Of a DNA stretch of 64,000 nucleotides, positions 1-64,000 are shown in pieces. The DNA is from a virus. Its lineage: Duplodnaviria; Heunggongvirae; Uroviricota; Caudoviricetes. Numbering within the stretch: the first letter of the stretch is position 1; each line of letters begins with the position of its first letter. The position numbers and the translations under genes were made by a program. Location of the stretch: IMG/VR virus record IMGVR_UViG_3300037467_003075, positions 64,001-128,000 of that record, one strand, 5' to 3'. The notes beneath the pieces were generated by a model. It was not told the DNA's origin, ran no database searches, and saw only the letters and a list, made by a program, of their open reading frames with translations.

Positions 1-488
1 CTAACGATAAAAACCCTTTCTCTATGCTGTGGGATACCATAATCCTTAGCATTCAGCACCTTCCAGTAGTTCCTGTATCCTTCTAGTTCAAGCATGTGTA
101 GCATTGTATTAAATTCAGTTCTAAAATTCTTTCCTGTAAGATTCTTAACATTCTCCATGATTGCATACTTAGGTCTTTTTTCTTTGATAATATTGAATGC
201 ATCGAAGAATAATGTTCCTCGTGGGTCAGAAAACCCATCTTGTCTGCCAGCGATACTAAACGCTTGGCATGGGGGAGAATAGAAAATAAGATCGCAATTA
301 GGAATATCTTTAGGATTAATTGCTGTAATATCTGATGGTTTAAAGTCTGTTCCATGGATAATGTTATAGGACTTGATTGTTTTTTCATCAAATTCGACTG
401 CTTGAACAACCTTATGGTCTATTTTTAGATTCTCCATAGCCTTTCCCCAAGCACCGATACCAGCGAATAACTCTACTACTCTCAACAT
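1..488 (-). CDS. dcm: DNA (cytosine-5) methyltransferase, N-terminal part (runs off window)
   Basis: Manual translation from ATG at 488: MLRVVELFAGIGAWG (motif I), SPPCQAFSIAG (catalytic PCQ), MENVKNL (motif VI), PQHRERVFIV (motif VIII). Not in the ORF track because it is truncated. Confidence 0.92.
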   Translation of the reverse strand, partial: MLRVVELFAGIGAWGKAMENLKIDHKVVQAVEFDEKTIKSYNIIHGTDFKPSDITAINPKDIPNCDLIFYSPPCQAFSIAGRQDGFSDPRGTLFFDAFNIIKEKRPKYAIMENVKNLTGKNFRTEFNTMLHMLELEGYRNYWKVLNAKDYGIPQHRERVFIV

Positions 489-546
489 GAAACTTCCCCT
501 TTGATGCTGCTATATCCCTTCTGCCTAAAGTCGAGATACGTGTTGC

Positions 547-632
547 TATTACTAGGCAGGGTGGCGTATCCTGCATCTCTTCTAACTTGCCGTTGGCAAG
601 CGTGTAGGGAGCCTTTCCTACCTCTAGTAATA
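547..632 (-). ncRNA. Putative structured RNA (four-way junction) directly 3' of tRNA-Ala
   Basis: Closing stem 547-555/624-632 (9 bp) encloses hairpins 556-560/570-574, 586-591/595-600 and 605-608/617-620. Strand is inferred from operon context. Confidence 0.35.
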
Positions 633-634
633 CG

Positions 635-708
635 TGGTGGAGTCTGTGGGAGTCGAACCCAATCTTTCTTCTTGCAAGGAAGACGCTTTTCCGTTAAGCT
701 ACAGCCCC
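635..708 (-). tRNA. tRNA-Ala(UGC), CCA encoded
   Basis: Anticodon arm TCTTC-CTTGCAA-GAAGA, T-loop TTCGACT, G3:U70 present. The acceptor stem pairs fully only with a bulged A. Confidence 0.85.
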
Positions 709-711
709 ATA

Positions 712-785
712 TGGTACGGAATAAGGGAATCGAACCCCTGTAACTAGGATGTAAGCCTAGCGATTTACCACTAATCTAATTCCGT
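712..785 (-). tRNA. tRNA-Val(UAC), CCA encoded
   Basis: Acceptor ACGGAAT/ATTCCGT, anticodon arm CTAGG-CTTACAT-CCTAG, T-loop TTCGATT, ends ACCA. Confidence 0.88.
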
Positions 786-792
786 ATAAAAT

Positions 793-855
793 GTAGATAT
801 AATCTCAGACCTTATCTTGAGTTATATAGCCAGGCGTTTGCGGCGCAATATCTAC
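793..855 (-). ncRNA. Putative small structured RNA between tRNA-Arg and tRNA-Val
   Basis: 8-bp closing stem 793-800/848-855 with two weaker internal hairpins; begins 1 nt after the tRNA-Arg CCA. Confidence 0.3.
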
Positions 856-856
856 G

Positions 857-928
857 TGGCACCCCCAGAGTGAATCGAACACTCTCTCCTTGATTCGTAG
901 TCAAGGGTCTGAATCCAATAGTAGGGGT
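857..928 (-). tRNA. tRNA-Arg(ACG) with shortened D-arm, CCA encoded
   Basis: Acceptor ACCCCTA/TGGGGGT, anticodon arm CTTGA-CTACGAA-TCAAG, T-arm GAGTG-TTCGATT-CACTC. Only 16 nt lie between acceptor and anticodon stems. Confidence 0.75.
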
Positions 929-941
929 ACGTTAGAGGAAG

Positions 942-1283
942 TTAGTCTTCCTCAAGTTTTTCTTCAATTTCTTCTAAGTTTTCATTTACCTTATCTAGCT
1001 TCTTTATCATTTTGGCTATTTCATTTAATAGCTCACGATCTCTTTCACTTGCTTTTTTCTGCGACCACAAAACAAACGGCCCGGTAAAAGCAGCTTGAAT
1101 AGATAAGATTAGGTTCAACAATATGAATGGATATGAGTCAAAGGCTCCCCCACCAGAAAGCGTTTGATATAGGATATATCCAATCACCAGAACCATTTGC
1201 CCAACGATGAATTTACCGCTTCCTACAAAATCAACTACTCTATCAGCGAAGATTTTGTCCTCCTTATTCAATTGTATCACCAC
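942..1283 (-). CDS. DUF1003-like membrane protein
   Basis: Two hydrophobic segments and the motif FDSYPFILLNLILS...SQKKASERDR typical of DUF1003. Confidence 0.8.
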   Translation of the reverse strand: MVIQLNKEDKIFADRVVDFVGSGKFIVGQMVLVIGYILYQTLSGGGAFDSYPFILLNLILSIQAAFTGPFVLWSQKKASERDRELLNEIAKMIKKLDKVNENLEEIEEKLEED

Positions 1284-1297
1284 CTATATTTGGTACG

Positions 1298-1377
1298 TGG
1301 CTCTGGTGGCAAGACTTGAACTTGCAAAACCTTTCGGTTAACAGCCGACTGCTCTACCTAAATTGAGCTACACCAGA
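1298..1377 (-). tRNA. tRNA-Asn(GUU), CCA encoded
   Basis: Acceptor TCTGGTG/CACCAGA, D-arm GCTC/GAGC, loop CTGTTAA, T-arm GCAAG-TTCAAGT-CTTGC. Confidence 0.9.
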
Positions 1378-1407
1378 ATATTAAGCCCTCCGTAGAGGGC
1401 TATAGAA

Positions 1408-2085
1408 TTATCGACTACTTGTTGCTGGAGTATTTTGAACAGTAACTTTGGCCTGTCCTGCCGCTGTAACTGCATTGTTAGCAATTTCTTGCACACGAGC
1501 ATTAGCAGCATTAAGTTCTTTTTGTAGGTTCTCAATTGAACGAACTTGAGTAGTCACTGTTGCTTGGAATGCTTCAAGTTGGCTCTTGTAGATTTGCTCG
1601 GTGGCATTAGTTTGTGCCGCTACAATCTTAGCTTCACCTTCTGCTTCTTTCTTTGCAACCTGATATCCTTTTTTGAATCCTTCATCTTCTGCCGCAAGAA
1701 GAGCCTGTGGAATAGCATCTACTTTATTTTGCAGTACTGAAATCGTCTTTTCAGCATCGCCAATTGCCAATTCGCGTTCTTTGACTTTTGTTTCACGGTC
1801 GGAAACATCTGCTACACGCTTAGCAAGTTCTGCGACAAGCTTATCTTCTCGCTCACGCTTTTCTTTGTTGAATTGATAATTGTCTTCGTCTTTTGTTCGA
1901 GCAAGTTCTTTTTTCCATGTTGCTAGCTGTTCTGCCTTTTCTGCTTCAAACTTAGCTCTTTCTTCTGCAAGCTCTGCTTCAAATGCTTGGCGTTGCTCAT
2001 CAATTACAGCTTGATATGCACCTAGTAATGATGTTTGAGTAGATTGATTTGTTGTTGCTCGTCCTGTCCTTTGTGGTGCTGGCAT
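1408..2085 (-). CDS. Coiled-coil protein of unknown function
   Basis: 225-aa ORF, E/K/A-rich heptad pattern, RBS AGGGGAGAGG upstream. Confidence 0.75.
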   Translation of the reverse strand: MPAPQRTGRATTNQSTQTSLLGAYQAVIDEQRQAFEAELAEERAKFEAEKAEQLATWKKELARTKDEDNYQFNKEKREREDKLVAELAKRVADVSDRETKVKERELAIGDAEKTISVLQNKVDAIPQALLAAEDEGFKKGYQVAKKEAEGEAKIVAAQTNATEQIYKSQLEAFQATVTTQVRSIENLQKELNAANARVQEIANNAVTAAGQAKVTVQNTPATSSR

Positions 2086-2128
2086 CCTTTAAAGACCTCT
2101 CCCTTTGTATGAAATTGTCTTGCACGTA

Positions 2129-2204
2129 TGGTGAGGCTAGGGGGAGTTGAACCCGCCGATTCGGTATTGAAAGTACCGTGTCTTATCCACTTGACCATAA
2201 CCCC
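2129..2204 (-). tRNA. tRNA-Glu(UUC), CCA encoded
   Basis: Acceptor GGGGTTA/TAGCCTC, anticodon arm CGGTA-CTTTCAA-TACCG, T-loop TTCAACT. Confidence 0.88.
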
Positions 2205-2231
2205 ATAATAGAATACTACGTTTGATGAAGT

Positions 2232-2307
2232 TGGTAAGGGATAACGGTACTGCCCCGCTTTCTTGTGGTTCAAAGCCACACGCATTTAACTTTTATGCTA
2301 ATCCCCT
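2232..2307 (-). tRNA. tRNA-Gln(UUG) with non-canonical D- and T-loops, CCA encoded
   Basis: Acceptor AGGGGAT/ATCCCTT, anticodon arm TGTGG-CTTTGAA-CCACA. T-loop is GGCAGTA and the D-loop AAAAGTTAA lacks GG. Confidence 0.8.
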
Positions 2308-2381
2308 ACATATAAATTTTCTGGTCAACTTCATCTTGCTGTCGTTCCTTCATTTTGTTTTCCTCTCTTTCTTATATTACA

Positions 2382-2410
2382 ATTATAATATATTTCCCTC
2401 GATTTGTCAA
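2382..2410 (-). promoter_or_regulatory. Sigma-A promoter for the tRNA/dcm operon
   Basis: TTGACA (2410-2405), 17 bp, TATAAT (2387-2382). Confidence 0.88.
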
Positions 2411-2453
2411 GGAATTAATTTGAAGTTTTTTTATGTGGCCATAGGGGGTCTTA

Positions 2454-2951
2454 TTAAAAAATGAGACCCATCGACCTATTTGTTATTGCTTTATCTCCAA
2501 ATTGTTTTACTGCCTCAATATCGTGTGCCGTTGCCGCTTCCTCGGCTGTAAGATAACATCCTAACCACTTGGTTTTTCCGTCTATCTTAATACATGCCCT
2601 ATATGGCTTTTTTAAATTCCCATAGTAATGAACACCCTTGAATCCACATGTTGCAATTATATTTCTAGGCAATGTTTTATCGGGTCTTCTTGCGGCAGAT
2701 ATATTACATGAATGATGGCTAAATGCGATATTATTTATATCGAAGAAAAGTTCTTCTGGATTTTCACTATCAAGCCAGGGTTCCTTGTGTTCAATTGAAA
2801 AGTTGTTAATATCATTAATTTCTTCGCCGCATTGATAACAGTTTGACATTCCACATTTTTTAGCAAGATTAAAAATAATACTCTTTCTAAGTATGTGACT
2901 AGCCTTGCCAAATGACATACCTAATTGCTCTGATTTTTTTTGATTACTCAT
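2454..2951 (-). CDS. HNH endonuclease with C-terminal AP2 DNA-binding domain (homing-endonuclease-like)
   Basis: CYQCG..SIEHKEP..NIAFSHHSCN HNH module; GFKGVH..YRACIKIDGKTKWLGCYLTAEEAA AP2 module; lies within the tRNA cluster. Confidence 0.82.
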   Translation of the reverse strand: MSNQKKSEQLGMSFGKASHILRKSIIFNLAKKCGMSNCYQCGEEINDINNFSIEHKEPWLDSENPEELFFDINNIAFSHHSCNISAARRPDKTLPRNIIATCGFKGVHYYGNLKKPYRACIKIDGKTKWLGCYLTAEEAATAHDIEAVKQFGDKAITNRSMGLIF

Positions 2952-3001
2952 TTTTAAGCCCTCGCTTTTTTATAGCAATCGTAATATTAAATTACGTGCT
3001 A

Positions 3002-3089
3002 TGTGTCGGACGAGATTTGAACTCGCAAGAGGTCATACCTCTACTACTTTCACAGAGTAGCGTGTACTGCCATTCCCACCACCGACACC
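3002..3089 (-). tRNA. Class II (Leu-like body) tRNA with His anticodon GUG, no encoded CCA
   Basis: GTGTCGG/CCGACAC acceptor, A73, D-loop GGAATGGCAGTA, CTACT-CTGTGAA-AGTAG, variable arm AGAGG-TATGA-CCTCT, T-arm GCGAG-TTCAAAT-CTCGT; a G lies at -1 (3089). Confidence 0.75.
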
Positions 3090-3096
3090 ATGTTTA

Positions 3097-3150
3097 GACC
3101 CTAATTCAATGATTCACAGTCATCTGCGTTACCATTACGCCATAGCCACC
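3097..3150 (-). pseudogene. Truncated tRNA-His(GUG): 5' part only
   Basis: GGTGGCTA (with G-1), D-arm GCG-TAATGGTAA-CGC, GATGA-CTGTGAA-TCATT; no TTC loop or acceptor 3' strand follows. Confidence 0.7.
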
Positions 3151-3262
3151 ATAATATTACAAGTTACTGTGTAGAAACTTATTCTTCTTTGTCTTTTTAT
3201 TAATATGCTATCACTTGAAATTGAATTTTTTAGGGGAGCCGAAAGCCCCCCATTATATTCAA

Positions 3263-4756
3263 TTAGGCATTAATCACACTGTAGCGTTCCTTAGTTAGTG
3301 TACTCATCATCAACTCGTATGCGCTCAGTGTTTTAAGTTTCAAGATGTTTGTGAAGTTGTTAGCAGATGCACCAGAAACCAATTGTACACCTTCGTCTGT
3401 CATCTTAGCTGGTTGGTTTCCTGTGTAAGCATTCACATTCCAGAAAACAAGACTTGGCATTTGATATCCTGCATTCTCATATCGTTGGCGAATTTCATCA
3501 AACAACTTGCTTTGATTTCTCTCGCCACCACGCGCCGAATCAAACTGCATGTCAGAAATGATGATGATGCGGTCAATCATTTCATCTTGAGAAACTTTAT
3601 TTACAATCGCTGTGTTCAAAATCAAGTCAAACACGGCTTCAATATTTGTGTTAGAACCCCAATCTGCTTTCGCCATGTTACGAACTTTCTCGCATACACC
3701 TGTACCCTGCAACTCAACCAACTGAGGTCTGCCGCTGAAAGTGATGAAGTGATTATGGAACTGTCCTCTGTTTCGTTCCGCCGCGTAGATACCAAGAGAC
3801 ACAGCAATTTGAATTGGCAAGCCACGCATAGAGCCACTCGTATCAGCTACAACGATTGAGTTATCTGCATCTTTGCCGAAGTAGTCTGGTAGGTTATTCC
3901 ATAGTGTATTGATTGCGTCTTCTTGATTAGCAGGAAGTCTACGAGTCCCAGGATTATAAACACTTCCCGTTGTCTCCATTTGGCCTGTGAACAAATCGCG
4001 AATTACTTCGTATGGATACAAAGTCTTAGTGTTTACTTTTACTTCGCCTTTCTTCAACGAGTTAAGGAAACTTGTATATCCATCAAGATCGTGATTGAAG
4101 AACGCTTGACGGTATTTGTTTCCCGCTTGCGAAGGAAGCTTACTGTACTCAATATGAGTCCATTCGTTAGCACTCATCTTAGACTCAACAATTTGAATAC
4201 GGGCGCGAAGACTAGAAAGAGACTTGCGGTATTGTCGTGGAGATAATCCAAGATACTTACGAGTAAGTTTTGCAAGTTGCTTTGTCTCGTAAGACGATGC
4301 GTTTTCAGATTTCAGCCACTTACCAAGTAACGATGGATTTTGTGAATCAATATCCTGGTAGAACTGGCGTGTAATTACATTAAAAGCTTCTGTTTCAAGT
4401 CGTGTGCCAACAAAAGCATACATATCGTCCCAACGACCAAAAACTGGAACCCAAATCAGGTTTTGTTTCATTGAATCCGTGTGATAATCTGCCAAGTAGC
4501 GAGTAAGTACACGGAATGTGTTTCTTTCACCTTGCCCTTCGCGGACATCACGAAAATAGAACAGTGCACGAAGAGCAAGTGTAGCATCTTCTGCGAACGC
4601 TTTTGTGAAGCTAGCAATTTTATTAGAATCGCTCATGCTTCGCATTGCGCCACCTTGCGCAAAAAAGTCAAGTAATGCGCTTCCTGTAGTTGCGTTTACT
4701 TTTGCGCCGTTTGCTGTGTACGCAACGTTAGCTGCATTTTTCAAGTAGTTTAACAT
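3263..4756 (-). CDS. DUF2828-family TROVE-like protein with C-terminal vWA (MIDAS) domain
   Basis: TANGA..TTGSALLDFF, FRDVREGQGER, FGRWDD, KWLKSE, VADTSGSM (MIDAS DxSxS), TNIEAVF, IISDMQFD, VFWNV. Confidence 0.85.
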   Translation of the reverse strand: MLNYLKNAANVAYTANGAKVNATTGSALLDFFAQGGAMRSMSDSNKIASFTKAFAEDATLALRALFYFRDVREGQGERNTFRVLTRYLADYHTDSMKQNLIWVPVFGRWDDMYAFVGTRLETEAFNVITRQFYQDIDSQNPSLLGKWLKSENASSYETKQLAKLTRKYLGLSPRQYRKSLSSLRARIQIVESKMSANEWTHIEYSKLPSQAGNKYRQAFFNHDLDGYTSFLNSLKKGEVKVNTKTLYPYEVIRDLFTGQMETTGSVYNPGTRRLPANQEDAINTLWNNLPDYFGKDADNSIVVADTSGSMRGLPIQIAVSLGIYAAERNRGQFHNHFITFSGRPQLVELQGTGVCEKVRNMAKADWGSNTNIEAVFDLILNTAIVNKVSQDEMIDRIIIISDMQFDSARGGERNQSKLFDEIRQRYENAGYQMPSLVFWNVNAYTGNQPAKMTDEGVQLVSGASANNFTNILKLKTLSAYELMMSTLTKERYSVINA

Positions 4757-4786
4757 TTTAAATCCCTCTCCTTTGTGATTTTTTAC

Positions 4787-5126
4787 AAGACGCAGAAATA
4801 ATTAATAGTTTTTCATATACTATGTATTTTTTCTGCTGTTCGCGTCTTTTACTAGGCACTAAAATGGTCGAAAGGTTATCTAATCAAATGTTTGATAATG
4901 GTTTCGGAATTTTAGTTTTGCTGTTTGTGCCTGTTAAAATCAGCGAGGAAACTAGGCGGCGGTATTAACGGAAATCCAATAAGACCCACCATTTGACACA
5001 TAAAATAATAATCTGTAAGATTTTCTTGTTCATTTTATTATCTGCTGTGGCCGCCTAACGTTTTACTAGACGCAATTAACTTTTATCATCCCATGAATAA
5101 GTTTTGTGTTTTGCTGTTTGCGTCTA
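4787..5126 (-). repeat. Four tandem structured units: stem - ACAGCA - variable hairpin - stem'
   Basis: Units 5067-5126, 4953-5057, 4854-4932, 4787-4848. ACAGCA at 5112-5117, 5043-5048, 4919-4924, 4834-4839. Closing stems of 8, 8, 6 and 7 bp differ in sequence but all pair. Confidence 0.8.
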
Positions 5127-5138
5127 CTTTGTATTTAT

Positions 5139-5167
5139 ATTATACATGAATTATAACCTTTTGTCAA
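5139..5167 (-). promoter_or_regulatory. Sigma-A promoter driving the ACAGCA array and DUF2828 gene
   Basis: TTGACA (5167-5162), 17 bp, TATAAT (5144-5139); predicted start ~5132, just before unit 1. Confidence 0.9.
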
Positions 5168-5264
5168 GGATAAACTTTTGCAATGCTGACCAATCTTCTT
5201 TTTGCTTTAATTTCAGAATAAAATTGGCGTTTTTCTCGTATTGTTTCCTTTTCTCACTTCGCAA
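5151..5264 (-). CDS. Small 37-aa ORF (MRSEKRKQYEKNANFILKLKQKEDWSALQKFILDKRL)
   Basis: TTG start behind AAGGGGTG RBS, directly downstream of the 5302-5330 promoter. Confidence 0.45.
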   Translation of the reverse strand: MRSEKRKQYEKNANFILKLKQKEDWSALQKFILDKRL

Positions 5265-5301
5265 GTTAATCACCCCTTGCAAAAAGTTATCTTATATTTG
5301 T

Positions 5302-5330
5302 ATTATATAATAGCTTTTAAAATTTGTCAA
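5302..5330 (-). promoter_or_regulatory. Sigma-A promoter
   Basis: TTGACA (5330-5325), 17 bp, TATAAT (5307-5302). Confidence 0.85.
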
Positions 5331-5337
5331 GGATAAA

Positions 5338-6123
5338 TCAATATAGTTTTCCTTTGAGTGCCAGTTCTAATAAATCTGTAGGATAGAAAATTGTTACCGA
5401 ATTGAAATCCTGTAATATGTTGCTCATTTGCTTCTGAGTTCTCGAATCATGATATGTATTAGATGTTAAAATCTGATGTCTAACAGGAGGTATGTCATCC
5501 CTGTCCGTTTCCCTAACTCTCCAGCTGTATCTAAGCTCTATCTTCTTCGGCGGTACAGCCCTATGAATATGGTTAGAGAATGTATAAATCCTACATGGTT
5601 CAATACTCTTTGGAACTATATTTAATTCCTCATGATGATCTCCTAAGTATTTCGAAAACTCCATCCTGTCCAACTTATTAGCTATATCGCCTTTTATTTT
5701 TAGGGGATGCGCGGCAAATTCAGTTAGAGCTGTAGTGTGTGCAATAAACAGATGGACAGTCTCAATTGGCTCTATATGCTCCTTAGAGCCGTCATAATAA
5801 AAACCATCAACATGCCATTCTCTGTCATTGTCATTGTCTGAGCGTGAAGTTGTCATGGTTCTCATTTCGGGATGCACAAGGTGGACGGAAGAAAGAACAG
5901 TGACATGCTTCCTGTTATTTTTAATCGGTGTTTTTCTTAGGAGTTCTTTCTGAAACTCACTGCCATACTTCCATACCGTGTCTGCTTCTGCCACCATAAA
6001 CATAGGATGCATTAATAGCTCAGCAATATCTGGGGTTTCTATCTTTTCGCTAACTTCTTCTGGAAAACCAGGTGTAATAAACATATGCCTATGCTCTGCC
6101 TCCGCTATCAGTGTGACTTGCAA
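5338..6123 (-). CDS. Putative 2OG-Fe(II) oxygenase-like protein
   Basis: WHVDG (HxD), distal HIHRA His and RYSWRVR in the spacing expected of a double-stranded beta-helix oxygenase; overlaps the upstream gene. Confidence 0.55.
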   Translation of the reverse strand: MQVTLIAEAEHRHMFITPGFPEEVSEKIETPDIAELLMHPMFMVAEADTVWKYGSEFQKELLRKTPIKNNRKHVTVLSSVHLVHPEMRTMTTSRSDNDNDREWHVDGFYYDGSKEHIEPIETVHLFIAHTTALTEFAAHPLKIKGDIANKLDRMEFSKYLGDHHEELNIVPKSIEPCRIYTFSNHIHRAVPPKKIELRYSWRVRETDRDDIPPVRHQILTSNTYHDSRTQKQMSNILQDFNSVTIFYPTDLLELALKGKLY

Positions 6124-7025
6124 TTTTCAAGTCCATGATATTTCCACTTCTCAGTAAAAGGAAATTTTAGACCGTTAGGTGCTTCTTCTGGGAAGAAAGA
6201 ACCTTCCCTCTGAACAACATAATTTGGATAACAAGTGACTGTATTCGTCTCAATTTTAAACACAGGCGTTGTTATGTATCCAATCCCCTTTAATGCATTC
6301 CACTCTCTAGGTAGGGATAATAATTCTCTTAGGTCATCCATTTCACTTTCATAACCTAAATCAATTGCTAACTGCTCCCATTCCTTACCTACTCTAATCG
6401 ATTCTTCGCAGTCACAAGAACAAGGGATGTGTGGAATAATCTTCACACCAATGTATCGCATATCATTAGATGTTTGCCACGGCAAATCAGGTTTGAATTT
6501 AATCAAATTCTCATTGCTTCGCTTTACATATTGCAGTGATGTCGATTCCGCTTGTTGCCAGATGGGGTCAATATATCCGTTTGCCCATCTTTCATTAAAG
6601 GCTTGGATGCAACACTCTGGATAGCCAAGTAGCTTTCCTAGCTCATCATGGTTACTTATCAACGAGTTTTCAGCAAAAGATAAGGCATCTTCCCTCGTTC
6701 TGGCTAGTGAGCAGAAATAAGTGTATGGCTTGCCCTCCCTATATGGAGGATGGTAATGAGAAAATCCACTGTAGGAACCGACTCGTCTTATTGGCTGCAA
6801 AATTATTCCTTCTCTTGCGAATTTTAAAGACACCGCCGCAAAATCATCGCTGCCACTGACATGGTAAGTTGTTGCTTTCCTAAGACCATGCTTCACTGAC
6901 TCATATTCCAACACCCTATACAATTCTCTTGCGTTCTTTACCTTTTCTTCCCACTTTTGCTTAATGGAGTCACCAGCGTAAGTTACCCTTGCGACTGGGG
7001 GCATACGAAAATCAAGCAGTTTCAT
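6108..7025 (-). CDS. DUF483-like Cys/His-motif protein
   Basis: LGKLLGYPECC and HIPCSCDC motifs; translationally coupled to the radical SAM gene. Confidence 0.5.
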   Translation of the reverse strand: MKLLDFRMPPVARVTYAGDSIKQKWEEKVKNARELYRVLEYESVKHGLRKATTYHVSGSDDFAAVSLKFAREGIILQPIRRVGSYSGFSHYHPPYREGKPYTYFCSLARTREDALSFAENSLISNHDELGKLLGYPECCIQAFNERWANGYIDPIWQQAESTSLQYVKRSNENLIKFKPDLPWQTSNDMRYIGVKIIPHIPCSCDCEESIRVGKEWEQLAIDLGYESEMDDLRELLSLPREWNALKGIGYITTPVFKIETNTVTCYPNYVVQREGSFFPEEAPNGLKFPFTEKWKYHGLENCKSH

Positions 7026-8304
7026 TTACCACTTCATCACCTTTCACTGGTACAATTACAGTTCTTTTTCCCTCAAGGAAGCTGTTCCTTTGTTTTTCGA
7101 TCTCTTCCGATCTCTTGTTTTCAATCTCATCTTCAACTTTAATTGCATGATAAACAGATGGCGATTTTCCTTCTTGCATCCAACCAAGCAACCTGTTCTC
7201 AATCTTCTTAATCATTGGACTTTTTGTAAATGGAACAATTCCTTCTTCTTCCAACTTGTCTTCATAATACCCCAACAAAGCCTTTTGTGTCCTACAGTGA
7301 ATAGTCTTATTTCTAAAGTCACCTTTTTCAGATTCACCAGGACAGCTACCTCCGCAAATAGACCAGAAACGACACCCATTACATCCACCATATTCATCAG
7401 GCGTATGATAAAAACTAATATATCTAGAATAACTTGTTCCATTGGCCTTGTACCAGCCAACACCTTCTTTATTAACCCTACCGCAATTGGAAATGTCACC
7501 ATTTCCTTCAATTCCGTATACTGCTTTGGTATTTAGAGGGTCACAATTTTTCCAGTAACATGTTGCATTTCTATCATCTCCTTTAAGTAGATCAGGAATT
7601 TCATGAAATGGCTTGTATCTTAAATGTTTGTTTTCTGAGAAGAACTTTGCAAGTGTTAAGAATGCTTCTACATTTTCTTCTGGTGTCAACACATCTTCTT
7701 TGTTCGGCATTGTCTCTTCGACTTCAAGGGTGTGTATATTTCCCCCCTTTATCCCGATATCGCTGAGTTTTTCAATGAATTGGATTAGCTTAGGCAAGTT
7801 TTCTCTGCTGCCATTTTTTCTATGTAGCGTAATAATAATGCCGACAGAAATACCGTTATCAACCATTTTCTTTATATTTCTCATAATGGTTTCGGTTGCT
7901 TCTAGCGTTCTCTCTTTTTTCTCTGGTGTACCGCTTTTCCCTGCTCTTACTTCGCGCAGACTGTTTAGTTCGCCATCGCCATCAATGGACACTCCTACGC
8001 TAACCTTATATTTTTTAAATAGTTCGATATGTTCATCATCAATCAATGTTCCGTTTGTCTGTAGACCATTCTTTCCAAATCTCTCTAACCCGTACCTCCA
8101 CAGGTATTCGAGGTCTTTCTTTGGCACAAGTAATGCCTCTCCCCCGAACAAGTGAAATTCCTTTCCAACCTTTTCTATTTCAGCTATAACTTTATCAAGA
8201 TCATATTTTGATGATATATTATTGGCTAGTCTAATTGGTTCTTGATAGCAGTATAAACAACCCAAGTTACACAATTCGCCCATAAGTCTTACTTCATTAG
8301 CCAT
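7012..8304 (-). CDS. Radical SAM enzyme with SPASM domain (peptide/protein maturase type)
   Basis: CNLGCLYC (CxxxCxxC), FGGEALL, QTNGTL, VSIDG. SPASM cysteines: CYWKNC, GDISNCG, CNGCRFWSICGGSCP, IHC. Confidence 0.92.
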   Translation of the reverse strand: MANEVRLMGELCNLGCLYCYQEPIRLANNISSKYDLDKVIAEIEKVGKEFHLFGGEALLVPKKDLEYLWRYGLERFGKNGLQTNGTLIDDEHIELFKKYKVSVGVSIDGDGELNSLREVRAGKSGTPEKKERTLEATETIMRNIKKMVDNGISVGIIITLHRKNGSRENLPKLIQFIEKLSDIGIKGGNIHTLEVEETMPNKEDVLTPEENVEAFLTLAKFFSENKHLRYKPFHEIPDLLKGDDRNATCYWKNCDPLNTKAVYGIEGNGDISNCGRVNKEGVGWYKANGTSYSRYISFYHTPDEYGGCNGCRFWSICGGSCPGESEKGDFRNKTIHCRTQKALLGYYEDKLEEEGIVPFTKSPMIKKIENRLLGWMQEGKSPSVYHAIKVEDEIENKRSEEIEKQRNSFLEGKRTVIVPVKGDEVVNETA

Positions 8305-8328
8305 AGAAAAGTCATCTCCTTCCCACTG

Positions 8329-8913
8329 TTAGTTGTGTGGATTATCAGCATGGTCATTATAACCAGTGAAATCATCATAACCACCAGAATCATTGTAATC
8401 GCTATGACCGCCAGTATCATTGTAGTCAGAATGGTCATTAAAATTGGCATTGTCACTGTGATCGAAGTATACGCCACCAGATACAAAGTCGCCATAATCA
8501 GTATAGTCCCCATGTAATCCTGTGTGGTCTGCATGATCTGCGTAATCGGTATAGTCCCCATGGTCGCCATAATCACTATAATCACCATGCCCACCGAAAT
8601 CACTATAGTCACCGTGGGCATATTGACGGATTCCGCTTGCATCAATCCAATGTAGATAGCTATTGCTGGTGTCTAACCACAGACTTCCCTTGATTGCACC
8701 TGCTATTGTGCCAACCTGTATTCGTTGAAGATACCTATTTGCTCCGTTTGCATCTATGTAATGTAAATCTGCTCCTTCTACCCACAGACTACCTTTGATA
8801 GCACCAGCTGGCGACGAAACAACAGTCCCTGTATATCTCTTAGTTAATCCGCTAGGATTAATAAAACATAGGTCAGTTCCTTCGACCCATACACTACCTA
8901 TAATACCAGGCAT
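8329..8913 (-). CDS. Putative radical SAM substrate: three GSxWxxG beta-repeats followed by 22 (H/Y/F)-x-D motifs
   Basis: From H100 on: 9 HxD, 12 YxD and 1 FxD triplets in near-continuous 3-residue register; immediately upstream of the radical SAM gene. Confidence 0.8.
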   Translation of the reverse strand: MPGIIGSVWVEGTDLCFINPSGLTKRYTGTVVSSPAGAIKGSLWVEGADLHYIDANGANRYLQRIQVGTIAGAIKGSLWLDTSNSYLHWIDASGIRQYAHGDYSDFGGHGDYSDYGDHGDYTDYADHADHTGLHGDYTDYGDFVSGGVYFDHSDNANFNDHSDYNDTGGHSDYNDSGGYDDFTGYNDHADNPHN

Positions 8914-8934
8914 AAAATTCCCTCTTTAAATTAA

Positions 8935-9222
8935 CTAGTTGTTAATATTCAGTGTTATAATTTCGACCATACCGTGATCTCTGTTTGAGTACTCAACTTT
9001 ATTAAGTGATACATTTGAATTAAACAACTGCACACCGTCAATGGTCTTGACTTTCATTAAAGAGCCAGCTTGAGAAATTGCATCTCTGACTTGCTGACCA
9101 ATTGTTACATTGGTTAGGCTAACTTTGTTAATAATTAGACAACCAGTATCTCTTATTTCAAAACTAACATTTTCTGCAACATATATTTCTAGCCCATCGA
9201 TATCAATAATCGTTGTGTTCAT
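8935..9222 (-). CDS. Hypothetical protein, first gene of the radical SAM operon
   Basis: 95-aa ORF with AGAGGGAG RBS directly downstream of the 9255-9284 promoter. Confidence 0.7.
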   Translation of the reverse strand: MNTTIIDIDGLEIYVAENVSFEIRDTGCLIINKVSLTNVTIGQQVRDAISQAGSLMKVKTIDGVQLFNSNVSLNKVEYSNRDHGMVEIITLNINN

Positions 9223-9254
9223 TCATCATACTCCCTCTGTTATATTATTATAAT

Positions 9255-9284
9255 ATTATATCAAAACACGCTATGATTTGTCAA
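9255..9284 (-). promoter_or_regulatory. Sigma-A promoter (extended -10) of the radical SAM operon
   Basis: TTGACA (9284-9279), 18 bp, TG-A-TATAAT (9260-9255). Confidence 0.8.
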
Positions 9285-9288
9285 GGAA

Positions 9289-10089
9289 TCATGATAGTTT
9301 CATAAGGATGTTGTCGATATAATCATGGGCAAAAATCTCATCTAACTTGATATGCTTCTCTTGTCCGTTAGATTGGATTAGATAGAACAGTGCGCCATTT
9401 GAAGCGAAACCAGACAGGAGTTCGTAAAGTTTTTCTGTATCAATTCCTAACATAGTCTTATTCAATTCAAATACAACATATTTAATTACCTTATTGTCTA
9501 ACAATTGTTTTGCGCCAGACAGGACTTTGTACTCCGCACCCTCGACATCCACTTTTAAGATTTCGATTTTTTCTGGCATATTAAGAGACGATAGTGCAAC
9601 AGAAGTTACTGTGACGGTTTCAAATTCATCGGTTCCAAACTGACTCTTATATAAGCTAGAATGTTCCATGATTGAACTATTGCCCTGATATTTAGTTGAT
9701 ACATTGAATGTTATTTCTGTTAGATGCTCATTCGATACGGCATATGAAAGAGGCTGCGCAATCTCATGGAGCTGGCTTAAATAAATATTTTCCTTTAGTA
9801 GCTCCATGACTTTAGGGTTTGCTTCGAATGCGTATACGCTGCCACTTTTCCCGACAAGGCAAGAAAATAGAACAGTGAAATACCCAATGTTTGCGCCGAC
9901 ATCAATAATGTTTTTTCCCACAAGATCATTCTTCTTGTTAATCAACCAATTTGTAAATCCAGTTTCGATAACGCCATCTACCATGAGTGTAGGCATCAAA
10001 CTCATATCATCACAAGAAGCAATAAGTCTCATGCCCCATGCGGTCTTAATTAACATTCTGTTATTTCCTATGTATGTTCCATAAAACAC
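9289..10089 (-). CDS. FkbM-family SAM-dependent methyltransferase
   Basis: IIDVGANIGYFT, AFEANP, KVDVEGAEYKVLSGA. Confidence 0.88.
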   Translation of the reverse strand: MFYGTYIGNNRMLIKTAWGMRLIASCDDMSLMPTLMVDGVIETGFTNWLINKKNDLVGKNIIDVGANIGYFTVLFSCLVGKSGSVYAFEANPKVMELLKENIYLSQLHEIAQPLSYAVSNEHLTEITFNVSTKYQGNSSIMEHSSLYKSQFGTDEFETVTVTSVALSSLNMPEKIEILKVDVEGAEYKVLSGAKQLLDNKVIKYVVFELNKTMLGIDTEKLYELLSGFASNGALFYLIQSNGQEKHIKLDEIFAHDYIDNILMKLS

Positions 10090-10878
10090 TTATAGCTCAC
10101 CAACCTTAAAGTGGTATTTTTCCCCCCTGATTGCAATTCCTAATTCAGATTCCTTGATCTTGTCAACATAATCTCCAAGGTCATCGCCATAATGCATAAT
10201 ATAGATTTTTTCTTTAAAAGAATCTTCCAAATCGATTAATTGATCTAGTGATGCATGCACTTGACCATCGTAACTGAATAGCTGGCAATCGTGAAAAACT
10301 GCTTGGCAATCTTCGCTAAAACCAATCTCGATTAGGTCACGGTTTAGCAAGCTATCGCCAGAATAAATAATAAAGTCTGTTTCACCAATAATTAGCCCGT
10401 ATGATTTCTTATTCTTAATGTGGTTGGTGGGAAAAACAGAGAACATAACTCCGTTAAAGAAGAAGTGTTGTGCCTCCCTGTCAACTACATGATAGGTAAA
10501 GTAGTCATCGAATGTCATAAGGCGATCTAAATCTGCATTAATCATCGTTCCTTTTAGTACTTTATCCCATAGGTCAGTCTTAATCTTAGGATTAGGGAAA
10601 ATTAAGTGCGGTTTTTTCTTAAGCATATATCTTCCGTAGTATCCTGCTTCCTCAAGGCCAAAGACATGATCTCCATGTAGATGCGTAATAAAGATAGCGT
10701 CGATATCACCAAAAGTATATCCATGCTGGAAAAGATCGTCTGGCGTAGTGCGACCACAGTCGATTAGTAGCTTTTTTATCGTACCGTTATTCTCAACAAA
10801 AACGAGTGCGCTTGTATTACCAAATCTTTTTGAAAATGCGCTACCTGTTCCCATAAATTGAATTGTAATGTTAGCCAT
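10090..10878 (-). CDS. apyc1: Apyc1-like MBL-fold cyclic-nucleotide phosphodiesterase (anti-Pycsar)
   Basis: GTGSAFSK, LLIDCG, ITHLHGDH, GLEE, LWDKVLKG, YSGD, FHDCQ, VHASLDQL and MHYGD match the motif series I recall for phage Apyc1. Likely start ATG 10878. Confidence 0.75.
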   Translation of the reverse strand: MANITIQFMGTGSAFSKRFGNTSALVFVENNGTIKKLLIDCGRTTPDDLFQHGYTFGDIDAIFITHLHGDHVFGLEEAGYYGRYMLKKKPHLIFPNPKIKTDLWDKVLKGTMINADLDRLMTFDDYFTYHVVDREAQHFFFNGVMFSVFPTNHIKNKKSYGLIIGETDFIIYSGDSLLNRDLIEIGFSEDCQAVFHDCQLFSYDGQVHASLDQLIDLEDSFKEKIYIMHYGDDLGDYVDKIKESELGIAIRGEKYHFKVGEL

Positions 10879-10883
10879 TTTAA

Positions 10884-10970
10884 TCACTTCCCATACGCTT
10901 TTTTATATCCATCTACTTCTTCTGTCTTGGCTTTTCGTCTAAATATAGCATTAAGCAATCTCTTAAGCAT
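10884..10970 (-). CDS. Possible 28-aa ORF
   Basis: ATG at 10970 behind GGTGGGTGG; fills the gap between flanking genes with coupled overlaps. Confidence 0.35.
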   Translation of the reverse strand: MLKRLLNAIFRRKAKTEEVDGYKKAYGK

Positions 10971-11451
10971 TCTTACCACCCACCTTACTTCCCCAAAAAT
11001 CCACAATATCAACAAATCCATCCAGGTCATCAAGACTGTCAGGTTTAAGTATAATATTCCACTCATTTGCGTACTTTTGTTTTTTCGGCTCGAAATAAAA
11101 ATTCTGTTGCACCTTGATATCCAATGTTTTACTGTAGTATCCTAGCTTGAGAATGTATCCTACAAATTCACTGAAAATTCCTTTGTGATACGGCAGTATA
11201 TTTATGACAATAGTCTTACCCATATCTTCCGTAGTAAACTTTTCAACATGACATACTGTATCTTCTAGTGACTCAATTATCCTCTTCTTATATCCTGAAT
11301 ACTTTAACAGGAACTTTTGTTTGTTTTCGTCTTCGTAATCCTCATAAAACCCGAATCCGTCACAATATCCACAGTCAGTCCAGTTAATTCCGTCTGACTT
11401 CCATCCACCTTTGCCCCCGCAAACATTACAGACAACATGATTATTTTCCAT
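10963..11451 (-). CDS. Hypothetical protein with N-terminal CxxCxGxG zinc-binding repeats
   Basis: CNVCGGKGG...CGYCDGFG. Confidence 0.65.
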   Translation of the reverse strand: MENNHVVCNVCGGKGGWKSDGINWTDCGYCDGFGFYEDYEDENKQKFLLKYSGYKKRIIESLEDTVCHVEKFTTEDMGKTIVINILPYHKGIFSEFVGYILKLGYYSKTLDIKVQQNFYFEPKKQKYANEWNIILKPDSLDDLDGFVDIVDFWGSKVGGKNA

Positions 11452-12196
11452 ACATCAATCGTGCAATTAAATCAGTGGGAAAGCCATTTTGTTGCATTTT
11501 CGCGATAGTTCTATCTACGGGGTAAGGTATGCGATGATAAGTTACCGTATTTTCACTTGTATCATAAATAACATAACATGCTCTTTTGTCTCCATCTTTT
11601 GATTGCCCAACAGAACCAATATTAATAATTGTCTTTATGTTATTGCTCAAATTATAACTCCAGGACGATGTATCACTGGAATCAAATCGTGGTCGCACCA
11701 TTTTGACGCAATTGTTGTCATGCTCCCAAACACATGGAATATGCGTTTTCCCAATAAATGCAATATTATATTCTTCCATTGGATTAGCGAATGCGTTTAA
11801 TGCATCATTGTCAGTTTTAACAGACACATAGTGACCGTGGGGACTGCCATGAACAAACATGATGTTGTCGCCAGTCATGTACCCGATTTCAATATTTTTT
11901 AGTATTGTTTTGCTTGATTCATTAATTTTATTTCGTGTCCATTCCGCCGATTCTTTTTCTATCGGTGTCAGACTTGATATGTAAGGTGGATTAATAACAG
12001 CATTGTCAAACTCGCCAGCAATTATAAAATTAAATTTTTCGACAATTGTGTTAATACACTCATTTGGCTGTGGCCCCAATCCCACGATATCACCGAGGCA
12101 AACGCTTTTATCTACGCCCTCATTTTCCATATGTCCAATTACGCTTTTGAGTGCTTCTAGGTTCCCATGGACATCACTTACTAGTGCATATCTCAT
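11441..12196 (-). CDS. Calcineurin-like metallophosphoesterase, degenerate active site
   Basis: SDVHGN, LGDIVG, VHGSP and GSVGQ..DGD are present, but GNHD is replaced by GEFD and GHTH by GKTH. Confidence 0.8.
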   Translation of the reverse strand: MRYALVSDVHGNLEALKSVIGHMENEGVDKSVCLGDIVGLGPQPNECINTIVEKFNFIIAGEFDNAVINPPYISSLTPIEKESAEWTRNKINESSKTILKNIEIGYMTGDNIMFVHGSPHGHYVSVKTDNDALNAFANPMEEYNIAFIGKTHIPCVWEHDNNCVKMVRPRFDSSDTSSWSYNLSNNIKTIINIGSVGQSKDGDKRACYVIYDTSENTVTYHRIPYPVDRTIAKMQQNGFPTDLIARLMYGK

Positions 12197-12765
12197 AATA
12201 ATTCTTCCTTCTTTAAATATAATTCTTTGTAAATAATTCCCAATGTCTTAATCTTAGCCGATAATAAATCATCATTCACGATAACATATTCAGCTATTTT
12301 TTCATTCTCTAATTCGGCAGCAGAGTAGATATAAGAAATGCGGCGGTCAATATCTTCTGGTCTATCGCCCCTATCTGCCATTCGTTCTCGTAAGACTTCT
12401 ATGCTAGGTGGCTTAATGTAAATTGTCACAACATTCTCTTCCCCTAGCAACACCTTAAACTGTCTGATATGGTCAATTGTTGCGGTGGCATGGTGTGGTG
12501 TTCCTCTTATAATTTGCCATATAGAATCCGATGGCGCACCATATAAATTTCCAGCATATTCTGTCTTTGTTGCGATTGTTCCCCATGTTTCCTTGAAAAT
12601 AAAATCTTCTCTGCTGACTTGCATAATGTGATATCCTTCAACTTCTCCGTCCCTAAGCGGCCTTGTTGTGTAATTGGTTAAGAATTTAACCCACGGAGGC
12701 AGGCTGTGTTGCAGTGTTGATTTTCCACTTCCTGACGGCCCAATAAAACAAAATAGCTTGCTCAT
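12193..12765 (-). CDS. gmk: Guanylate kinase-like protein
   Basis: GPSGSGKST P-loop, TTRPLRDGEVEG, EYAGNLYG, L.ERM..RG; likely start ATG 12765. Confidence 0.8.
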   Translation of the reverse strand: MSKLFCFIGPSGSGKSTLQHSLPPWVKFLTNYTTRPLRDGEVEGYHIMQVSREDFIFKETWGTIATKTEYAGNLYGAPSDSIWQIIRGTPHHATATIDHIRQFKVLLGEENVVTIYIKPPSIEVLRERMADRGDRPEDIDRRISYIYSAAELENEKIAEYVIVNDDLLSAKIKTLGIIYKELYLKKEELL

Positions 12766-12999
12766 TAGATTCCTCCTTGGTACCCATTCCACATAGCCTT
12801 GTGTGATGCAATCTCATTCTTTAAACTATTTATTAAATATTGCTGACTCTTAATTAATCCTAAGCATAAAAACGCTCAATTCTTGGTGTTCTGTTTCGCT
12901 CATAAGCATAGCAATGAGATGATCGTGTTTTGCCAATTCCTGTAGCTCCTTGATAACCTTATCATCATCCACCTATACCACCCCCCATATTATAATTAA

Positions 13000-13028
13000 A
13001 TTATAACACAAAAACCTTGCGATGTCAA
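13000..13028 (-). promoter_or_regulatory. Sigma-A promoter (extended -10) of the leftward gmk-apyc1 operon
   Basis: TTGACA (13028-13023), 17 bp, TG-T-TATAAT (13005-13000). Confidence 0.88.
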
Positions 13029-13040
13029 GGTTGGGGATTT

Positions 13041-13175
13041 TCTTTATTATATTCTTAAATAATATATTGTAATTATATTATAATAATATAATTAATATTA
13101 TAATTACAGTATTTATTATTTTTATTTATTATTATTTATATATAATATATATTATTATAATTATAATATATCTTT
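13041..13175. other. Extremely AT-rich intergenic tract
   Basis: 6 G/C in 135 bp (~96% AT), at the point where transcription direction switches. Confidence 0.85.
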
Positions 13176-13237
13176 AAGAAAAAGCAAGCAAAAGTAGACA
13201 AAATCGATTTTTCCTTGCCACCGCTGACTTTTTTACA

Positions 13238-13331
13238 GTGTCACATTCTGCTATATCATAGTTTACTATAGCAGATATTGATACAGCAGGGGTTACTGTG
13301 TCACAAAGTACTATATCACAAAGTGATACAC
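13238..13331. repeat. Iteron-like repeats matching those inside the replication initiator gene
   Basis: ATATAGCAGAATGTGACAC (minus, 13238-13256), CTATAGCAGATATTGATAC (13266-13284), ATATAGTACTTTGTGACAC (minus, 13298-13316), CTATATCACAAAGTGATAC (13311-13329). Confidence 0.65.
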
Positions 13332-13351
13332 TGAAAGGGGGTGTACAAACC

Positions 13352-13999
13352 TTGGATAAGAACGAATATAAAATCAACTGCTATGTAAAATTGGCTCAGA
13401 AGTCAATCGACATAGCCGAGAAAAAGGAAGCAGTAGAACATATTTTGGAAATGCTAAAACCGTTTCGATATGCGCTGGCAAAAAAGTTTGCCAATAAAGG
13501 TGTTGAGTTTGATGATATTGCGCAACAAATCGACTTGAAATTAGTGGAAGCAATCTATGACTACGACGAAAGAAAAGACCCGTCTGCACTGAGACACCTT
13601 GTCTCCAAAACAAGAAATGGGATATGGAATTACTACAGAAAAGAAATGAATTACTTCGATGAGACAAAGACAACTGTAAGCCTCGATGCCGTATTCAATA
13701 ACAACGATGACACTTTGCCAACGGGAGTCAATAGTAATTATTATAACTTTGTTGATGATGATAAAACATTTGATGAAGACTCAATAGTTGAGAAAATACT
13801 CATAGAAGAAGAATTGGCGAAGCTTACGCCCCGCCAAAGAGAAATTATATTTATGTGTTTTATTGACGATATGACCCAGTATGACATAGCAGAAGAGCTA
13901 AGCATTAACCAGGCAAATGTATCTCGCGCAAAGAGTAGAGGAATTGCTAATATTAAGAATAGCATTAACCCCTTGGATGAGCCGAATGAAATTGACTAG
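13352..13999 (+). CDS. Phage-encoded sigma-70 family RNA polymerase sigma factor
   Basis: Region 2 (EFDDIAQQIDLKLVEAIYDYD) and region 4 HTH (LTPRQREII..MTQYDIAEELSINQANVSR). Likely TTG start at 13352 behind AAAGGGGG; the ORF track starts at 13298. Confidence 0.85.
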   Translation: MDKNEYKINCYVKLAQKSIDIAEKKEAVEHILEMLKPFRYALAKKFANKGVEFDDIAQQIDLKLVEAIYDYDERKDPSALRHLVSKTRNGIWNYYRKEMNYFDETKTTVSLDAVFNNNDDTLPTGVNSNYYNFVDDDKTFDEDSIVEKILIEEELAKLTPRQREIIFMCFIDDMTQYDIAEELSINQANVSRAKSRGIANIKNSINPLDEPNEID

Positions 14000-14810
14000 C
14001 CATTTGTTCAATGGCAATTTGCGCATATATGGTCGTAGTATTAATATTGCTGTGACCAAGTAATTCTTGGATTTTTCGTATGTCCATATTCCGTGACAGA
14101 AGGTGTGTTGCTACCGAATGTCTAAATTTGTGCGGACTCATCTTGACCCCGTTATTTTCGCCGTACCTTCTGACAAGATTGTATATGGCTTTTGTCGTAA
14201 TAGGTTTCTTATTGTTAGCAGGACTTGGGAATAAGTATTTGCTTTTACACTCTCTATTTTTGAGATATGCGTCAACAGACTCAATAGCAGTTTTTGTAAG
14301 CGGAACTACTCTTTCTTTAGAGCCTTTTCCGAATACGCGCATCCTTCCTGATTCCGTGTCAATATCTGCTAATTCTATATTGACTAGCTCACCAACTCGG
14401 ACACCTGTTGCATATAGGATTTCAAGAGCTGCTTTGTCTCTAAGTGATTCTACGGAATCAAGTATATTGAATGTTTGCTCAACTGTGATTGTCTTTGGTA
14501 GCCGCTTGTCAATCTTTGCATAAGAGATATCGATTGTTGGATTGGTCTGTAGATATTCTTCCATGATTAGGTAGTTACAAAAAGATCGAATAGATGTGAG
14601 TTTTCGATTTCTTGTTGCTGGCTCTAGTTCGCGGTCATCCATGATCGAAAGAAATTCTCTTATTTTGTACTTTGTGATATCTGACACTTCTTTGATCTTT
14701 ATATCTTCAAAGAATTGTTTGATATCTTTTTTGTAACTATCGATTGTTTTTGGTGAGCAGTTTTTCTCAACCTTTAGGTAAATCAGGAACTCGTGTAACT
14801 TTTCATCCAT
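13965..14810 (-). CDS. XerC/XerD-like tyrosine recombinase
   Basis: N-terminal SAM-like domain, LEILYATGVRVGEL, FGKGSKERVVP, HKFRHSVATHLL, IQELLGHSNINTTTIY. Confidence 0.92.
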   Translation of the reverse strand: MDEKLHEFLIYLKVEKNCSPKTIDSYKKDIKQFFEDIKIKEVSDITKYKIREFLSIMDDRELEPATRNRKLTSIRSFCNYLIMEEYLQTNPTIDISYAKIDKRLPKTITVEQTFNILDSVESLRDKAALEILYATGVRVGELVNIELADIDTESGRMRVFGKGSKERVVPLTKTAIESVDAYLKNRECKSKYLFPSPANNKKPITTKAIYNLVRRYGENNGVKMSPHKFRHSVATHLLSRNMDIRKIQELLGHSNINTTTIYAQIAIEQMASQFHSAHPRG

Positions 14811-14841
14811 GATATTTCCCTCCCGTTATTCTTATAAACAC

Positions 14842-14870
14842 ATTTTACCAATTTATTATCGGAATGTCAA
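14842..14870 (-). promoter_or_regulatory. Sigma-A promoter of the recombinase
   Basis: TTGACA (14870-14865), 17 bp, TAAAAT (14847-14842). Confidence 0.78.
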
Positions 14871-14930
14871 GGTCGAAAGCATCATTGTGCGGCAATCAGG
14901 AAGATTAAGTAATCGGAGGAGGAGGCTAGT

Positions 14931-15611
14931 ATGGCTAGAAGAAAATTGTCAGAAGAAGAAAAGGAAAAAATCGCAAACAAGGAATGGAAACAAACCCCCA
15001 TTTTTACTAGCGATGAAAAGTTGGCTTATAGGGCTAAGAATCTTACTGGCCCAAAGACACCAGAGGGAAAAATAAGGTCATTACAAAATTTAAGATGCGG
15101 AAGAAATAAGGGGGACATGCCGCGTATGAGTCACGGTGGCTATATAATGCGTCTGCTTGACCAAGAAGAACAAGATATGTACCAACAATACAAAGATGAA
15201 TTTCTAAAGGATTACGATATCAACGAATCTGCTGATGGTACAATATTAGAGCTTATTCTCATTGACAAGGTTAGATTATACAGAGTGATGAGGGCACAGT
15301 TTGAGAATCCGTCTATGGATATTGACAGGCCGTTGACCGAAATCACAAATAGATTAAATAAAAACTTAGATGCTCTAGGTGCGCTAAGAAAGCAACGATT
15401 AAAACAAGACGAACAGACAAATACAATTAGCATCGGTACTCTTGCACAGCAGTTTGCTAGAGAACTAATGTCGGGTAGTTTGCAGGAGGAATTGCAAAAG
15501 CAACAAGAGGAAGAGGCGCGTTTTCTATCAGAGAAGAAGAAGCGCGAAGCCCAAACTATTGATGCCGAATACGAGGTAGTTGAGGAAGATGACAAGTCAA
15601 CCGAACTATGA
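14931..15611 (+). CDS. Probable terminase small subunit
   Basis: GPKTPEGK..S..N..HGGY motif; directly upstream of and overlapping terL. Confidence 0.65.
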   Translation: MARRKLSEEEKEKIANKEWKQTPIFTSDEKLAYRAKNLTGPKTPEGKIRSLQNLRCGRNKGDMPRMSHGGYIMRLLDQEEQDMYQQYKDEFLKDYDINESADGTILELILIDKVRLYRVMRAQFENPSMDIDRPLTEITNRLNKNLDALGALRKQRLKQDEQTNTISIGTLAQQFARELMSGSLQEELQKQQEEEARFLSEKKKREAQTIDAEYEVVEEDDKSTEL

Positions 15612-17223
15612 TTTTATAGGCAAAGATGTAACATCATTATCTGATGAACAAAGACAGATGGTGAATTTCTTTCAAAGCAATCCAGATGTGGCAGCGGCAA
15701 GACTACTAGTGAGAAACGACAAGCCTTGTCGCCTTGCTGTACACCAAAGGCTGATTATTAAAGGGTTATGGAAGCACCAGTTTAATCTGTTGATACTAAC
15801 TCGTGGTGGTGGCAAAACCTTCTTGCTTGCTTTATATTGCTTACTTAAAGCAATGTTGTATCCAAGGGAAAAGTGTGTAATTGCTTCAAGCTCTTATCGT
15901 CAAGCACAGTTCACATTTGATGAGGTCATTAAGTTCTATGACGAATCACCTTTTCTGAGACAGGCATGCGAGAAACCGCCGACAAAAGGGCCAAACAGCT
16001 GCGAAATGCATCTTGAGGGTGGGTCTAAAATTATAGCTTACCCACTTGGTGATGGTCAAAAGATTCGTGGTGCCCGCGCAAACACATTGGTTCTTGACGA
16101 GGTTGCACAGGTTCCTTCTGACATTATCAATGTTGTTATCTTGCCGATGATGAACACCAAGCAAGACCCATTTGACACAACAGGAAGAAAAAACCACTTG
16201 GTAATGGCTAGTTCTGCATATTTCCAATTTAATCATCTTTATGAGAGATATTTGAAATATCAAGAGAGAGTCAATCCTAACTCTCCAGAGTATGATGCTA
16301 ACTATGGACTTCACATTTATACAGTAGACGATATGCCTCCTGGTTGGATGGACGAAGCAGTACTAAAAGAAGCTAAGGATACTCTTACAGAGTTACAGTA
16401 TCAAATGGAGTATCTGTGCCTATTCCCACCTGATTCAGACGGATTCTTTCCTGCCCATTTGGTTAACGGCGCAAGAAGGTCATCTGTTATCATCGAACCT
16501 TTTGGCGAAAAAGGTGCCAAATATGTATTTGGAATTGACCCTGCTCGTAGTGGGGACAATTTTGCGCTAGTTGTTATTAGACTGGGGCCGCCAAATAAAG
16601 TAGTTGCTTGTTATTCATTGCACAGAAGGACATTCCCAGAGATGCATGAGTTTATTCGTACAAAATTGCGCGAATACGAAAGCAACGGTGGCGAAGTAGT
16701 TCGTATCCACATGGATAATGGTGGCGGTGGACAGACATTAAAAGACTACTTGGCGGAAGAATATGCTTGGTATGATGTTAGCACAGAAAAATACAGAAGT
16801 GAACCAGCTGTGATTGACCAAGACGATGAGGAAATGCAATACATGTCTGGTCGCCGCATTCTTAGAATGCAAGTGTTCTCTGCTCAGTCCATCAACACAA
16901 TGAACTATGATCTTCGCGCAGATTTGGAACAAAAGAAAGTCCAGATTCCGTCTCAAGCACCAAGTCACGGTGAAGAGTATGAGGTAATCTTTGACGAGAT
17001 CGATGCTATGATCGAGGAGACGATGACTATCGTCACGACTCCACTTAAAAATGGCTTCCAGCACTTTGACACACCAAAACAGAGGATGAAGAAAGACCGA
17101 TATTCAGCATTCCTCTTGGCTTGTCAAGGAGCAAGAGAACTACAAAGAGACATAGCTGGCCCACCAGTTCCAAAGCTAGCAAGAGGTTTTGCTTCTACTT
17201 CATATCTTAATAGAACAGGATGA
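15589..17223 (+). CDS. terL: Terminase large subunit
   Basis: Walker A RGGGKT, Walker B RGARANTLVLDE, RNase H-like GIDPARSGDNFALVV, C-terminal KKDRYSA. Confidence 0.92.
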   Translation: MTSQPNYDFIGKDVTSLSDEQRQMVNFFQSNPDVAAARLLVRNDKPCRLAVHQRLIIKGLWKHQFNLLILTRGGGKTFLLALYCLLKAMLYPREKCVIASSSYRQAQFTFDEVIKFYDESPFLRQACEKPPTKGPNSCEMHLEGGSKIIAYPLGDGQKIRGARANTLVLDEVAQVPSDIINVVILPMMNTKQDPFDTTGRKNHLVMASSAYFQFNHLYERYLKYQERVNPNSPEYDANYGLHIYTVDDMPPGWMDEAVLKEAKDTLTELQYQMEYLCLFPPDSDGFFPAHLVNGARRSSVIIEPFGEKGAKYVFGIDPARSGDNFALVVIRLGPPNKVVACYSLHRRTFPEMHEFIRTKLREYESNGGEVVRIHMDNGGGGQTLKDYLAEEYAWYDVSTEKYRSEPAVIDQDDEEMQYMSGRRILRMQVFSAQSINTMNYDLRADLEQKKVQIPSQAPSHGEEYEVIFDEIDAMIEETMTIVTTPLKNGFQHFDTPKQRMKKDRYSAFLLACQGARELQRDIAGPPVPKLARGFASTSYLNRTG

Positions 17224-17286
17224 TATGAAGTGGGGAACTTTTAAATATTTTCGTAAATATATAATCGTTAGAGAGGAGGTAGTTAC

Positions 17287-19554
17287 ATGGGACAAGAAAT
17301 GGAGAAGAATAATGTTAGCAATATTATATCCACAGCCGATCTTGGCGAAGGTAGAAAGCAAGTAACATTCTCCGTTAATGCTTCAAGCCTTAAAGAGTAT
17401 CTTGATATGTTTCCTAATGCAGAAAACATTCAAGTTGATAATTATAAAATAGGAAAAGGAAGTGTTCTTAACCGATACGATGTAACCAAAAACTCATATT
17501 ATGGTTCAGGGTTCACTTCTAATGATTATCCATATACACAAGTTTATGCTAATCTTCCTACTGACCCACACAGAAAAATTAAGCTAGCTGTTGAGCTATA
17601 TTTCAAAGAGCCTATCGTTGGTTCAGTAGTTGACACAATGGTTGATTTTAGTTCGAGCGGATTCACAAATGAATGTGACGATGCAGAAATTAAGAAGATA
17701 TATGATAAATGGTGTGAAGAGATCAATATCAACGACCTACTTGAGAAGATTTTTCTTGAATACTATCGTTCTGGAAATGTAACTATTTACAGGAGTACGG
17801 ATAAAGCAAAGGTAAGAAAAAGAAGAAGGGCAAAGGGAGATAGTAAGGAGATTGACATCACTGAGTACTCGTTCCCATCTGCCTATAGCGTACTAAACCC
17901 GATGAATGTCTACATAAATGGCAACTTGATGTTCGGGAAAGAAGAAGTAATGTTGAAGCTGGCAAATGAAATGACTCAAATGCTTGCTAGTCCAGAAAGC
18001 CCAAGTAACTATTTGGCGGACATTCCAGAGGTGCTAAGAAAGAAAATCCGACAAACTCAAAATGGCGTGTTTCTGCCGCTTGAGAATGAATTGGTTTCCC
18101 GCATTACCCGTAAAAAAATGGATTATGAAAGGTATGCTTCACCATTCCTTGAGAGAGTCTTCGAGCCTGTTATGTATAAAGCCAAGCTAAGAATGATGGA
18201 TATGTCAACAATTGAAGGTCTAGTAAACCAGTTGGTAACAGTAACAGTGGGCGACAAAGAGTTCCCTGCTACCGACGAAGACCTTAAGGCCATTGCGGAA
18301 TTATTCCAAACACCAAATAAAGCCTATACTGTTTTCTGGAATCACACTCTAAAGGTAACATTCCATAAACCAGAGGGAATTGATACGCTCACATCTGAAA
18401 AATACAAGCAGGTCAACGAAGACATTATCGCTGGCCTTGGCATTAGCCGTACAGTGGTAGACGGCGGTGGTCAAGGCGGCGGCGCAGGGTTCTCAAGTGC
18501 ATGGATTTCTATCCTGTCACTGATTGAGCGACTTGACAACGCAAGAGGAAAAGTTAAGCACTGGTTGGAGCAAGAATACAAGATGGTCGCGGAAGAGAAC
18601 AACTTCAAGACATATCCAAGAGTTCGTTTTAACAATATGAATCTTCGCGAAGATACATATATCCGTGATGTTTTGTTGGCGATGTACGACAGAGGATTGC
18701 TTGACGAGGAAGATATTCTGACTGAAACTGGTCGTGACTATCAATCTGTTGTTGACATGAAGAAGCGAAACGATAAAAACAAAGACCTGTTCCTGCCACC
18801 TGAACAACCATTCCAAGGGGGCAAAACGGGGCCAAATAATCCTAATGGCACAGGGTCGCCAGGCGGAAGACAAAAAGTGCAACGCAAGCAAAACCCAGAG
18901 TCAAACAGCGGCAAGACACCCAAAGTAAGAAAAGCTACCGCATCATATGATAGCGAAGAGGAAGATTACGCTAATGAGTTGATTTCGCAATACGACTTTA
19001 TTCAGTCTGAGGTCATGAGTATCCTTGATTCAAACAAAAATGAAGACGATAGAGTGAAAAAGGTTTTGGTTGCTAGCACTATTATGAGCCTGTTTAAATC
19101 CTTAAGTTATATTGGATATAGATATATTGATTCTGTATTTGATAACGAAGTATCTCAATTCGACATTACTCCTAATGGAACGAGTGCAGGATTGATGAAG
19201 CGAGAACTAAAAGGATGGAACGACAGCTATGTTAGCAAGCTTGCAAACGATATCAATGACACGATTACTCAAGCTATTAGTGGAGGAGCATCTGTTCCAG
19301 ATGCAGTTGAAGGTGCATTTAAAGCCAACAAATATCGTGTAGGGTTGATGTCGCAAGCAGGAGTTTTGGAGTCAGTTAGACAAGCTCAAATTATCGGAAA
19401 CGAATTAGTCGGTAGCACGACAGCTACATGGGTTGCTCATATTGACGACAGAACATGTGCTACTTGCCACGGACTACATGGAAGACAATTTGCACTTGCT
19501 GATATTCCTCCAAGGCCGCATAGTGGTTGCAGATGTAGCCTTGAGTTCAATTAA
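17287..19554 (+). CDS. Portal protein fused to a Mu gpF-like minor head domain
   Basis: Position after terL. A G/P/Q-rich linker precedes a C-terminal WVAHIDDRTCATC..PPRPHSGCRC gpF-type signature. Confidence 0.78.
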   Translation: MGQEMEKNNVSNIISTADLGEGRKQVTFSVNASSLKEYLDMFPNAENIQVDNYKIGKGSVLNRYDVTKNSYYGSGFTSNDYPYTQVYANLPTDPHRKIKLAVELYFKEPIVGSVVDTMVDFSSSGFTNECDDAEIKKIYDKWCEEININDLLEKIFLEYYRSGNVTIYRSTDKAKVRKRRRAKGDSKEIDITEYSFPSAYSVLNPMNVYINGNLMFGKEEVMLKLANEMTQMLASPESPSNYLADIPEVLRKKIRQTQNGVFLPLENELVSRITRKKMDYERYASPFLERVFEPVMYKAKLRMMDMSTIEGLVNQLVTVTVGDKEFPATDEDLKAIAELFQTPNKAYTVFWNHTLKVTFHKPEGIDTLTSEKYKQVNEDIIAGLGISRTVVDGGGQGGGAGFSSAWISILSLIERLDNARGKVKHWLEQEYKMVAEENNFKTYPRVRFNNMNLREDTYIRDVLLAMYDRGLLDEEDILTETGRDYQSVVDMKKRNDKNKDLFLPPEQPFQGGKTGPNNPNGTGSPGGRQKVQRKQNPESNSGKTPKVRKATASYDSEEEDYANELISQYDFIQSEVMSILDSNKNEDDRVKKVLVASTIMSLFKSLSYIGYRYIDSVFDNEVSQFDITPNGTSAGLMKRELKGWNDSYVSKLANDINDTITQAISGGASVPDAVEGAFKANKYRVGLMSQAGVLESVRQAQIIGNELVGSTTATWVAHIDDRTCATCHGLHGRQFALADIPPRPHSGCRCSLEFN

Positions 19555-19571
19555 TAAAAGGTGGTGAGAAA

Positions 19572-21284
19572 ATGGACTTGAAAGAAGTACTGCTTGCGCA
19601 AGGATATAAAAAACTTGATCTTGATGTTTCTGTAGGCAGCTACGAAGAAATTCCACAACTTGACCCCGATTTAATGCATGTTAAATTTGTTATGTGTCAC
19701 GCTATTGAAAATGCCAATGGAGATACATTTACTAATGAAGTGTTAAAAGCTGCAAGATATACACCTAAGAACAAGCCTATTGATTGGGAGCATGGTCAAC
19801 CAATCATTGGACATATCACTGACAGCGAATACAAAGAAGATGAAAGTGGAGTTGGATATATAGAGGCTACTGGCGTCGTCTATAAGTTCATGTATCCAGA
19901 ACTATCTTCACAAATAAAGGAAAAGGCTTCTTCTGGCGAACTTAAGCTGTCAATGGAATGCTACTTCAAAGATGCAAACTATAAAATTGGTGAGCAGATT
20001 TTTGACCAAGATCAAGCAGAAAAGATGGGTCTTATTCCATATGTTGGAAGAGAATATATGGGAAGAAAAGTTGCCCGTATATTCAAAGAAGTAATCTTTG
20101 GTGGTGTTGGAGTAGTAGCTAAGCCAGCAGATAAAAAGGCTGTGTTTTTGTCAGTTGCTAAAGACTTAGGAATTGAATCTCCAGAAGAGTCGGTCGCTAG
20201 CATTGTCAATAGAAGCATTAATGACTTTACAACTAAGACACATGACAAAGATGTTAGCTATGCAGTTGTTATTGGCAAATATGTAAAAGCGTTTGACAAA
20301 GCAAAAAGCGCAGTAGTTTCCAAGTTTAATAACAATTCTTTAAAAACAAAAGATCAGTTGATGATTGAAGTTAGAGATTGTATTAATACGCTTGTTTCCG
20401 AAGTTACATCTATTAATGGTACATTGTATCGTGAGTATGCTAGTGAGGATTCAGAAGTTTTTGAAGAAAAAATTCAGGAAGCTATAGCTACAGCATTAAA
20501 CACAGACGATCAAGAAGCATATTTTAAGAAGGTTGAAGAAGAGTATGTTGTATACGACATTATAGATTATTCTCAGCCGTTAAAAACAATGAAAGCTAGT
20601 TTCAAATTTACTGATGATGTGCTAGACATTGATTTTACTGGCGCAACAGAATATGTAGAAAGTGAGGTAACTCAAGAAATGTCAGATATTCAAACAGATA
20701 TTGTAGCTGAAGAAGTAGTAGAAGCAACTGAAATTGAAACTCCTGTAGTTGCAGAAGAGGTTGTGGAAATTACAGAAGCGGCTAAGTCCGAAGATGATGG
20801 TAAGGATTCTGAGCCAGACAAAGACACGGACGACAAGAAAGGTAAGGCTAGCGAAGAAACTGAGCAAGAGATCGCAACGCTTAAATCGCAACTAGCAGAA
20901 GCAAATCAAAAAATTGCTAGCTTCGAAGCTCGTTTTGCTGAGATTGAGTCAGAGAAGATTGTTGCAAACCGCCTAGCAGACCTAAAAGATTCTGGTATCG
21001 AATTTAGCGGAAACCGTCTTGAGAAGGAATCGGCTAAGTTGAAATCACTTAGCAATGATGACTATACAGATTACAAAGAGCTATTGCTTGAAGTAGCTGG
21101 CAAGAAAGTTGAAGTTTCGACAGCTTCGAAAGAAGAAGTTGAAGACCTCGAAGATGCAACAGCATCAGAAGTTGAAGTTGAAGAAGATATTGTAGTAGAG
21201 GGCGCAAAGGCTACGGCTGGTTTGTCGGTAGAGACACCAGTTTCGGAATCTCGTCCATTCGGGCACCTTGCTCGTAGTAAGTAA
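19572..21284 (+). CDS. Prohead protease/scaffold protein
   Basis: N-terminal globular domain (NANGDTF, PIDWEH, LSME) and acidic coiled-coil C-terminus; lies between portal and capsid genes. Confidence 0.7.
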   Translation: MDLKEVLLAQGYKKLDLDVSVGSYEEIPQLDPDLMHVKFVMCHAIENANGDTFTNEVLKAARYTPKNKPIDWEHGQPIIGHITDSEYKEDESGVGYIEATGVVYKFMYPELSSQIKEKASSGELKLSMECYFKDANYKIGEQIFDQDQAEKMGLIPYVGREYMGRKVARIFKEVIFGGVGVVAKPADKKAVFLSVAKDLGIESPEESVASIVNRSINDFTTKTHDKDVSYAVVIGKYVKAFDKAKSAVVSKFNNNSLKTKDQLMIEVRDCINTLVSEVTSINGTLYREYASEDSEVFEEKIQEAIATALNTDDQEAYFKKVEEEYVVYDIIDYSQPLKTMKASFKFTDDVLDIDFTGATEYVESEVTQEMSDIQTDIVAEEVVEATEIETPVVAEEVVEITEAAKSEDDGKDSEPDKDTDDKKGKASEETEQEIATLKSQLAEANQKIASFEARFAEIESEKIVANRLADLKDSGIEFSGNRLEKESAKLKSLSNDDYTDYKELLLEVAGKKVEVSTASKEEVEDLEDATASEVEVEEDIVVEGAKATAGLSVETPVSESRPFGHLARSK

Positions 21285-21321
21285 TTATAATATAAATATT
21301 TTATAGGAGGATATTAAACCA

Positions 21322-21741
21322 ATGATTAAAGAACTTTTCGTTGAAGGTATCAATCCTTACCTAAGTTCAGACAACACGCTTACTGCTGGTCAGCTAGTTA
21401 AATATGATGCTGCAAACCCAGGTAAGATTCTTGTTGCTGGTGCTGGTGAGGCAGTTGCTGGTATCGTAGCTCAAGATGTTATCGCAGCAAATGTTGATAA
21501 CTACAAACTTGATAGCGTAACACACAAAGCTCGCGTAGGCGACAAAGTTGGTGTTTACTACGGTGGCGGTGTTTTCATTACTGACCAATATAGCGGTAAT
21601 ATTACTGCTCCTGGAACAAACCTATATGCTGGCGCAGCTGGTAAGCTAGTTACAACTGTATCTGGTAATGCAGTAGCTGTTGCTGAGACTGTTGGTAATT
21701 CTGCAAGCGGCGACAAAATTCGCATTAAGCTAATTGGTTAA
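21322..21741 (+). CDS. Head decoration/cement protein
   Basis: 139-aa G/A/V-rich beta protein immediately before the major capsid gene. Confidence 0.65.
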   Translation: MIKELFVEGINPYLSSDNTLTAGQLVKYDAANPGKILVAGAGEAVAGIVAQDVIAANVDNYKLDSVTHKARVGDKVGVYYGGGVFITDQYSGNITAPGTNLYAGAAGKLVTTVSGNAVAVAETVGNSASGDKIRIKLIG

Positions 21742-21777
21742 TTAGTTTAACTAAAAATAAACGGAGGTAAAAGATAA

Positions 21778-22680
21778 ATGGACTTCAAAATTTCATTGGC
21801 TCATGACTATGTTGCCGATAAAGTTCTAGAAAAAGAGCAGTTGGAAAAATTCGTATCGGATTTCAAATCAACTGCAAGCGATGAGATTCTTCGTCAAGCA
21901 TTCGCGGCTAGCTTGAGCATTCCAGTATTGAAGAATATTCCGCCACAAACATCGGTGCGTAATATCTTCGCTGTTGATGTACTTCCTGCGGGAGCACTTG
22001 CTGAGTACCCAATCGACTTGAACGACATTGAGACGGCAATTGTTATGCCTCGTCTTGGTGCAGTTCCTCAAAACCTAGTAGTTGGTGACAGCTTGATCGT
22101 GCCAACATTCGAGGTTTCTGACAGCGTTGAGTGGAAACTTTCATTCGTTCGTGACGGTCGTTTCAACATTGTTGAACGCGCACTACAAAAACTTGCAGAA
22201 GCTTTCGTTCGTTATGAAGAAGAAAGTGGTTGGGCAGTAATTCGTTCATCGATTGATGGCTCAAACACAGTAACATCTTCTGAGACAAGCCTAACAAAAG
22301 ATGCTTTCAATGATTTGATTACATTCATGAGCAAGACTGGCTATACTCCAACTGACATCTATGTTTCGCCAAATCGTGCGAAAAATATTCGTTCGTGGAC
22401 TTATACAACTCTTGACCCTTGGACTCAGAAAGAGATTTTCCAAGCTGGTGGATTGAATCAAATTTGGAATGTACAACTTCACGAACTTCGTACTCTTTCC
22501 GATAGCGAAGTATACTTGTTTGATACAACTCGTTATGGCGTTATGCCTATTCGCACAGAGCTAACTACATACGATGACCCAACTGCTATCCGCCGTCTTC
22601 GTAATGGCGTTCTAGCTTGGGAAGAAATCGGCTTTGCAGCGATTGACAAAAAAGCAGTAGCGAAACTTGCATTCAGCTAA
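21778..22680 (+). CDS. Major capsid protein (HK97 fold likely)
   Basis: 300 aa, biased codon usage suggesting high expression, synteny, followed by a terminator. Confidence 0.8.
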   Translation: MDFKISLAHDYVADKVLEKEQLEKFVSDFKSTASDEILRQAFAASLSIPVLKNIPPQTSVRNIFAVDVLPAGALAEYPIDLNDIETAIVMPRLGAVPQNLVVGDSLIVPTFEVSDSVEWKLSFVRDGRFNIVERALQKLAEAFVRYEEESGWAVIRSSIDGSNTVTSSETSLTKDAFNDLITFMSKTGYTPTDIYVSPNRAKNIRSWTYTTLDPWTQKEIFQAGGLNQIWNVQLHELRTLSDSEVYLFDTTRYGVMPIRTELTTYDDPTAIRRLRNGVLAWEEIGFAAIDKKAVAKLAFS

Positions 22681-22697
22681 TTTTTAAATAAGACAGA

Positions 22698-22745
22698 AGA
22701 CCATCCCCCTCAATTAAAATAATTGGGGGATAGATGGTCTTTATT
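22698..22745 (+). terminator. Probable intrinsic terminator after the capsid gene
   Basis: AGACCATC...CCCTCAATT/AATTGGGG...GATGGTCT followed by TTATT. Confidence 0.6.
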
Positions 22746-22768
22746 ACTAAAAGGAGAGGTAAAAAATA

Positions 22769-23374
22769 ATGGATTGGGAAAAAGAATTTGAGGTTGAAAA
22801 TATTTCAGATACTGTTCTTATTGCTGATGTGTTGACTATCTACAGTAAATCAAAGGAAATTATTAACCCAGGCAGATATCCTGAGAGAACCATCAGTGGT
22901 CTACAGAATTTTCATAAAAGAGGTTTGATTAAAGTCACCAACGACTTCGTAGACAATAGAAAAAAGTCAAATATATCAAACATTATTACTAAGCAAGTTG
23001 AGACTACAAAAGACCCTCATGGAGGTAAGCATTCGCACATCGTACTTAATGGAGGGCTTGATACTGGTGGCAAAGCAATTGAAACAGGAAGCGAAAGAGC
23101 AGAGAGACTTGCAAAAGCTAACTCTGATATAGAAGAATATGAAGATGCTACTTATGAGTCACCTGTCGTAAAAACCGTTGAGGTAAAAGATGAAGACAGA
23201 ATGACAAGAGAAGAAGCTGTTGAATTGCTAAGCTCACACTGGAAAAGAGTTGAGTCGGAAGTCAATAAGATCAATGATGCACGAAAGCTTAATTTCCTTT
23301 TAGTAGTTGCTATTGAAGAAAAAGTAGCGGACAAAAAGAGAGAGATTATAGAAGAAAAGCTAAATCAAATCTAA
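22769..23374 (+). CDS. Hypothetical virion-module protein
   Basis: 201-aa ORF with AAGGAGAGG RBS. Confidence 0.7.
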   Translation: MDWEKEFEVENISDTVLIADVLTIYSKSKEIINPGRYPERTISGLQNFHKRGLIKVTNDFVDNRKKSNISNIITKQVETTKDPHGGKHSHIVLNGGLDTGGKAIETGSERAERLAKANSDIEEYEDATYESPVVKTVEVKDEDRMTREEAVELLSSHWKRVESEVNKINDARKLNFLLVVAIEEKVADKKREIIEEKLNQI

Positions 23375-23386
23375 ACATTTGATAGG

Positions 23387-23414
23387 GGTAGGGATGTTAT
23401 TCCCTACCTTTTTT
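23387..23414 (+). terminator. Intrinsic terminator
   Basis: GGTAGGGA-TGTTAT-TCCCTACC-TTTTTT. Confidence 0.75.
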
Positions 23415-23446
23415 AGATAAAAAACCTTTAGGGGAGGAGGGCAAGA

Positions 23447-23890
23447 ATGATTACAGTAGATGATGTTCTTAAAGTCTTCAGACGCAGAATAGGCGATACC
23501 GACACTCCATTTACATATGAAGATGATTTACTATATGGATATATTAGTGATGCTGTAAATCAAGTTGAGATTGATTATAACAGAGGTATCAGCGTAAACA
23601 TTACAACTGAGGGCGATATAACTACTGCTACATTTGACAGTCCTATTGATTTGCAAGGTGGCGATGCACAACTATTCGCTATCAAAGCCCATTACATTAT
23701 TACCCTAAGAACAAAGGATAGGTCAGACAGAGACAACTTTAGAATGGTTAAGGGTCGCTTGACGCTTGACAATACAAACCAATCAAAAGACCATGCCGAA
23801 ACCTTGCGACTTCTGGATATCGAGTATAAAAATACGCTTTACAAAGCTAGAACTGGCGGCTTTTCTATAAAAGGGGTGAGGGTTGAATGA
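23447..23890 (+). CDS. Probable head-tail adaptor
   Basis: Helical 147-aa protein (RRRIGDTD..YEDDLL..YISDAV) in neck position. Confidence 0.6.
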   Translation: MITVDDVLKVFRRRIGDTDTPFTYEDDLLYGYISDAVNQVEIDYNRGISVNITTEGDITTATFDSPIDLQGGDAQLFAIKAHYIITLRTKDRSDRDNFRMVKGRLTLDNTNQSKDHAETLRLLDIEYKNTLYKARTGGFSIKGVRVE

Positions 23891-24381
23891 TAATCCCAAC
23901 ATCCAATCTCAGAAATATGCTTAAGGCTATTAGTGATGGAAATCATGTTTTTAACGAAACTATAAGCCTATATGTTAATACAAAAACAGATTGCCCAGAT
24001 TGTGATTTTGACCCTGTTAGGAAGGAGTCAACAGACCCAAACTGTCAAACATGTGGTGGCGTAGGAAAAATTATTACAGAGGTAAGTTACGATATTCCTG
24101 CATCTGTTGAGCAAGAAGAAGATTTTAAATATGACTTTTCTAAAGCGGGGAAATTCTTGAAAGGGCAGATTTATGCCACATTAGATATTTTGGAGATCAA
24201 TACTATATTAGACCCTACTAGCAAGTACGACCTTAATGATTATAAACAAATGAAATCGTTTGTAGAATCGTTTGATTATATAAAATGGAAGGGCGCGAAA
24301 TATAAGATTGAGCAATTTGAGCCTGGTTGGTTACAGGGAATATTGTATGAGATTGGCCTTACGCTATCCATTATGGAGTGA
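23887..24381 (+). CDS. Probable head closure/neck protein with CxxC..CxxC
   Basis: CPDC..CQTCGG; synteny. Confidence 0.55.
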   Translation: MIIPTSNLRNMLKAISDGNHVFNETISLYVNTKTDCPDCDFDPVRKESTDPNCQTCGGVGKIITEVSYDIPASVEQEEDFKYDFSKAGKFLKGQIYATLDILEINTILDPTSKYDLNDYKQMKSFVESFDYIKWKGAKYKIEQFEPGWLQGILYEIGLTLSIME

Positions 24382-25094
24382 TTGCAATGGTTACAACCAA
24401 CTTATCTGATCTTCAAAACCACATAAGGAAAGTATTCGGCGAACTTCTTACAACAAATGCATTGGACTCATATGCAAAACAAGCGGGGCTAAGCATGAAA
24501 GAAGAAGTCATTGAAAAGATGAGTCGAGCGGGACATGACTACTATCAAAGCGGAACCATGATGAGGCTCATGAAGAGTGAATTGCCCAGAATACACCTGA
24601 ATAATACCAAGACAAAAATGACAATTGGCTTAGGCGAGGTTGATGAATGGAACTGGGAAACAAAGCGTGGCCCACAAAGAGCAACTTTTATGATTCCAGA
24701 TACAGGCGAGGAAAAGACGATTCGCTTAAGACCTGAACAAGACCTACCAGCTTGGATAATCATGGAGTTTGGTAGAAGACAAGGTAATGGTGTAGGAGCA
24801 ACTGGAATACCAAAAGATTTTCTTGTTAGCTACACTGCAAGAGATCAATCAAAAGAGCATATGTTTGGCCCATCATCAAGCTATCATTTTAGGAAGCCAG
24901 TCTTTTTTATGACACATAAACAAAAAAGTGACGCTCCAGCCAGTATCCATCCTGGTATCAAAGCAGGGAATTTCTTTAGAGATGGGCTAAAGGCTTCGCA
25001 GGAAGATGTCCAAAACAAACTAGCTCTTGGAATTGAAGCATCCCTAAACGAGATTGCGGCGAAATATGGGGGAAGGGTGGAAAGTACATTATGA
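24378..25094 (+). CDS. Probable tail completion protein (HK97 gp10-like position)
   Basis: Synteny; C-terminal HPGIKAGNFFRDG motif. Confidence 0.55.
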   Translation: MIAMVTTNLSDLQNHIRKVFGELLTTNALDSYAKQAGLSMKEEVIEKMSRAGHDYYQSGTMMRLMKSELPRIHLNNTKTKMTIGLGEVDEWNWETKRGPQRATFMIPDTGEEKTIRLRPEQDLPAWIIMEFGRRQGNGVGATGIPKDFLVSYTARDQSKEHMFGPSSSYHFRKPVFFMTHKQKSDAPASIHPGIKAGNFFRDGLKASQEDVQNKLALGIEASLNEIAAKYGGRVESTL

Positions 25095-25771
25095 AAACAA
25101 CAAGACTTGTAGAGCTATCGCTATACTACAAGCTAAAGGATTCACTATCAATAAAAAGGACTGGTGAGACACTAACTAGTGTAGACTTTATATCTTATAA
25201 TCTTAAATATGATAATATAACAACTACATTTGATGTGGTAGTGTATGTAGACGGAGAGATAGCTACATCTGGTTATGTGGTTGATTACATAAATGGGATA
25301 ATAAAGTTTGACAGCGCGTTAAGTTCATCAAATATAGTGAAAGCCGATTATTACTATTGTCCGTACAGAATCTATGACGAAAGCTCAAGTGAAACAACGG
25401 ACAACTTCAAGTATCCTGCTATCGCGATATATGAAGACGAAACCGAAACAGAGCCATATGAAATTGGTACTGCAACAACAGAAAAAGTGAAGTCATATGT
25501 AGTTCAGGTGTGGTCTGAGCGCGGTGGAGAAAGAAACGATGTTACAGACAGCATTGTAGAAATACTGGAAAGAAGTATACCTATTATAGATTATAATGCG
25601 GGTTTTCCAGTTAATAATGATGGAACAAAGAATATGTCGTTTAATCCTAATAGCATCGTAACCGTAGCCGTCAGTGATAGCATTAATTATAGAAAAGGCG
25701 GAAGTTTAGATATAGGAACGAAACCGAAATACTTTGCAGAAATCTATGTAGATTTTAAAATTTTTATATAA
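25091..25771 (+). CDS. Probable tail terminator
   Basis: YPAIAIYED..YEIG..VQVWSE..ERNDV, directly before the tail tube gene. Confidence 0.55.
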   Translation: MKTTRLVELSLYYKLKDSLSIKRTGETLTSVDFISYNLKYDNITTTFDVVVYVDGEIATSGYVVDYINGIIKFDSALSSSNIVKADYYYCPYRIYDESSSETTDNFKYPAIAIYEDETETEPYEIGTATTEKVKSYVVQVWSERGGERNDVTDSIVEILERSIPIIDYNAGFPVNNDGTKNMSFNPNSIVTVAVSDSINYRKGGSLDIGTKPKYFAEIYVDFKIFI

Positions 25772-25789
25772 TAAGGGAGAGATAAAATA

Positions 25790-27316
25790 ATGCCTAACAA
25801 AGCATCCCGCGTTCGCTACTCAGGCGTAGGCGCATTCTTCGATGATGTACAAGGCAACCGTATCCAAGCTTTCGGAAGCTCAAGCCGTTTGACAACGGAA
25901 GACATGAACGAACTAGGTACGCTTAACATCGTTGAGGTTGTAGACGATGTTCCTCAAGTAGATGTATCTGTCGATCAAAACGAGAACGGTACGCTTGACT
26001 TATTCGCATTGCTTTCTAATAAACCATATGGCTGCCAAGTTGTAGCTATTCCAAGTGGAAATGCAGTTGGTAGCGACCAAGTTAAGGTTCTAAGCGGCGT
26101 ATACAAATCGTCTGCTGGACATCCTATCTTCTTCGAAGGTGGAAGCATTGCGGTTCCTAGCGGCTCTGGTCAAATCGTATATTTGAAACCAGAAGTATCT
26201 GGTGGTGCATCTGCTAAGCTTGGTGTAACTGGTGGTTCGGTTCCAGCTGGCTCAATTACTGTTGCTAGCGTATCGGGTTCATCTATTATCAAACAAAGCG
26301 ACATCACAGATAATCGTTCATTCGGAACAGTAACACACCTTGATTTTGAACTAGCTTGCGTTGATATTTTTGTCCCTGTTAAACAAACAATGCCAGGTGT
26401 ATCAGTAACTGGCGGTTCAATTGACAGAACAATGTACCTAGAAAAAGCTTATGCTAATAATGTTGATTTCAGCTTCCAAACTAGCGGTGTTGTAACAGCA
26501 AGCTATCGTCTTGAGACAGACAACAAGCGTTGGTTCTTGAACGGTGCAGCACAGATTGTAGTTGACAACCTGAAAGCTGCTAGCGGTACATCAGCAACAT
26601 TGACACAGACTCCTAATCAGCTTGCAAATGGAAATTTTGTTCTAAAGTTGATTAAGAATGGTACTGAGCTTAAAGAAGGAACTGACTTCACTGTTTCAGG
26701 GAAGACGGTTACATTTACAAGTTCATTGACTGCTGGTGATCTATTGAAAGTCCGTTACACATCTTCAACTGGCGGACAATTTTTCTCGCCTGTTCCTTCG
26801 TCTGAAAATCCGCATCCAGAACTTGCTGGTGGATTGAAGCAAGGCCAAGTAGAAATCTATCTTTCAGATGACACAGGAAGTCGTGTAACACGCGCACAAT
26901 CGGCTCGTATCAGCTTGCCGTTGACACGCGAACAGCTAGGTGAACTTGGTGCATTGCGTCCATATGACCGTCCAATGCAGCTACCTGTCAACCTTAGTCT
27001 TACTCTTGAGTTCAGAGATTCTGACCTAGAAATGCTAGCTCGTTTTGCAGGAAAAGATGTAGCAACTGCAACCGAGATTGCTATCGATGACTTGGTTAAG
27101 AATTTGGGTCTGACAGTTAAGATTTATCGTGAGAACGATGTTCAACGCGCTAAACTTCCAGCTGGACATCCAAATAAATATGCCATCAAGACATTTACAG
27201 TAAGCAATATCATTCCACAGAATGAAAACTGGGATGTTCGTACTGGCAGTGATGCTACTCAAACTTTCGAGTTTATGGCACACAATCTAACAATCTCTGA
27301 CGCAATTGTTCAGTAA
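25790..27316 (+). CDS. Major tail (tube) protein with inserted beta-domains
   Basis: 508 aa, strong codon bias, lies upstream of chaperone and tape measure genes. Confidence 0.72.
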   Translation: MPNKASRVRYSGVGAFFDDVQGNRIQAFGSSSRLTTEDMNELGTLNIVEVVDDVPQVDVSVDQNENGTLDLFALLSNKPYGCQVVAIPSGNAVGSDQVKVLSGVYKSSAGHPIFFEGGSIAVPSGSGQIVYLKPEVSGGASAKLGVTGGSVPAGSITVASVSGSSIIKQSDITDNRSFGTVTHLDFELACVDIFVPVKQTMPGVSVTGGSIDRTMYLEKAYANNVDFSFQTSGVVTASYRLETDNKRWFLNGAAQIVVDNLKAASGTSATLTQTPNQLANGNFVLKLIKNGTELKEGTDFTVSGKTVTFTSSLTAGDLLKVRYTSSTGGQFFSPVPSSENPHPELAGGLKQGQVEIYLSDDTGSRVTRAQSARISLPLTREQLGELGALRPYDRPMQLPVNLSLTLEFRDSDLEMLARFAGKDVATATEIAIDDLVKNLGLTVKIYRENDVQRAKLPAGHPNKYAIKTFTVSNIIPQNENWDVRTGSDATQTFEFMAHNLTISDAIVQ

Positions 27317-27395
27317 TTAAATCATGGGTGAGTCTCAACAGCTCACCCTATAAAACTAAATATATAGGGATTAAAGGAGTAAGGAGGAAGGGACA

Positions 27396-27629
27396 ATGAA
27401 CGCTGACAAAGAGAAGTTGAAAACTCTTGGAGAGCGAAGCATTACTAAGGTATTTAAGGACTGTTTAGCTCTCATCGAATTGTCTGGAATTGAGAGAGAA
27501 CAGTTCGCGAGAATCAGAAAGCAGATTCTAAGGTCGGGGAATGATGAAATTCGCAAGTTCAATGAAGAACTGGCGAAATACGAAGTCAAGTATACTCCAC
27601 AGTATAACGAGACAATTGACTTCGAGTAA
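27396..27629 (+). CDS. Hypothetical protein
   Basis: 77-aa ORF with strong RBS, followed by a terminator. Confidence 0.65.
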   Translation: MNADKEKLKTLGERSITKVFKDCLALIELSGIEREQFARIRKQILRSGNDEIRKFNEELAKYEVKYTPQYNETIDFE

Positions 27630-27647
27630 ATCCCAACGACTAATCAG

Positions 27648-27672
27648 AGGATGCTTACGGGCATCCTTTTTT
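27648..27672 (+). terminator. Intrinsic terminator
   Basis: AGGATGC-TTACGG-GCATCCT-TTTTT. Confidence 0.78.
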
Positions 27673-27713
27673 AATCTAAAAATATATCAATATGTTGAAG
27701 GAAGGTAAAGGAA

Positions 27714-28373
27714 ATGGCTGAAAAGACAAAAAAGGAATTTACAGATCAAGAAGCTAGTGAGACAATGACAGAAGTCAAGACAGGTCGTAGAGTATTCGAA
27801 ACATCAAAAGGTTTAACACAAGTGCGATTCCCGAAGGTAGAGGAAAACCGTCTAGCTGACTGGGAATATACCAAGGTGCTAAATCAAGCCCTAAAAGATG
27901 GCATTCCAACAAACAAGCAGATGACTTCAATGATTAAAGAACTTGGGCTATGGACTGATGAAGACGATTCGAAAGTTGACAAATTGCGCGAGGAGATCAA
28001 TAAGCAAATTGCTGTTCTCGACAAGATGTCAGAGGGAAGCAAGAACTTCGACAAAGTTCAAGAAAAAATCAATGAGCTTCGCAACGAAATGTTTGGTATG
28101 CAACAAGAGCGTCAAAAATTATATCAAAATACAGCAGAATCCAAAGCAGACGAATCAAAGATGTCTTACCTTATCTATAAGTGTACGGAGTTCGCTGAAA
28201 CTGGAAAGTCTGTGTGGTCAAGCTATGATGATTTCAAAAACGAAGAAAACCAAGAGTTTGTTAATACAGTTGTTTATCAATTCATTACATTTGTAAATGG
28301 ATTGCCAGCAGACTTTCTTTCGTTGCCCTCCACAGGAGATAAAGCTCAAGAAGACGAATCCACAGTTGAGTAA
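27714..28373 (+). CDS. Probable tail assembly chaperone
   Basis: Acidic/coiled 219-aa protein between tail tube and tape measure genes. Confidence 0.6.
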   Translation: MAEKTKKEFTDQEASETMTEVKTGRRVFETSKGLTQVRFPKVEENRLADWEYTKVLNQALKDGIPTNKQMTSMIKELGLWTDEDDSKVDKLREEINKQIAVLDKMSEGSKNFDKVQEKINELRNEMFGMQQERQKLYQNTAESKADESKMSYLIYKCTEFAETGKSVWSSYDDFKNEENQEFVNTVVYQFITFVNGLPADFLSLPSTGDKAQEDESTVE

Positions 28374-28375
28374 TC

Positions 28376-28789
28376 TTGTGGGGGGTGCAACTTAGAGCCA
28401 TCGCTAGGGGGCATGGTCAAGTTGGCGCCGAGTGGAGAGCAAGATGGAAAGCGGCAACGAAAACTGGTAGCCCCCTATTTGATGGGCCAACTGTTGACTG
28501 GAACATTAATCAAGTTGGATTAGTTTTTTGGAGTACATTCTACGATAATATTTTTGAGCATCCAGAAAGACCTGACCAACGAACGATTGAAAATGATGAC
28601 CTACTAGATCGTTGGGTAGAGCAAAAAGGCAAAGAGATAGAAGAACGCGCCAGAAAGAATAGTCGTGCAATGAGCAATCCATCATCATCTGCTTTTGACC
28701 ATCAAGAAGTCATTACTTTTGAAGAAACTGATGAGGAATTGAATTGGCTTGAGCAAGAAGAATATGAGGATGAAGAAGTAGAGGAGTAG
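28376..28789 (+). CDS. Probable second tail assembly chaperone segment
   Basis: ORF immediately before the tape measure gene, in the -1 frame relative to the upstream chaperone; no clear RBS. Confidence 0.55.
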   Translation: MWGVQLRAIARGHGQVGAEWRARWKAATKTGSPLFDGPTVDWNINQVGLVFWSTFYDNIFEHPERPDQRTIENDDLLDRWVEQKGKEIEERARKNSRAMSNPSSSAFDHQEVITFEETDEELNWLEQEEYEDEEVEE

Positions 28790-28854
28790 CTAGGGGTGGA
28801 ATGGAGTTATATTGTTCCCCCCTATATTTTTTTATAAGGAGGTTGATTTAGAAA

Positions 28855-31800
28855 ATGGCTGGATTTAAGTACATAATCCAAACTGAATTACAACTATCGC
28901 CAAGCTCAATAAATAATTTGCTAAGCCAAGTCTCTGATTTGGACAGACAAATTCAACAAAAGCTATCTCTATCGGTTGGTGCGCGTGTAACTGCCAACTC
29001 TATTAAGAGTGTTCAGAAACAAATTGGCGATACAAGAGCGACTATTAATGTTGGCTTGAAAATCGACAGGCAGTCGCTAGCAGCTTTCAAGAGAGAGCTA
29101 GATACAGTTATTAATAACACTAGACGAGAAATTCAGGTTGCTATCCAAGCTCCCAACTCTCCTTCTGCTGCTCCTGCTACTGGTTCACCACAGGCAAGTC
29201 GTGGTGGCATGCAAAGACTACCTATGCCAGGAATGAGCATGGATGACCTAAGAAACTTTAGGGCGCAAACAGCTAGAATGAATGCCGAAGCAAAGGCGCT
29301 TTCTGTTGCTCTGAGCGGACAAGTTGCACAGGCAAAGGTTGGCACTGAGAATGAGCGCAGAATCAATGAGACAAGAAGAAGAATTAATCTTGAAGAAAAC
29401 CAAAGATTACTCATTGCTCGTCGCAGAACGCAAGAAGAATATGCAAACGCGGCCGCAGAAAGAGCAAGGGCTTCAAGAGCAAGGGCAGATGCTACTACTT
29501 TAAATGCCCAAATTAAGATGGCTAGACTGCAAGACGCTCAAGCAAGACAGCAACAGGCAATCGACCAGGCAAAAAGAGACTTGTGGAATCCCGATCTTCC
29601 AGTTGAAAGAAAACAAAACATTATCAGAGAGCTTGACCGTCAAAATGCGTTAAACGCAAAAAAGACAGGGACTGCATCTACTGCTTCTTTTGCTTATCGC
29701 GTTAGAAATGACGATGGCTCTATTTCTACTCTAAGGACAATAACCAGAGAGTATGATGGCATGGGAAATGCTATTAATCGTGCTGATAAATCGCTTGGAC
29801 AAATGGCACAAAACATGGCTCGTCACTTTACATTCCAAGCAGCAATTGCGACTGGATTTTATAAGATCACAGAAGAAATCATGCGTTCAATTGAGACAAT
29901 GAAGGATTTTGAAGCTGAGTTTACAAAAATTCAAATCCTTACTGAGGCGAGACAACAAGAAGCCAAAGATGCAGGAACAACTTCATCATTCAGTAATGTC
30001 ACAGCGCAGAAAGATATCTTCGCTCTCGCTAGAAGATATGGTCGTGACCCTGTAAAAGAGGTCATGCCTTTCTATACAGAAATTCTAAGACAGCATGATC
30101 TTGCTCCTAATCAAGAAGTAGCGAAGCAGCTCACACAGCTAGTTATTCGTGGCGGACTTGTAGCAAAGGGTAACGATGCAAATAGCCAAGTGTTTGGTGA
30201 AATGGGCCATGATATTCTAACTGTTGCTCGACTAATGAGTAACCAGTGGAAGAGTCAAGGACTAGACCCTGTAAGACAGCTAAACTCATTTATTAATGAC
30301 CTTTCTGCTATGAATACGAAAGGTGCGCACCCAGATGTTGTTCTTAATGCATTAGGCGAAGAGCTAATCCCATTTGCTAATGGAGAACAAGGAAATCTTT
30401 CATTGAGAAAACTTTCAGCACTTGTTGGTTCATCTGAATTAACATTGGGCGCAGAAGGTGGAGAGACGGCACAGGTTCTAAAGGGCATGCTTGCTAACTT
30501 GGGTAGTAGATCAAGTGGCGTAGGGCCAGAGGACGCAGCAAGAATACTTGGATACACTAACCTTCCTAACTCAACGCTCGATGATAGATTCACAGCACTT
30601 ATCACAGGAAAGACATTGGATGGAAGAACATTAAACGATGGCGATTACAAGCAACTTGCTATCGACCTAGCTTCTAGCGGTGGCCGCGGAACAGCAATGA
30701 TTCCAAAGGTATCCGCTGTAATTGATGGACTAAGAAGCAGACAAGGTGAACCATCCAACTTTGATAGACTGTATAATCTTGGTGACACAACTGATGCGGC
30801 CGAAAAACAAGCGCAAAGAAGTGCAGAGACCCTAAGCGGTCTGCTTGGAAAACTTAACGCATCATTCCAAGAGCTGTCGATTTCGCTCGGAGAAGCTGGT
30901 GTGCTTGATGCTCTAAAGGGCGCGGTTAAGGCACTAACAGTTATCACTGATGGTATTGGTGGACTAGTAAAAGGTCTAGCCGCTTTAAATCAAGTATTAC
31001 ATAATCTACTTGGTGATACGCTAGGCACAGCGATCAATGCGGTTGTTACAGGTGGATTGGCGTTAAAGGGTGCGCAGTTTGTAAAAGGTAAGTTGTTTGA
31101 CGGAAAAACAACCAAGTTTCTATTTGATGCAGGAGGAGAACTTGCTGGAGACGCTGCCTCATCATTATTCGGAAAAGCGAGTTCTAAGGCAGCAACCAGT
31201 GGAGCAGGAGGGATACTGTCTAAAATTCTATTTGGTGGCGGAATAAGCCGTGGGGCAACTGCAACAGTTGAAGCTGGTGGCTCTACAGCCATGACGATGT
31301 TCATCAATGGAATTAAGTCTGCTGGCCCTGCTTTGTTGAGATTTGGCTTACTATTGAGCCGTCTGTCCCTATGGGGAGCCGTAATTGGTGCTGCGGTGTG
31401 GGGTGTTAAGAAACTCGTTGATGCCAATAAAAGAGCATTGGATAAAGGTGCAAATGTAACTTATAGTAGATTATTTGACGAGAAGACTGGGACGGATGCA
31501 CAGGCTAATCTCACAGGTGGTTTTGAGCAGCTTGTGGCAATGAGTAACGACAAAACAACTCGTTATGATGCAAGTAAGCTTGGTAAGTTTTATGGTTTGC
31601 AATATAAGCTAGGTCAACAATTCGGTAATGGTGCAAAGTTTTATGATAGATATATGAAACTAAGCTTACCTGGCCCGACTGGTGATAGAGTTGACTATAA
31701 GATCAACTATGACGAAGCTGGATTGAAGAGATTAAATGATATCCTTGCCGCTAATGCAAAGCATATATCGGAGGCAGAATATAAGGCTGAACAAACTAAC

Positions 31801-34800
31801 ATTCAGTTCCTAGACCAATACAACATGATGGGCAAAATAAAATCTTTGAGCGATATCATGGATAAGCGTTCATCATATGCTGATCTTGCAAATAATGTAA
31901 ATGGAATTAAGTTTGCTGGTGCCACAGACAGTCTTGCTTACTATAAGGCATCGATGGATGTTGTGAAAAATACCATTGGCGATGTGCAAGGCCAATTCGG
32001 TGAATTGATTAAGCAAAGACAAGATTTAGCTTCTCAGTCCGAAATTAACAGATTAAGAGTAAGTGCGTTCTCATCAGATGCTCTCTTTGGAGATATTTCA
32101 AAAGACTTAGAAAGCTACTCTGACAAAGGGGAGTCTGGTCTAATTGATTTCGTCAACAAATACAAGTCTGATGCAGAGAAGAAAGATGCAACAAAAGAAG
32201 CACAGCAAAAATATAATATTGCACTTGCACTGTACAACCAAGAGCGAGATAAGCAAAATACACAGCAACTAGAAGAGACACATAAGAAAATGATCGACAC
32301 CTTGACTTCTGAGACTCAAAAGTACAAGGAATTGTACAGTGCCTATTTGGTTGCCTCATCTGGTGTTCAAGTCCTTGAGGCTGCAATGAAGGGTCTTGAC
32401 GCTACTCTAAGTCAAGCTAAGTTAAATTTCGAAACGGCGATTGGTGATTCAGACAAAATTAATCAATCTGCTAATGTGTACGGCGTAATGGCTACACAGA
32501 CTAATCTGTATGCCAAAGAGCTTGACGGACTAAAGAATGCTATGGATGCAATTAAGCAATCTAATCCAGACCAAGATTATTCGCTAAACACGCTGTATAA
32601 CCCAAGCGGAAACGGTCTAACCGCTCAACAGACCGCTATGAAAGAAATGCTTGATAAGCAGAACGAAGTAACAAGAAACTACAATGAGTCACTTTCATCT
32701 CTAAGGCAACAAGCTGACACTATGGTTGATCTTGTTATGAACACAGACAAATATAAATCTGTGTGGGACAGCGTTAATGATCGTATCGAGCTAAGTAAGT
32801 CGCTATATGGTCAGATTCGTGATTTGCAGACACAAGCAAATATCTCTCCAGCAATGTCTAATATTAGACAGCAGTTATTTGGTTCAAGTTTTGACGCAGG
32901 AGACTTTGCAAGACAAGGTTCCGAGCAACGCCGCGATGCTTACCTGAGTGCATTCGAGCAAGTTCAAAAGGCAATCTCGACTTATGGTGATGATTCGCAA
33001 AAGTTAAAACAAGCGATTGCAGAAATTAACGGAAGCCTTGGCGACCAAATCAAAGCATCACTGGTAGACCCAATTGCTGATATTGTTGACAATAAGTTCG
33101 CTTCTGCGGCGCAAAAACAATTAGATGCAAGCAATCTATTTGAGACTAGTGTCAATACACTTCAACAGTTACTTGATGCAGAAGCAAAAAGAGCTGGTAT
33201 CTATACTGGAAATACTGCGGGATACGATATTGCTGATGACCCTAAATTAATGCTTGAACAGATGAAATCTGCGAGTGCTTACGACAGTATTATTTCAAAA
33301 GCATCTAGCCAGTTTGGAGTCAGTGAGAGCTTAATCAAGGCGGTTATCCAACAAGAAAGCAGTTTTAATCCTAACGCTGTTTCTAGTGTAGGAGCAGTTG
33401 GCTTGATGCAGTTAATGCCAGGGACAGCTAATGGCCTTGGTGTAACTAACTCATATGACCCAGAACAAAACATCATGGGCGGCACAAGATACTTAAAGCA
33501 ATTGCTTGACAAGTATGGCAACGAGACAGACGCACTACGCGCCTACAACTGGGGAAGCGGCAATTACGATCAATACCTTGCTGGCAACAAAACATCGATG
33601 CCAAGTGAAACACAGCACTATGCTTCATCTGTTCTTGGTATTAAGTCAAGTATATCTAGTGTTGGCAATAAGGCAGAGGATACACAGGTCAATAACAATC
33701 AGGCCATCGAAGAAATCAGGAAAAATGCATATAAGCTTCAAATTGGCGCACTAACTGAACAAGTAAGTTCGCTGATGGCAAATAGCATTGAGTTCTCGTT
33801 TGAAAAAGCAGTGCGAGAAGCAGGAATGAAATCTCGTCTATCTAGAAGTGCCGTTGATTTCCAAACTGGATATTATGATTCTGTTACCCAGGCTAGGTCA
33901 GATATTGCACAAAGAAGATTTGAAAACAATGCAACTCTTGACCAATATAAGCAAACTCTTGCTAATGGTGAATTGCCAGATGAACTAAGGTCTACATATG
34001 AGAAACTTATCCAAACACTGGAAGAAAATACAAAGAGTCTAGACGAACTGGATAAGAAGTATAGCGCAGAAGCTTACAATGACCCTCGTTATAATAGTGC
34101 AACTGCCATGACAAAGATTAGTGATAGATTGGCTGAATTACAAGACATCTACAGCGGAAAATCTGGCGACGGTGTTGGTGGCGTAGAATGGTACAAGGTT
34201 ATGGAAGATATTAACCGCATGTACTCTGAATATGACAGCCGCAGAAAATCTGTAGCAACAGGGCAAGACTTCTTTAATAATACTGGGCTTTATTATGACA
34301 GGTTGTCGCTGAACAAAGATTTACTTCGCCAGCAAGACAACGGAATCCTTGTCAAGCAAATGGAAGGTGTTTCTCAGGAACTTAGCAATCTTGTAGAGGG
34401 AACAAACAGATGGCACCTAGTGCTTGCTGACGCAGTAGCTCTTCAAGAAAAAGTCGTTGATATGGAGAACAAGAAAACTGAATCGGCTAAGAGATACTTC
34501 GAGTTGACAAATAAGGGAATTTCTCCATATATCAACGCTAGGGCATATACTCAGAGTCGCGACTATGCATTAAGCAGAGCCAATTATCAGAGTGCGCTGA
34601 GCAACTATCAATCAAATAGTGGTAGCTTAGATAGTAATGAGCAACTAGTTAACTTGCAAGTAATTGCAGAATCACACGATAAGATAATTCAAACAATGAA
34701 TGATTATCGTGCTGCTGTAACTGGTGCATTCAAGGCTGGCGCGATGAGTCTTCAAGAGTATATAGCAAAGCTTAACGATTTGCGCGACATGCAGTCAGAA

Positions 34801-36540
34801 GTAAGAGAACAGGCTGTGCAAATGACAGACGCAATGCAAAGTGGATTCCAAAGTGCATTGTCAGGTGCTATCAAAAATGGCCTACAGGGAAGCTTCACTG
34901 CTCCTCTTGATTTTGTGCAGAGTATTAAAGACAGCCTAGCTTCAACTGTATCCGACCAAATGTCTAATATTGTATTGCAACAGTCTGGATTACAGGATGT
35001 AATGAATGGTTTAATTCAGAATCTTGTTGGTTCGTTAACTACGAACAATGCGGGAACAAGTATTAACGCATTTAACTTGAACAACTTCAAGCAACAGCTA
35101 GATACTGCGCTATCTCCATTCTTGCCCTTGATTCAACAAATCAGTGATTCTGCTAAGGGAATCTTTGGTGTTCTTAAAGACCAGATGTTCAACGCCCCTG
35201 GCGGGTTCAAGATTGACAACTATTTGTATGAAATCGCTAAGGCACAAAATGCATCTAGTATCGGTGCGTGGCAGAATAATACACCTGTTAATGAGGCTGG
35301 CTCTCCGTTATACGGAAACACATCAGGCAACATTGTGCTGCCTCCGATGACAAATATCCCAGGCGGCGTTCCTAATGTTGTTACGACACCTACACAGCAA
35401 GTACTCGATGGTGCTGGCGGAAGTCTAACCACTCCAATAGCTGGAAGTCGTGTCAACCTTGTAAGGCAAGCTATCCAAGGCATTATTGACATGAAGAGCT
35501 TGTACGCTGGTGGCTCTGTTTCTGGAAATGCGGCGAATACCATGTCACACGAAGAGGCAGATAGACTAAGGGAAGTTATTAAGCAGATTCCTGGTACAGA
35601 AGACCTTGTTAAACAGATCGGTGATGGTGTTAATGATGGCCTTGATGTTGACGGTCTAAAACAATTGTTGCAAGATGGCAACTTAAACCAGTTCGACATG
35701 ACAAAGGGAATTGATGGTGTATTCTTAGGCGTAACTGGTATGTCATCGACTCTTGCTGCTAAGTTGGACGGTGTAATAAACGGAGTAGGAACAGTTGCTA
35801 GTAACATTATGAATTTAAAGGCTCAGCAATCTGCTCCGGCTGGTTCAACTACTACGCAGACATCTTCTGGCGGAACTTCTACTTATATACCTAGCAGTTC
35901 TACTCCTGTGGCAACTGGTAGCAATAGTAGTTCAAGTAGTAGCACTCCAAGTTCTACATATATACCTACTAGCAGCACACCAATTGGTGGCTCAAGTAGT
36001 AGCTCAAACAATGGCACTTCAAGCTCATCTTCTAGTAGTTCTGTAAATAATCAACAATCTTATTTAGAGAGCCTAAAGAACAGTGGTACTAGCGGTCAGT
36101 CAGAATGGGCTAACCAATATATGTACTTAAATGAACTTGCAAAGGGCAGCGGTGGGGATGCAGCGTGGGCGAGAGAAGAAATGGAGAAGAACGGCATGCC
36201 AAGATATCATACTGGTGGCATAGCTGGTATCATGAACTTTTCTGCATCGGATTCATTAAAGTCTAATGAGATTGGTGCTATTCTTCAGAATGAAGAGACT
36301 ATTTTCCAAAAAGGACAGCTTGGAAGTTTTATTAATAGCTTCTTTGAAGGGTTCACAGGAGGAAAAGGTGGCGGCAATACAAATGTCAATGTAAAAGTTG
36401 ATGTGAGTGGCGCAAGCGATTCCGATGGTTCAATTTGGGAAGAGGCAATTTCTCGTGCTGTTACGCAGGCTGTATACGAAGTGCAAAGACAAAACAGACT
36501 TTCAAATCTTCGCAATAAAGGAGTTGCTTATAATGCTTAA
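28855..36540 (+). CDS. Tape measure protein with SLT lytic transglycosylase domain
   Basis: 2561 aa, largely helical. SLT motif LIKAVIQQESSFNPNAVS.VGAVGLMQLMP..N..GG..YL..AYNWG at ~33270-33640. Confidence 0.92.
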   Translation: MAGFKYIIQTELQLSPSSINNLLSQVSDLDRQIQQKLSLSVGARVTANSIKSVQKQIGDTRATINVGLKIDRQSLAAFKRELDTVINNTRREIQVAIQAPNSPSAAPATGSPQASRGGMQRLPMPGMSMDDLRNFRAQTARMNAEAKALSVALSGQVAQAKVGTENERRINETRRRINLEENQRLLIARRRTQEEYANAAAERARASRARADATTLNAQIKMARLQDAQARQQQAIDQAKRDLWNPDLPVERKQNIIRELDRQNALNAKKTGTASTASFAYRVRNDDGSISTLRTITREYDGMGNAINRADKSLGQMAQNMARHFTFQAAIATGFYKITEEIMRSIETMKDFEAEFTKIQILTEARQQEAKDAGTTSSFSNVTAQKDIFALARRYGRDPVKEVMPFYTEILRQHDLAPNQEVAKQLTQLVIRGGLVAKGNDANSQVFGEMGHDILTVARLMSNQWKSQGLDPVRQLNSFINDLSAMNTKGAHPDVVLNALGEELIPFANGEQGNLSLRKLSALVGSSELTLGAEGGETAQVLKGMLANLGSRSSGVGPEDAARILGYTNLPNSTLDDRFTALITGKTLDGRTLNDGDYKQLAIDLASSGGRGTAMIPKVSAVIDGLRSRQGEPSNFDRLYNLGDTTDAAEKQAQRSAETLSGLLGKLNASFQELSISLGEAGVLDALKGAVKALTVITDGIGGLVKGLAALNQVLHNLLGDTLGTAINAVVTGGLALKGAQFVKGKLFDGKTTKFLFDAGGELAGDAASSLFGKASSKAATSGAGGILSKILFGGGISRGATATVEAGGSTAMTMFINGIKSAGPALLRFGLLLSRLSLWGAVIGAAVWGVKKLVDANKRALDKGANVTYSRLFDEKTGTDAQANLTGGFEQLVAMSNDKTTRYDASKLGKFYGLQYKLGQQFGNGAKFYDRYMKLSLPGPTGDRVDYKINYDEAGLKRLNDILAANAKHISEAEYKAEQTNIQFLDQYNMMGKIKSLSDIMDKRSSYADLANNVNGIKFAGATDSLAYYKASMDVVKNTIGDVQGQFGELIKQRQDLASQSEINRLRVSAFSSDALFGDISKDLESYSDKGESGLIDFVNKYKSDAEKKDATKEAQQKYNIALALYNQERDKQNTQQLEETHKKMIDTLTSETQKYKELYSAYLVASSGVQVLEAAMKGLDATLSQAKLNFETAIGDSDKINQSANVYGVMATQTNLYAKELDGLKNAMDAIKQSNPDQDYSLNTLYNPSGNGLTAQQTAMKEMLDKQNEVTRNYNESLSSLRQQADTMVDLVMNTDKYKSVWDSVNDRIELSKSLYGQIRDLQTQANISPAMSNIRQQLFGSSFDAGDFARQGSEQRRDAYLSAFEQVQKAISTYGDDSQKLKQAIAEINGSLGDQIKASLVDPIADIVDNKFASAAQKQLDASNLFETSVNTLQQLLDAEAKRAGIYTGNTAGYDIADDPKLMLEQMKSASAYDSIISKASSQFGVSESLIKAVIQQESSFNPNAVSSVGAVGLMQLMPGTANGLGVTNSYDPEQNIMGGTRYLKQLLDKYGNETDALRAYNWGSGNYDQYLAGNKTSMPSETQHYASSVLGIKSSISSVGNKAEDTQVNNNQAIEEIRKNAYKLQIGALTEQVSSLMANSIEFSFEKAVREAGMKSRLSRSAVDFQTGYYDSVTQARSDIAQRRFENNATLDQYKQTLANGELPDELRSTYEKLIQTLEENTKSLDELDKKYSAEAYNDPRYNSATAMTKISDRLAELQDIYSGKSGDGVGGVEWYKVMEDINRMYSEYDSRRKSVATGQDFFNNTGLYYDRLSLNKDLLRQQDNGILVKQMEGVSQELSNLVEGTNRWHLVLADAVALQEKVVDMENKKTESAKRYFELTNKGISPYINARAYTQSRDYALSRANYQSALSNYQSNSGSLDSNEQLVNLQVIAESHDKIIQTMNDYRAAVTGAFKAGAMSLQEYIAKLNDLRDMQSEVREQAVQMTDAMQSGFQSALSGAIKNGLQGSFTAPLDFVQSIKDSLASTVSDQMSNIVLQQSGLQDVMNGLIQNLVGSLTTNNAGTSINAFNLNNFKQQLDTALSPFLPLIQQISDSAKGIFGVLKDQMFNAPGGFKIDNYLYEIAKAQNASSIGAWQNNTPVNEAGSPLYGNTSGNIVLPPMTNIPGGVPNVVTTPTQQVLDGAGGSLTTPIAGSRVNLVRQAIQGIIDMKSLYAGGSVSGNAANTMSHEEADRLREVIKQIPGTEDLVKQIGDGVNDGLDVDGLKQLLQDGNLNQFDMTKGIDGVFLGVTGMSSTLAAKLDGVINGVGTVASNIMNLKAQQSAPAGSTTTQTSSGGTSTYIPSSSTPVATGSNSSSSSSTPSSTYIPTSSTPIGGSSSSSNNGTSSSSSSSSVNNQQSYLESLKNSGTSGQSEWANQYMYLNELAKGSGGDAAWAREEMEKNGMPRYHTGGIAGIMNFSASDSLKSNEIGAILQNEETIFQKGQLGSFINSFFEGFTGGKGGGNTNVNVKVDVSGASDSDGSIWEEAISRAVTQAVYEVQRQNRLSNLRNKGVAYNA

Positions 36541-37510
36541 GTGGCAGTATGGCAATTATGTATTTGCGATTAATCCAAACTCTCAAGGTACTGGATTAGA
36601 AGTGGTTGGTGATAATGGACGCTTTCTTTCGGGAGCGTCCTTCTCACAGCCAAGTTTTCTATTAGAAAAGTATGGCGTAAATGCTGTGTTTTTTCAGAAT
36701 AGGAGCCATCAAGTATCGCAAGTATCATTACAAAACTCTAATTTTATAGAGTATTATAACGGCAACCTTTATGTTTTAAATAAAACAGATGACAGGGTTG
36801 ACATTTATAATAGTAATTTTATTTTAAGTTCTTCAATATCCCTTTCTTCTGTGCCGAACAAAACTTATCTTGGATTCGATGTTCAGTCTGACGGCATATG
36901 GGTTCTGTCTGATAACTCAACAGATGATACCGTGTATAAGGTCGGTTTAGACGGCAGCCTTTCTAGTACAAACAGCGTAAGTAGAACAGTTATTTCCTCC
37001 GGGATAAAACAGTTAAACGGATACTTGTGGATTTTAAGAACTAACGGTGCAATAGACAAGGTAAGAATAACTGATTTCGTAAAAGTTTCTACACTGAATC
37101 TTCCAAATGATTTAAGTTATGTTGGTCTTTCTGCTTCAACAGATGGAAATTTTCTAATCGTAGGAAACAACGATATATATCAAAAAATATATCATGTTGA
37201 TTATCTAACAGGTAACATTATTAATCAGATTTCATTTGACAATATGCAGAGTATGGACGATGTTTCATCTAATGGAATCAATTTTTATACTCTAAAAAAT
37301 CAAAAACTGTCCGTGATAAAAGGAAATACGGTAGAATGTGACTTGTTTTTGTTAGAAAAGGAAATTGATTCGAAGAAATATGTTGATCTAATTGATGACA
37401 TGGGAGTAAAGAAAAGAGTGTCTGTATCTGACTATTCTAGAAGCAGAAGAAAAGAGTTTGAACACATGTATGATGTGTCGATGTCTATTGTAAAAACAAA
37501 TAGGGGGTGA
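36533..37510 (+). CDS. Distal-tail/baseplate-like protein with beta-propeller-like insertion (paralog 1)
   Basis: Follows the tape measure gene; likely ATG 36533 overlapping its stop; beta-rich repeats. Confidence 0.55.
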   Translation: MLKWQYGNYVFAINPNSQGTGLEVVGDNGRFLSGASFSQPSFLLEKYGVNAVFFQNRSHQVSQVSLQNSNFIEYYNGNLYVLNKTDDRVDIYNSNFILSSSISLSSVPNKTYLGFDVQSDGIWVLSDNSTDDTVYKVGLDGSLSSTNSVSRTVISSGIKQLNGYLWILRTNGAIDKVRITDFVKVSTLNLPNDLSYVGLSASTDGNFLIVGNNDIYQKIYHVDYLTGNIINQISFDNMQSMDDVSSNGINFYTLKNQKLSVIKGNTVECDLFLLEKEIDSKKYVDLIDDMGVKKRVSVSDYSRSRRKEFEHMYDVSMSIVKTNRG

Positions 37511-37514
37511 TTAG

Positions 37515-38525
37515 GTGTCATTACAAAGATGGAAGCTTGGTTCTTACCAACTTAAATATAATCCAAAAGCAGATAGTAGGAGTAAAAGAGCAACAGAAGG
37601 AGAGCAAGTTAGTGTTACTGGCCTTGTTTCTAATCCGAACTTATATTATGACAATAATATAAATTTCGCTATTGATCTATATGACAAGCCTACCTACTAC
37701 GAGGCCAGTTATCTATCAACATTTACAGCCAATAAATATGCAGCGATGACAGAGAAGAAGGTTAGTGGTAGCCTCTACTGTCTTCGTCTAGGTGCAGTTG
37801 ATATTATATATAAAGACGGAACACCAAATGTAGTATTAACGCATTCATACATTGGTGCGCCGATAGCAATAGCGCACTTGGATGATAAGATAGCACTATT
37901 GCTTGGCAGTGGCTCGAATGGAAGCCTGTATATAACTGACGAAAATTTGAATCAAATTAGTAAATATACTATTACTGACCCCGATTATTTGAGTTCATCT
38001 AGTATGGCATGGGATGGTGGCTCCTATCTTTACATCTTAAACAAATACGGAAGGATATACAGAACGGACATTAGTAATGGAGATACTGTTCTAGTTTCCC
38101 AGTTTGATGATTTTACAAATAATAAGACAAACCTATTAAGCGTATACAAAGGGATGCATATAGTCAACGGGTTTATAGGATTTATCAAAAACATCACATT
38201 AACATATCTTGACTCAGGAATGAACGCAATCTATGGAAATGATATTCCTAACAATCCATCGCTAAGCAATTTGGTCAATTTATCATATGGTACATTCACA
38301 AAGGATTTTTGTGTATTAGGCTCAACTAATATTATAAAATTACATCCAAATATATGCGGTATCGATATTGAATCAATTAAGAATGAGCTAAAGAATGGTG
38401 TAGTCGTTGTCACGGATGATAAGGGCGCAAAGATTAATGTAATAATAAGTTCGGTTGACATAACAAGAAAGAGAAACAAGCAAGACGCTAGATTTGAAGT
38501 TACATTTAGCGGAAGAATAATATAA
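37515..38525 (+). CDS. Distal-tail/baseplate-like protein (paralog 2)
   Basis: Shares W..G.Y....NP at the N-terminus and DD.G....V at the C-terminus with the preceding gene. Confidence 0.55.
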   Translation: MSLQRWKLGSYQLKYNPKADSRSKRATEGEQVSVTGLVSNPNLYYDNNINFAIDLYDKPTYYEASYLSTFTANKYAAMTEKKVSGSLYCLRLGAVDIIYKDGTPNVVLTHSYIGAPIAIAHLDDKIALLLGSGSNGSLYITDENLNQISKYTITDPDYLSSSSMAWDGGSYLYILNKYGRIYRTDISNGDTVLVSQFDDFTNNKTNLLSVYKGMHIVNGFIGFIKNITLTYLDSGMNAIYGNDIPNNPSLSNLVNLSYGTFTKDFCVLGSTNIIKLHPNICGIDIESIKNELKNGVVVVTDDKGAKINVIISSVDITRKRNKQDARFEVTFSGRII

Positions 38526-38542
38526 GGGGAGGATGATTTTTA

Positions 38543-40105
38543 ATGATATCAGTTTCAGATGGCTTCAACACCGCCCTGCAAGCTGTAAACAGGATATGGT
38601 CATTAAGAGTTAAGGTGACGAGAAATAGTGCCATTGCTATCCCTCTTGATATTACAGATAGAGTAATAGATTGCAGTATCAATTGGGACTGGGAGAGAAG
38701 AAGCGCGTCTGCCAGCTTGACCTTAGATAACTTTGACTATTCTTTGTCTCCATTAAATCAGTCTAGTACTACAAATCAAGTCAGTGGACTATTCGACCCA
38801 TTATTGGATTCAAACCATATGATTGAAATATGGGAAGGTCTACTTACGGAAGACGGATATGAATATGTAAAAAGATTTACTGGTGTATTGGGTGATGAGA
38901 TAGACGCTGATACATATCCAGGTATTATCCAATTAACCGCGAGAGATAAATCAAAGCTATTGCAAGACACTTTCATTTATCAAAGTAAAACATACGGGTT
39001 AAGTGGTGGAGCGATGCCATTGCCTGAGAATGTCATTCAGGATATGATTACTACTTTTCTTCCAAGTGGAGGAGTGACACTTGCAGTTGATGACCCAACA
39101 AATTTCGTTGTCGGCAGACCAGATCAGCCATATACGGCTAAGGACATTAATTTATGGGATGCAATTCAGCAGTTGTCTGATGCGTTTAACTTCTCAGTGA
39201 TGTTCGATGAAAATGGGTCTTTAAGATTAAAAAAGGTTGTAAGAGACCTGTCAACTGTTACACCAGTATATAGTTTTGATGAGACGAAGATAACAAAGGA
39301 CAGAGTGTCCACTAGCGATTCGGATGTAAGAAACCATGTTATGCTCCGTGTTCAAGGGCTAGACCCGATTGAGAAGAAAAATGAGGATTCAATAGCTAAA
39401 TATGGAAGAAGATATTTCGAAATACATAGGAGCTTATCATATCTTATAACATCGGCAGAACAGGGGCACGAGCTAGTTGATAACATACTAAAGGACATGA
39501 GCTATGTTGTTCCCGTTGATAAAATCGAAATGCCACTATTCCCATTAATACAGGTAGGAGATGTTGTTTCTTTAACGAACACTAAGCTTGGACAAGATTC
39601 AACTACTTACAGGTATAGGGTTGTTGAAATAGGAGAGACATTTTCGAAGGATAAGAAAAGGACTCAGCTAACACTAAACGGCTATAATACTTTCGCGCCA
39701 AGTGATTCTATTGCGCCCAATCCTATAACAGATTTACAAGGAAGCACGATATCAAGAAGCATTCAGAACTATCCTAATTCCGGGTGGACTGGATATACAA
39801 AAACAGAGTATTTCCCTAGATTAAACTGGACACCACCTACCAACGATGTAAGTGGGAATGCACTTTCTGCTGATTTCGGAGGATACAGTATATACAGGAA
39901 GGCTGCTACCGACAGCACATTTTATCCTATTGCATCTGTCAAATCGTATATCGCGCCGCTAGATTTGGTCGTAGACTATTGGCACGATTATTATGCTCCA
40001 CTAGGGAATAATCAGTATAAAATTATAGCTTTTAATAAGTACGGAAAGGTTTCTTCCGAATCTTCTGTGCTGACATTAGCAAAGTTAAGTGATGCGATTA
40101 CATAG
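38543..40105 (+). CDS. Baseplate hub/Tal-like protein with C-terminal Ig/FnIII-like domain
   Basis: Synteny; LWDAIQQLSDAFNFSVMFDENGSL, LIQVGDVV, LNWTPP..GGYSIYRK. Confidence 0.6.
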   Translation: MISVSDGFNTALQAVNRIWSLRVKVTRNSAIAIPLDITDRVIDCSINWDWERRSASASLTLDNFDYSLSPLNQSSTTNQVSGLFDPLLDSNHMIEIWEGLLTEDGYEYVKRFTGVLGDEIDADTYPGIIQLTARDKSKLLQDTFIYQSKTYGLSGGAMPLPENVIQDMITTFLPSGGVTLAVDDPTNFVVGRPDQPYTAKDINLWDAIQQLSDAFNFSVMFDENGSLRLKKVVRDLSTVTPVYSFDETKITKDRVSTSDSDVRNHVMLRVQGLDPIEKKNEDSIAKYGRRYFEIHRSLSYLITSAEQGHELVDNILKDMSYVVPVDKIEMPLFPLIQVGDVVSLTNTKLGQDSTTYRYRVVEIGETFSKDKKRTQLTLNGYNTFAPSDSIAPNPITDLQGSTISRSIQNYPNSGWTGYTKTEYFPRLNWTPPTNDVSGNALSADFGGYSIYRKAATDSTFYPIASVKSYIAPLDLVVDYWHDYYAPLGNNQYKIIAFNKYGKVSSESSVLTLAKLSDAIT

Positions 40106-40116
40106 AAGAAAGGAGA

Positions 40117-43100
40117 ATGATTGTGGGTTTCAGAAGGTTCTTAATGTATGAAACAAATACGAATAGCCAGTATGCTGACTATGGCGAAGTTACTTCGATT
40201 ATAAATGAGAAGCTGATTAATGTTAACATGGGCGGCGAAAGAGATGTAAATGGCGACCTAATTATTCTTGAGGCGGTTGCAGTCGAAGGAAATTACATCC
40301 CAAAGATAGGTGACTGGGTAACAATCGAGTGGAGAAGTGGACAACCAGTTGCCATTGGTGGAAACAATAGCGGTATGTCCAATGGTCTTACCAACATCAA
40401 TGAACAAGTAAAGATAATTTCTCAAACAGATGTTGCCAGTGGAGTAATTAACTCTGACCATATTAGAGCTAATGCTATTGAAGCAAATCATATTTCTGCA
40501 AACGCAGTTCAGGCTCAGCATATTTCTGCAAACTCAATACAGTCTCAGCATATTTCTGCTGGCTCTATTCAGTCCGCCCACATTTCTGCTGGTGTTATTC
40601 AAGCTCAGCATATTTCTGCTGGTTCCATTACAACAGAAGCTATCTCAGCCAATGCCGTAACAAGTGATAAGATTGCAGCTGGCTCAATTACTTCTGAGCA
40701 TATTTCTGCTGGAACAGTTATTGCTGCAGAAATTAGCGCAAACAGTATTACGGGCGACATGATTCAAGCAAACCAAATTTCTGGTAATCACATTGTGGCT
40801 GGTTCAGTAACGGCTACGCATATGAAAGTGGGAACTATTACTGCTGAATCTGGCATCATTGCTGACGCATCTATTGGTACCGCGCACATCATCAGTGGTT
40901 CAATCACCAGCGCTAAAATTGGTTTGGCTGAAATCAAAACAGCTAACATTGCTACAGGCAATATTACTAATGCATTAATTGCAGATGCAACTATTACTGA
41001 TGCTAAGATTGATAATGTTGACGCTTCTAAAATTAAAACCGGATTCTTGGCTGCAGAACTAATTAGTGCAGGAACTATCGTTGGTAGTATGATTGCTGCT
41101 CAATCGATTGCTGGTAATCATATTGCTGCTAATTCAATTGATTCCAATCATATTAAGTCTGGTGCTATTACAGCTACTAAGATTGCAGCTAACACCATTA
41201 CTGGTGACAAGATTGCGGCCGAATCAATCAGCGGCGACAAAATCATGGTAAACTCTATCAGCGCAGAGCATATCGTGACAAGAGGTCTTGATGCACAGTT
41301 GGTTAATGTGTATAACAGTGCAACAGGTCAAGTTCTTATCGGTGGTGGCTACTTGCGCGTCGATGGAATGGATGTTGGTGTTGTCCAGTCTGATAACCTA
41401 GTAGCGAACGGACTATTTTTAACAGCATCTTCGTCATATGGCAACAAGAGAATGAACCCAGAAGGAGAAGCATTGCTTGGTAGCAATGTATATATTCCGG
41501 GCGGAAGTCAAATTTGGAAAATTGATTCGTCTAACGGTACCGTAATAAGTAAGATTGACATAACAAGCAAGAAGCCAATGGACATTGCGATAGATGAAGA
41601 TGGCACATATGCATACGCAACAGTTGATGGAGACAGTACATTAGTACAAATTGATCTAACTAACTTTACACTAACTGATAAGTCTCTTCCTATGGGAATG
41701 GGGCCAGAAACAATTAGATATACTGGCGATGCTCTTGGTGACATGAAGCACTTCTTTATTCTAAATTCTGACCCAACCGATATGATGATTCCTGACTCAA
41801 TGATAGTAATAGATGCCCCTCCAATGTCAGTAAATGGCGACTTGTATGTGCACCACCAAATTCCACTTGGCAATGGCCCGTATGACTTTGTGATTGACAC
41901 TGACAAGAAGGTATATATTACTCAATGGTCACAAGGTGATGTTGCAGTGCTTGATGCATCATTTGGCGCGTCGATGGAATGGAGAGTAGTCGCAAACATC
42001 CCTATTGCTGCGTTCGCAACAGATAATTACCATGGAGGACTTGAGGCTCAATTCGGCCTTGGCGAAGTACTTGGTGGGGACGCATCTGCAGCCTACAATG
42101 CTGGCGCAGGAATGGCTATGGCTGGCATGGATATGCACGATCATGGTTCATACGGCTCATCGGACGGCTCAATGAAAAAATACACGCCACACGGTATTGC
42201 ATTGAGTTCTGATTCAGATACATTGTTTGTTACTGACTTTGAGAATGGTGAGCTTGTTGTTGTATCTAAGAGTGGCAGTGCACCATACAACACGCTAACT
42301 GGCAGACATGATACAAGCGGTAATGCTAGCGGTGGAACCATGGGTGGTATGGGTATGGACATGAGTGGCTCACAAAGTCCTGCTATGACCGCCGCAATGG
42401 GAGAAGAAACAGGTGGCGGCCCTACTACAAAATGGGTAAGATACAGGATACCAGTTGGTCAGTCTCCTGACAGAATTGAAATTGTAAGCGGAAAGATTTT
42501 TATTTCGCTACAAGGTTCTGGAAAGCTAGCCGTAATTGACGAACAAGATATCATCGATGCAATTGAAGCAGACAGAATATTTTATATGGGCTGGAGCAAT
42601 TCTATGCCGATGAATCCTTATCCAGATATCATGGTTCGTACAATTGATGTAGGCTCTAAGCCAGGGAAAATGACTGTTGCTAATAGCATGCTATATGTGA
42701 CGCTAGCTGGACAAAATCAAATAGCGGTAGTAGATTATACAACTGAAACTGTCGTTAGTAGATTCGGCACAGGCGCAAATCCTAAGGGTCTTGCGGTGTC
42801 GCATGATGGAGCATATATCTATGTGGTCAACTACGGAGGCTCAGGTGAGCTATCATTCGTATATCCAAGAGGAGCATTTATTGGTGATGCGTATTTAGGT
42901 CTTGAGGGAATGGTTGAGTATCAAGGTGGAGAATACTGGACTCCCGATAGAAGTGATTGGGTATTCGATGTAAGCGGAAATGTGAGAACATCATCTACGG
43001 TTGAGTTTAGAATCAACGAGCCATTCCTTAACGAGGGCGGATATGTAAAACTAACCGCGCAAGGAAAAGATTATCAATACACCCAAATCGAACAAGACAT

Positions 43101-46100
43101 TTACAATGTTACCAACTATTCAAATGGTGACAATGTAATAGATACTGTCGGTGAAATTTTAATTGCGGACAGCGGAAATGTCAATTTCTATCCTAAGACA
43201 ACTGAGTGGATGGATACACCAGCGCCACACAATATTAAGATTGTTACTGAGGTAAGTGGCAATAGGATGTATGAAACACCAGACCCAAGTGAATATACAA
43301 TTCATTATAGTGGAAGTTCTAGGATTGAATTTTCTGGTGGCGTAGTTCCTTCTGGAAGTTGGGTACAGGCAGACTATCGTGCAAGAAATAATTTGTACTT
43401 TAAGCCGCATAATGGCTCAATCCTAATTGCAATTGAAAACTCTTCGTCACCAAACTATAATACAGTATTTGAAGTAGATGAGTTTGTCCCTAAGTTTGTT
43501 TCTGTTGATAATCAAATGACAGAGCCATTCTCCCCAGTTGCTGACGGAATCAGTGAAACATATACTGGACTTTGGTATAGTGTTATGACGAATAGAGCAG
43601 TAGATCAAACAGTCACATCTTCTGCGGCACCGACTTCTGGAAGTTTGTCATTGGTTGTAAATGGATTTGAACCAGATGAATTACATGGAGATACAACTGG
43701 CGACCCTGTTCCTGCGTCTAGTGGTAGCGCAACATTGCCAAGTGGTAATCAGTGGGTGAAGGTCGATCTAGGTGCGACATATATGATCGGCTCAATTTCA
43801 GTGGCCCACAGCTATGGACTAGATAGAACCTACCACGGAACAAAGACAGAGATTTCAGAAGACGGAGTAACATGGACTACGATTTATGATAGTGCTGTGT
43901 CTGGTGAGTACAATGAGAAGCCGACATATCATTCTTTACATGGTCACACCCATTATGCTAAGTTCTTTAACTTTAATGCAAAACCAGTTCGCTATATCAG
44001 AGATTGGGCGAATGGTTGGACTTCAGGTGATGGGTTAACATCTGGCAGTACAAATGACTGGACTGAGATCAAGGCTTATGGTGACTGGGAAGTTGAGTAT
44101 GACTATGTATATCCAGACAACTCGCCAAACGCGGGGGAACAAATAGCAACAAATGGTAAATGCTTTGTGTCAACAGATATCCAAGGTGCTTATGTCTATA
44201 TGGATATCCAGATCGAGTTCACTACTTGGTGGTACATGACATATATTGTTGGCCCACAATTCGGACAACTAGAAGTTGATATGCCAACAATGGGAATGTC
44301 TCACTCCCTGTTCTTGGATTCGCCATATATCAACAAAGTTGCGCACCGACATATCATGGCATTTCCTCCATCGGTTAATGTCATGGCAGATGCTACACAG
44401 GGCACTGTAGCTGGAAAGCATCGTGCGGTAATCAGACAGCTTAGCGGTAAGGTGACGATTGACAGGTTCCGCTTTGAGGACTTCCAGTACTATGCTCGTT
44501 CATCCACTTTGATACCTAACACATCATCTTCATATTTTACAAGATATAAGATTGTTGCGGAACAGGCTAAGTGGTTTATAGGTTCAGGAAATCAGTCAAC
44601 ATTCGGCGCGTATGATGAGCAAAGAACGAACCCAGATACGCATTTGCCAGATCACAGTGTGCCTATTAAGTACAGAGTAAGGGTAAAATCAGAGCTAAAT
44701 GCTGATGGTTCACAGGATGAGCGTGGAACGACATATGTGACCTCTGCTATCTTTGAGACTGGTAAGCTCAGCACTCATTGGAGGCCGTCTGCAGCGCAAG
44801 ATAGCGTAGCTGGTACCAAGATTGAGATGTGGGATGGAAACCAGCCACACAAAACAGGCATTCAGTCACACCACCTTGCCAACGGTTCAGTAAGAGGGCC
44901 AAAGATTCTGCCTGGGGCAATTATGGATTACCATATTAGTCCGTATGCGCGAATTGTAGAATCTAAACTTCTACTTAATTATCCTACGCATGGACACAGT
45001 AATAAGGCAGTACTTGATAGCATTCTTGGTTTTAGCGGAAGCGGCGTATCGATGTATGTTGCTCATGCTGACCATAACCACGATGACAGATATTTGTTGG
45101 GTAGCGGCGGAAGCATTGGGATAATCAATATCACTGGCAATGGATTTATTTCAGGAAATCAAATCTGGCACAGTGGAATTTTTGACCCAAGCCAGTATTT
45201 AACAACAGCAAATGCCGCAAGCACATACTTGACAACCGCAAATGCAGCTAGTGTTTATGCCACAATCACAACGCTAACGGGAAACTATTTGACGAGTAGT
45301 CAAGTAAGCACGAACTACTTGTCTTTGACAGGTGGGGTGCTAAGTGGAAGCCTAGTTGCTAGTGGCACCGTAACAGTCACAAATACAGAGAATCCGACTA
45401 TTAGATTTAATAGGTCTGGAGCAGGATTCTTTGATTGGGAAGTAGTAGCAAAAAGTGGTGGCGGCCTGTACTTCATGGGTAATGCTGATGGAAGTGGTAG
45501 CTCATTAACTGAGTTGTTCAAGATTGATGGTAGCGGTGCATATGTAACTGGAAGTAGAGTATGGCACAGTGGAAACTTTAATCCAGCAAACTACTATACT
45601 AAATCTGAAACATATAGTCAAACTCAGATTGATAGTAAAATTTCCACTGCTGGTGATATAAGAGCTGCTTCTGCTAATACTTTTACAAATAGTAACACAT
45701 TCACAAATGCTGGTCTTGCTATCAAAGTTCAGCCAAGTGCAAATGTGGCTGGCGCAACTAAGCTAGTTCAGGTTGCGGACTATCTAGCTAATGATATATT
45801 TGTAATTGATGCAAGTGGAAATGTGACAGTCAAAGGAAATCTAAATGTTAGCGGTAGTACAGTATACCAACAGGCAACAACTTCATCTGGTAATCAGACA
45901 GTCATTGGTAGCTTCACCGTTAGCGGAAATTCAAACCTTGGCGGAACAAGCACAGACACAACAACCGTAAATGGTAGCCTTGTCTTAACAAGTGGAACAG
46001 TATTTAAGCAGATTGGACTGCCAACAGAAGTTATGAGATTCACAGCTTTTGGTAATGGTGGCGATATGCAATTCCAAATTGACAGCACAACTAATACACA

Positions 46101-46821
46101 AATCGTAAGAAGCCTAAGTACATTTGACCCAAGTGCAAGCTGCTTGCCAAGCACTCCAGCTGGCGCGAATAGAACATACAAAATGCTTGTTCATTATTCA
46201 ATGCAAAATAGCGGTTCCGCTGTGGTCAATATGACGCAAACAGATGGAACGATTTTGAGTGTTACTAGATTGCCAGCGTTCAGCGGAGGGGTTTTTGACG
46301 GCTCAACAAGAACTTTCTTAAGCCAGCCATTCCAAATCTCATATACTGGCGACACTTACCTTAATGCCTATACGCAGATTCCAAACGCAACAACATCAGC
46401 GGCCGCGCTATCAGGAGGAAGCTTAACTACTGGAACCTGGTATTACTATGTGATACTTAAGGACGAGTTCGGAAATAGATCAGGGTTTAATCCTCCATCA
46501 TTTAGTTTCGTAGTTGCAAATGCAACAAATAAAACAGCACAGATTTCGTTCAAGCTAGATTCAAGTGGAGTTAAATCAATTTCTTCATATGGCATAACGG
46601 GGTATGAGGTATGGAGAAGTACTGGGTCAGGGACTGAAACGAAAGTTGCAGATGTATCTGGAAGCTACGCATTACCAGCGGTTGTTACGGTTGTTGATGA
46701 TGGCACGACAGTTTTGGGTACTGCCTCACCACCAAATACGAATCCTTCAACTAGCCCGACAAATGGTGTAAATCAGCTTGTAATAACTAAAGTAGATGTT
46801 ATTGCTTATGACAATTATTAA
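40117..46821 (+). CDS. Large central tail fibre / receptor-binding protein (decapeptide beta-helix repeats, YVTN-like propeller, discoidin-like domain)
   Basis: About 25 xxxHIxAxSI-type repeats; IxVGxxP propeller repeats; WVKVDLGATY..ISV..TEISEDGVTWT..VRYIR discoidin-like segment; HxH fibre motifs. Confidence 0.8.
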   Translation: MIVGFRRFLMYETNTNSQYADYGEVTSIINEKLINVNMGGERDVNGDLIILEAVAVEGNYIPKIGDWVTIEWRSGQPVAIGGNNSGMSNGLTNINEQVKIISQTDVASGVINSDHIRANAIEANHISANAVQAQHISANSIQSQHISAGSIQSAHISAGVIQAQHISAGSITTEAISANAVTSDKIAAGSITSEHISAGTVIAAEISANSITGDMIQANQISGNHIVAGSVTATHMKVGTITAESGIIADASIGTAHIISGSITSAKIGLAEIKTANIATGNITNALIADATITDAKIDNVDASKIKTGFLAAELISAGTIVGSMIAAQSIAGNHIAANSIDSNHIKSGAITATKIAANTITGDKIAAESISGDKIMVNSISAEHIVTRGLDAQLVNVYNSATGQVLIGGGYLRVDGMDVGVVQSDNLVANGLFLTASSSYGNKRMNPEGEALLGSNVYIPGGSQIWKIDSSNGTVISKIDITSKKPMDIAIDEDGTYAYATVDGDSTLVQIDLTNFTLTDKSLPMGMGPETIRYTGDALGDMKHFFILNSDPTDMMIPDSMIVIDAPPMSVNGDLYVHHQIPLGNGPYDFVIDTDKKVYITQWSQGDVAVLDASFGASMEWRVVANIPIAAFATDNYHGGLEAQFGLGEVLGGDASAAYNAGAGMAMAGMDMHDHGSYGSSDGSMKKYTPHGIALSSDSDTLFVTDFENGELVVVSKSGSAPYNTLTGRHDTSGNASGGTMGGMGMDMSGSQSPAMTAAMGEETGGGPTTKWVRYRIPVGQSPDRIEIVSGKIFISLQGSGKLAVIDEQDIIDAIEADRIFYMGWSNSMPMNPYPDIMVRTIDVGSKPGKMTVANSMLYVTLAGQNQIAVVDYTTETVVSRFGTGANPKGLAVSHDGAYIYVVNYGGSGELSFVYPRGAFIGDAYLGLEGMVEYQGGEYWTPDRSDWVFDVSGNVRTSSTVEFRINEPFLNEGGYVKLTAQGKDYQYTQIEQDIYNVTNYSNGDNVIDTVGEILIADSGNVNFYPKTTEWMDTPAPHNIKIVTEVSGNRMYETPDPSEYTIHYSGSSRIEFSGGVVPSGSWVQADYRARNNLYFKPHNGSILIAIENSSSPNYNTVFEVDEFVPKFVSVDNQMTEPFSPVADGISETYTGLWYSVMTNRAVDQTVTSSAAPTSGSLSLVVNGFEPDELHGDTTGDPVPASSGSATLPSGNQWVKVDLGATYMIGSISVAHSYGLDRTYHGTKTEISEDGVTWTTIYDSAVSGEYNEKPTYHSLHGHTHYAKFFNFNAKPVRYIRDWANGWTSGDGLTSGSTNDWTEIKAYGDWEVEYDYVYPDNSPNAGEQIATNGKCFVSTDIQGAYVYMDIQIEFTTWWYMTYIVGPQFGQLEVDMPTMGMSHSLFLDSPYINKVAHRHIMAFPPSVNVMADATQGTVAGKHRAVIRQLSGKVTIDRFRFEDFQYYARSSTLIPNTSSSYFTRYKIVAEQAKWFIGSGNQSTFGAYDEQRTNPDTHLPDHSVPIKYRVRVKSELNADGSQDERGTTYVTSAIFETGKLSTHWRPSAAQDSVAGTKIEMWDGNQPHKTGIQSHHLANGSVRGPKILPGAIMDYHISPYARIVESKLLLNYPTHGHSNKAVLDSILGFSGSGVSMYVAHADHNHDDRYLLGSGGSIGIINITGNGFISGNQIWHSGIFDPSQYLTTANAASTYLTTANAASVYATITTLTGNYLTSSQVSTNYLSLTGGVLSGSLVASGTVTVTNTENPTIRFNRSGAGFFDWEVVAKSGGGLYFMGNADGSGSSLTELFKIDGSGAYVTGSRVWHSGNFNPANYYTKSETYSQTQIDSKISTAGDIRAASANTFTNSNTFTNAGLAIKVQPSANVAGATKLVQVADYLANDIFVIDASGNVTVKGNLNVSGSTVYQQATTSSGNQTVIGSFTVSGNSNLGGTSTDTTTVNGSLVLTSGTVFKQIGLPTEVMRFTAFGNGGDMQFQIDSTTNTQIVRSLSTFDPSASCLPSTPAGANRTYKMLVHYSMQNSGSAVVNMTQTDGTILSVTRLPAFSGGVFDGSTRTFLSQPFQISYTGDTYLNAYTQIPNATTSAAALSGGSLTTGTWYYYVILKDEFGNRSGFNPPSFSFVVANATNKTAQISFKLDSSGVKSISSYGITGYEVWRSTGSGTETKVADVSGSYALPAVVTVVDDGTTVLGTASPPNTNPSTSPTNGVNQLVITKVDVIAYDNY
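40456..41290 (+). repeat. Intragenic 30-bp/10-aa repeats in the tail fibre
   Basis: CAGCATATTTCTGC recurs; protein reads QAQHISANSI, QSQHISAGSI and similar. Confidence 0.85.
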
Positions 46822-46838
46822 AGAGAGGGGATAGAAAA

Positions 46839-48992
46839 ATGGCACAGTTTAGAGATATAGATTTACCTAGCGGTGTGCCCCTGAGGATTAACGGAGGGGA
46901 TTTACAAGTCCCCTCTAATAACCTTGTGGTCGGCGGTGGGATACTAACGCTAAACAACGCAAGTACAAATAGAATAATATTCACAGGCAATACAGCCGAC
47001 TTTGGCGCACCAAATGCCGATTTGAGTGGCGATGGAACAAAGATTCACATAAGAAATACTGGTGCATATGGAATAGGAGTAGAGGCATTCTCAATATGGT
47101 ATTCTACAGCAACTAACCACAAGTGGTATACTCAAAACGGAACCAACTCTGCTACGCCAAGTAATGTAATGACACTAGATGGTGTGGGTAGCTTAACAAT
47201 CAGTGGAAATATGATTATAGGAAATTCAGTACAAGCGGTAACAAGTCCAGCATTTTTGAAGTTTCAAAGATGGTCAAATGGGGTGTCTGGCTCTGCTCAA
47301 ATTATCGGCGCGTGGCAAAGCTCTAATTATTGGGCAATTGGAACGCCAAACAATTCAGCTAATAGCTCTATGCAGATTGGTATCGCGGATTCAACTGGCG
47401 TGTGGAAGACAACCACACCGTTAAGTCTACAGATAGCTGGAAACTTGACTGTGACTGGTAATATAACCGAAGGTAGCACACTGCTTTCAATTAAATATGC
47501 GCCACAGGCAAGATTAGTTTCTGCTGGAGCTGGCCTACTCGGTGGGGGCGATCTTTCTGACGACAGAACATTATCGGTTAATTTCTCTGGCAATGGCAGC
47601 GGAAATACGGTTGCCTATGCCAACCATAATCATGATGACAAATATCCAAAAGCCCCAGATTCTTATATAAGTGGAAACGGAATCTATGTATTAGATACAA
47701 GAGGAACAAATGAGCCCGGTACTGCTAGGCCAGCTGGTCTGTACGCTGATTTTAAGCAAAATTCAATAAATGGACTTTCTGATGGCGGAACATATAATGG
47801 AGTATTGACATTTAGATTCTATGGATGGAATACTGATATGTCTGGTGGCACTCCTGTTCAATTAGGTTTTACTGAAAATAATAATGTATGGCTACGCAAA
47901 GGAACCAGCGGAGGCGCAGCGTGGGGAAGTTGGCTTAAACTGTACCATACAGGAAACGATTCCACTTTAATAAAATCATCTTCATCTGGGCAATCAGTAA
48001 GTGGAAACTTTACTATCGCTGGCGACGGAAACTTATGGGTCGGAACGAGTGCAAGTGATGGTGCAGATGGTGATATTGTAGTTCGTGATGGTTCAGGAAA
48101 CAGCGTAATCCATTTTGATGGTGGTAGCGTAGGGCCAACAGACTCAAATGTTAAAGCATACATTGCTGGAAGTGGATATGCGTCATTTGGAACCGTAGAT
48201 ATTAATACACTTAATGTAACAGCTAGTGGAATGGTTTCGAATCTAAACGCCAATTATATAAATGGAATAACAGAAGCCAAGCTAGCTAAAAATGAAAGTG
48301 TGTATGAAATCGGTGGAAAAGGTGTATATACTGGATTATCGGTTTCACAGCAAACGGTTCCAAATATGACTGTGGCTGTGGTAGCTGGAACCGTATATAC
48401 AGATAGCGGAAGAAGGTTTAAGCTTAATGCTCAGAGTGTAGCACTAGCAACTTCGAGCGCTACATTTGGAAGATATGATGTTGTCTATGTTCAGGGTTCG
48501 AGTGCAGGAAATAACGAGGGAGTCATAACTGTTCTAACTGGCACTCCATCTTCAACACCTGTTGTTCCAACTATTCCATCAGATGGAGTAGCTCTGGCTA
48601 AAATTTTTGTTGGTCAAAATGTTGGCTCTATCTTAAACGCTAATATTACTGACCTAAGAACAAGTAAGCCATTGCTATATAATGCTAATCTATATGCTAG
48701 CGCACCGCTTTACATCGAGAGCACAATAAACTCTAATCAAGCGTCAATACCTATCATTAAGCCAATTAAGGGTTCGACTTGGGTAGCAGAAGCCTTTATT
48801 CCGGTTGGAAGCACAAGTTATGTGTGGAACCACAATTTGAATCTTGGTACAAACTATGTGATAACATTATCATGCTCCAGTCCAAATAGACATATCTACT
48901 GGACAAATAAGACATCAACATCTATTACTATAAACATAGATGATGTTGCTGATGTCCCTGTTACATGGAATGGAATAATAGTTGGATGGTAA
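46839..48992 (+). CDS. Tail fibre protein
   Basis: G/S/T/N-rich beta sequence, HNHDDKY motif, VWLRKG..WGSWLKLYHTGN fibre motif. Confidence 0.75.
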   Translation: MAQFRDIDLPSGVPLRINGGDLQVPSNNLVVGGGILTLNNASTNRIIFTGNTADFGAPNADLSGDGTKIHIRNTGAYGIGVEAFSIWYSTATNHKWYTQNGTNSATPSNVMTLDGVGSLTISGNMIIGNSVQAVTSPAFLKFQRWSNGVSGSAQIIGAWQSSNYWAIGTPNNSANSSMQIGIADSTGVWKTTTPLSLQIAGNLTVTGNITEGSTLLSIKYAPQARLVSAGAGLLGGGDLSDDRTLSVNFSGNGSGNTVAYANHNHDDKYPKAPDSYISGNGIYVLDTRGTNEPGTARPAGLYADFKQNSINGLSDGGTYNGVLTFRFYGWNTDMSGGTPVQLGFTENNNVWLRKGTSGGAAWGSWLKLYHTGNDSTLIKSSSSGQSVSGNFTIAGDGNLWVGTSASDGADGDIVVRDGSGNSVIHFDGGSVGPTDSNVKAYIAGSGYASFGTVDINTLNVTASGMVSNLNANYINGITEAKLAKNESVYEIGGKGVYTGLSVSQQTVPNMTVAVVAGTVYTDSGRRFKLNAQSVALATSSATFGRYDVVYVQGSSAGNNEGVITVLTGTPSSTPVVPTIPSDGVALAKIFVGQNVGSILNANITDLRTSKPLLYNANLYASAPLYIESTINSNQASIPIIKPIKGSTWVAEAFIPVGSTSYVWNHNLNLGTNYVITLSCSSPNRHIYWTNKTSTSITINIDDVADVPVTWNGIIVGW

Positions 48993-49002
48993 ATACACTG
49001 TA

Positions 49003-49045
49003 CCCCCAAATTATATAATAATATACTTATAATATAATTTGGGGG
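49003..49045. other. Perfect 14-bp inverted repeat with AT-rich centre
   Basis: CCCCCAAATTATAT (49003-49016) / ATATAATTTGGGGG (49032-49045). Confidence 0.7.
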
Positions 49046-49067
49046 CTTATCATATAGGAGGGAAATT

Positions 49068-50318
49068 ATGACACAAGCACATAAAGGCAGTAGGTTACTA
49101 ATAAAAGACCAATCAATACCAGTAGATTTTTCTACTATACATTTTAGTTACAGTCAAGATGCTGTTGGTATTCAGTATGGCGACCTATTGTTTCCATCGG
49201 GGAACTCTGTCTATACGATTCGTGAAAACGAAGGGAAATTTGGTGGAACGGTAGCAGTAGAAGGAGCAACTACGAACCAACTCACTAATCCTGAGAACCT
49301 GTCTGCAACAGAATGGGGGAAAAGCGCAATAACTGTTAACTATGCGAATAGCGAGAGCGCACTAATTCCAACTGCTGTTAATGCTTCACATTATTTGATG
49401 CAAGATTCTTCTCTTATCTCTGGTTCATCATACACTCATTCTGTAACCGCTAGAGCGGGCCAGTACTCTGTTTTACAAATTGCCCCGTCTACTGGTTTCG
49501 GTAACAGTAGCACATATAGTAATTTTGATTTAATAAACGGAACCGTTTCTGGAACCGCAGGAGGCCAAATAGCCTATGTGGGTGGAGGATACTATAGATG
49601 TGAAGTCACTAGCACTGCGTCACTTACTATAAGTGGCAGGATGGTTTTTGGCCCTGTTCCAAACATGTCTTCTCTGAGACTCGCATCTTTTTCTGGGAAT
49701 GGTTCAGATTGTATATATATAAAAAATGTTCAGCTTGAAAAAAAACCATTTTCTACATCATATGTTAATGGAAGTAGGGGAAATGGGTATTTGCAATATC
49801 CAAATGTTCAGATAAATACAAACTTCACTTTATCTGCATGGGTATATTATGAAGAACCAACTCCTTTTACATTCTATCACAAGAATTGCTTATTATACTT
49901 AGATGACCCAGTTGATTATCTGTCTGGAAATTCGTTTAGATTCTTTCCAAGAGGCAACGAAGTGTCACCAAGTAACCCCAGAATTGCATTCTGGGCGAGT
50001 AATCCAGCGACATGGTATTACGGAAATACGACTTTACAGCAAAAAACATGGTACCATGTAGCCTATATATACAATGGAACAAGCATGAAAATATATATAA
50101 ATGGGAACCTAGATGCAACTGTTGCTGTGTCTAAAACCATGAACAAAGAGTCAAAAATTCTTGTCGGGGGGAAAGACACGGACGAATGGGCAAATGGCAT
50201 GATAAATGATTTAGCCATATTTCCAGATAGAACACTGACAGATGAAGAAATATATGCGATATATATAAGCGATTCACCACTGTATAATCCGTATGACTAT
50301 AGGGCTTACAGCTATTAA
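49068..50318 (+). CDS. Adsorption protein with C-terminal LamG/concanavalin A-like domain (paralog 1)
   Basis: FTLSAWVY..WYHVAYIYNGTSMKIYING..GMINDLAIF. Confidence 0.75.
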   Translation: MTQAHKGSRLLIKDQSIPVDFSTIHFSYSQDAVGIQYGDLLFPSGNSVYTIRENEGKFGGTVAVEGATTNQLTNPENLSATEWGKSAITVNYANSESALIPTAVNASHYLMQDSSLISGSSYTHSVTARAGQYSVLQIAPSTGFGNSSTYSNFDLINGTVSGTAGGQIAYVGGGYYRCEVTSTASLTISGRMVFGPVPNMSSLRLASFSGNGSDCIYIKNVQLEKKPFSTSYVNGSRGNGYLQYPNVQINTNFTLSAWVYYEEPTPFTFYHKNCLLYLDDPVDYLSGNSFRFFPRGNEVSPSNPRIAFWASNPATWYYGNTTLQQKTWYHVAYIYNGTSMKIYINGNLDATVAVSKTMNKESKILVGGKDTDEWANGMINDLAIFPDRTLTDEEIYAIYISDSPLYNPYDYRAYSY

Positions 50319-50334
50319 AAGGATGTGATTACAT

Positions 50335-51534
50335 ATGACACAATCTCATAAGTCTTCCTTAATTATTGCACAGAAAAAAGTTGTTCCATGTGATAACAAT
50401 ACCGCCCTACTTATGCACTACGATATCACAGAGAATGACGTTCTAAGAGGGATAGAGCCTACTGGTACCGCTGTATTTACTTTAAGGTCATATGAAGGGT
50501 ATTACGGTGGCGGAATAGCGATAGAAGAAGCAACGACAAACTTAGAAACCATTGGAACAAGTCTGTCTGTTTGGGGTGGCGCGACAATAGCTCAGTCTAT
50601 TGTTTCTGGTGGTTTATTTGATGGATGGAACAGGGTGGATGTTAGTAGCGCAGGAACTACTGGTCACATATGTTGGATGCCATATTTAGTATTGGCATCT
50701 GGCAACAAATATTCGTTTTCAATTGATTATTATTGCCCAAATAATGATGTTATTTTAAGGATTGACGGTGGAACAGGTTTTGGCGCAATGACAAATGTTG
50801 GTGGGTTTAGATACGAAATGAACAATATACAGCCTACAGCCTCCATTAGTGAGAATTTTTGGTGGTACCATAAGTCAGCCGCTAGTGGCAATGTTAATAC
50901 TTTTTTCTACTATAGATACCCTCAATGTGAGCAAAAAGCTTTTTCTACATCATTTGTCAATGGTAGTAGGTCTAGCCATGGAACATTAAAATATCCTGCT
51001 GACTGTATTAATCCATCAGAAGGAACGATTTCATTTTGGTACAAGCCAGAATATCCAAATTCTGTTGTGACAACGCAAGAGAACTCACCCAAGCCTTTGC
51101 AAGTTGGGACTTATTATGGCAATAGCTCAATATCAATATGGAACATATGGAGTAGTAGTTCTGTTGATCTAAGATTGTATGTTAAAGGTGCAACAAACGG
51201 TGGTTGGTCACTTGCCACACTCTTCAATTATACCCTGTCTCAAAATACTTGGGTAATGGTTAGCGTCACCTGGAGTGGAACATCATGGAAATTATACATT
51301 AACGGTGTTCGAACAAATACGGTGGTGGCAACAGAAACACTTGGCCCGATAGCTGGAAATCTAATTTATGTTGGCGGCGATGGCATAGGGCAAAGCTCTA
51401 GTGGACATGTTTGCAATGGTATTATTGACGAATTTCGTATTGATAAAGTCGCAAGAACAGACGATGAAATAATGTCTTGGTATTACAGTCAAACGCCATT
51501 CTATCCAAAGGGAATTTATACTGTGGCATACTGA
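50335..51534 (+). CDS. Adsorption protein with C-terminal LamG-like domain (paralog 2)
   Basis: GTISFWYKP..WVMVSVTWSG..LYING..GIIDEFRID; shares EG..GG..A.E.ATTN and FSTS.VNGSR with paralog 1. Confidence 0.75.
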   Translation: MTQSHKSSLIIAQKKVVPCDNNTALLMHYDITENDVLRGIEPTGTAVFTLRSYEGYYGGGIAIEEATTNLETIGTSLSVWGGATIAQSIVSGGLFDGWNRVDVSSAGTTGHICWMPYLVLASGNKYSFSIDYYCPNNDVILRIDGGTGFGAMTNVGGFRYEMNNIQPTASISENFWWYHKSAASGNVNTFFYYRYPQCEQKAFSTSFVNGSRSSHGTLKYPADCINPSEGTISFWYKPEYPNSVVTTQENSPKPLQVGTYYGNSSISIWNIWSSSSVDLRLYVKGATNGGWSLATLFNYTLSQNTWVMVSVTWSGTSWKLYINGVRTNTVVATETLGPIAGNLIYVGGDGIGQSSSGHVCNGIIDEFRIDKVARTDDEIMSWYYSQTPFYPKGIYTVAY

Positions 51535-51578
51535 TAGTTAAGCATAGAAGTTTTAGTATATGAGGAGAGGATGACGAA

Positions 51579-53099
51579 ATGCTTCTAAAGAAACAACTAC
51601 TAAGCAAAGATAATTTAAATAATGCCTTTGTATCAAAGACAGATACATTAGACCAGTCAGTCGCTAGTCCGTTAGTTTTATCATATGGTTCGCTTACTTT
51701 AAAGAATACATGGATTACAGATTCTGCTAGCACATCATATCTTCGTATTGATCCACAGAACAATAGGTTAATTATATTCGATGGAGTTAACAATCAACAA
51801 CTTGATGTTTTTAGTTCGACTGGAAGCAAGTCAACCTATATTTTTACAAATACAACAAACGGACTATTGGATGTATTGGGATTAACTCAGCTTAATATAG
51901 CTACATCTAGCAACGCTAAAGTTGTGATTGGCGGAATCACAGAGGTTTCTAGAACTACCGCTGGCTCATCATTAAACTATACCATACAGGCGGCCGCACC
52001 AAGTGTGTCAAGGATTGGAATAAAATCAACAACTTCTCTATCCGGAACAACTGAAGTCGGTGGAATAGAGTGGAATAATAATGGAACATGGAACGGTGGA
52101 ATATACGGAAAAGGCAGCGGTGATGTTCAATTCTTCACTCAGGGAGATGGAAGTAATCCACGAGTCGTTATTACATATTCAGGTAATGTCGGAGTAGGGA
52201 CAGCTTCTCCTGGCTATAAGTTTGATGTGAACGGAAGCACAGGCTTCGCAGCAAATCAACCTGTAGTTTTTAAGAGTCTAAGTGCTGGTTATGGCACAGT
52301 AATGAGGTATGATACTGCTGGAAGAGAAAGGCTTATGATTTCAACAATAAACTCGCAGTCAAAAATTCTGTTTCATACCGGATATGATATGACTAGTGGT
52401 GGAGGTTCGACATTTGCAGAGCCAGCCAATCCAACTCTTAGCTTAGCATCTGGAAATGTTGGAATCGGCGCGGTAACATATCCTATTGCACCAGCTCCAT
52501 CTCCTCGAAGGTATCTCACCATAAGAGGCGACGATCATGGTGTACTAGAACTAACACAGGGAACTACTGATGCTTCTGGTGCACTTGTTGGTCAGATTCA
52601 ATTTACTGACTTTAATAGCACTTCAACAGAAAAAAGGGCCGCTGGAATAGTAGCAAGAACAAACGGTGTTACAGCGACTAAAAGAGGAGGGGTGTTAGGT
52701 TTCTATACTAAGCCAGACAACGGTGACTCTGGAACTTATCTTGAAAGAATGACAATTCTAGATAATGGTTATGTCGGGATTAATCTTACGGCTCCAGGCG
52801 TTCAACTTGATGTATCTGGTAGTATCCGTTCAAATACTACTTCCTCTGTTATTACCTTGGGCGATGGTGTACTCGGATTAATGGCTACTGCCAGTGCTAG
52901 TACGCACTATCCATATATCGAATGGAGAGGTAGTACTGGGACAAGAGGAGGTTATTTGGGATGGGGAACGCCCGGAACTTCAATTGACTTTACACTGGAA
53001 AATGGAGTAAAACTTTCAATGAACGGGAAGTTAGTTGTTGAAGGTGCTAACGGAGGAAGATTGGTTGTTCCTGTTGGAGTTAATTTGTATGCCACATAA
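51579..53099 (+). CDS. Tail fibre protein
   Basis: Repeated GNVG(V/I)G..P...(F/L)DV.G beta-motifs typical of trimeric fibres. Confidence 0.7.
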   Translation: MLLKKQLLSKDNLNNAFVSKTDTLDQSVASPLVLSYGSLTLKNTWITDSASTSYLRIDPQNNRLIIFDGVNNQQLDVFSSTGSKSTYIFTNTTNGLLDVLGLTQLNIATSSNAKVVIGGITEVSRTTAGSSLNYTIQAAAPSVSRIGIKSTTSLSGTTEVGGIEWNNNGTWNGGIYGKGSGDVQFFTQGDGSNPRVVITYSGNVGVGTASPGYKFDVNGSTGFAANQPVVFKSLSAGYGTVMRYDTAGRERLMISTINSQSKILFHTGYDMTSGGGSTFAEPANPTLSLASGNVGIGAVTYPIAPAPSPRRYLTIRGDDHGVLELTQGTTDASGALVGQIQFTDFNSTSTEKRAAGIVARTNGVTATKRGGVLGFYTKPDNGDSGTYLERMTILDNGYVGINLTAPGVQLDVSGSIRSNTTSSVITLGDGVLGLMATASASTHYPYIEWRGSTGTRGGYLGWGTPGTSIDFTLENGVKLSMNGKLVVEGANGGRLVVPVGVNLYAT

Positions 53100-53217
53100 T
53101 TTTAGTATGGCATCTGCTAAATCATTTTGGGAAGTTATATATTAGAGAGCATGAGAGACATAGGGGGATAATAATCCTCCTTTTCTTTAATATATAGTTA
53201 TATGGTGGTGATTATTT

Positions 53218-53457
53218 GTGGATATTCAAGCTATTTCTGATCTTATCAAGAATTTTGGATTTCCTATCACTGTTGCAATATGGGCGTTGTGGAGACTGGA
53301 TAAAAGTTGGGGCAAAGGACAATCTTCACTAAATAGTATAGAGGAATCGCTTGATAGGGTTGAAGAGATACTTCAGAGAAACACAGAAATCCAAACGGAG
53401 TTAGTAACTACCATAAAAATAATTCAAACAATTATTGGTGGTGAGCTAAGAAAATGA
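53218..53457 (+). CDS. YvrJ/holin-like small membrane protein
   Basis: IKNFGFPITVAIWALWRLDK single TM segment plus coiled tail, in the lysis cassette. Confidence 0.6.
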   Translation: MDIQAISDLIKNFGFPITVAIWALWRLDKSWGKGQSSLNSIEESLDRVEEILQRNTEIQTELVTTIKIIQTIIGGELRK

Positions 53458-53672
53458 TTCTCAACATTGTCTATTTATTCATAGGTCTACTGATTGGGTT
53501 TCTTGTGAAGCATGAACTAGACTTAAAGCAACGAAAAAAAAGGATACAGAAAAGAATAAATATTGTTTCGAGTATGGACATGGAACCCTATAATGAGACA
53601 CTGGAAATCATCAAGGAGCTAAACAGTAGCCTCATAAATATTAGCGCCGCGAAAAAGAAAGAGGTGCATTAA
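53454..53672 (+). CDS. Small membrane protein (lysis cassette)
   Basis: N-terminal TM helix followed by a basic stretch. Confidence 0.55.
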   Translation: MILNIVYLFIGLLIGFLVKHELDLKQRKKRIQKRINIVSSMDMEPYNETLEIIKELNSSLINISAAKKKEVH

Positions 53673-53996
53673 TTGCTTATTATCTTAATTTATGTTATAT
53701 CTGTTATAGCATGGGGCTTAGTCTTATTTGATATGATTAGAGCAACATATCATAGTATTGTACATAAAACTGATACACCAAGACTGCTTGTTCCTCTTGC
53801 ATTCGCCTCCCTAGCTCTAACAATAGAAAGTGCTTATTTTTTAATTGCTAATATTGTCAGATACATATTGAGTGAAGAAGGATATGCCGCATTCCTCCAG
53901 CAAGACAACTTATTTGCGGTAAAGATATTTATAGCAATCAGCGGAGTCCTAATGATTCTTAAGCTAAGATCGGAAAGAAAAAAAATAATAAAATAA
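53673..53996 (+). CDS. Three-TM membrane protein (possible holin/antiholin)
   Basis: Three hydrophobic segments; directly before the endolysin. Confidence 0.55.
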   Translation: MLIILIYVISVIAWGLVLFDMIRATYHSIVHKTDTPRLLVPLAFASLALTIESAYFLIANIVRYILSEEGYAAFLQQDNLFAVKIFIAISGVLMILKLRSERKKIIK

Positions 53997-54009
53997 TGTG
54001 GGTGATGAA

Positions 54010-54837
54010 ATGGCAAAGGGTCTGGATTGTACATATAATTTCACACAACAAAAAGCCATTGAATTTAAAAACGAAGGATTCAGTTTCGTATGTAGGTATC
54101 TCGCACCAAATGGTATGTCTAAGAAGCTAAGGAAATCAGAGGCAGATAACATTAATAAAGCTGGTCTTTATATTGTTTCTGTGTTTGAGACTAGTGCAGG
54201 GAGAGCATCTGGTGGAGCGGCAAATGGAAGCTATGATGGGAAGATCGCCTATGAAGAAGCAAAGAATCTAGGTCAACCAGAAGGTTCAACAATCTATTTT
54301 GCCGTCGATTTCGAAGCCTCTAAATCACAACTCAATGCAATTGAGCAATATTTGATTGCCGCGAAAGCAGAGATTCCAGGGTATAAAATTGGAGTCTACG
54401 GCTCATACCTTGTAGTCGAAGAGATGGCTACAAGGGGAGCGTGTGACAACTTCTGGCAAACACTTGCATGGAGTTACGGCAAGAAATCTGAGCATGCAAA
54501 CATCTATCAGTATGACTGTGGTAGGTCTGGTTTAGGTCTTCCTTATTTAGGAATTACGATTGACCTTGACGAATCATATGGCAATGAGGGCTGGTGGAAT
54601 GCATTAGAACCACAACAAGAAAGCGAGGACGATGAAACTATGAAACTAACCTTAAATCAATGGAGACAACTTGGAAATTCGCTGGATGGGCTATACCATA
54701 AAGGTCTAATAAATGATTATACTTGGGCAGAAAAAGCTTATGCTCAGAATCTGACCGCAGGTGATATCGCATTCCTAAATATTATTGTGGCCGCAAGAGA
54801 GCAAGGCGTAGATACCGATAAAAACATTGAATGGTAA
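54010..54837 (+). CDS. Endolysin, DUF1906 (GH25-like) glycoside hydrolase with small C-terminal domain
   Basis: FVCRYL, IVSVFE, IYFAVDFE, IGVYGS, WQTLAWS, IYQY, IDLD; likely ATG 54010. Confidence 0.85.
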   Translation: MAKGLDCTYNFTQQKAIEFKNEGFSFVCRYLAPNGMSKKLRKSEADNINKAGLYIVSVFETSAGRASGGAANGSYDGKIAYEEAKNLGQPEGSTIYFAVDFEASKSQLNAIEQYLIAAKAEIPGYKIGVYGSYLVVEEMATRGACDNFWQTLAWSYGKKSEHANIYQYDCGRSGLGLPYLGITIDLDESYGNEGWWNALEPQQESEDDETMKLTLNQWRQLGNSLDGLYHKGLINDYTWAEKAYAQNLTAGDIAFLNIIVAAREQGVDTDKNIEW

Positions 54838-54852
54838 AGGATGGTGGAGTAA

Positions 54853-55176
54853 ATGAGTTTAGTTGATCTAGTAACACAATATTGGGGAGTCGGTGTGGTT
54901 GTAATCGGTGGAGGTATCTATTTTGCAACGCACAAGAAGATAGCAATGAACTTTGCCAAGAGTACGATTAAATCACTTATGCTTGCGGCCGAAAAAGGGG
55001 CAGAGCAACTAATACTTGAGAATGGGCCAGCGAAGCTTGAGTGGGTAGTTGAAAAAGGTTATGCTATGATGCCGCCAATCGTCAAGCCGTTCATCAGCAA
55101 GGATTTGTTTCGTGTTCTAGTTCAGTCTTTATTTGATGAAGCAAAGGACTTAATTGAAAAGAACAAAGATAACTGA
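54853..55176 (+). CDS. Probable holin
   Basis: N-terminal TM, then AAEK..GPAKLEWV pattern typical of LL-H-like holins. Confidence 0.6.
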   Translation: MSLVDLVTQYWGVGVVVIGGGIYFATHKKIAMNFAKSTIKSLMLAAEKGAEQLILENGPAKLEWVVEKGYAMMPPIVKPFISKDLFRVLVQSLFDEAKDLIEKNKDN

Positions 55177-55179
55177 ACC

Positions 55180-55208
55180 TTGACAGATTAGTATAAATCA
55201 AGTATAAT
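55180..55208 (+). promoter_or_regulatory. Sigma-A promoter of PIN-PhoH
   Basis: TTGACA (55180-55185), 17 bp, TATAAT (55203-55208). Confidence 0.88.
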
Positions 55209-55216
55209 ATAAGTAT

Positions 55217-55293
55217 CAATAACATCCCTAACGGAAGGAGGTAGGCGAAAACTTACCTACGCATGTTATTGTAAGACTAATTTTGGGGGATGT
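55217..55293 (+). promoter_or_regulatory. Structured 5' leader (three-way junction with alternative RBS-pairing helix)
   Basis: CAATAACAT (55217-55225)/ATGTTATTG (55263-55271), GTAGG/CCTAC and CCT/AGG hairpins; alternative helix ACATCCC (55222-55228)/GGGATGT (55287-55293). Confidence 0.45.
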
Positions 55294-55297
55294 GCCT

Positions 55298-56674
55298 ATG
55301 AATAGACCAACAGTTGTCGTGTTAGACACAAATGTTTTAATTGATAATCCAAAAGCAATTTTCGGTTTTCCAGATGATCTTGTCGTTATTCCTTCTGTTG
55401 TTATAGATGAGTTGGACAATCTAAAGGATAGCAAAGATAGAAATGTTCGTAGGATGTCAAGAATGGCCTCTAACTTCATTGACGAAATCACAGAGAAGTA
55501 CGAGGAAAGTGAAGATGATTTAATGTATATTCCAAATGGTGGGGTAATGAAAATTGATGAACTCTACCAAATAAATTTTCCCACTTCCCAACCAGAGAAG
55601 CCAGACAACTTGATTATCTCTACTGCTATTCGATATGCTTGCTCTAATGACTATTACCTTGTTACCATGTATAGTAATGATACAAATGTACGCAACAAGA
55701 CTCGCATACAGGCAAGAGCAATGGGTCTAAAGCACAAAATGAAAGCAAGACGCTATGCAATTATCGATTCTTCGCTTAACGACATTGATAGTGGTATTCG
55801 AGACTTGTTCTTGCCAGATATGGATGTCATTATGCTCCGTAAGAATGGATACCATAACATTGATCTTTCATACCTAAATGGTGAACATATCATTGTAAGA
55901 AGCGAAACAAATCCAGACAGAAATACGGCATTGGCAAGTTGGGACGCAAGACAGAAGCGAATTGTCTGTCTGCCTGATTATAAAAAGGGAAGCCCGATTT
56001 GGCTGATTGGTGGTGGGAAAGAAGGTTCAACACCCGTAAGGCCAAGAGATGCAAGACAAGCTTTTATGGCTCACGATATTCTTGATGAAACGAAGAACCT
56101 ACATTTTGTCTTATCTCCAGTAGCGGGAGCAGGAAAGAATTACATTGCAACCGCATGTGCACTTAACCTATTGAAGGATGGCTTATATGATAGACTAATC
56201 ATTATTAAGCCAATGATTTCAGTCGAAGGTTCAGACACTGGATACTTGCCAGGCACCAAGGAAGAGAAAATGGCCCCATGGTTCGAATCATTCAATGATA
56301 CAATGGCAGAACTAACGAATGATGGCCAAATGAATATTAGCGATCTCGAAGCAAGAATCGAACTTGACATTGTAACGCATATGCGTGGAAGAAGTATTCC
56401 AAGAACAATTATGATTATTGATGAGGCGCAGAACTTCACAGAGGAAGCTCTAAAGACACTCGGCTCTCGTGCTGGTGAAGGGTCTAAAATTATACTTATG
56501 GGTGACTTGTCACAAATCGATAACCCAAGACTCGATGCAGGAAATTCTGGTTTGAGGATTTGGGCGGAAAGAGCAAGAAACATTGAAAACGGATATCCAA
56601 ATTCTACATATGTCTTACTAGAGTCTAATTTTAGAAGTGAGCTTTCAGCTTGGTTTTCATCTTTCTATGAATAA
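55298..56674 (+). CDS. phoH: PIN domain-PhoH ATPase fusion (YlaK/PhoH2-like)
   Basis: VLDTNVLI, VIDELD, PDNLII and SNDTNVR form the PIN domain; PRDARQ, GAGKN, GYLPG, RGRS, IIDEAQN, ILMGD..QID form PhoH. Confidence 0.9.
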   Translation: MNRPTVVVLDTNVLIDNPKAIFGFPDDLVVIPSVVIDELDNLKDSKDRNVRRMSRMASNFIDEITEKYEESEDDLMYIPNGGVMKIDELYQINFPTSQPEKPDNLIISTAIRYACSNDYYLVTMYSNDTNVRNKTRIQARAMGLKHKMKARRYAIIDSSLNDIDSGIRDLFLPDMDVIMLRKNGYHNIDLSYLNGEHIIVRSETNPDRNTALASWDARQKRIVCLPDYKKGSPIWLIGGGKEGSTPVRPRDARQAFMAHDILDETKNLHFVLSPVAGAGKNYIATACALNLLKDGLYDRLIIIKPMISVEGSDTGYLPGTKEEKMAPWFESFNDTMAELTNDGQMNISDLEARIELDIVTHMRGRSIPRTIMIIDEAQNFTEEALKTLGSRAGEGSKIILMGDLSQIDNPRLDAGNSGLRIWAERARNIENGYPNSTYVLLESNFRSELSAWFSSFYE

Positions 56675-56681
56675 CAGCGGC

Positions 56682-56719
56682 GCACCCACTAAAAAAAATG
56701 GTGGGTGCTATCCTTTTTT
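56682..56719 (+). terminator. Probable intrinsic terminator
   Basis: GCACCCAC...GTGGGTGC followed by TATCCTTTTTT. Confidence 0.6.
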
Positions 56720-56739
56720 AGATGGGAGTAGTGTGTGCT

Positions 56740-57105
56740 ATGCAGGAATATTCAATCTGCGGAAAGACTGTCGCCGCAGATTTATATGGGGTTGATTTTA
56801 ATTTAATCAACGACAAAGATTTTCTAGTCAAATTATTGACTGATGCAGCAGTGCTTTGTGGGGCAAATGTTTTAGACAGTATTTCATGGCAGTTCTTTCC
56901 GAACGGCGTAACGGTAGCGAATATCCTTTCGGAAAGCCACATTACATGCCACAGCTACCCTGAAAGCGGCTTCATAGCCTTAGACTGCTATACTTGTGGG
57001 ACAAGCTGTGACCCAGAAATTGCAATACAATATTGTATTGATAAGCTCAATCCAACAGATGGATATGACAAGGAAGTTATTGCAAGGGGAAAAAGGAGCC
57101 TATAA
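56740..57105 (+). CDS. speD: S-adenosylmethionine decarboxylase proenzyme (pyruvoyl-dependent, SpeD/SpeH family)
   Basis: F.PNGVT..ILSESHITCHSYPE.GFIALDCYTCG with the ES self-cleavage site. Confidence 0.88.
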   Translation: MQEYSICGKTVAADLYGVDFNLINDKDFLVKLLTDAAVLCGANVLDSISWQFFPNGVTVANILSESHITCHSYPESGFIALDCYTCGTSCDPEIAIQYCIDKLNPTDGYDKEVIARGKRSL

Positions 57106-57118
57106 AACTCCTTTTTCC

Positions 57119-57147
57119 TTGACAATAGAATAGTATGGTGATATAAT
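57119..57147 (+). promoter_or_regulatory. Sigma-A promoter (extended -10), overlapped by a hairpin
   Basis: TTGACA (57119-57124), 17 bp, TG-A-TATAAT (57142-57147); hairpin GGAAAAAGGAG/CTCCTTTTTCC ends at the -35. Confidence 0.85.
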
Positions 57148-57184
57148 TCACTTATATTATCTCAACATATCGGAGAGTGATGTA

Positions 57185-57781
57185 ATGAAAAAGGGTTTTC
57201 TACTATCCCTATCCCTTATGCTAATACTAATGCCATTTGGAGCAACCATGGCAGCGGTAAAACCGAAAGAGAGCAAGACTGTAGAGCCGAACAGATTTTA
57301 CGCATCGTTTGCTAAAGCAAAGTTACAACAACCGTTGTTAAAATTATCTTACCAAGAAACAAAAAAAGAAGTACCAACGGCAAACGAAACAGTTCAACCA
57401 ATATCGGAAGAACCAGTAATAGTACCTTTGGTAAAAACAGAGGAAATTAAGCAAAAACCAAAAATGCAAGAAAAGACATTTGAAGTGACCGCATATACGG
57501 CTAATGTGGAATCAACTGGAAAGCGCAAGGGAAATCCAGAATATGGCAAAACAGCAAGCGGGAAGATGATTGAAGAAAACCATACAGTCTCATGCCCGAA
57601 ATCAATGCCTTTTGGAACCAAGCTCTACATTCCTTCGTTAAATAACACATATACGTGTGAAGACAGGGGAAGTGCAATCACTGATGGACATTTGGATATT
57701 TACATGAAAGAACTCGGTGACGCGCTAGATTTTGGTAGGCAAAAACTACAGGTGTTTATTGTAACACAAAGTGAAATGTAA
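57185..57781 (+). CDS. Exported 3D-domain protein (YocH-like cell-wall enzyme)
   Basis: Signal peptide; FEVTAYT..TASG..PFGTKLYIP..EDRGSAI..HLDIYM. Confidence 0.88.
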   Translation: MKKGFLLSLSLMLILMPFGATMAAVKPKESKTVEPNRFYASFAKAKLQQPLLKLSYQETKKEVPTANETVQPISEEPVIVPLVKTEEIKQKPKMQEKTFEVTAYTANVESTGKRKGNPEYGKTASGKMIEENHTVSCPKSMPFGTKLYIPSLNNTYTCEDRGSAITDGHLDIYMKELGDALDFGRQKLQVFIVTQSEM

Positions 57782-57797
57782 ATTGGAGGTAATTTAG

Positions 57798-58796
57798 ATG
57801 GATAGCATACCTACTAAATACCTTAACCAACTAAAGACGATTAGTGCCTTAAAGGTACTGGTCGCTTTTTTGGCTATGAGTAGCAAGGTCGGGAACAATG
57901 AGTTTGAATATTCACTCACAGAGCTAGAAAAGGATACTGGTCTTTCCATTAATGCTATAAAAAAAGGCATTAACGAATTGGTCGAATTGGAGTTTGCTTC
58001 TAGGGAGAACAGGAGGGGAACCCAGAAGACAAAATATAAAATTACTACTGTATCACAAGTTAATATAGTAGAAGCTAATATAGTACAAAGTAATATAGCA
58101 GAAAGTGACACACAAGAGTACCTAAAGGCAACAGGAGCAAGGAAAAAGAAGGAGCAGCAAGAGAGTGATATTATTAATAATATAAATAATATTGATTTTA
58201 ATAATATTAATTTTTATACAGAAGATATAAATAATATAAATTCAGTAATTAATACAAATTTATTAATGACCAGTACTGAACTCGGAAAATTAGCAAGAAG
58301 AGTATTGCTTGAGGTATACGAACCCAGGGTAAATCGCGTAATCAACGACAAGCAAAAGTGGTACGGCATGCAGATGAAATTTATGAAAACTATGCTGACT
58401 GAGTACAGGACTGAACAGGTTGTTGCTGCAATCAAATATTGGACGGAAATTGAAGAGGCACCAAATGGATTAATGAATATCTTGTTCCTGAAAGCCCGCA
58501 ACGGTAGAAAGAAACAGCCTAATATTATGATTGCCCTCGACTATTACAAGGCTAAGTACATAAAGCACTATGCCCACGAAAAGGCAGCGGCAGAAGCAGA
58601 GACAAAGCGACTAGAGCAACTACGCAAAGAGCAAGAAGAAAAACAACAACAAGAAGAAGAGCGTAAGCGTGTAGAAAATATGACAAGCCAAGAGTTTGTT
58701 GACGGATACATGAACAGGTTTAGTCATATTACTAGCAAGCTCAAAAAGGAGGGCGCAAACAATGCTATCAAAGAACAAGGAGAGAAAACTAATTGA
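57798..58796 (+). CDS. Replication initiator (N-terminal winged HTH, internal iterons)
   Basis: YSLTELEKDTGLSINAIKKGINELVELEF wHTH; internal 15-bp repeats and N/I-rich linker; upstream of recA/dnaB. Confidence 0.75.
   Translation: MDSIPTKYLNQLKTISALKVLVAFLAMSSKVGNNEFEYSLTELEKDTGLSINAIKKGINELVELEFASRENRRGTQKTKYKITTVSQVNIVEANIVQSNIAESDTQEYLKATGARKKKEQQESDIINNINNIDFNNINFYTEDINNINSVINTNLLMTSTELGKLARRVLLEVYEPRVNRVINDKQKWYGMQMKFMKTMLTEYRTEQVVAAIKYWTEIEEAPNGLMNILFLKARNGRKKQPNIMIALDYYKAKYIKHYAHEKAAAEAETKRLEQLRKEQEEKQQQEEERKRVENMTSQEFVDGYMNRFSHITSKLKKEGANNAIKEQGEKTN
58047..58270. other. Probable replication origin inside the initiator gene
   Basis: 15-bp repeats ACTGTATCACAAGTT, AATATAGTAGAAGCT, AATATAGTACAAAGT, AATATAGCAGAAAGT (58047-58106) followed by an AT-rich tract (~58165-58270), a lambda O-like layout. 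Confidence 0.65.
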
Positions 58797-59454
58797 GTTA
58801 TATGGACATACTGATGATGCGACTATTGCTAAAATACTTGGTGTGCCGCTTTATGTTGTTCGTAAGAAAGCTTACGACTTAGGTCTTGAGAAAGAAAAAG
58901 ATAGTAATTGGACAAAAGATCAAATCGATACCCTTGTGAAATGGTATCCAGAACACAGCAATGACTACATTGCCTACGGACTTATGAAAACGAAATTTGA
59001 AATTGAACACTTTGCCTTTCGATTGGGACTGTCGAAAAGTCCCAACTACTTCTCAAATATAATTATTACCAGTAAAGAAAGAGAACTTGTCAAGCAGTGG
59101 AACGATGAATACACGAGTGCCGATAACGGATATTCAAGAGGAAACTATGTACTCGGCAAGATACTTGCACACGAATTTCCTCGAACGCAAATTACCTCAG
59201 AATACCCAATCGGTGATCTAAGATTAGATTTTTGTATTCCTCGCTTGTTCCTTGGTTTTGAATTTGATGGAGTGCAGCACTACGAATACAATTCATTTTT
59301 TTACAAAACAAAGGCAGACTTCTTAAGGGCCAAGAGTCGTGACTACGCAAAGTCAGAAATGTGCGAAAACCTTGGAATCGCAATTGTTAGATTTACCCAT
59401 AAAGAAGATTTGAGCATTTCCTTATTAAAAGCGAAGCTGCAAGAGGTAAGATGA
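58762..59454 (+). CDS. HTH-repeat protein with C-terminal DUF559/Vsr-like PD-(D/E)XK nuclease domain
   Basis: Two WT..Q...L...Y..A..LG repeats; RLDF..EFDGVQHY..RD..K..C..LGI.IVRF. Confidence 0.65.
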   Translation: MLSKNKERKLIELYGHTDDATIAKILGVPLYVVRKKAYDLGLEKEKDSNWTKDQIDTLVKWYPEHSNDYIAYGLMKTKFEIEHFAFRLGLSKSPNYFSNIIITSKERELVKQWNDEYTSADNGYSRGNYVLGKILAHEFPRTQITSEYPIGDLRLDFCIPRLFLGFEFDGVQHYEYNSFFYKTKADFLRAKSRDYAKSEMCENLGIAIVRFTHKEDLSISLLKAKLQEVR

Positions 59455-59461
59455 GTTATCC

Positions 59462-59490
59462 TTGACAAGTTGATATAATTCACTTATAAT
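59462..59490 (+). promoter_or_regulatory. Sigma-A promoter of recA
   Basis: TTGACA (59462-59467), 17 bp, TATAAT (59485-59490). Confidence 0.88.
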
Positions 59491-59511
59491 ATAGTAACAA
59501 GGGAGTGATTC

Positions 59512-60603
59512 ATGTTGGCAAAAGGAGTTAAGAAGGAGCCAATTAATTCTAGTGGCGATATTCAAGCTAGAATTAGGTTAGCGATGGCTCAAACAGAAAA
59601 GCAGTTCGGCGTAGGCACAGTTTCGATTTTAGGCGTAGGTGCAAAGCCAGTTCCGCTTTCTCGTAAGGACTCAGGTTCACATTATCTAAATGATATTTTA
59701 GGCGGAGGATATCCAGAAGGTAGGATTGTCGAAGTTTATGGGCCAGAATCATCTGGAAAAACGACAGTTGCATTACATGCGGTAGCAGAAGCGTTAAAAG
59801 CGGATACAGAAAAGTTTGCACTGTATGTTGATGCAGAGCATGCGCTTGATACGGTATATGCGGAGAAGCTTGGTGTGCCTTTAGATAGGTTAATCCTGGT
59901 TCAGCCAGATACGGCGGAACAAGCACTTCAATTAATTGAGCTATGGATGGAGTATGATTGTATTAGTATATATGTACTGGATTCTGTAGCGGCGCTAGTC
60001 ACAAAACGAGAAATAGAAGGTGAGATTGGTGACAGCTATGTTGGCGTACTCGCTCTATTAATGTCAACAACATTAAAGAAGATCGCTGCATTAACCAATC
60101 GAACGAAAACAATTGGTATCTTCATTAACCAACTAAGGGAAAAGGTTGGAATTTTATTTGGAAATCCCGAGACAACACCCGGAGGTCGCGCACTCAAGTT
60201 CTACGCTTCGGTAAGACTCGATATTCGTCCAGCTGGTGTGGAGAAAAGGGATGACAATCCTTATATTCGCAAAACAAAGATTAAGATCGTAAAAAGTAAA
60301 GTATCAACTCCACACAGGGAGGTAGAAGTTGATATTGAATTTGGAAAAGGCATTTCTCGAAGCGGAGAAATTGTAGATATTGGTGTCGATCTTGGATTAA
60401 TTGCTAAGAGTGGTTCCTGGTTCTCGTATAAAGAAGACAGGGTTCAAGGTAGAGATGCAATGAAAGATTACCTTGAAAACAATCGAGAAGTCATGAAAGA
60501 GCTTGACGATCTAATTAAGATCATGAACTCGCCAAGCGAAAATGAATTGGTGGAGGAGCCAGAACTAGGAGATGTGCCACCAGAGGATGTTGATATCGAA
60601 TGA
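59512..60603 (+). CDS. recA: RecA recombinase
   Basis: GRIVEVYGPESSGKTT, VDAEHALD, DSVAAL, FINQLREKVG..GNPETTPGGRALKFYASVRL. Confidence 0.97.
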   Translation: MLAKGVKKEPINSSGDIQARIRLAMAQTEKQFGVGTVSILGVGAKPVPLSRKDSGSHYLNDILGGGYPEGRIVEVYGPESSGKTTVALHAVAEALKADTEKFALYVDAEHALDTVYAEKLGVPLDRLILVQPDTAEQALQLIELWMEYDCISIYVLDSVAALVTKREIEGEIGDSYVGVLALLMSTTLKKIAALTNRTKTIGIFINQLREKVGILFGNPETTPGGRALKFYASVRLDIRPAGVEKRDDNPYIRKTKIKIVKSKVSTPHREVEVDIEFGKGISRSGEIVDIGVDLGLIAKSGSWFSYKEDRVQGRDAMKDYLENNREVMKELDDLIKIMNSPSENELVEEPELGDVPPEDVDIE

Positions 60604-61091
60604 GTCATGTTCAAAAACAGGTCGATAGGCTCAGAGAGCAAGGAATCTATACAGCGCAACAAGTAGACCCAAGTGTAATCAATAGAATTATTAATATGGA
60701 AGAATGGGAATACTATGCTCTCGAAATTCAAGAGCTAGAGTCATATCTTGGATTGCTAGCGCAACAGGTCTACTACATACAACAGGAATGCAATATTGCA
60801 GAAGCAAGGGAAATCGAGTCTAGTAATAGTTTTAAAATCGAAGCACTTCCATATGTTGTAAAGGAAAAAATTCGTTCAGTTGAAGAACGATGGATATTTG
60901 CTTCCTCTATAAACGATGATCTTAAGAAGAAGTTTGAACAATGGCAGGATTCGATTATCGACTCAACTCTAAAGAAAGACCTAGCGGAGCCTGTAATTGA
61001 GAAGCTTAATGTCCTCAAAAAAATCTATGATGACAGACGAATTGAGGGCAAAAACAGAAATCTACATAAATACACAGATGGGGGAACTTAA
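60600..61091 (+). CDS. Helical hypothetical protein (possible UvsY-like mediator by position)
   Basis: Coupled to recA; coiled-coil character. Function inferred from synteny only. Confidence 0.45.
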   Translation: MSHVQKQVDRLREQGIYTAQQVDPSVINRIINMEEWEYYALEIQELESYLGLLAQQVYYIQQECNIAEAREIESSNSFKIEALPYVVKEKIRSVEERWIFASSINDDLKKKFEQWQDSIIDSTLKKDLAEPVIEKLNVLKKIYDDRRIEGKNRNLHKYTDGGT

Positions 61092-61103
61092 TTGTTCCCT
61101 TTT
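61082..61103 (+). terminator. Possible intrinsic terminator
   Basis: GGGAAC-TTAATT-GTTCCC-TTTT. Confidence 0.5.
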
Positions 61104-61129
61104 CTGCCCGCAGGGAGTGAAGTAACAGC

Positions 61130-62560
61130 ATGACCTTCTTGACAGAAGAAATGCAAAGACATTATGACAGCATCGCGCATGTCGGGGCGGAAAGAGCAGT
61201 CATAAGCATTGCTATGAGAAATCCAGATGCACTTTTTGATATATGTACGGAAATAGAACCAGAAGACTTTACAAACTTCTCCAATAGATGCATATACGAG
61301 ATCATGACAAACATTCTTGATAATAAGCACTCCAATATCAGCCAAGTCAATCCAACGGTTATCGCAAGCATCGCTCAAAGCTCAGGATTGTTTGATGATA
61401 TCGGGGGAGTTCATTATCTTGAAACATTACATAGGACGGATGCTGGCGAGGATAATCTAAAGTTTTTCGTTAGCAAAGTAAAACAGGCAAGCGTAAGACG
61501 CGAATCATTTTTGAAAGCTGTGTCTGTAATGCGTGAAGCCGTTGAGTGCGAGGAAGACGATGCCAACGATTTCGTGGCAAGACAAGAAGAGAAGTTCCTT
61601 GACATCGTGCTTCGCAATAATGGTACGGAAGATATCGTACACATCGGCAGTATGATTGATGTCGTAATTGAAAAAAGGGCCAATAATGTACGCGAAGTAT
61701 TAGGCATGCCTACGGGATTTGACGAGTATGACAGGCAGACAGGGGCTTTAGTACCTGGAAGACTTAAGGTAGTAGCAGCTACAGCAAAAACAGGTAAGTC
61801 TGCACATGCTCTTAATGTTGCAAAACATGTTGCAATCAATCAGCAAATTCCTGTATTATACATTGACACAGAAATGCCTACAGAAGAACAGATTGACCGC
61901 CTAGTATCGATTGTAGCAACTGAGCTAACAGGAACGATTGTTCCAGAGTCAGCAGTAACAAAGGGACTGTTCAATCGAAATCCTGAAATGAAGGAAGCAG
62001 TTGAATTGGCAAAAGAGCTAATTAAAAATTCGCCATTCTATCATGTCTACTTGCCAAACTTTACACCTGAGAAAGTTCATAATTTGGCAAGGCAATTTCA
62101 GCGTCAACACGGAATTGAATGGAACGGATACGAAAAGCAGTGTCTTATTATTTTCGATTATATAAAACTTCCAGAGGAAGCAAGTAAGAATCCAAACATG
62201 AAGGAATATCAAGTTCTGGGCGATATTGCTAATATGCTTAAAAACAAAACAGCAGGACTACTTGGTATTCCCGTATTGGCATACGCACAACTTAATCCAA
62301 GAACTGCCAATGGTGTAGATGATGTTGATAGCTCATATATGTCTGGCTCTAACAGGATAGTAATGTTTTGTAATGAACTATCGTTTCTTTATAAAAAATC
62401 AGATGATGCAATAGCTAATGATGGTCGTGATAATGGAAATCTTATCTGGAAACTTGGCGAAACCAGAAATGGTGGGACTTACAAGGGCTGGATTAATTAT
62501 ACTATATCACAGGGTGTTACTAGGATGATTGAAGTTAGAAATGTTAGCTTGAGTGGGTGA
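61130..62560 (+). CDS. dnaB: DnaB-like replicative helicase
   Basis: AERAVISI N-terminal domain, GMPTGF..YD, AATAKTGKS, DTEM, IIFDYIKL, YAQLN. Confidence 0.9.
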   Translation: MTFLTEEMQRHYDSIAHVGAERAVISIAMRNPDALFDICTEIEPEDFTNFSNRCIYEIMTNILDNKHSNISQVNPTVIASIAQSSGLFDDIGGVHYLETLHRTDAGEDNLKFFVSKVKQASVRRESFLKAVSVMREAVECEEDDANDFVARQEEKFLDIVLRNNGTEDIVHIGSMIDVVIEKRANNVREVLGMPTGFDEYDRQTGALVPGRLKVVAATAKTGKSAHALNVAKHVAINQQIPVLYIDTEMPTEEQIDRLVSIVATELTGTIVPESAVTKGLFNRNPEMKEAVELAKELIKNSPFYHVYLPNFTPEKVHNLARQFQRQHGIEWNGYEKQCLIIFDYIKLPEEASKNPNMKEYQVLGDIANMLKNKTAGLLGIPVLAYAQLNPRTANGVDDVDSSYMSGSNRIVMFCNELSFLYKKSDDAIANDGRDNGNLIWKLGETRNGGTYKGWINYTISQGVTRMIEVRNVSLSG

Positions 62561-62563
62561 CAA

Positions 62564-63097
62564 ATGAAAAACGACTATGAAATAAGAGGAGATATTGCTG
62601 CTGTCTTTGTCAATAAGAGAGATGGCAGTAAAGTTGAATTTTATATTAGCACTGATAAGTTGGATTTGGTAAAAATGTTTCCTAATACTTGGTGCGAGAA
62701 TGGCAATGGATACATAAGCGGTTTTTATCCGAATAATCGCACAGAAGGTAGAAAGGAATGGATTCTTCACATATATATTGTCAATGCTCCTGATGGTAAG
62801 TTGGTTGACCATAAAGATGGCAACAGAAAAAATAATACAGATAATAATCTAAGGGTAACTGATAAATCAGGAAATGCTCAAAATGTTAACGCTAGGGCAA
62901 CTAATAAAAGTGGCATACTCGGCGTTAGCTATTATAAGAACAACGAAAAATGGGGCGCGCATCTACAGGTCAACGGAACTAAGCATTATTTAGGTTTATA
63001 TGAAACACCAGAATTAGCTGGAGAAGCAGTTAGGGAAGCAAGAGCTAAGTTGATGCCGTATTCCAAAGAGGCTTTAGAGGGGGTGGTCGGTGTATGA
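62564..63097 (+). CDS. HNH endonuclease with AP2 domain
   Basis: VDHKDGNRKNNTDNNLR..SGNAQN; SGILGVSY..WGAHLQVNG..YLGLYETPELA. Confidence 0.88.
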   Translation: MKNDYEIRGDIAAVFVNKRDGSKVEFYISTDKLDLVKMFPNTWCENGNGYISGFYPNNRTEGRKEWILHIYIVNAPDGKLVDHKDGNRKNNTDNNLRVTDKSGNAQNVNARATNKSGILGVSYYKNNEKWGAHLQVNGTKHYLGLYETPELAGEAVREARAKLMPYSKEALEGVVGV

Positions 63098-63333
63098 CAA
63101 GTGAACAAAAGGAACAAATCGCTAAACTGAGACTGAGACAGAAAGATTTCGAAAGTGGATACTACGCCTACAAAGAAATCGAAAGAGAAATCGAAAATGT
63201 GTTTGCGTTATGTAGACATGAAGATTTTAGAAAAGCAAGAGATGATGATGAATACGAAGGGCGCAGCTATTGGCGTTGCATTTGTAATGACTGTGGGCAT
63301 GATTGGTATGAAAGGGTCATAGTGGGGAGGTAG
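63094..63333 (+). CDS. Small hypothetical zinc-finger protein
   Basis: CRH..CICNDCG. Confidence 0.6.
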   Translation: MTSEQKEQIAKLRLRQKDFESGYYAYKEIEREIENVFALCRHEDFRKARDDDEYEGRSYWRCICNDCGHDWYERVIVGR

Positions 63334-63339
63334 TTTTTA

Positions 63340-63882
63340 TTGAAGACTGTCTGCTTTACAGGCCACCGTCCGCCAAAATTGGGCGGGTACGATGAAAACA
63401 ATCCAATTTCCAAGTATGTGAAAGAAGAGATTCGAAATGAAATATTTAATGCCATACATAATGGCTATAGTAGGTTTATATTTGGTGGTGCATTAGGAGT
63501 AGATACTTGGGCAGGGGAAATTGTTGCTGAACTAAGGGGCATATATCTAAGAGAGTATAATATAAGATTATACCTTGAGTTATACTCTCCGTTCGAAGGA
63601 CAAGAAGGAAATTGGCCCGACGAATCTAAAATTAGATACTACGACCTAATGGCTCGATGCGATAAAGTTGTCGAAGTGTGCGAACCTGGATATGCACCAT
63701 GGAAGATGATCGTTCGTGACAAAGCGATGGTTGATGCTTCCGATCTTGTCATAGCGGTATTTAACGGAACTAGTGGCGGGACTAAACATACCGTAGACTA
63801 TGCCATGGGCAAGAAGAAAGATATGATTATTATAGACCCACTAGATTACAATGTAAAAGCAGTATTACAAGGGAGGCAGTAA
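63340..63882 (+). CDS. SLOG-superfamily protein (YspA/DUF1273-like)
   Basis: VCFTGHRP, GGALGVDTWA, RDKAMVD.SD..IAVFNG..GGT..TV.YA. Confidence 0.85.
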   Translation: MKTVCFTGHRPPKLGGYDENNPISKYVKEEIRNEIFNAIHNGYSRFIFGGALGVDTWAGEIVAELRGIYLREYNIRLYLELYSPFEGQEGNWPDESKIRYYDLMARCDKVVEVCEPGYAPWKMIVRDKAMVDASDLVIAVFNGTSGGTKHTVDYAMGKKKDMIIIDPLDYNVKAVLQGRQ

Positions 63883-63883
63883 G

Positions 63884-64000
63884 ATGATACTGGAAAGATA
63901 TCGGTGGAATAATGGCTATGGATGTAGTTGTTGTCAAAATGATTACAGTGAGTACAACTGGATTGACAACAGCAAGATAATGTCATTTGAAACAATTTGT
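63884..64000 (+). CDS. Hypothetical protein, N-terminal part (runs off window)
   Basis: ATG 63884 behind GGGAGG; open to the window end (MILERYRWNNGYGCSCCQ...). Confidence 0.5.
   Translation, partial: MILERYRWNNGYGCSCCQNDYSEYNWIDNSKIMSFETIC

Follow-up and report, generated by a model that had tools for sequence, protein, structure and literature searches.

The DNA analysed here, a stretch of 64 kb referred to as the window, belongs to a viral record of 157.8 kb in which about 25 tRNAs cover 19 amino acids, with one additional class II tRNA. On the minus strand of the window, a class I tRNA-His gene is divided within its T-loop by an insertion that holds this class II tRNA, whose anticodon is GUG, and a gene for a predicted HNH endonuclease (Table 1). 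The insertion opens with the leader TAAACAT, followed by a G at position −1 and the class II tRNA, a 50-nt spacer, and finally a 165-aa open reading frame (2951–2454). The earlier note on this DNA had proposed an insertion into the histidine gene, and the position of the class II tRNA between two matching gene halves bears this out; the size of the insertion, its HNH gene, and the actual 3′ end of the tRNA-His are additions to that account.

Table 1. Features of the interrupted tRNA-His locus, in order along the minus strand.
Feature	Position	Strand	Evidence and remarks
tRNA-His 5′ part, class I	3097..3150	(−)	direct reading, Rfam RF00005, Bacillus-phage tRNA-His homology
Insertion of about 646 bp in the tRNA-His T-loop, between TC and GACC	2451..3096	(−)	flanked by matching gene halves; boundaries uncertain by a few bases
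Class II tRNA, 87 nt, plus G at −1 (3089)	3002..3089	(−)	ARAGORN, fold, covariance model, alignment with 29 tRNA-Leu, acceptor comparison
TAGCAC	2996..3001	(−)	direct reading; resembles the His acceptor 3′ strand TAGCCAC minus one base
Perfect AT-rich hairpin, 6-bp stem, 5-nt loop	2980..2996	(−)	between class II tRNA and HNH gene; overlaps the 15/18 repeat
15/18-base copy of the 18 bases spanning the His gene 5′ boundary (3142–3159)	2972..2989	(−)	repeat family D1, spacing 170
HNH-AP2 homing endonuclease gene, 165 aa	2454..2951	(−)	RBS GAGGG 7 bases ahead of ATG; Pfam, PHROG
tRNA-His 3′ part	2434..2446	(−)	T-stem 3′ strand CCCTA, acceptor 3′ strand TGGCCAC, discriminator A73 (2434)

The 5′ part corresponds to roughly two-thirds of a class I tRNA-His. 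Behind the G at −1 (3150), the stub proper (3149–3097) comprises the acceptor 5′ strand GTGGCTA, an intact D-arm and anticodon arm with the anticodon GTG at 3117–3115, the variable loop GAAT, the T-stem 5′ strand TAGGG (3103–3099), and the first T-loop bases TC. The Rfam model RF00005 aligns to it with 29.6 bits, the T-arm being absent from the alignment. Homology with Bacillus-phage tRNA-His extends over about positions 8 to 53 of the stub; in BLAST comparisons with Tsamsa-type phages, positions 8–52 are 83–89% identical and the alignment carries the match on through the T-stem 5′ strand. All features of a normal tRNA-His 5′ part listed in the earlier note, including G−1 and GUG, can thus be read on the minus strand, but the gene described there as broken off continues elsewhere. 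Seven bases past the stop codon of the HNH gene, and on the same strand as the stub, begins a segment (2446–2434) whose CCCTA pairs with the TAGGG of the stub in 5/5 positions and whose TGGCCAC pairs with GTGGCTA in 7/7 (one G·U). Together these form a 12-mer with 11 Watson–Crick pairs and one G·U to the T-stem and acceptor strands of the stub; it is the sole fully complementary 12-mer on either strand of the window, as against a mean of 0.025 in shuffled windows. When stub and 3′ part were joined in silico, ARAGORN returned a full tRNA-His for 31 of 88 junction choices. The mutual complementarity of the two halves and the restoration of a tRNA-His upon joining indicate a gene split in its T-loop (TC / GACC) rather than a truncated one.

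This 3′ part also settles the role once given to TAGCAC, the short motif directly behind the class II tRNA, which had been regarded as the lost His acceptor strand. In a fold of 158 nt, TAGCAC pairs with GTGGCTA (chance estimate of about 0.003). As the true 3′ end it was rejected, because the segment at 2446–2434 beyond the HNH gene is a far better match. Another echo of the His gene, the 15/18 repeat, stands just upstream of the HNH ribosome-binding site; an agreement of at least 15/18 arose in about 1 of 100,000 simulation trials. The AT-rich hairpin lies at the same place, and the 9-mer GTAATATTA, noted along with it, occurs five times in the window against 1.1 expected. Two further candidates were considered and discarded. 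A T-armless tRNA-His completed by TAAACAU would form just 5/7 pairs, the level expected by chance, and a remnant of a prophage attachment site is at odds with a locus in the middle of the genome within a tRNA array.

The open reading frame of the insertion matches the Pfam HNH family (E 1.7e-4) and, weakly, AP2; it also matches PHROG 23251, annotated as ‘HNH endonuclease’ (E 6.5e-32). Its membership in a homing family and its position inside a split gene are observed; its activity as an endonuclease is predicted. Full-length homologues of about 50% identity are found inside the tRNA arrays of the Bacillus phages Kioshi and JBP901, and the tRNA content next to these homologues differs between the two related phages. 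IMG/VR yielded no allele in which the tRNA-His is intact and the nuclease is missing. For SegB, a homing endonuclease of phage tRNA clusters, published work describes how tRNA genes nearby are co-converted and how microhomology located at the 5′ end of a tRNA leads to segmental rearrangement (PMC2330249, PMC13096335). As with SegB in T4/T6, the gene described here is a free-standing endonuclease gene embedded among tRNA genes (PMC2330249, PMC13096335), with microhomology rearrangement scars at a tRNA 5′ end and neighbouring tRNA genes that would travel with the nuclease gene. Unlike SegB, which is of the GIY-YIG type and lies between genes, the HNH-AP2 gene is located inside a tRNA T-loop together with a putative surrogate for that very tRNA, and the cleavage specificity is a prediction.

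The class II tRNA was called by ARAGORN as tRNA-His(gtg). Its cloverleaf (3088–3002) has the anticodon at 3053–3051, A73 at 3002, and no encoded CCA. All 25 of 25 pairs are Watson–Crick, and the minimum free energy fold is the cloverleaf itself (−29.8 kcal/mol), with an acceptor stem of 7 bp, a T-stem of 5 bp, a D-stem of 3 bp, and a variable arm of 17 nt. The complete class II cloverleaf with GUG, A73, and G at −1 reported earlier from inspection is therefore confirmed by both program and fold. The molecule departs from the class I shape of a tRNA-His, which has a variable loop of 4–5 nt and a D-stem of 4 bp, and from the allo-tRNAs, whose 12-bp branch is split 8/4 or 9/3, since the split here is 7/5. 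The idea that the variable-arm hairpin serves as a second anticodon arm was rejected, as the loop (UAUGA) has just 5 nt. The general tRNA model of Rfam assigns it 18.8 bits, compared with 32–54 bits for the other long-arm tRNAs of the genome.

Long variable arms occur in other tRNAs of this and similar phages. A tRNA-Ile(UAU) of 96 nt in the same genome (58666–58761, outside the window) has a long variable arm with a 7-nt loop, CAGAUUA, that includes GAU. Phage contigs with the Ro-like gene mentioned below carry a tRNA-Lys(UUU) of 83–85 nt and a tRNA-Cys(GCA) of 82–90 nt, both with a long variable arm (L001 2466–2548 and 5811–5892; L004 5390–5473; L005 3029–3113; L061 2625–2714). The tRNA-Lys on L001, the one that was parsed, has a class I D-arm, and several diverged contigs share the Lys form.

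The body of the class II tRNA is of the leucine type. A covariance model built from this tRNA alone was searched against 151 genomes (phylum of the MAG labelled Bacillota), a sample that served as the source of cellular tRNAs while the host of the phage is inferred from its nearest phages only. The best 30 matches comprised 26 tRNA-Leu (10 GAG, 10 CAG, 4 UAG, and 2 CAA; top score 64.3 bits) and 4 tRNA-Ser, with no tRNA-Tyr and no tRNA-His. These matches and the alignment with tRNA-Leu agree with the Leu-type body recognised in the earlier note. The tRNAs of related phages reached at most 50.7 bits against up to 64 for bacterial tRNA-Leu, which suggests that the donor was captured from outside the phage. 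The long variable arm, the Leu-type D-loop (GG-AA..GGCAG), and the 3-bp D-stem are features of tRNA-Leu, and the D-stem, base 26, the anticodon stem, and the T-arm nearly coincide with those of cellular tRNA-Leu(GAG). Compared with 29 distinct tRNA-Leu, however, five departures fall in columns that are at least 90% conserved: a G at the base aligned with A14, an extra U after GGCAG, U35 in place of the A35 common to the Leu isoacceptors, the first base of the variable arm, and the absent CCA. The A14-aligned column holds A in 29/29 tRNA-Leu, and the extra U in the D-loop is likewise unlike all 29. Since U8:A14 and the geometry of the D-loop are important for LeuRS (PMC9976931), departures at these points fit a shift away from leucine identity.

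The ends of the molecule, in turn, are of the histidine type. The acceptor helix has a GUG 5′ end and a CAC 3′ end, and the class II tRNA and the split tRNA-His have in common an encoded G at −1, G1-C72, U2-A71, G3-C70, A73, and the anticodon loop CUGUGAA. In the collected set of 188 distinct tRNAs, a GUG start is present in 7/9 other tRNA-His, 0/42 tRNA-Leu, and 4/136 others; acceptor helices of the form GUGU...ACAC are found in phage tRNA-His from several contigs and from the Synechococcus phage S-CRM01. The class II tRNA thus copies the resident gene where HisRS reads it and differs everywhere else, including the whole region of the broken T-arm.

Which synthetase would charge such a molecule can be considered from the known determinants. 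Bacterial HisRS recognises G at −1, C73, and the anticodon; LeuRS relies on A73, A15-U48, G18G19, A20a, and contacts in the D- and T-loops and leaves the anticodon unused; for bacterial TyrRS the determinants are A73, G1-C72, G34, U35, and the long arm (PMC9976931). For histidine, the class II tRNA has the encoded G at −1 (3089) and the anticodon GUG, but the discriminator is A (3002) instead of the C73 that would pair with the extra G. Bacterial HisRS normally requires this pair, and an unpaired extra G may be lost to RNase P (PMC4284800). Because A73 cannot pair with it, RNase P may remove the G at −1, and its retention is uncertain. Histidyl-tRNA synthetase is a class II enzyme that approaches the tRNA from the side of the variable arm, with which a long arm might clash. 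For leucine, A73, A15-U48, and G18G19 can all be read, and LeuRS disregards the anticodon (PMC9976931, PMC11028032). For tyrosine, all of A73, G1-C72, G34, U35, and the long arm are present, while position 36 is G instead of the A36 of tRNA-Tyr and the body is not of the Tyr type. The molecule would therefore combine part of the histidine marks, most of the leucine marks (with a changed D-loop), and all the listed tyrosine marks, a combination that at the level of sequence is compatible with more than one amino acid.

The weight of A73 in this comparison deserves attention, as the earlier note had treated it as a cue for LeuRS. A73 and a Leu-like core are indeed present; yet the resident split tRNA-His itself combines G at −1 with A73 (2434), so A73 in the class II tRNA is like for like and by itself no pointer to leucine, and the acceptor helix is of the His type. 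A73 also occurs in Bacillus-phage tRNA-His. Whatever enzyme charges the A73 tRNA-His of this phage and of the Bacillus phages may accept the class II tRNA as well. The Bacillus-phage family (Tsamsa-like, Herelleviridae; L007 5247–5317, L008 293–365, and L107–L110) has C1-G72, no G at −1, and A73, and is conserved although both classical bacterial histidine determinants are missing. Neither Thg1 nor HisRS nor a CCA-adding enzyme is encoded in the phage genome.

Apart from the split gene, no tRNA of the array other than the class II one has the anticodon GUG. As a reader of CAY codons, it would keep the tRNA set at 20 amino acids. The record has an estimated completeness of 88%, and an intact tRNA-His could therefore sit in the missing part. 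Histidine codons amount to 19.2 per thousand. Among the leucine codons, CTT is used most often; a tRNA-Leu(GAG) is missing from the array, so that a recently mutated tRNA-Leu(GAG) is conceivable. In the neighbouring Ro-like gene, five His codons stand opposite His or polar residues, and never Leu, in 31 homologues; a reassignment of the codon was rejected on this ground, the five His codons examined showing no sign of it.

Several other elements surround the locus. Just past the His 3′ fragment lies a consensus sigma-70 promoter (12/12; TTGACA, 17 nt, TATAAT; 2382–2410, minus strand), followed downstream by a 15-codon open reading frame (2306–2353, minus strand) whose stop runs into the beginning of a tRNA-Gln(UUG)-like gene (2235–2307, minus strand). 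The latter scores 45 bits with Rfam, is missed by ARAGORN, and has an unusual T-loop region. A skipping-rope RNA (RF02924, 75 bits; 548–631, minus strand) adjoins a tRNA-Ala gene.

Relatives of the arrangement were sought in several collections. A pattern for a class II tRNA with the same D-loop and GUG loop gave one chance match only in IMG/VR and, in 185,579 species genomes, chance matches and intron-bearing archaeal tRNA-His only. Exact and acceptor-anchored patterns returned nothing from IMG/VR or a chance match within a terminase gene. Relatives of the Ro-like protein in IMG/VR, JGI metagenomes, and GenBank phages are at most 56% identical, and the arrangement was in none of them.

The reading that we favour, and hold to be somewhat more probable than all others taken together, is that the resident tRNA-His fell victim to a homing cassette, which provides in its place a divergent, Leu-derived surrogate that reads the CAY codons. 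To judge from the sequence, a mobile cassette of about 646 bp, made up of the HNH-AP2 gene and the class II tRNA(GUG) upstream of it, interrupted the class I tRNA-His of the phage. The HNH endonuclease would target intact tRNA-His genes, and the insertion would abolish its own site. The cassette tRNA, differing as it does throughout the T-arm region, would escape cleavage and would take over as CAY reader of the phage. By descent it would be an alloacceptor-remolded tRNA-Leu. The Leu-type body and the split state of the only other GUG gene are what is expected of remolding; remolding by duplication of a resident gene finds no counterpart, the genome having neither a tRNA-Leu(GAG) nor a close paralogue. 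Several points count against a surrogate: the arrangement is a single instance; leucine and tyrosine determinants are present; A73 leaves the G at −1 unpaired; the long arm might hinder HisRS; the general tRNA model gives a low score; the array, with CTT as the top leucine codon, has no tRNA-Leu(GAG); the record is incomplete; and the origin of TAGCAC and of the 15/18 repeat within the cassette is unexplained. The three functions offered in the earlier note fare differently, in that a His replacement is now favoured, a Leu-charged mistranslator is possible, and a decoy is without specific support.

A different outcome would follow if the class II tRNA were charged by LeuRS, or by TyrRS, and placed leucine or tyrosine at CAY codons during infection. 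The core with A73, A15-U48, and G18G19, the indifference of LeuRS to the anticodon (PMC9976931, PMC11028032), the bacterial tyrosine determinants, complete except for A36, and an unpaired G at −1 that may be trimmed all speak for such mistranslation. It is nevertheless unlikely, as both the acceptor helix and the G at −1 reproduce those of the resident tRNA-His, with nothing similar in the 42 tRNA-Leu, the D-loop departs from tRNA-Leu at invariant points, and no tRNA-Tyr stands among the best 30 matches. The His codons of the Ro-like gene (five examined) align with His or polar residues, never Leu, in its 31 homologues, and a proteome-wide change from His to Leu would harm phage proteins, including the adjacent HNH motif. 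A purposeful dual identity, in which A73 and a Leu-type, Tyr-compatible core lead to partial charging with leucine or tyrosine, ambiguous CAY codons, and thus a mobile mistranslation device that travels with a homing endonuclease, is a doubtful elaboration, less probable again. The class II tRNA might also be an inert passenger, i.e., a non-functional hitchhiker or a by-product of rearrangement driven by the nuclease, such as a tRNA-Leu(GAG) that was captured and underwent A35U by chance, in a phage that has lost its own tRNA-His and relies on that of its host. The single known instance, the 18.8 bits with the general tRNA model, the odd base aligned with A14, the array that lacks a tRNA-Leu(GAG) even though CTT is the top leucine codon, and the other scrambled pieces of the His gene in the cassette are all compatible with this; we consider it improbable as well, if hardly to be neglected. 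Its acceptor and variable stems differ from those of every tRNA-Leu and still all 25/25 pairs are Watson–Crick, which implies compensated changes under structural selection. Several histidine-type marks are common to the class II tRNA and the interrupted gene, and a random anticodon change would yield GUG in 1/9 of cases, its landing in a His gene being a further coincidence.

Splicing and assembly error are both very improbable. Phage group I introns likewise carry an endonuclease gene inside the interrupted gene, so that the 646-bp insertion might be removed, by itself or by an enzyme, with a normal tRNA-His restored in the RNA. However, no group I or group II intron model of Rfam matched the insertion at E values up to 10, its non-coding bases number about 150 in all, 88 of which are a tRNA, the T-loop is no known bacterial intron site, and simple joins lack the canonical 7-base loop TTCRANN unless a base is added. 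As the record is a metagenome-derived viral contig, a chimeric join or a GAG misread as GTG might be suspected. Yet in the independent Logan assembly SRR35147169, compared for proteins and gap, the encoded Ro-like and HNH proteins are identical and are separated, as here, by 311 bases; the His halves fit exactly across the insertion, which a random misjoin would not yield; and one anticodon base has no bearing on the histidine-type acceptor.

Set beside known systems, the case may be described as alloacceptor remolding (PMC4783518) combined with the invasion of a tRNA array by a homing endonuclease. As in the remolding of metazoan mitochondrial tRNAs (Sahyoun et al. 2015, PMC4783518), the ancestral gene for the anticodon is lost or broken nearby. 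It differs in that it concerns a phage array and the passage from a class II to a class I isotype, with an acceptor end rebuilt to the new identity, and in that the replacement sits within the disrupted gene and in linkage with a homing endonuclease, with no donor copy of tRNA-Leu(GAG) remaining. The yeast mitochondrial tRNA-Thr derived from tRNA-His (Su et al. 2011, PMC3113583) is similar in that its body betrays descent from another isotype; that tRNA, however, belongs to a codon reassignment with a dedicated synthetase, whereas no reassignment is seen here and the phage encodes no synthetase. An anticodon at variance with the body family is also known from the allo-tRNAs (PMC5389517), from anticodon variants of tRNA-Leu (PMC11028032), and from bacterial cases (PMC11415595), in line with synthetases for Ser, Leu, and Ala that disregard the anticodon (PMC5389517, PMC11028032, PMC11415595). 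In contrast to those tRNAs, the one described here is a 7/5 cloverleaf rather than 8/4 or 9/3 and has acquired acceptor marks of the amino acid that its anticodon denotes. Finally, phage tRNAs that evade host tRNA nucleases (van den Berg et al. 2023, PMC10264068) likewise differ in structure from the host tRNA for the same codon, but they do so by point changes in the anticodon loop, whereas here the whole core is exchanged, with no known involvement of a nuclease directed at tRNA-His.

The case shows how nuclease genes reshape the tRNA arrays of phages. It also represents a natural experiment on tRNA identity, in which a leucine core, histidine marks in the acceptor and anticodon, and the full set of tyrosine determinants come together in one molecule that can be tested with three synthetases. 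If the reading is true, this would be, to our knowledge and within a limited literature search, the first natural long-arm tRNA for histidine. Should the surrogate work, the locus would present a homing endonuclease that breaks a gene and yet brings along a disguised replacement. The cost of homing would thereby be limited in a third manner, in addition to splicing, as in introns and inteins, and insertion between genes.

Follow-up and report, generated by a model that had tools for sequence, protein, structure and literature searches.

The window, i.e., the entire 64,000-nucleotide stretch of DNA that was analyzed, is part of the 157.8-kb genome of a large Paenibacillus phage. It contains five open reading frames (ORFs), all on the minus strand and closely packed behind one sigma-A type promoter (9255–9284, minus strand), in which TTGACA and TATAAT are separated by an 18-nt spacer with a TG extension and all 12 of 12 consensus positions are matched. 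From the promoter onward, these ORFs encode a 95-aa protein (8935–9222), which has a ribosome binding site 5' of its ATG; a 194-aa repeat protein (8329–8913); a 430-aa radical SAM (rSAM)/SPASM enzyme (7012–8304); a 305-aa DUF483 protein (6108–7025); and a 261-aa protein (5338–6123, with an alternative ATG start at 6084) that is tentatively 2-oxoglutarate/Fe(II) oxygenase-like. Adjacent genes are separated by gaps of 21 and 24 nt or overlap by 14 and 16 nt, in agreement with the original prediction of one sigma-A promoter serving five closely spaced or overlapping genes; no convincing terminator was found inside the five-gene unit, and the next perfect promoter (5330–5302) lies immediately past its final gene. 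Perfect sigma-A matches number eight in the window against 0.13 expected, with five of them on the minus strand between 2.3 and 13 kb and none in the structural block at 14–55 kb. The operon likewise lies outside the structural block of the window (15–55 kb), in a neighborhood of sigma-A promoter units, a tRNA array, a Ro60-like gene, and anti-defense genes (e.g., an Apyc1-like anti-Pycsar hydrolase), and an FkbM methyltransferase gene is located directly upstream. As for the first gene, no homolog of the 95-aa protein was present in any related locus examined; its structural neighbors in the Atlas are Dit-like, gpD, Vgr, and Pvc tail-type folds (TM 0.55–0.70), a lead that is weak given the shortness of the protein.

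The 194-aa protein consists of an N-terminal domain (8617–8913, minus strand) and an aromatic-x-Asp array (8344–8616, minus strand; residues 100–190), the presumed substrate region, which terminates in H-x-D-x-P. The array comprises 22 triplets (nine HxD, 12 YxD, and one FxD), exactly the number and split predicted; however, the register is not as strict as had been claimed, because a single +1 shift separates two in-phase blocks (residues 100–129 and 134–190). The array is well beyond chance: when the same 95 residues were shuffled 200,000 times, the triplet count averaged 6.7 and never exceeded 16. There is almost no tandem repetition at the DNA level, which indicates that the motif is maintained at the protein level, and ORFs elsewhere in the 157.8-kb genome reach at most five triplets per 60 aa. 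The array contains 23 Asp and no Lys or Arg (net charge approximately −23), and AF2 predicted it to be disordered in the unmodified monomer, with a pLDDT of approximately 90 for residues 1–100 of the protein. The N-terminal domain has an all-beta fold with three GS-x-W-(V/I)-E-G...YID..G repeats; in 13 homologs, G-S-x-W is invariant at all three repeats, as is the C-terminal H-x-D-x-P. Its best fold matches are three-fold beta-prism II lectins, which are weak (Z ≤ 4.4), and its family, which numbers 558 clusters when grouped at 50% identity, is frequently joined to tail-fiber-like or LamG parts. For the 194-aa protein of the window, we found neither a PHROG match nor a signal peptide.

The rSAM enzyme, the presumed maturase of the array, belongs to the radical SAM superfamily, as it matches PF04055 (1.1e-16; 61.8 bits against a cutoff of 29.5); it also matches phrog_1802 (3e-35). 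Its CxxxCxxC motif (C12/C16/C19) is invariant in 13 orthologs, as are the further cysteines C249, C254, C274, C308, C311, C317, C321, and C337. The SPASM pattern, which denotes two auxiliary 4Fe-4S clusters (C-x(9-15)-G-x4-C ... C-x2-C-x5-C-x3-C ... C), is found as C254-x14-G269-x4-C274, C308-x2-C311-x5-C317-x3-C321, and C337, plus C249; the Pfam SPASM model itself gave no match to the enzyme at E ≤ 0.1. The best PDB profile matches are anSME 4k36 (1.6e-20, full length, with the alignment spanning the SPASM region) and the triceptide synthase ChlB 9gm3 (6.9e-16). The nearest families are all protein or peptide maturases (anSME, AmcB, DynA, PapB, and YhhB; also GrrM, XyeB, and FxsB), not cofactor enzymes; AmcB, YhhB, GrrM, XyeB, and FxsB among them form cyclophanes. 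When scored against the defined triceptide families XyeB (TIGR04496), GrrM/OscB (TIGR04261), FxsB (TIGR04269), YhhB (NF041707), and AmcB (NF041718), the phage enzyme reached 46–80 bits against NCBIfam cutoffs of 310–450, the 13 orthologs behaved alike, and every other NCBIfam score of the enzyme was also far under its cutoff. We thus rejected its membership in XyeB, GrrM, FxsB, or any other defined family and, because of this distance from every cutoff, regard it as a separate family. Since the low triceptide scores are accompanied by equal closeness to anSME, its reaction cannot be assigned from sequence.

The DUF483 protein is a member of PF04467 (30.1 bits against a cutoff of 25; 27.5 bits for the homolog in locus L005) and carries two conserved cysteine motifs, GYPxCC and HLPCSFxC. 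Its AF2 model has a pLDDT of 90.3; no convincing fold match to this model was found in the PDB, and its AFDB neighbors are DUF483 proteins and rSAM-SPASM::DUF483 fusions. Many DUF483 homologs have a class I SAM methyltransferase at their C-terminus. In every locus that has flanking sequence, the DUF483 gene is next to or fused with the rSAM gene, and judged by this neighborhood the DUF483 protein is an obligate partner of the rSAM. The 261-aa protein matches phrog_1843 but has neither a Pfam/HMM match nor a PDB sequence match. The 2-oxoglutarate/Fe(II) oxygenases are recognized by a double-stranded beta-helix, iron ligands in an H-x-D...H triad, and a basic residue that serves 2-oxoglutarate; in four homologs of the 261-aa protein, W-H-x-D (H104-x-D106), H185/H187, R198, and R202 are invariant, and its structural neighbors in the Atlas are PhyH, TauD, JmjC, and 2OG-FeII clusters (TM 0.41–0.53). 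Homologs share the cassette in locus L083 (48% identity) and twice in L163 (approximately 40%), and by this distribution the gene is a lineage-specific accessory common to three low-GC lineages, including this one. Hence, the enzyme assignments of the original prediction held for the radical SAM/SPASM enzyme and the DUF483-like Cys-motif protein; the comparison with triceptide maturases was apt as to nearness but not as to membership, and the HxD...H oxygenase-like assignment, still tentative, stands on its conserved HxD...H...R residues and structural neighbors, not on any HMM match.

We then turned to the distribution of these genes. The rSAM and DUF483 genes occur together in 17 of 17 orthologous viral loci, and all of these except L004, a short contig whose rSAM itself bears an HxD tail, have an ORF with at least 12 triplets per 60 aa, compared with none of 62 control loci (715 kb). 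Three Thermus phages possess the same three-gene set, and their rSAMs end in HxD tails of their own. Among bacterial or archaeal loci, the repeat ORF was found in 20 of 28, versus 3 of 114 controls (these three being low-complexity and chance-like), and was absent within 7 kb in eight of the 28, three of which are on short contigs. The bacterial versions encode short HxD peptides and have PqqD and NTP_transf_5 genes as neighbors, and rSAM::DUF483 fusions also exist. The core is spread across phages of Thermus, Firmicutes, and many other bacterial phyla, as well as haloarchaea. From this gene content, the conserved core is three genes, encoding the repeat protein, the SPASM rSAM, and the DUF483 protein; of the five-gene system predicted at first, the 261-aa gene recurs in just two further low-GC lineages, whereas no other lineage shares the 95-aa gene. 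The same co-occurrence, which extends to the flanked viral loci and most genome loci, strongly supports the prediction that the rSAM works on the repeat protein, and we consider it quite probable that this protein is the substrate of the rSAM and DUF483 proteins.

In relatives, the repeat is linked to tail fibers, a connection that the original reading of the system had missed. The repeat resides inside a central tail fiber J-type protein in L008 (phrog_5616, 6e-57; Pfam Phage-tail_3, PF13550), in a protein after the tape measure and minor tail genes in L016, and in a LamG virion protein in L020, and the repeat domain is also fused to tail-fiber N-termini (e.g., P0167). The module follows baseplate or tail-fiber genes in Cumys, phiMa, L009, L010, and L013, and is commonly at the end of tail gene blocks. 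By these gene neighborhoods, the embedding of the repeat in tail-fiber and J-type proteins of other phages and the position of the module at tail block ends are new here. At the family level, the modified repeat would be a building block of phage host-recognition fibers and, because it occurs inside the tail-fiber proteins of many phages, phage fibers may be stapled by their own enzymes. Whether this extends to the 194-aa protein of the window is less certain; a virion association is possible but falls somewhat short of an even chance, since the operon sits among sigma-A promoter units and not in the structural block. It is somewhat unlikely, yet a serious competitor, that the modified protein of this phage is instead a non-virion factor, early and intracellular or released, which acts as an acidic decoy, metal scavenger, or anti-defense agent. 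The host-type consensus promoter, the setting among the Apyc1-like hydrolase, Ro60-like, and tRNA genes instead of a late structural block, and the strong negative charge of the tail region are all in its favor; however, orthologs of the same architecture lie at tail module ends or are fused to tail-fiber N-termini and LamG domains, and the lack of a signal peptide argues against it as well. With its lectin-like N-terminal domain, the window protein would most likely be a stand-alone fiber-type or adhesin accessory, despite the early-type promoter and the location outside the tail block.

The array follows a strict grammar. In the 13 homologs, 453 of 500 Asp residues (91%) are preceded at −2 by H (390), Y (49), F (13), or W (1); the residue at +2 of the aromatic is Asp 453 times and Glu three times; and the spacers separating the triplet units are 0 to 2 residues. 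Variants of the domain family have H-x-N or F-x-N units, have D and N mixed, or adjoin two rSAM/DUF483/oxygenase-like sets. The hallmark of triceptide-type substrates is a series of aromatic(1)-X(2)-X(3) units, of which the window has 22. YxD is a proven triceptide motif, in which YxdB forms a bond between Tyr C3 and Asp C-beta, and so is His-x-X, in which His C2 is the ring donor for HaaB, HtkB, and YhhB (PMC11002830, PMC11499958). The combination of any aromatic ring with a residue of fixed side-chain length fits these motifs. The triceptide systems (YxdB, HaaB, HtkB, YhhB, ChlB, XyeB, GrrM/OscB, and FxsB) resemble the phage module in having a SPASM radical SAM enzyme and a substrate with repeated aromatic-X-X3 units, where X3 is often Asp or Asn, and several of their families are among the best HMM/PDB matches of the phage rSAM. 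In contrast to their short peptide substrates, those of the phage-type systems are 194 to approximately 1,200 aa long with 22 to 86 units; they also differ in the obligate DUF483 partner and the phage/tail-fiber context, and neither a leader nor an RRE is evident in the phage versions. By analogy with these enzymes, we hold with slightly less than even confidence that the modification is a ring-to-C-beta cyclophane.

Two other accounts of the repeat were weighed against ring-to-C-beta cross-linking. The less remote of them, to which we give a minor share of the probability, is that the rSAM and DUF483 proteins modify the repeat by other radical chemistry, such as C-alpha epimerization, Asp beta-hydroxylation or oxidation, a C-N or C-O link, or methylation with the fused methyltransferase, and that the aromatic is a recognition element and not a cross-link partner. 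It draws on the rSAM being as near to anSME (which oxidizes C-beta), DynA, DarW, and PapB as to cyclophane formers, on the class I methyltransferase domain of many DUF483 partners, and on the oxygenase-like gene in the set in three lineages. anSME (PDB 4k36) is likewise a SPASM enzyme with two auxiliary clusters, and the residue that it modifies at C-beta is part of a protein substrate; however, the phage rSAM scored 58–80 bits against the anSME cutoff of 349, and a sulfatase and the C/S-x-P-x-R motif are absent here. The strict i/i+2 pairing of H, Y, F, and W with Asp or Asn, and almost never Glu, is triceptide grammar, whereas epimerases and hydroxylases do not usually need a fixed aromatic neighbor. 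It is improbable that the His/Asp repeats are instead metal-binding fiber motifs, with the two enzymes serving elsewhere, e.g., in cofactor or assembly help. The tip of the phage T4 long tail fiber has iron-binding His-x-His motifs, and the region here is His/Asp-rich, highly acidic, and sited in tail-fiber proteins. However, Tyr exceeds His in the window (12 versus 9), Phe or Trp can stand in for either, some variants have Asn instead of Asp (one of which, Phe-x-Asn, has no metal ligand), the acidic residue is almost never Glu, and the varying unit spacing leaves no fixed structural period; nor does metal binding explain why the enzymes accompany the repeat in secreted bacterial peptides and archaeal loci. 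Overall, the motif grammar suits triceptide-type ring-to-C-beta cross-linking better than metal binding.

Orthologous genes have been described as an 'rSAM module' in the Thermus phages Cumys and phiMa, for which DNA modification was proposed (Kolesnik et al. 2024, Viruses 16:1410; PMC11437467). It is very improbable that the enzymes modify DNA or a nucleotide beside an unrelated repeat protein: although homologs have been reported close to genes for deazapurine DNA modification in certain cyanobacteria (PMC11437467) and the window has the upstream FkbM gene, the repeat gene accompanies the enzymes from Thermus phages to haloarchaea, sometimes as the enzyme's own tail, all of the families closest to the rSAM have peptide or protein substrates, and the bacterial versions adjoin PqqD peptide-binding proteins. 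The Thermus modules share the gene order (unknown protein, rSAM, DUF483), with 45–47% identity for the rSAM and 38–40% for DUF483, whereas the window array is mostly Tyr with units back to back, and the operon adds the oxygenase-like gene and is outside the tail block. The layout had therefore been described before, contrary to the original prediction; the HxD repeat and the protein-modification reading are absent from that paper (PMC11437467). Another related system is the HXS (His-Xaa-Ser) antiphage system, in which the repeat protein HxsA is matured by the rSAM enzymes HxsB and HxsC (PMC13128918). It too involves a protein, not a peptide, with rSAM-matured His-x-small-residue repeats, but it is a bacterial defense with two rSAMs plus HxsD, no DUF483, and five HxS repeats, as opposed to dozens of HxD units. 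We rejected HXS membership, because the motif here is aromatic-x-Asp, the operon has a single rSAM, and HxsB and HxsC are outside the 25 best NCBIfam families.

Collectively, the gene content points to a phage-borne protein-maturation module composed of an array substrate, a SPASM rSAM, and DUF483, an explanation that, taken as a whole with a triceptide-like mechanism and a fiber role, is an evenly balanced proposition. In such a mechanism, modeled on the proven triceptide enzymes YxdB, HaaB, and HtkB, the rSAM would remove a hydrogen at C-beta of every Asp and bond this carbon to the aromatic ring of the His or Tyr at position −2. The acidic end of the 194-aa protein would thereby become a chain of as many as 22 small rings. 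The DUF483 protein conserves three to four cysteines and probably acts as a docking or scaffold subunit that binds metal, or else provides a second tailoring activity; this is a guess, because no known fold matched. The 261-aa protein would add a further tailoring step in particular lineages, perhaps as a hydroxylase. It is a bolder and rather unlikely extension that phages of bacteria and archaea staple dozens of His/Tyr-x-Asp fiber units into C-C rings by using their own rSAM and a new-fold DUF483 protein. If stapling is true, the resulting shaft or linker would be a 'poly-cyclophane' on the scale of a protein. It would represent a novel type of protein material and the first virion structural protein to be enzymatically C-C cross-linked, with the copy in the Paenibacillus phage as its free-standing form.

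The operon comprises five minus-strand genes (9222-5338) separated by gaps of 21 and 24 nt and overlaps of 14 and 16 nt. A single sigma-A promoter had been proposed to precede these close or overlapping genes, and such a promoter, matching the consensus at 12/12 positions with a TG extension, was found at 9284-9255 on the minus strand; the next perfect promoter, at 5330-5302 on the same strand, starts the unit after the operon. Within the 194-aa repeat protein, residues 100-190 contain 22 aromatic-x-Asp triplets (9 His, 12 Tyr, and 1 Phe), a recount that agrees exactly with the original prediction; the strict register claimed for them holds within two in-phase blocks but is broken between the blocks by one +1 shift. 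When the same 95 residues were shuffled 200,000 times, the mean was 6.7 and the maximum 16 triplets versus the 22 observed, and no other ORF of the genome has an array that comes close. The sole repeat in the DNA of this region is an imperfect 27-nt unit of 2.2 copies, and an origin of the array by recent DNA slippage was therefore rejected; as the array DNA is not a tandem repeat, selection acts at the protein level.

The motif grammar was then read from the repeat regions of 13 homologues. An aromatic residue occupies position -2 of 453 of the 500 Asp residues (H 390, Y 49, F 13, and W 1), and at position +2 of an aromatic residue, Asp was counted 453 times and Asn 21 times, but Glu just 3 times. 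Metal binding is hard to square with this pattern, in which His, Tyr, and Phe interchange, Asn is tolerated, and Glu is excluded; the same features fit a reaction for which an aromatic C-H and a beta-methylene must lie at a fixed distance. The units are parted by spacers of 0 to 2 variable residues, which identifies aromatic-x-Asp, not Asp-aromatic, as the unit; a conserved Asp followed by an aromatic residue (i, i+1) was rejected, since most homologues have 1-2-residue spacers and keep the aromatic-x-Asp pairing. Bonds of this kind have been proven for triceptide enzymes: YxdB joins Tyr C3 to Asp C-beta, and HaaB, HtkB, and YhhB form a His C2 to C-beta bond (PMC11002830, PMC11499958). For the aromatic-x-Asp arrays, we infer from the motif that a cross-link chemistry is plausible.

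The 430-aa protein had been named a radical SAM/SPASM enzyme, and this assignment was upheld: it matches PF04055 (1.1e-16), has CxxxCxxC at residues 12-19, and shows all SPASM cysteines in a pattern that does not vary across 13 orthologues. Its best families were AmcB (a cyclophane former), PapB, DynA, YhhB, DarW, and anSME, all far under their cutoffs, and the 13 orthologues behaved alike; in a PDB profile search, anSME came first (1.6e-20, full length), followed by the triceptide synthase ChlB (6.9e-16). Because of these sub-cutoff family scores and top PDB matches, the rSAM is classified as a separate family within the protein- and peptide-modifying SPASM group and not as a cofactor enzyme. 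When the rSAM, together with its clusters and SAM, was modeled in complex with the repeat tail, the score was 0.01, which speaks neither for nor against binding. At loci L001-L004 (Thermus phages and the short viral contig L004; e.g., L003:5001-6449), the rSAM C-termini have short HxD/YxD tails of their own, with up to 10 units in phage phiLo, which might be self-substrates, docking elements, or regulators.

The 305-aa protein, described earlier as a DUF483-like Cys-motif protein, matches DUF483 above threshold and has the conserved GYPxCC and HLPCSFxC cysteines. Its AF2 model, of high confidence (pLDDT 90.3), gave no Foldseek match in the PDB at E<=0.001, and the best VIA-align scores, Z 5.6 (2guk, unknown function) and Z 4.4 (the NleE cysteine methyltransferase), are too weak to assign a fold; its predicted-structure neighbors are DUF483 proteins and rSAM-SPASM::DUF483 fusions, and the rSAM and DUF483 genes are adjacent or fused at every locus with flanking sequence. 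For the 261-aa protein, the predicted HxD...H motif stood, with an invariant W-H-x-D, two later His, and two Arg, and its structural neighbors are PhyH, TauD, JmjC, and 2OG-FeII clusters (TM 0.41-0.53). However, no HMM matches it, Pfam and PDB sequence and profile searches returned nothing meaningful, and "oxygenase-like" therefore stays a lead. Neither tblastn nor the viral-contig scan gave a match; a homologue with 48% identity lies in the Chengkuizengella cassette, and the gene is present twice in a 188-kb metagenomic contig, where the doubled rSAM, DUF483, and oxygenase-like genes (L163:1143-7893) surround one protein with the same N-terminal domain and His-x-Asn in place of His-x-Asp. The 95-aa gene has no counterpart in the other loci and its product no match in a PHROG search; the Atlas neighbors of this protein are tail-type folds (TM 0.55-0.70), too weak to decide between a virion and a non-virion protein.

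The module recurs well beyond the window. In the Thermus phages Cumys and phiMa, baseplate and tail-collar-fiber genes are followed by a 97-aa gene, a 343-aa protein, the rSAM (45-47% identical to that of the window), and DUF483, and the 343-aa protein begins with the triple repeat known from the N-terminus of the 194-aa protein and continues with ~230 residues of HxD units; in phage phiLo, the rSAM, DUF483, and an HxD protein are nearby. A scan of viral contigs yielded 17 orthologous loci, all with rSAM and DUF483 (17/17) and all with a dense aromatic-x-Asp ORF (at least 12 triplets per 60 aa) except L004, whose rSAM has an HxD tail; this density was reached in none of 62 control loci (715 kb). 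A genome scan, using one genome per species, yielded 28 orthologous loci, in Paenibacillaceae, cyanobacteria, Acidobacteriota, Planctomycetota, Chloroflexota, Bacteroidota, Actinomycetota, Myxococcota, and Proteobacteria, as well as a haloarchaeon and a nanohaloarchaeon. The co-occurrence of (H/Y)xD-repeat ORFs with the rSAM, proposed earlier as a check, was found at 20 of the 28 loci versus 3 of 114 controls, these 3 being low-complexity chance cases; the other 8 have no repeat ORF within 7 kb, and 3 of them are on short contigs. This comparative genomics strongly supports the original reading of a protein-modification system. The full trio is present in a nanohaloarchaeal MAG (L105:687-4089) and in Halorubellus (L107:5701-9264), with N-terminal domains 36-49% identical to that of the window, and the module therefore crosses the bacteria-archaea divide.

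Residues 1-99 of the 194-aa protein are three copies of a G-S-x-W-(V/I)-E-G...Y-I-D unit, confidently predicted to form an all-beta three-repeat fold. Comparison with PDB structures gave Z 4.4 or less, the weak best matches being three-fold beta-prism II lectins, and in a viral structure library the phiMa homologue was the sole match. An exhaustive profile search collected 558 clusters of this domain, and about two thirds of the longer ones have aromatic-x-Asp-type repeats, with variants that include His-x-Asn arrays, mixed D/N arrays, and one Phe-x-Asn array, which forms the tail of cluster P0089. In five clusters (P0026, P0030, P0038, P0052, and P0078), the domain is joined to Cys-rich C-terminal domains with zero aromatic-x-Asp units; no rSAM lies directly downstream of a Cys-rich form in the one usable context, the other contigs being too short to judge. 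Large tail proteins and short bacterial peptides that carry the repeat and the enzymes do without the domain, so it is not the recognition handle of the enzymes, and a role as a leader required by the rSAM was rejected. None of the repeat proteins and short HxD peptides matched an NCBIfam family.

In other phages, the repeat is also linked to tail-fiber and related proteins. At phage locus L008, 26 units lie inside a 1,186-aa central tail fiber J-type protein (phrog_5616, 6e-57; Pfam Phage-tail_3) and are followed by a further globular domain; at L016, an 86-unit repeat ends a protein encoded after the tape measure and minor tail genes, and at L020, the repeat ends a LamG virion protein. Small repeat proteins like that of the window come after tail-fiber or host-specificity genes in L009, L010, L013, and Cumys. 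Other members are fused to LamG domains, distal globular domains, or an N-terminal extension that, in our reading of the sequences, resembles tail-fiber N-termini; a PHROG search with these extensions gave no match. This tail-fiber connection of the repeat is new. Bacterial repeats also occur as short peptides with hydrophobic N-termini beside PqqD and NTP_transf_5 genes, which is a RiPP-like setting. The loci L087:9216-10022, L092:9763-10197, and L097:6106-6558 (minus strand) encode short HxD peptides whose N-terminus is Arg-rich and hydrophobic; at L087, two tandem copies have DUF483 on one side and PqqD, P-loop, and NTP_transf_5 genes on the other, an arrangement that looks like a chromosomal RiPP cluster.

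In the 157,825-bp virus record, the operon lies near a tRNA array and near genes for an Apyc1-like hydrolase, an FkbM methyltransferase, and a Ro60-like protein. The operon's closest orthologous loci are in Chengkuizengella and Paenibacillus, and megablast against phage records gave no match. It sits among five consensus sigma-A promoter units (2.3-13 kb of the window), and no such promoter was found in the structural block (15-55 kb); for this reason, the window phage's copy may be an early, non-virion factor. Two genes upstream, at 10090-10887 (minus strand), lies the gene of a 265-aa protein with a metallo-beta-lactamase fold; this protein reaches 144.5 bits with Pfam Anti-Pycsar Apyc1 (cutoff 50) and is likely a cyclic-nucleotide-degrading anti-defense protein. 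The FkbM-family methyltransferase gene (9289-10089, minus strand) ends 5 nt from the operon promoter, and a functional tie is possible because many DUF483 partners elsewhere are fused to a methyltransferase, of a different type (class I). In a 162-aa protein (10963-11451, minus strand), the N-terminal region shows a DnaJ-like CxxCxGxG zinc-finger motif, for which the Pfam match is weak (E 0.035). Immediately downstream of the operon (regions 5139-5330 and 3263-4756, minus strand), two more perfect sigma-A promoters lead toward a DUF2828/DUF7788 gene (phrog_850 "RNA-binding", Ro60-like).

The module would work like the triceptide systems, yet it belongs to no defined maturase family, and its resemblance to the HXS defense system (PMC13128918) is confined to the combination of an rSAM and a His-x-small repeat protein. 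The original prediction knew of no described phage system with such a layout; in fact, a 2024 paper had noticed this module in Thermus phages and tentatively tied it to DNA modification, with the repeat unmentioned (PMC11437467). Our literature search found no paper that connects rSAM enzymes with HxD repeats or reports tail fibers modified by an rSAM.

Here, a triceptide-like motif grammar is seen at protein scale, with 22 to 86 units, in phage host-recognition proteins, and the enzymes are phage-carried; the radical SAM cross-links known so far come mainly from secreted peptides of small size. Either of the phages Cumys and phiMa, grown on Thermus thermophilus HB8, provides a cultivable system for this idea. 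If confirmed, it would give a first function to DUF483, provide enzyme engineering with natural substrates that are highly repetitive, account for a widespread trio of orphan genes (558 clusters of the N-terminal domain, with loci in >10 bacterial phyla and in haloarchaeal and nanohaloarchaeal assemblies), and represent a new post-translational chemistry in virion assembly.
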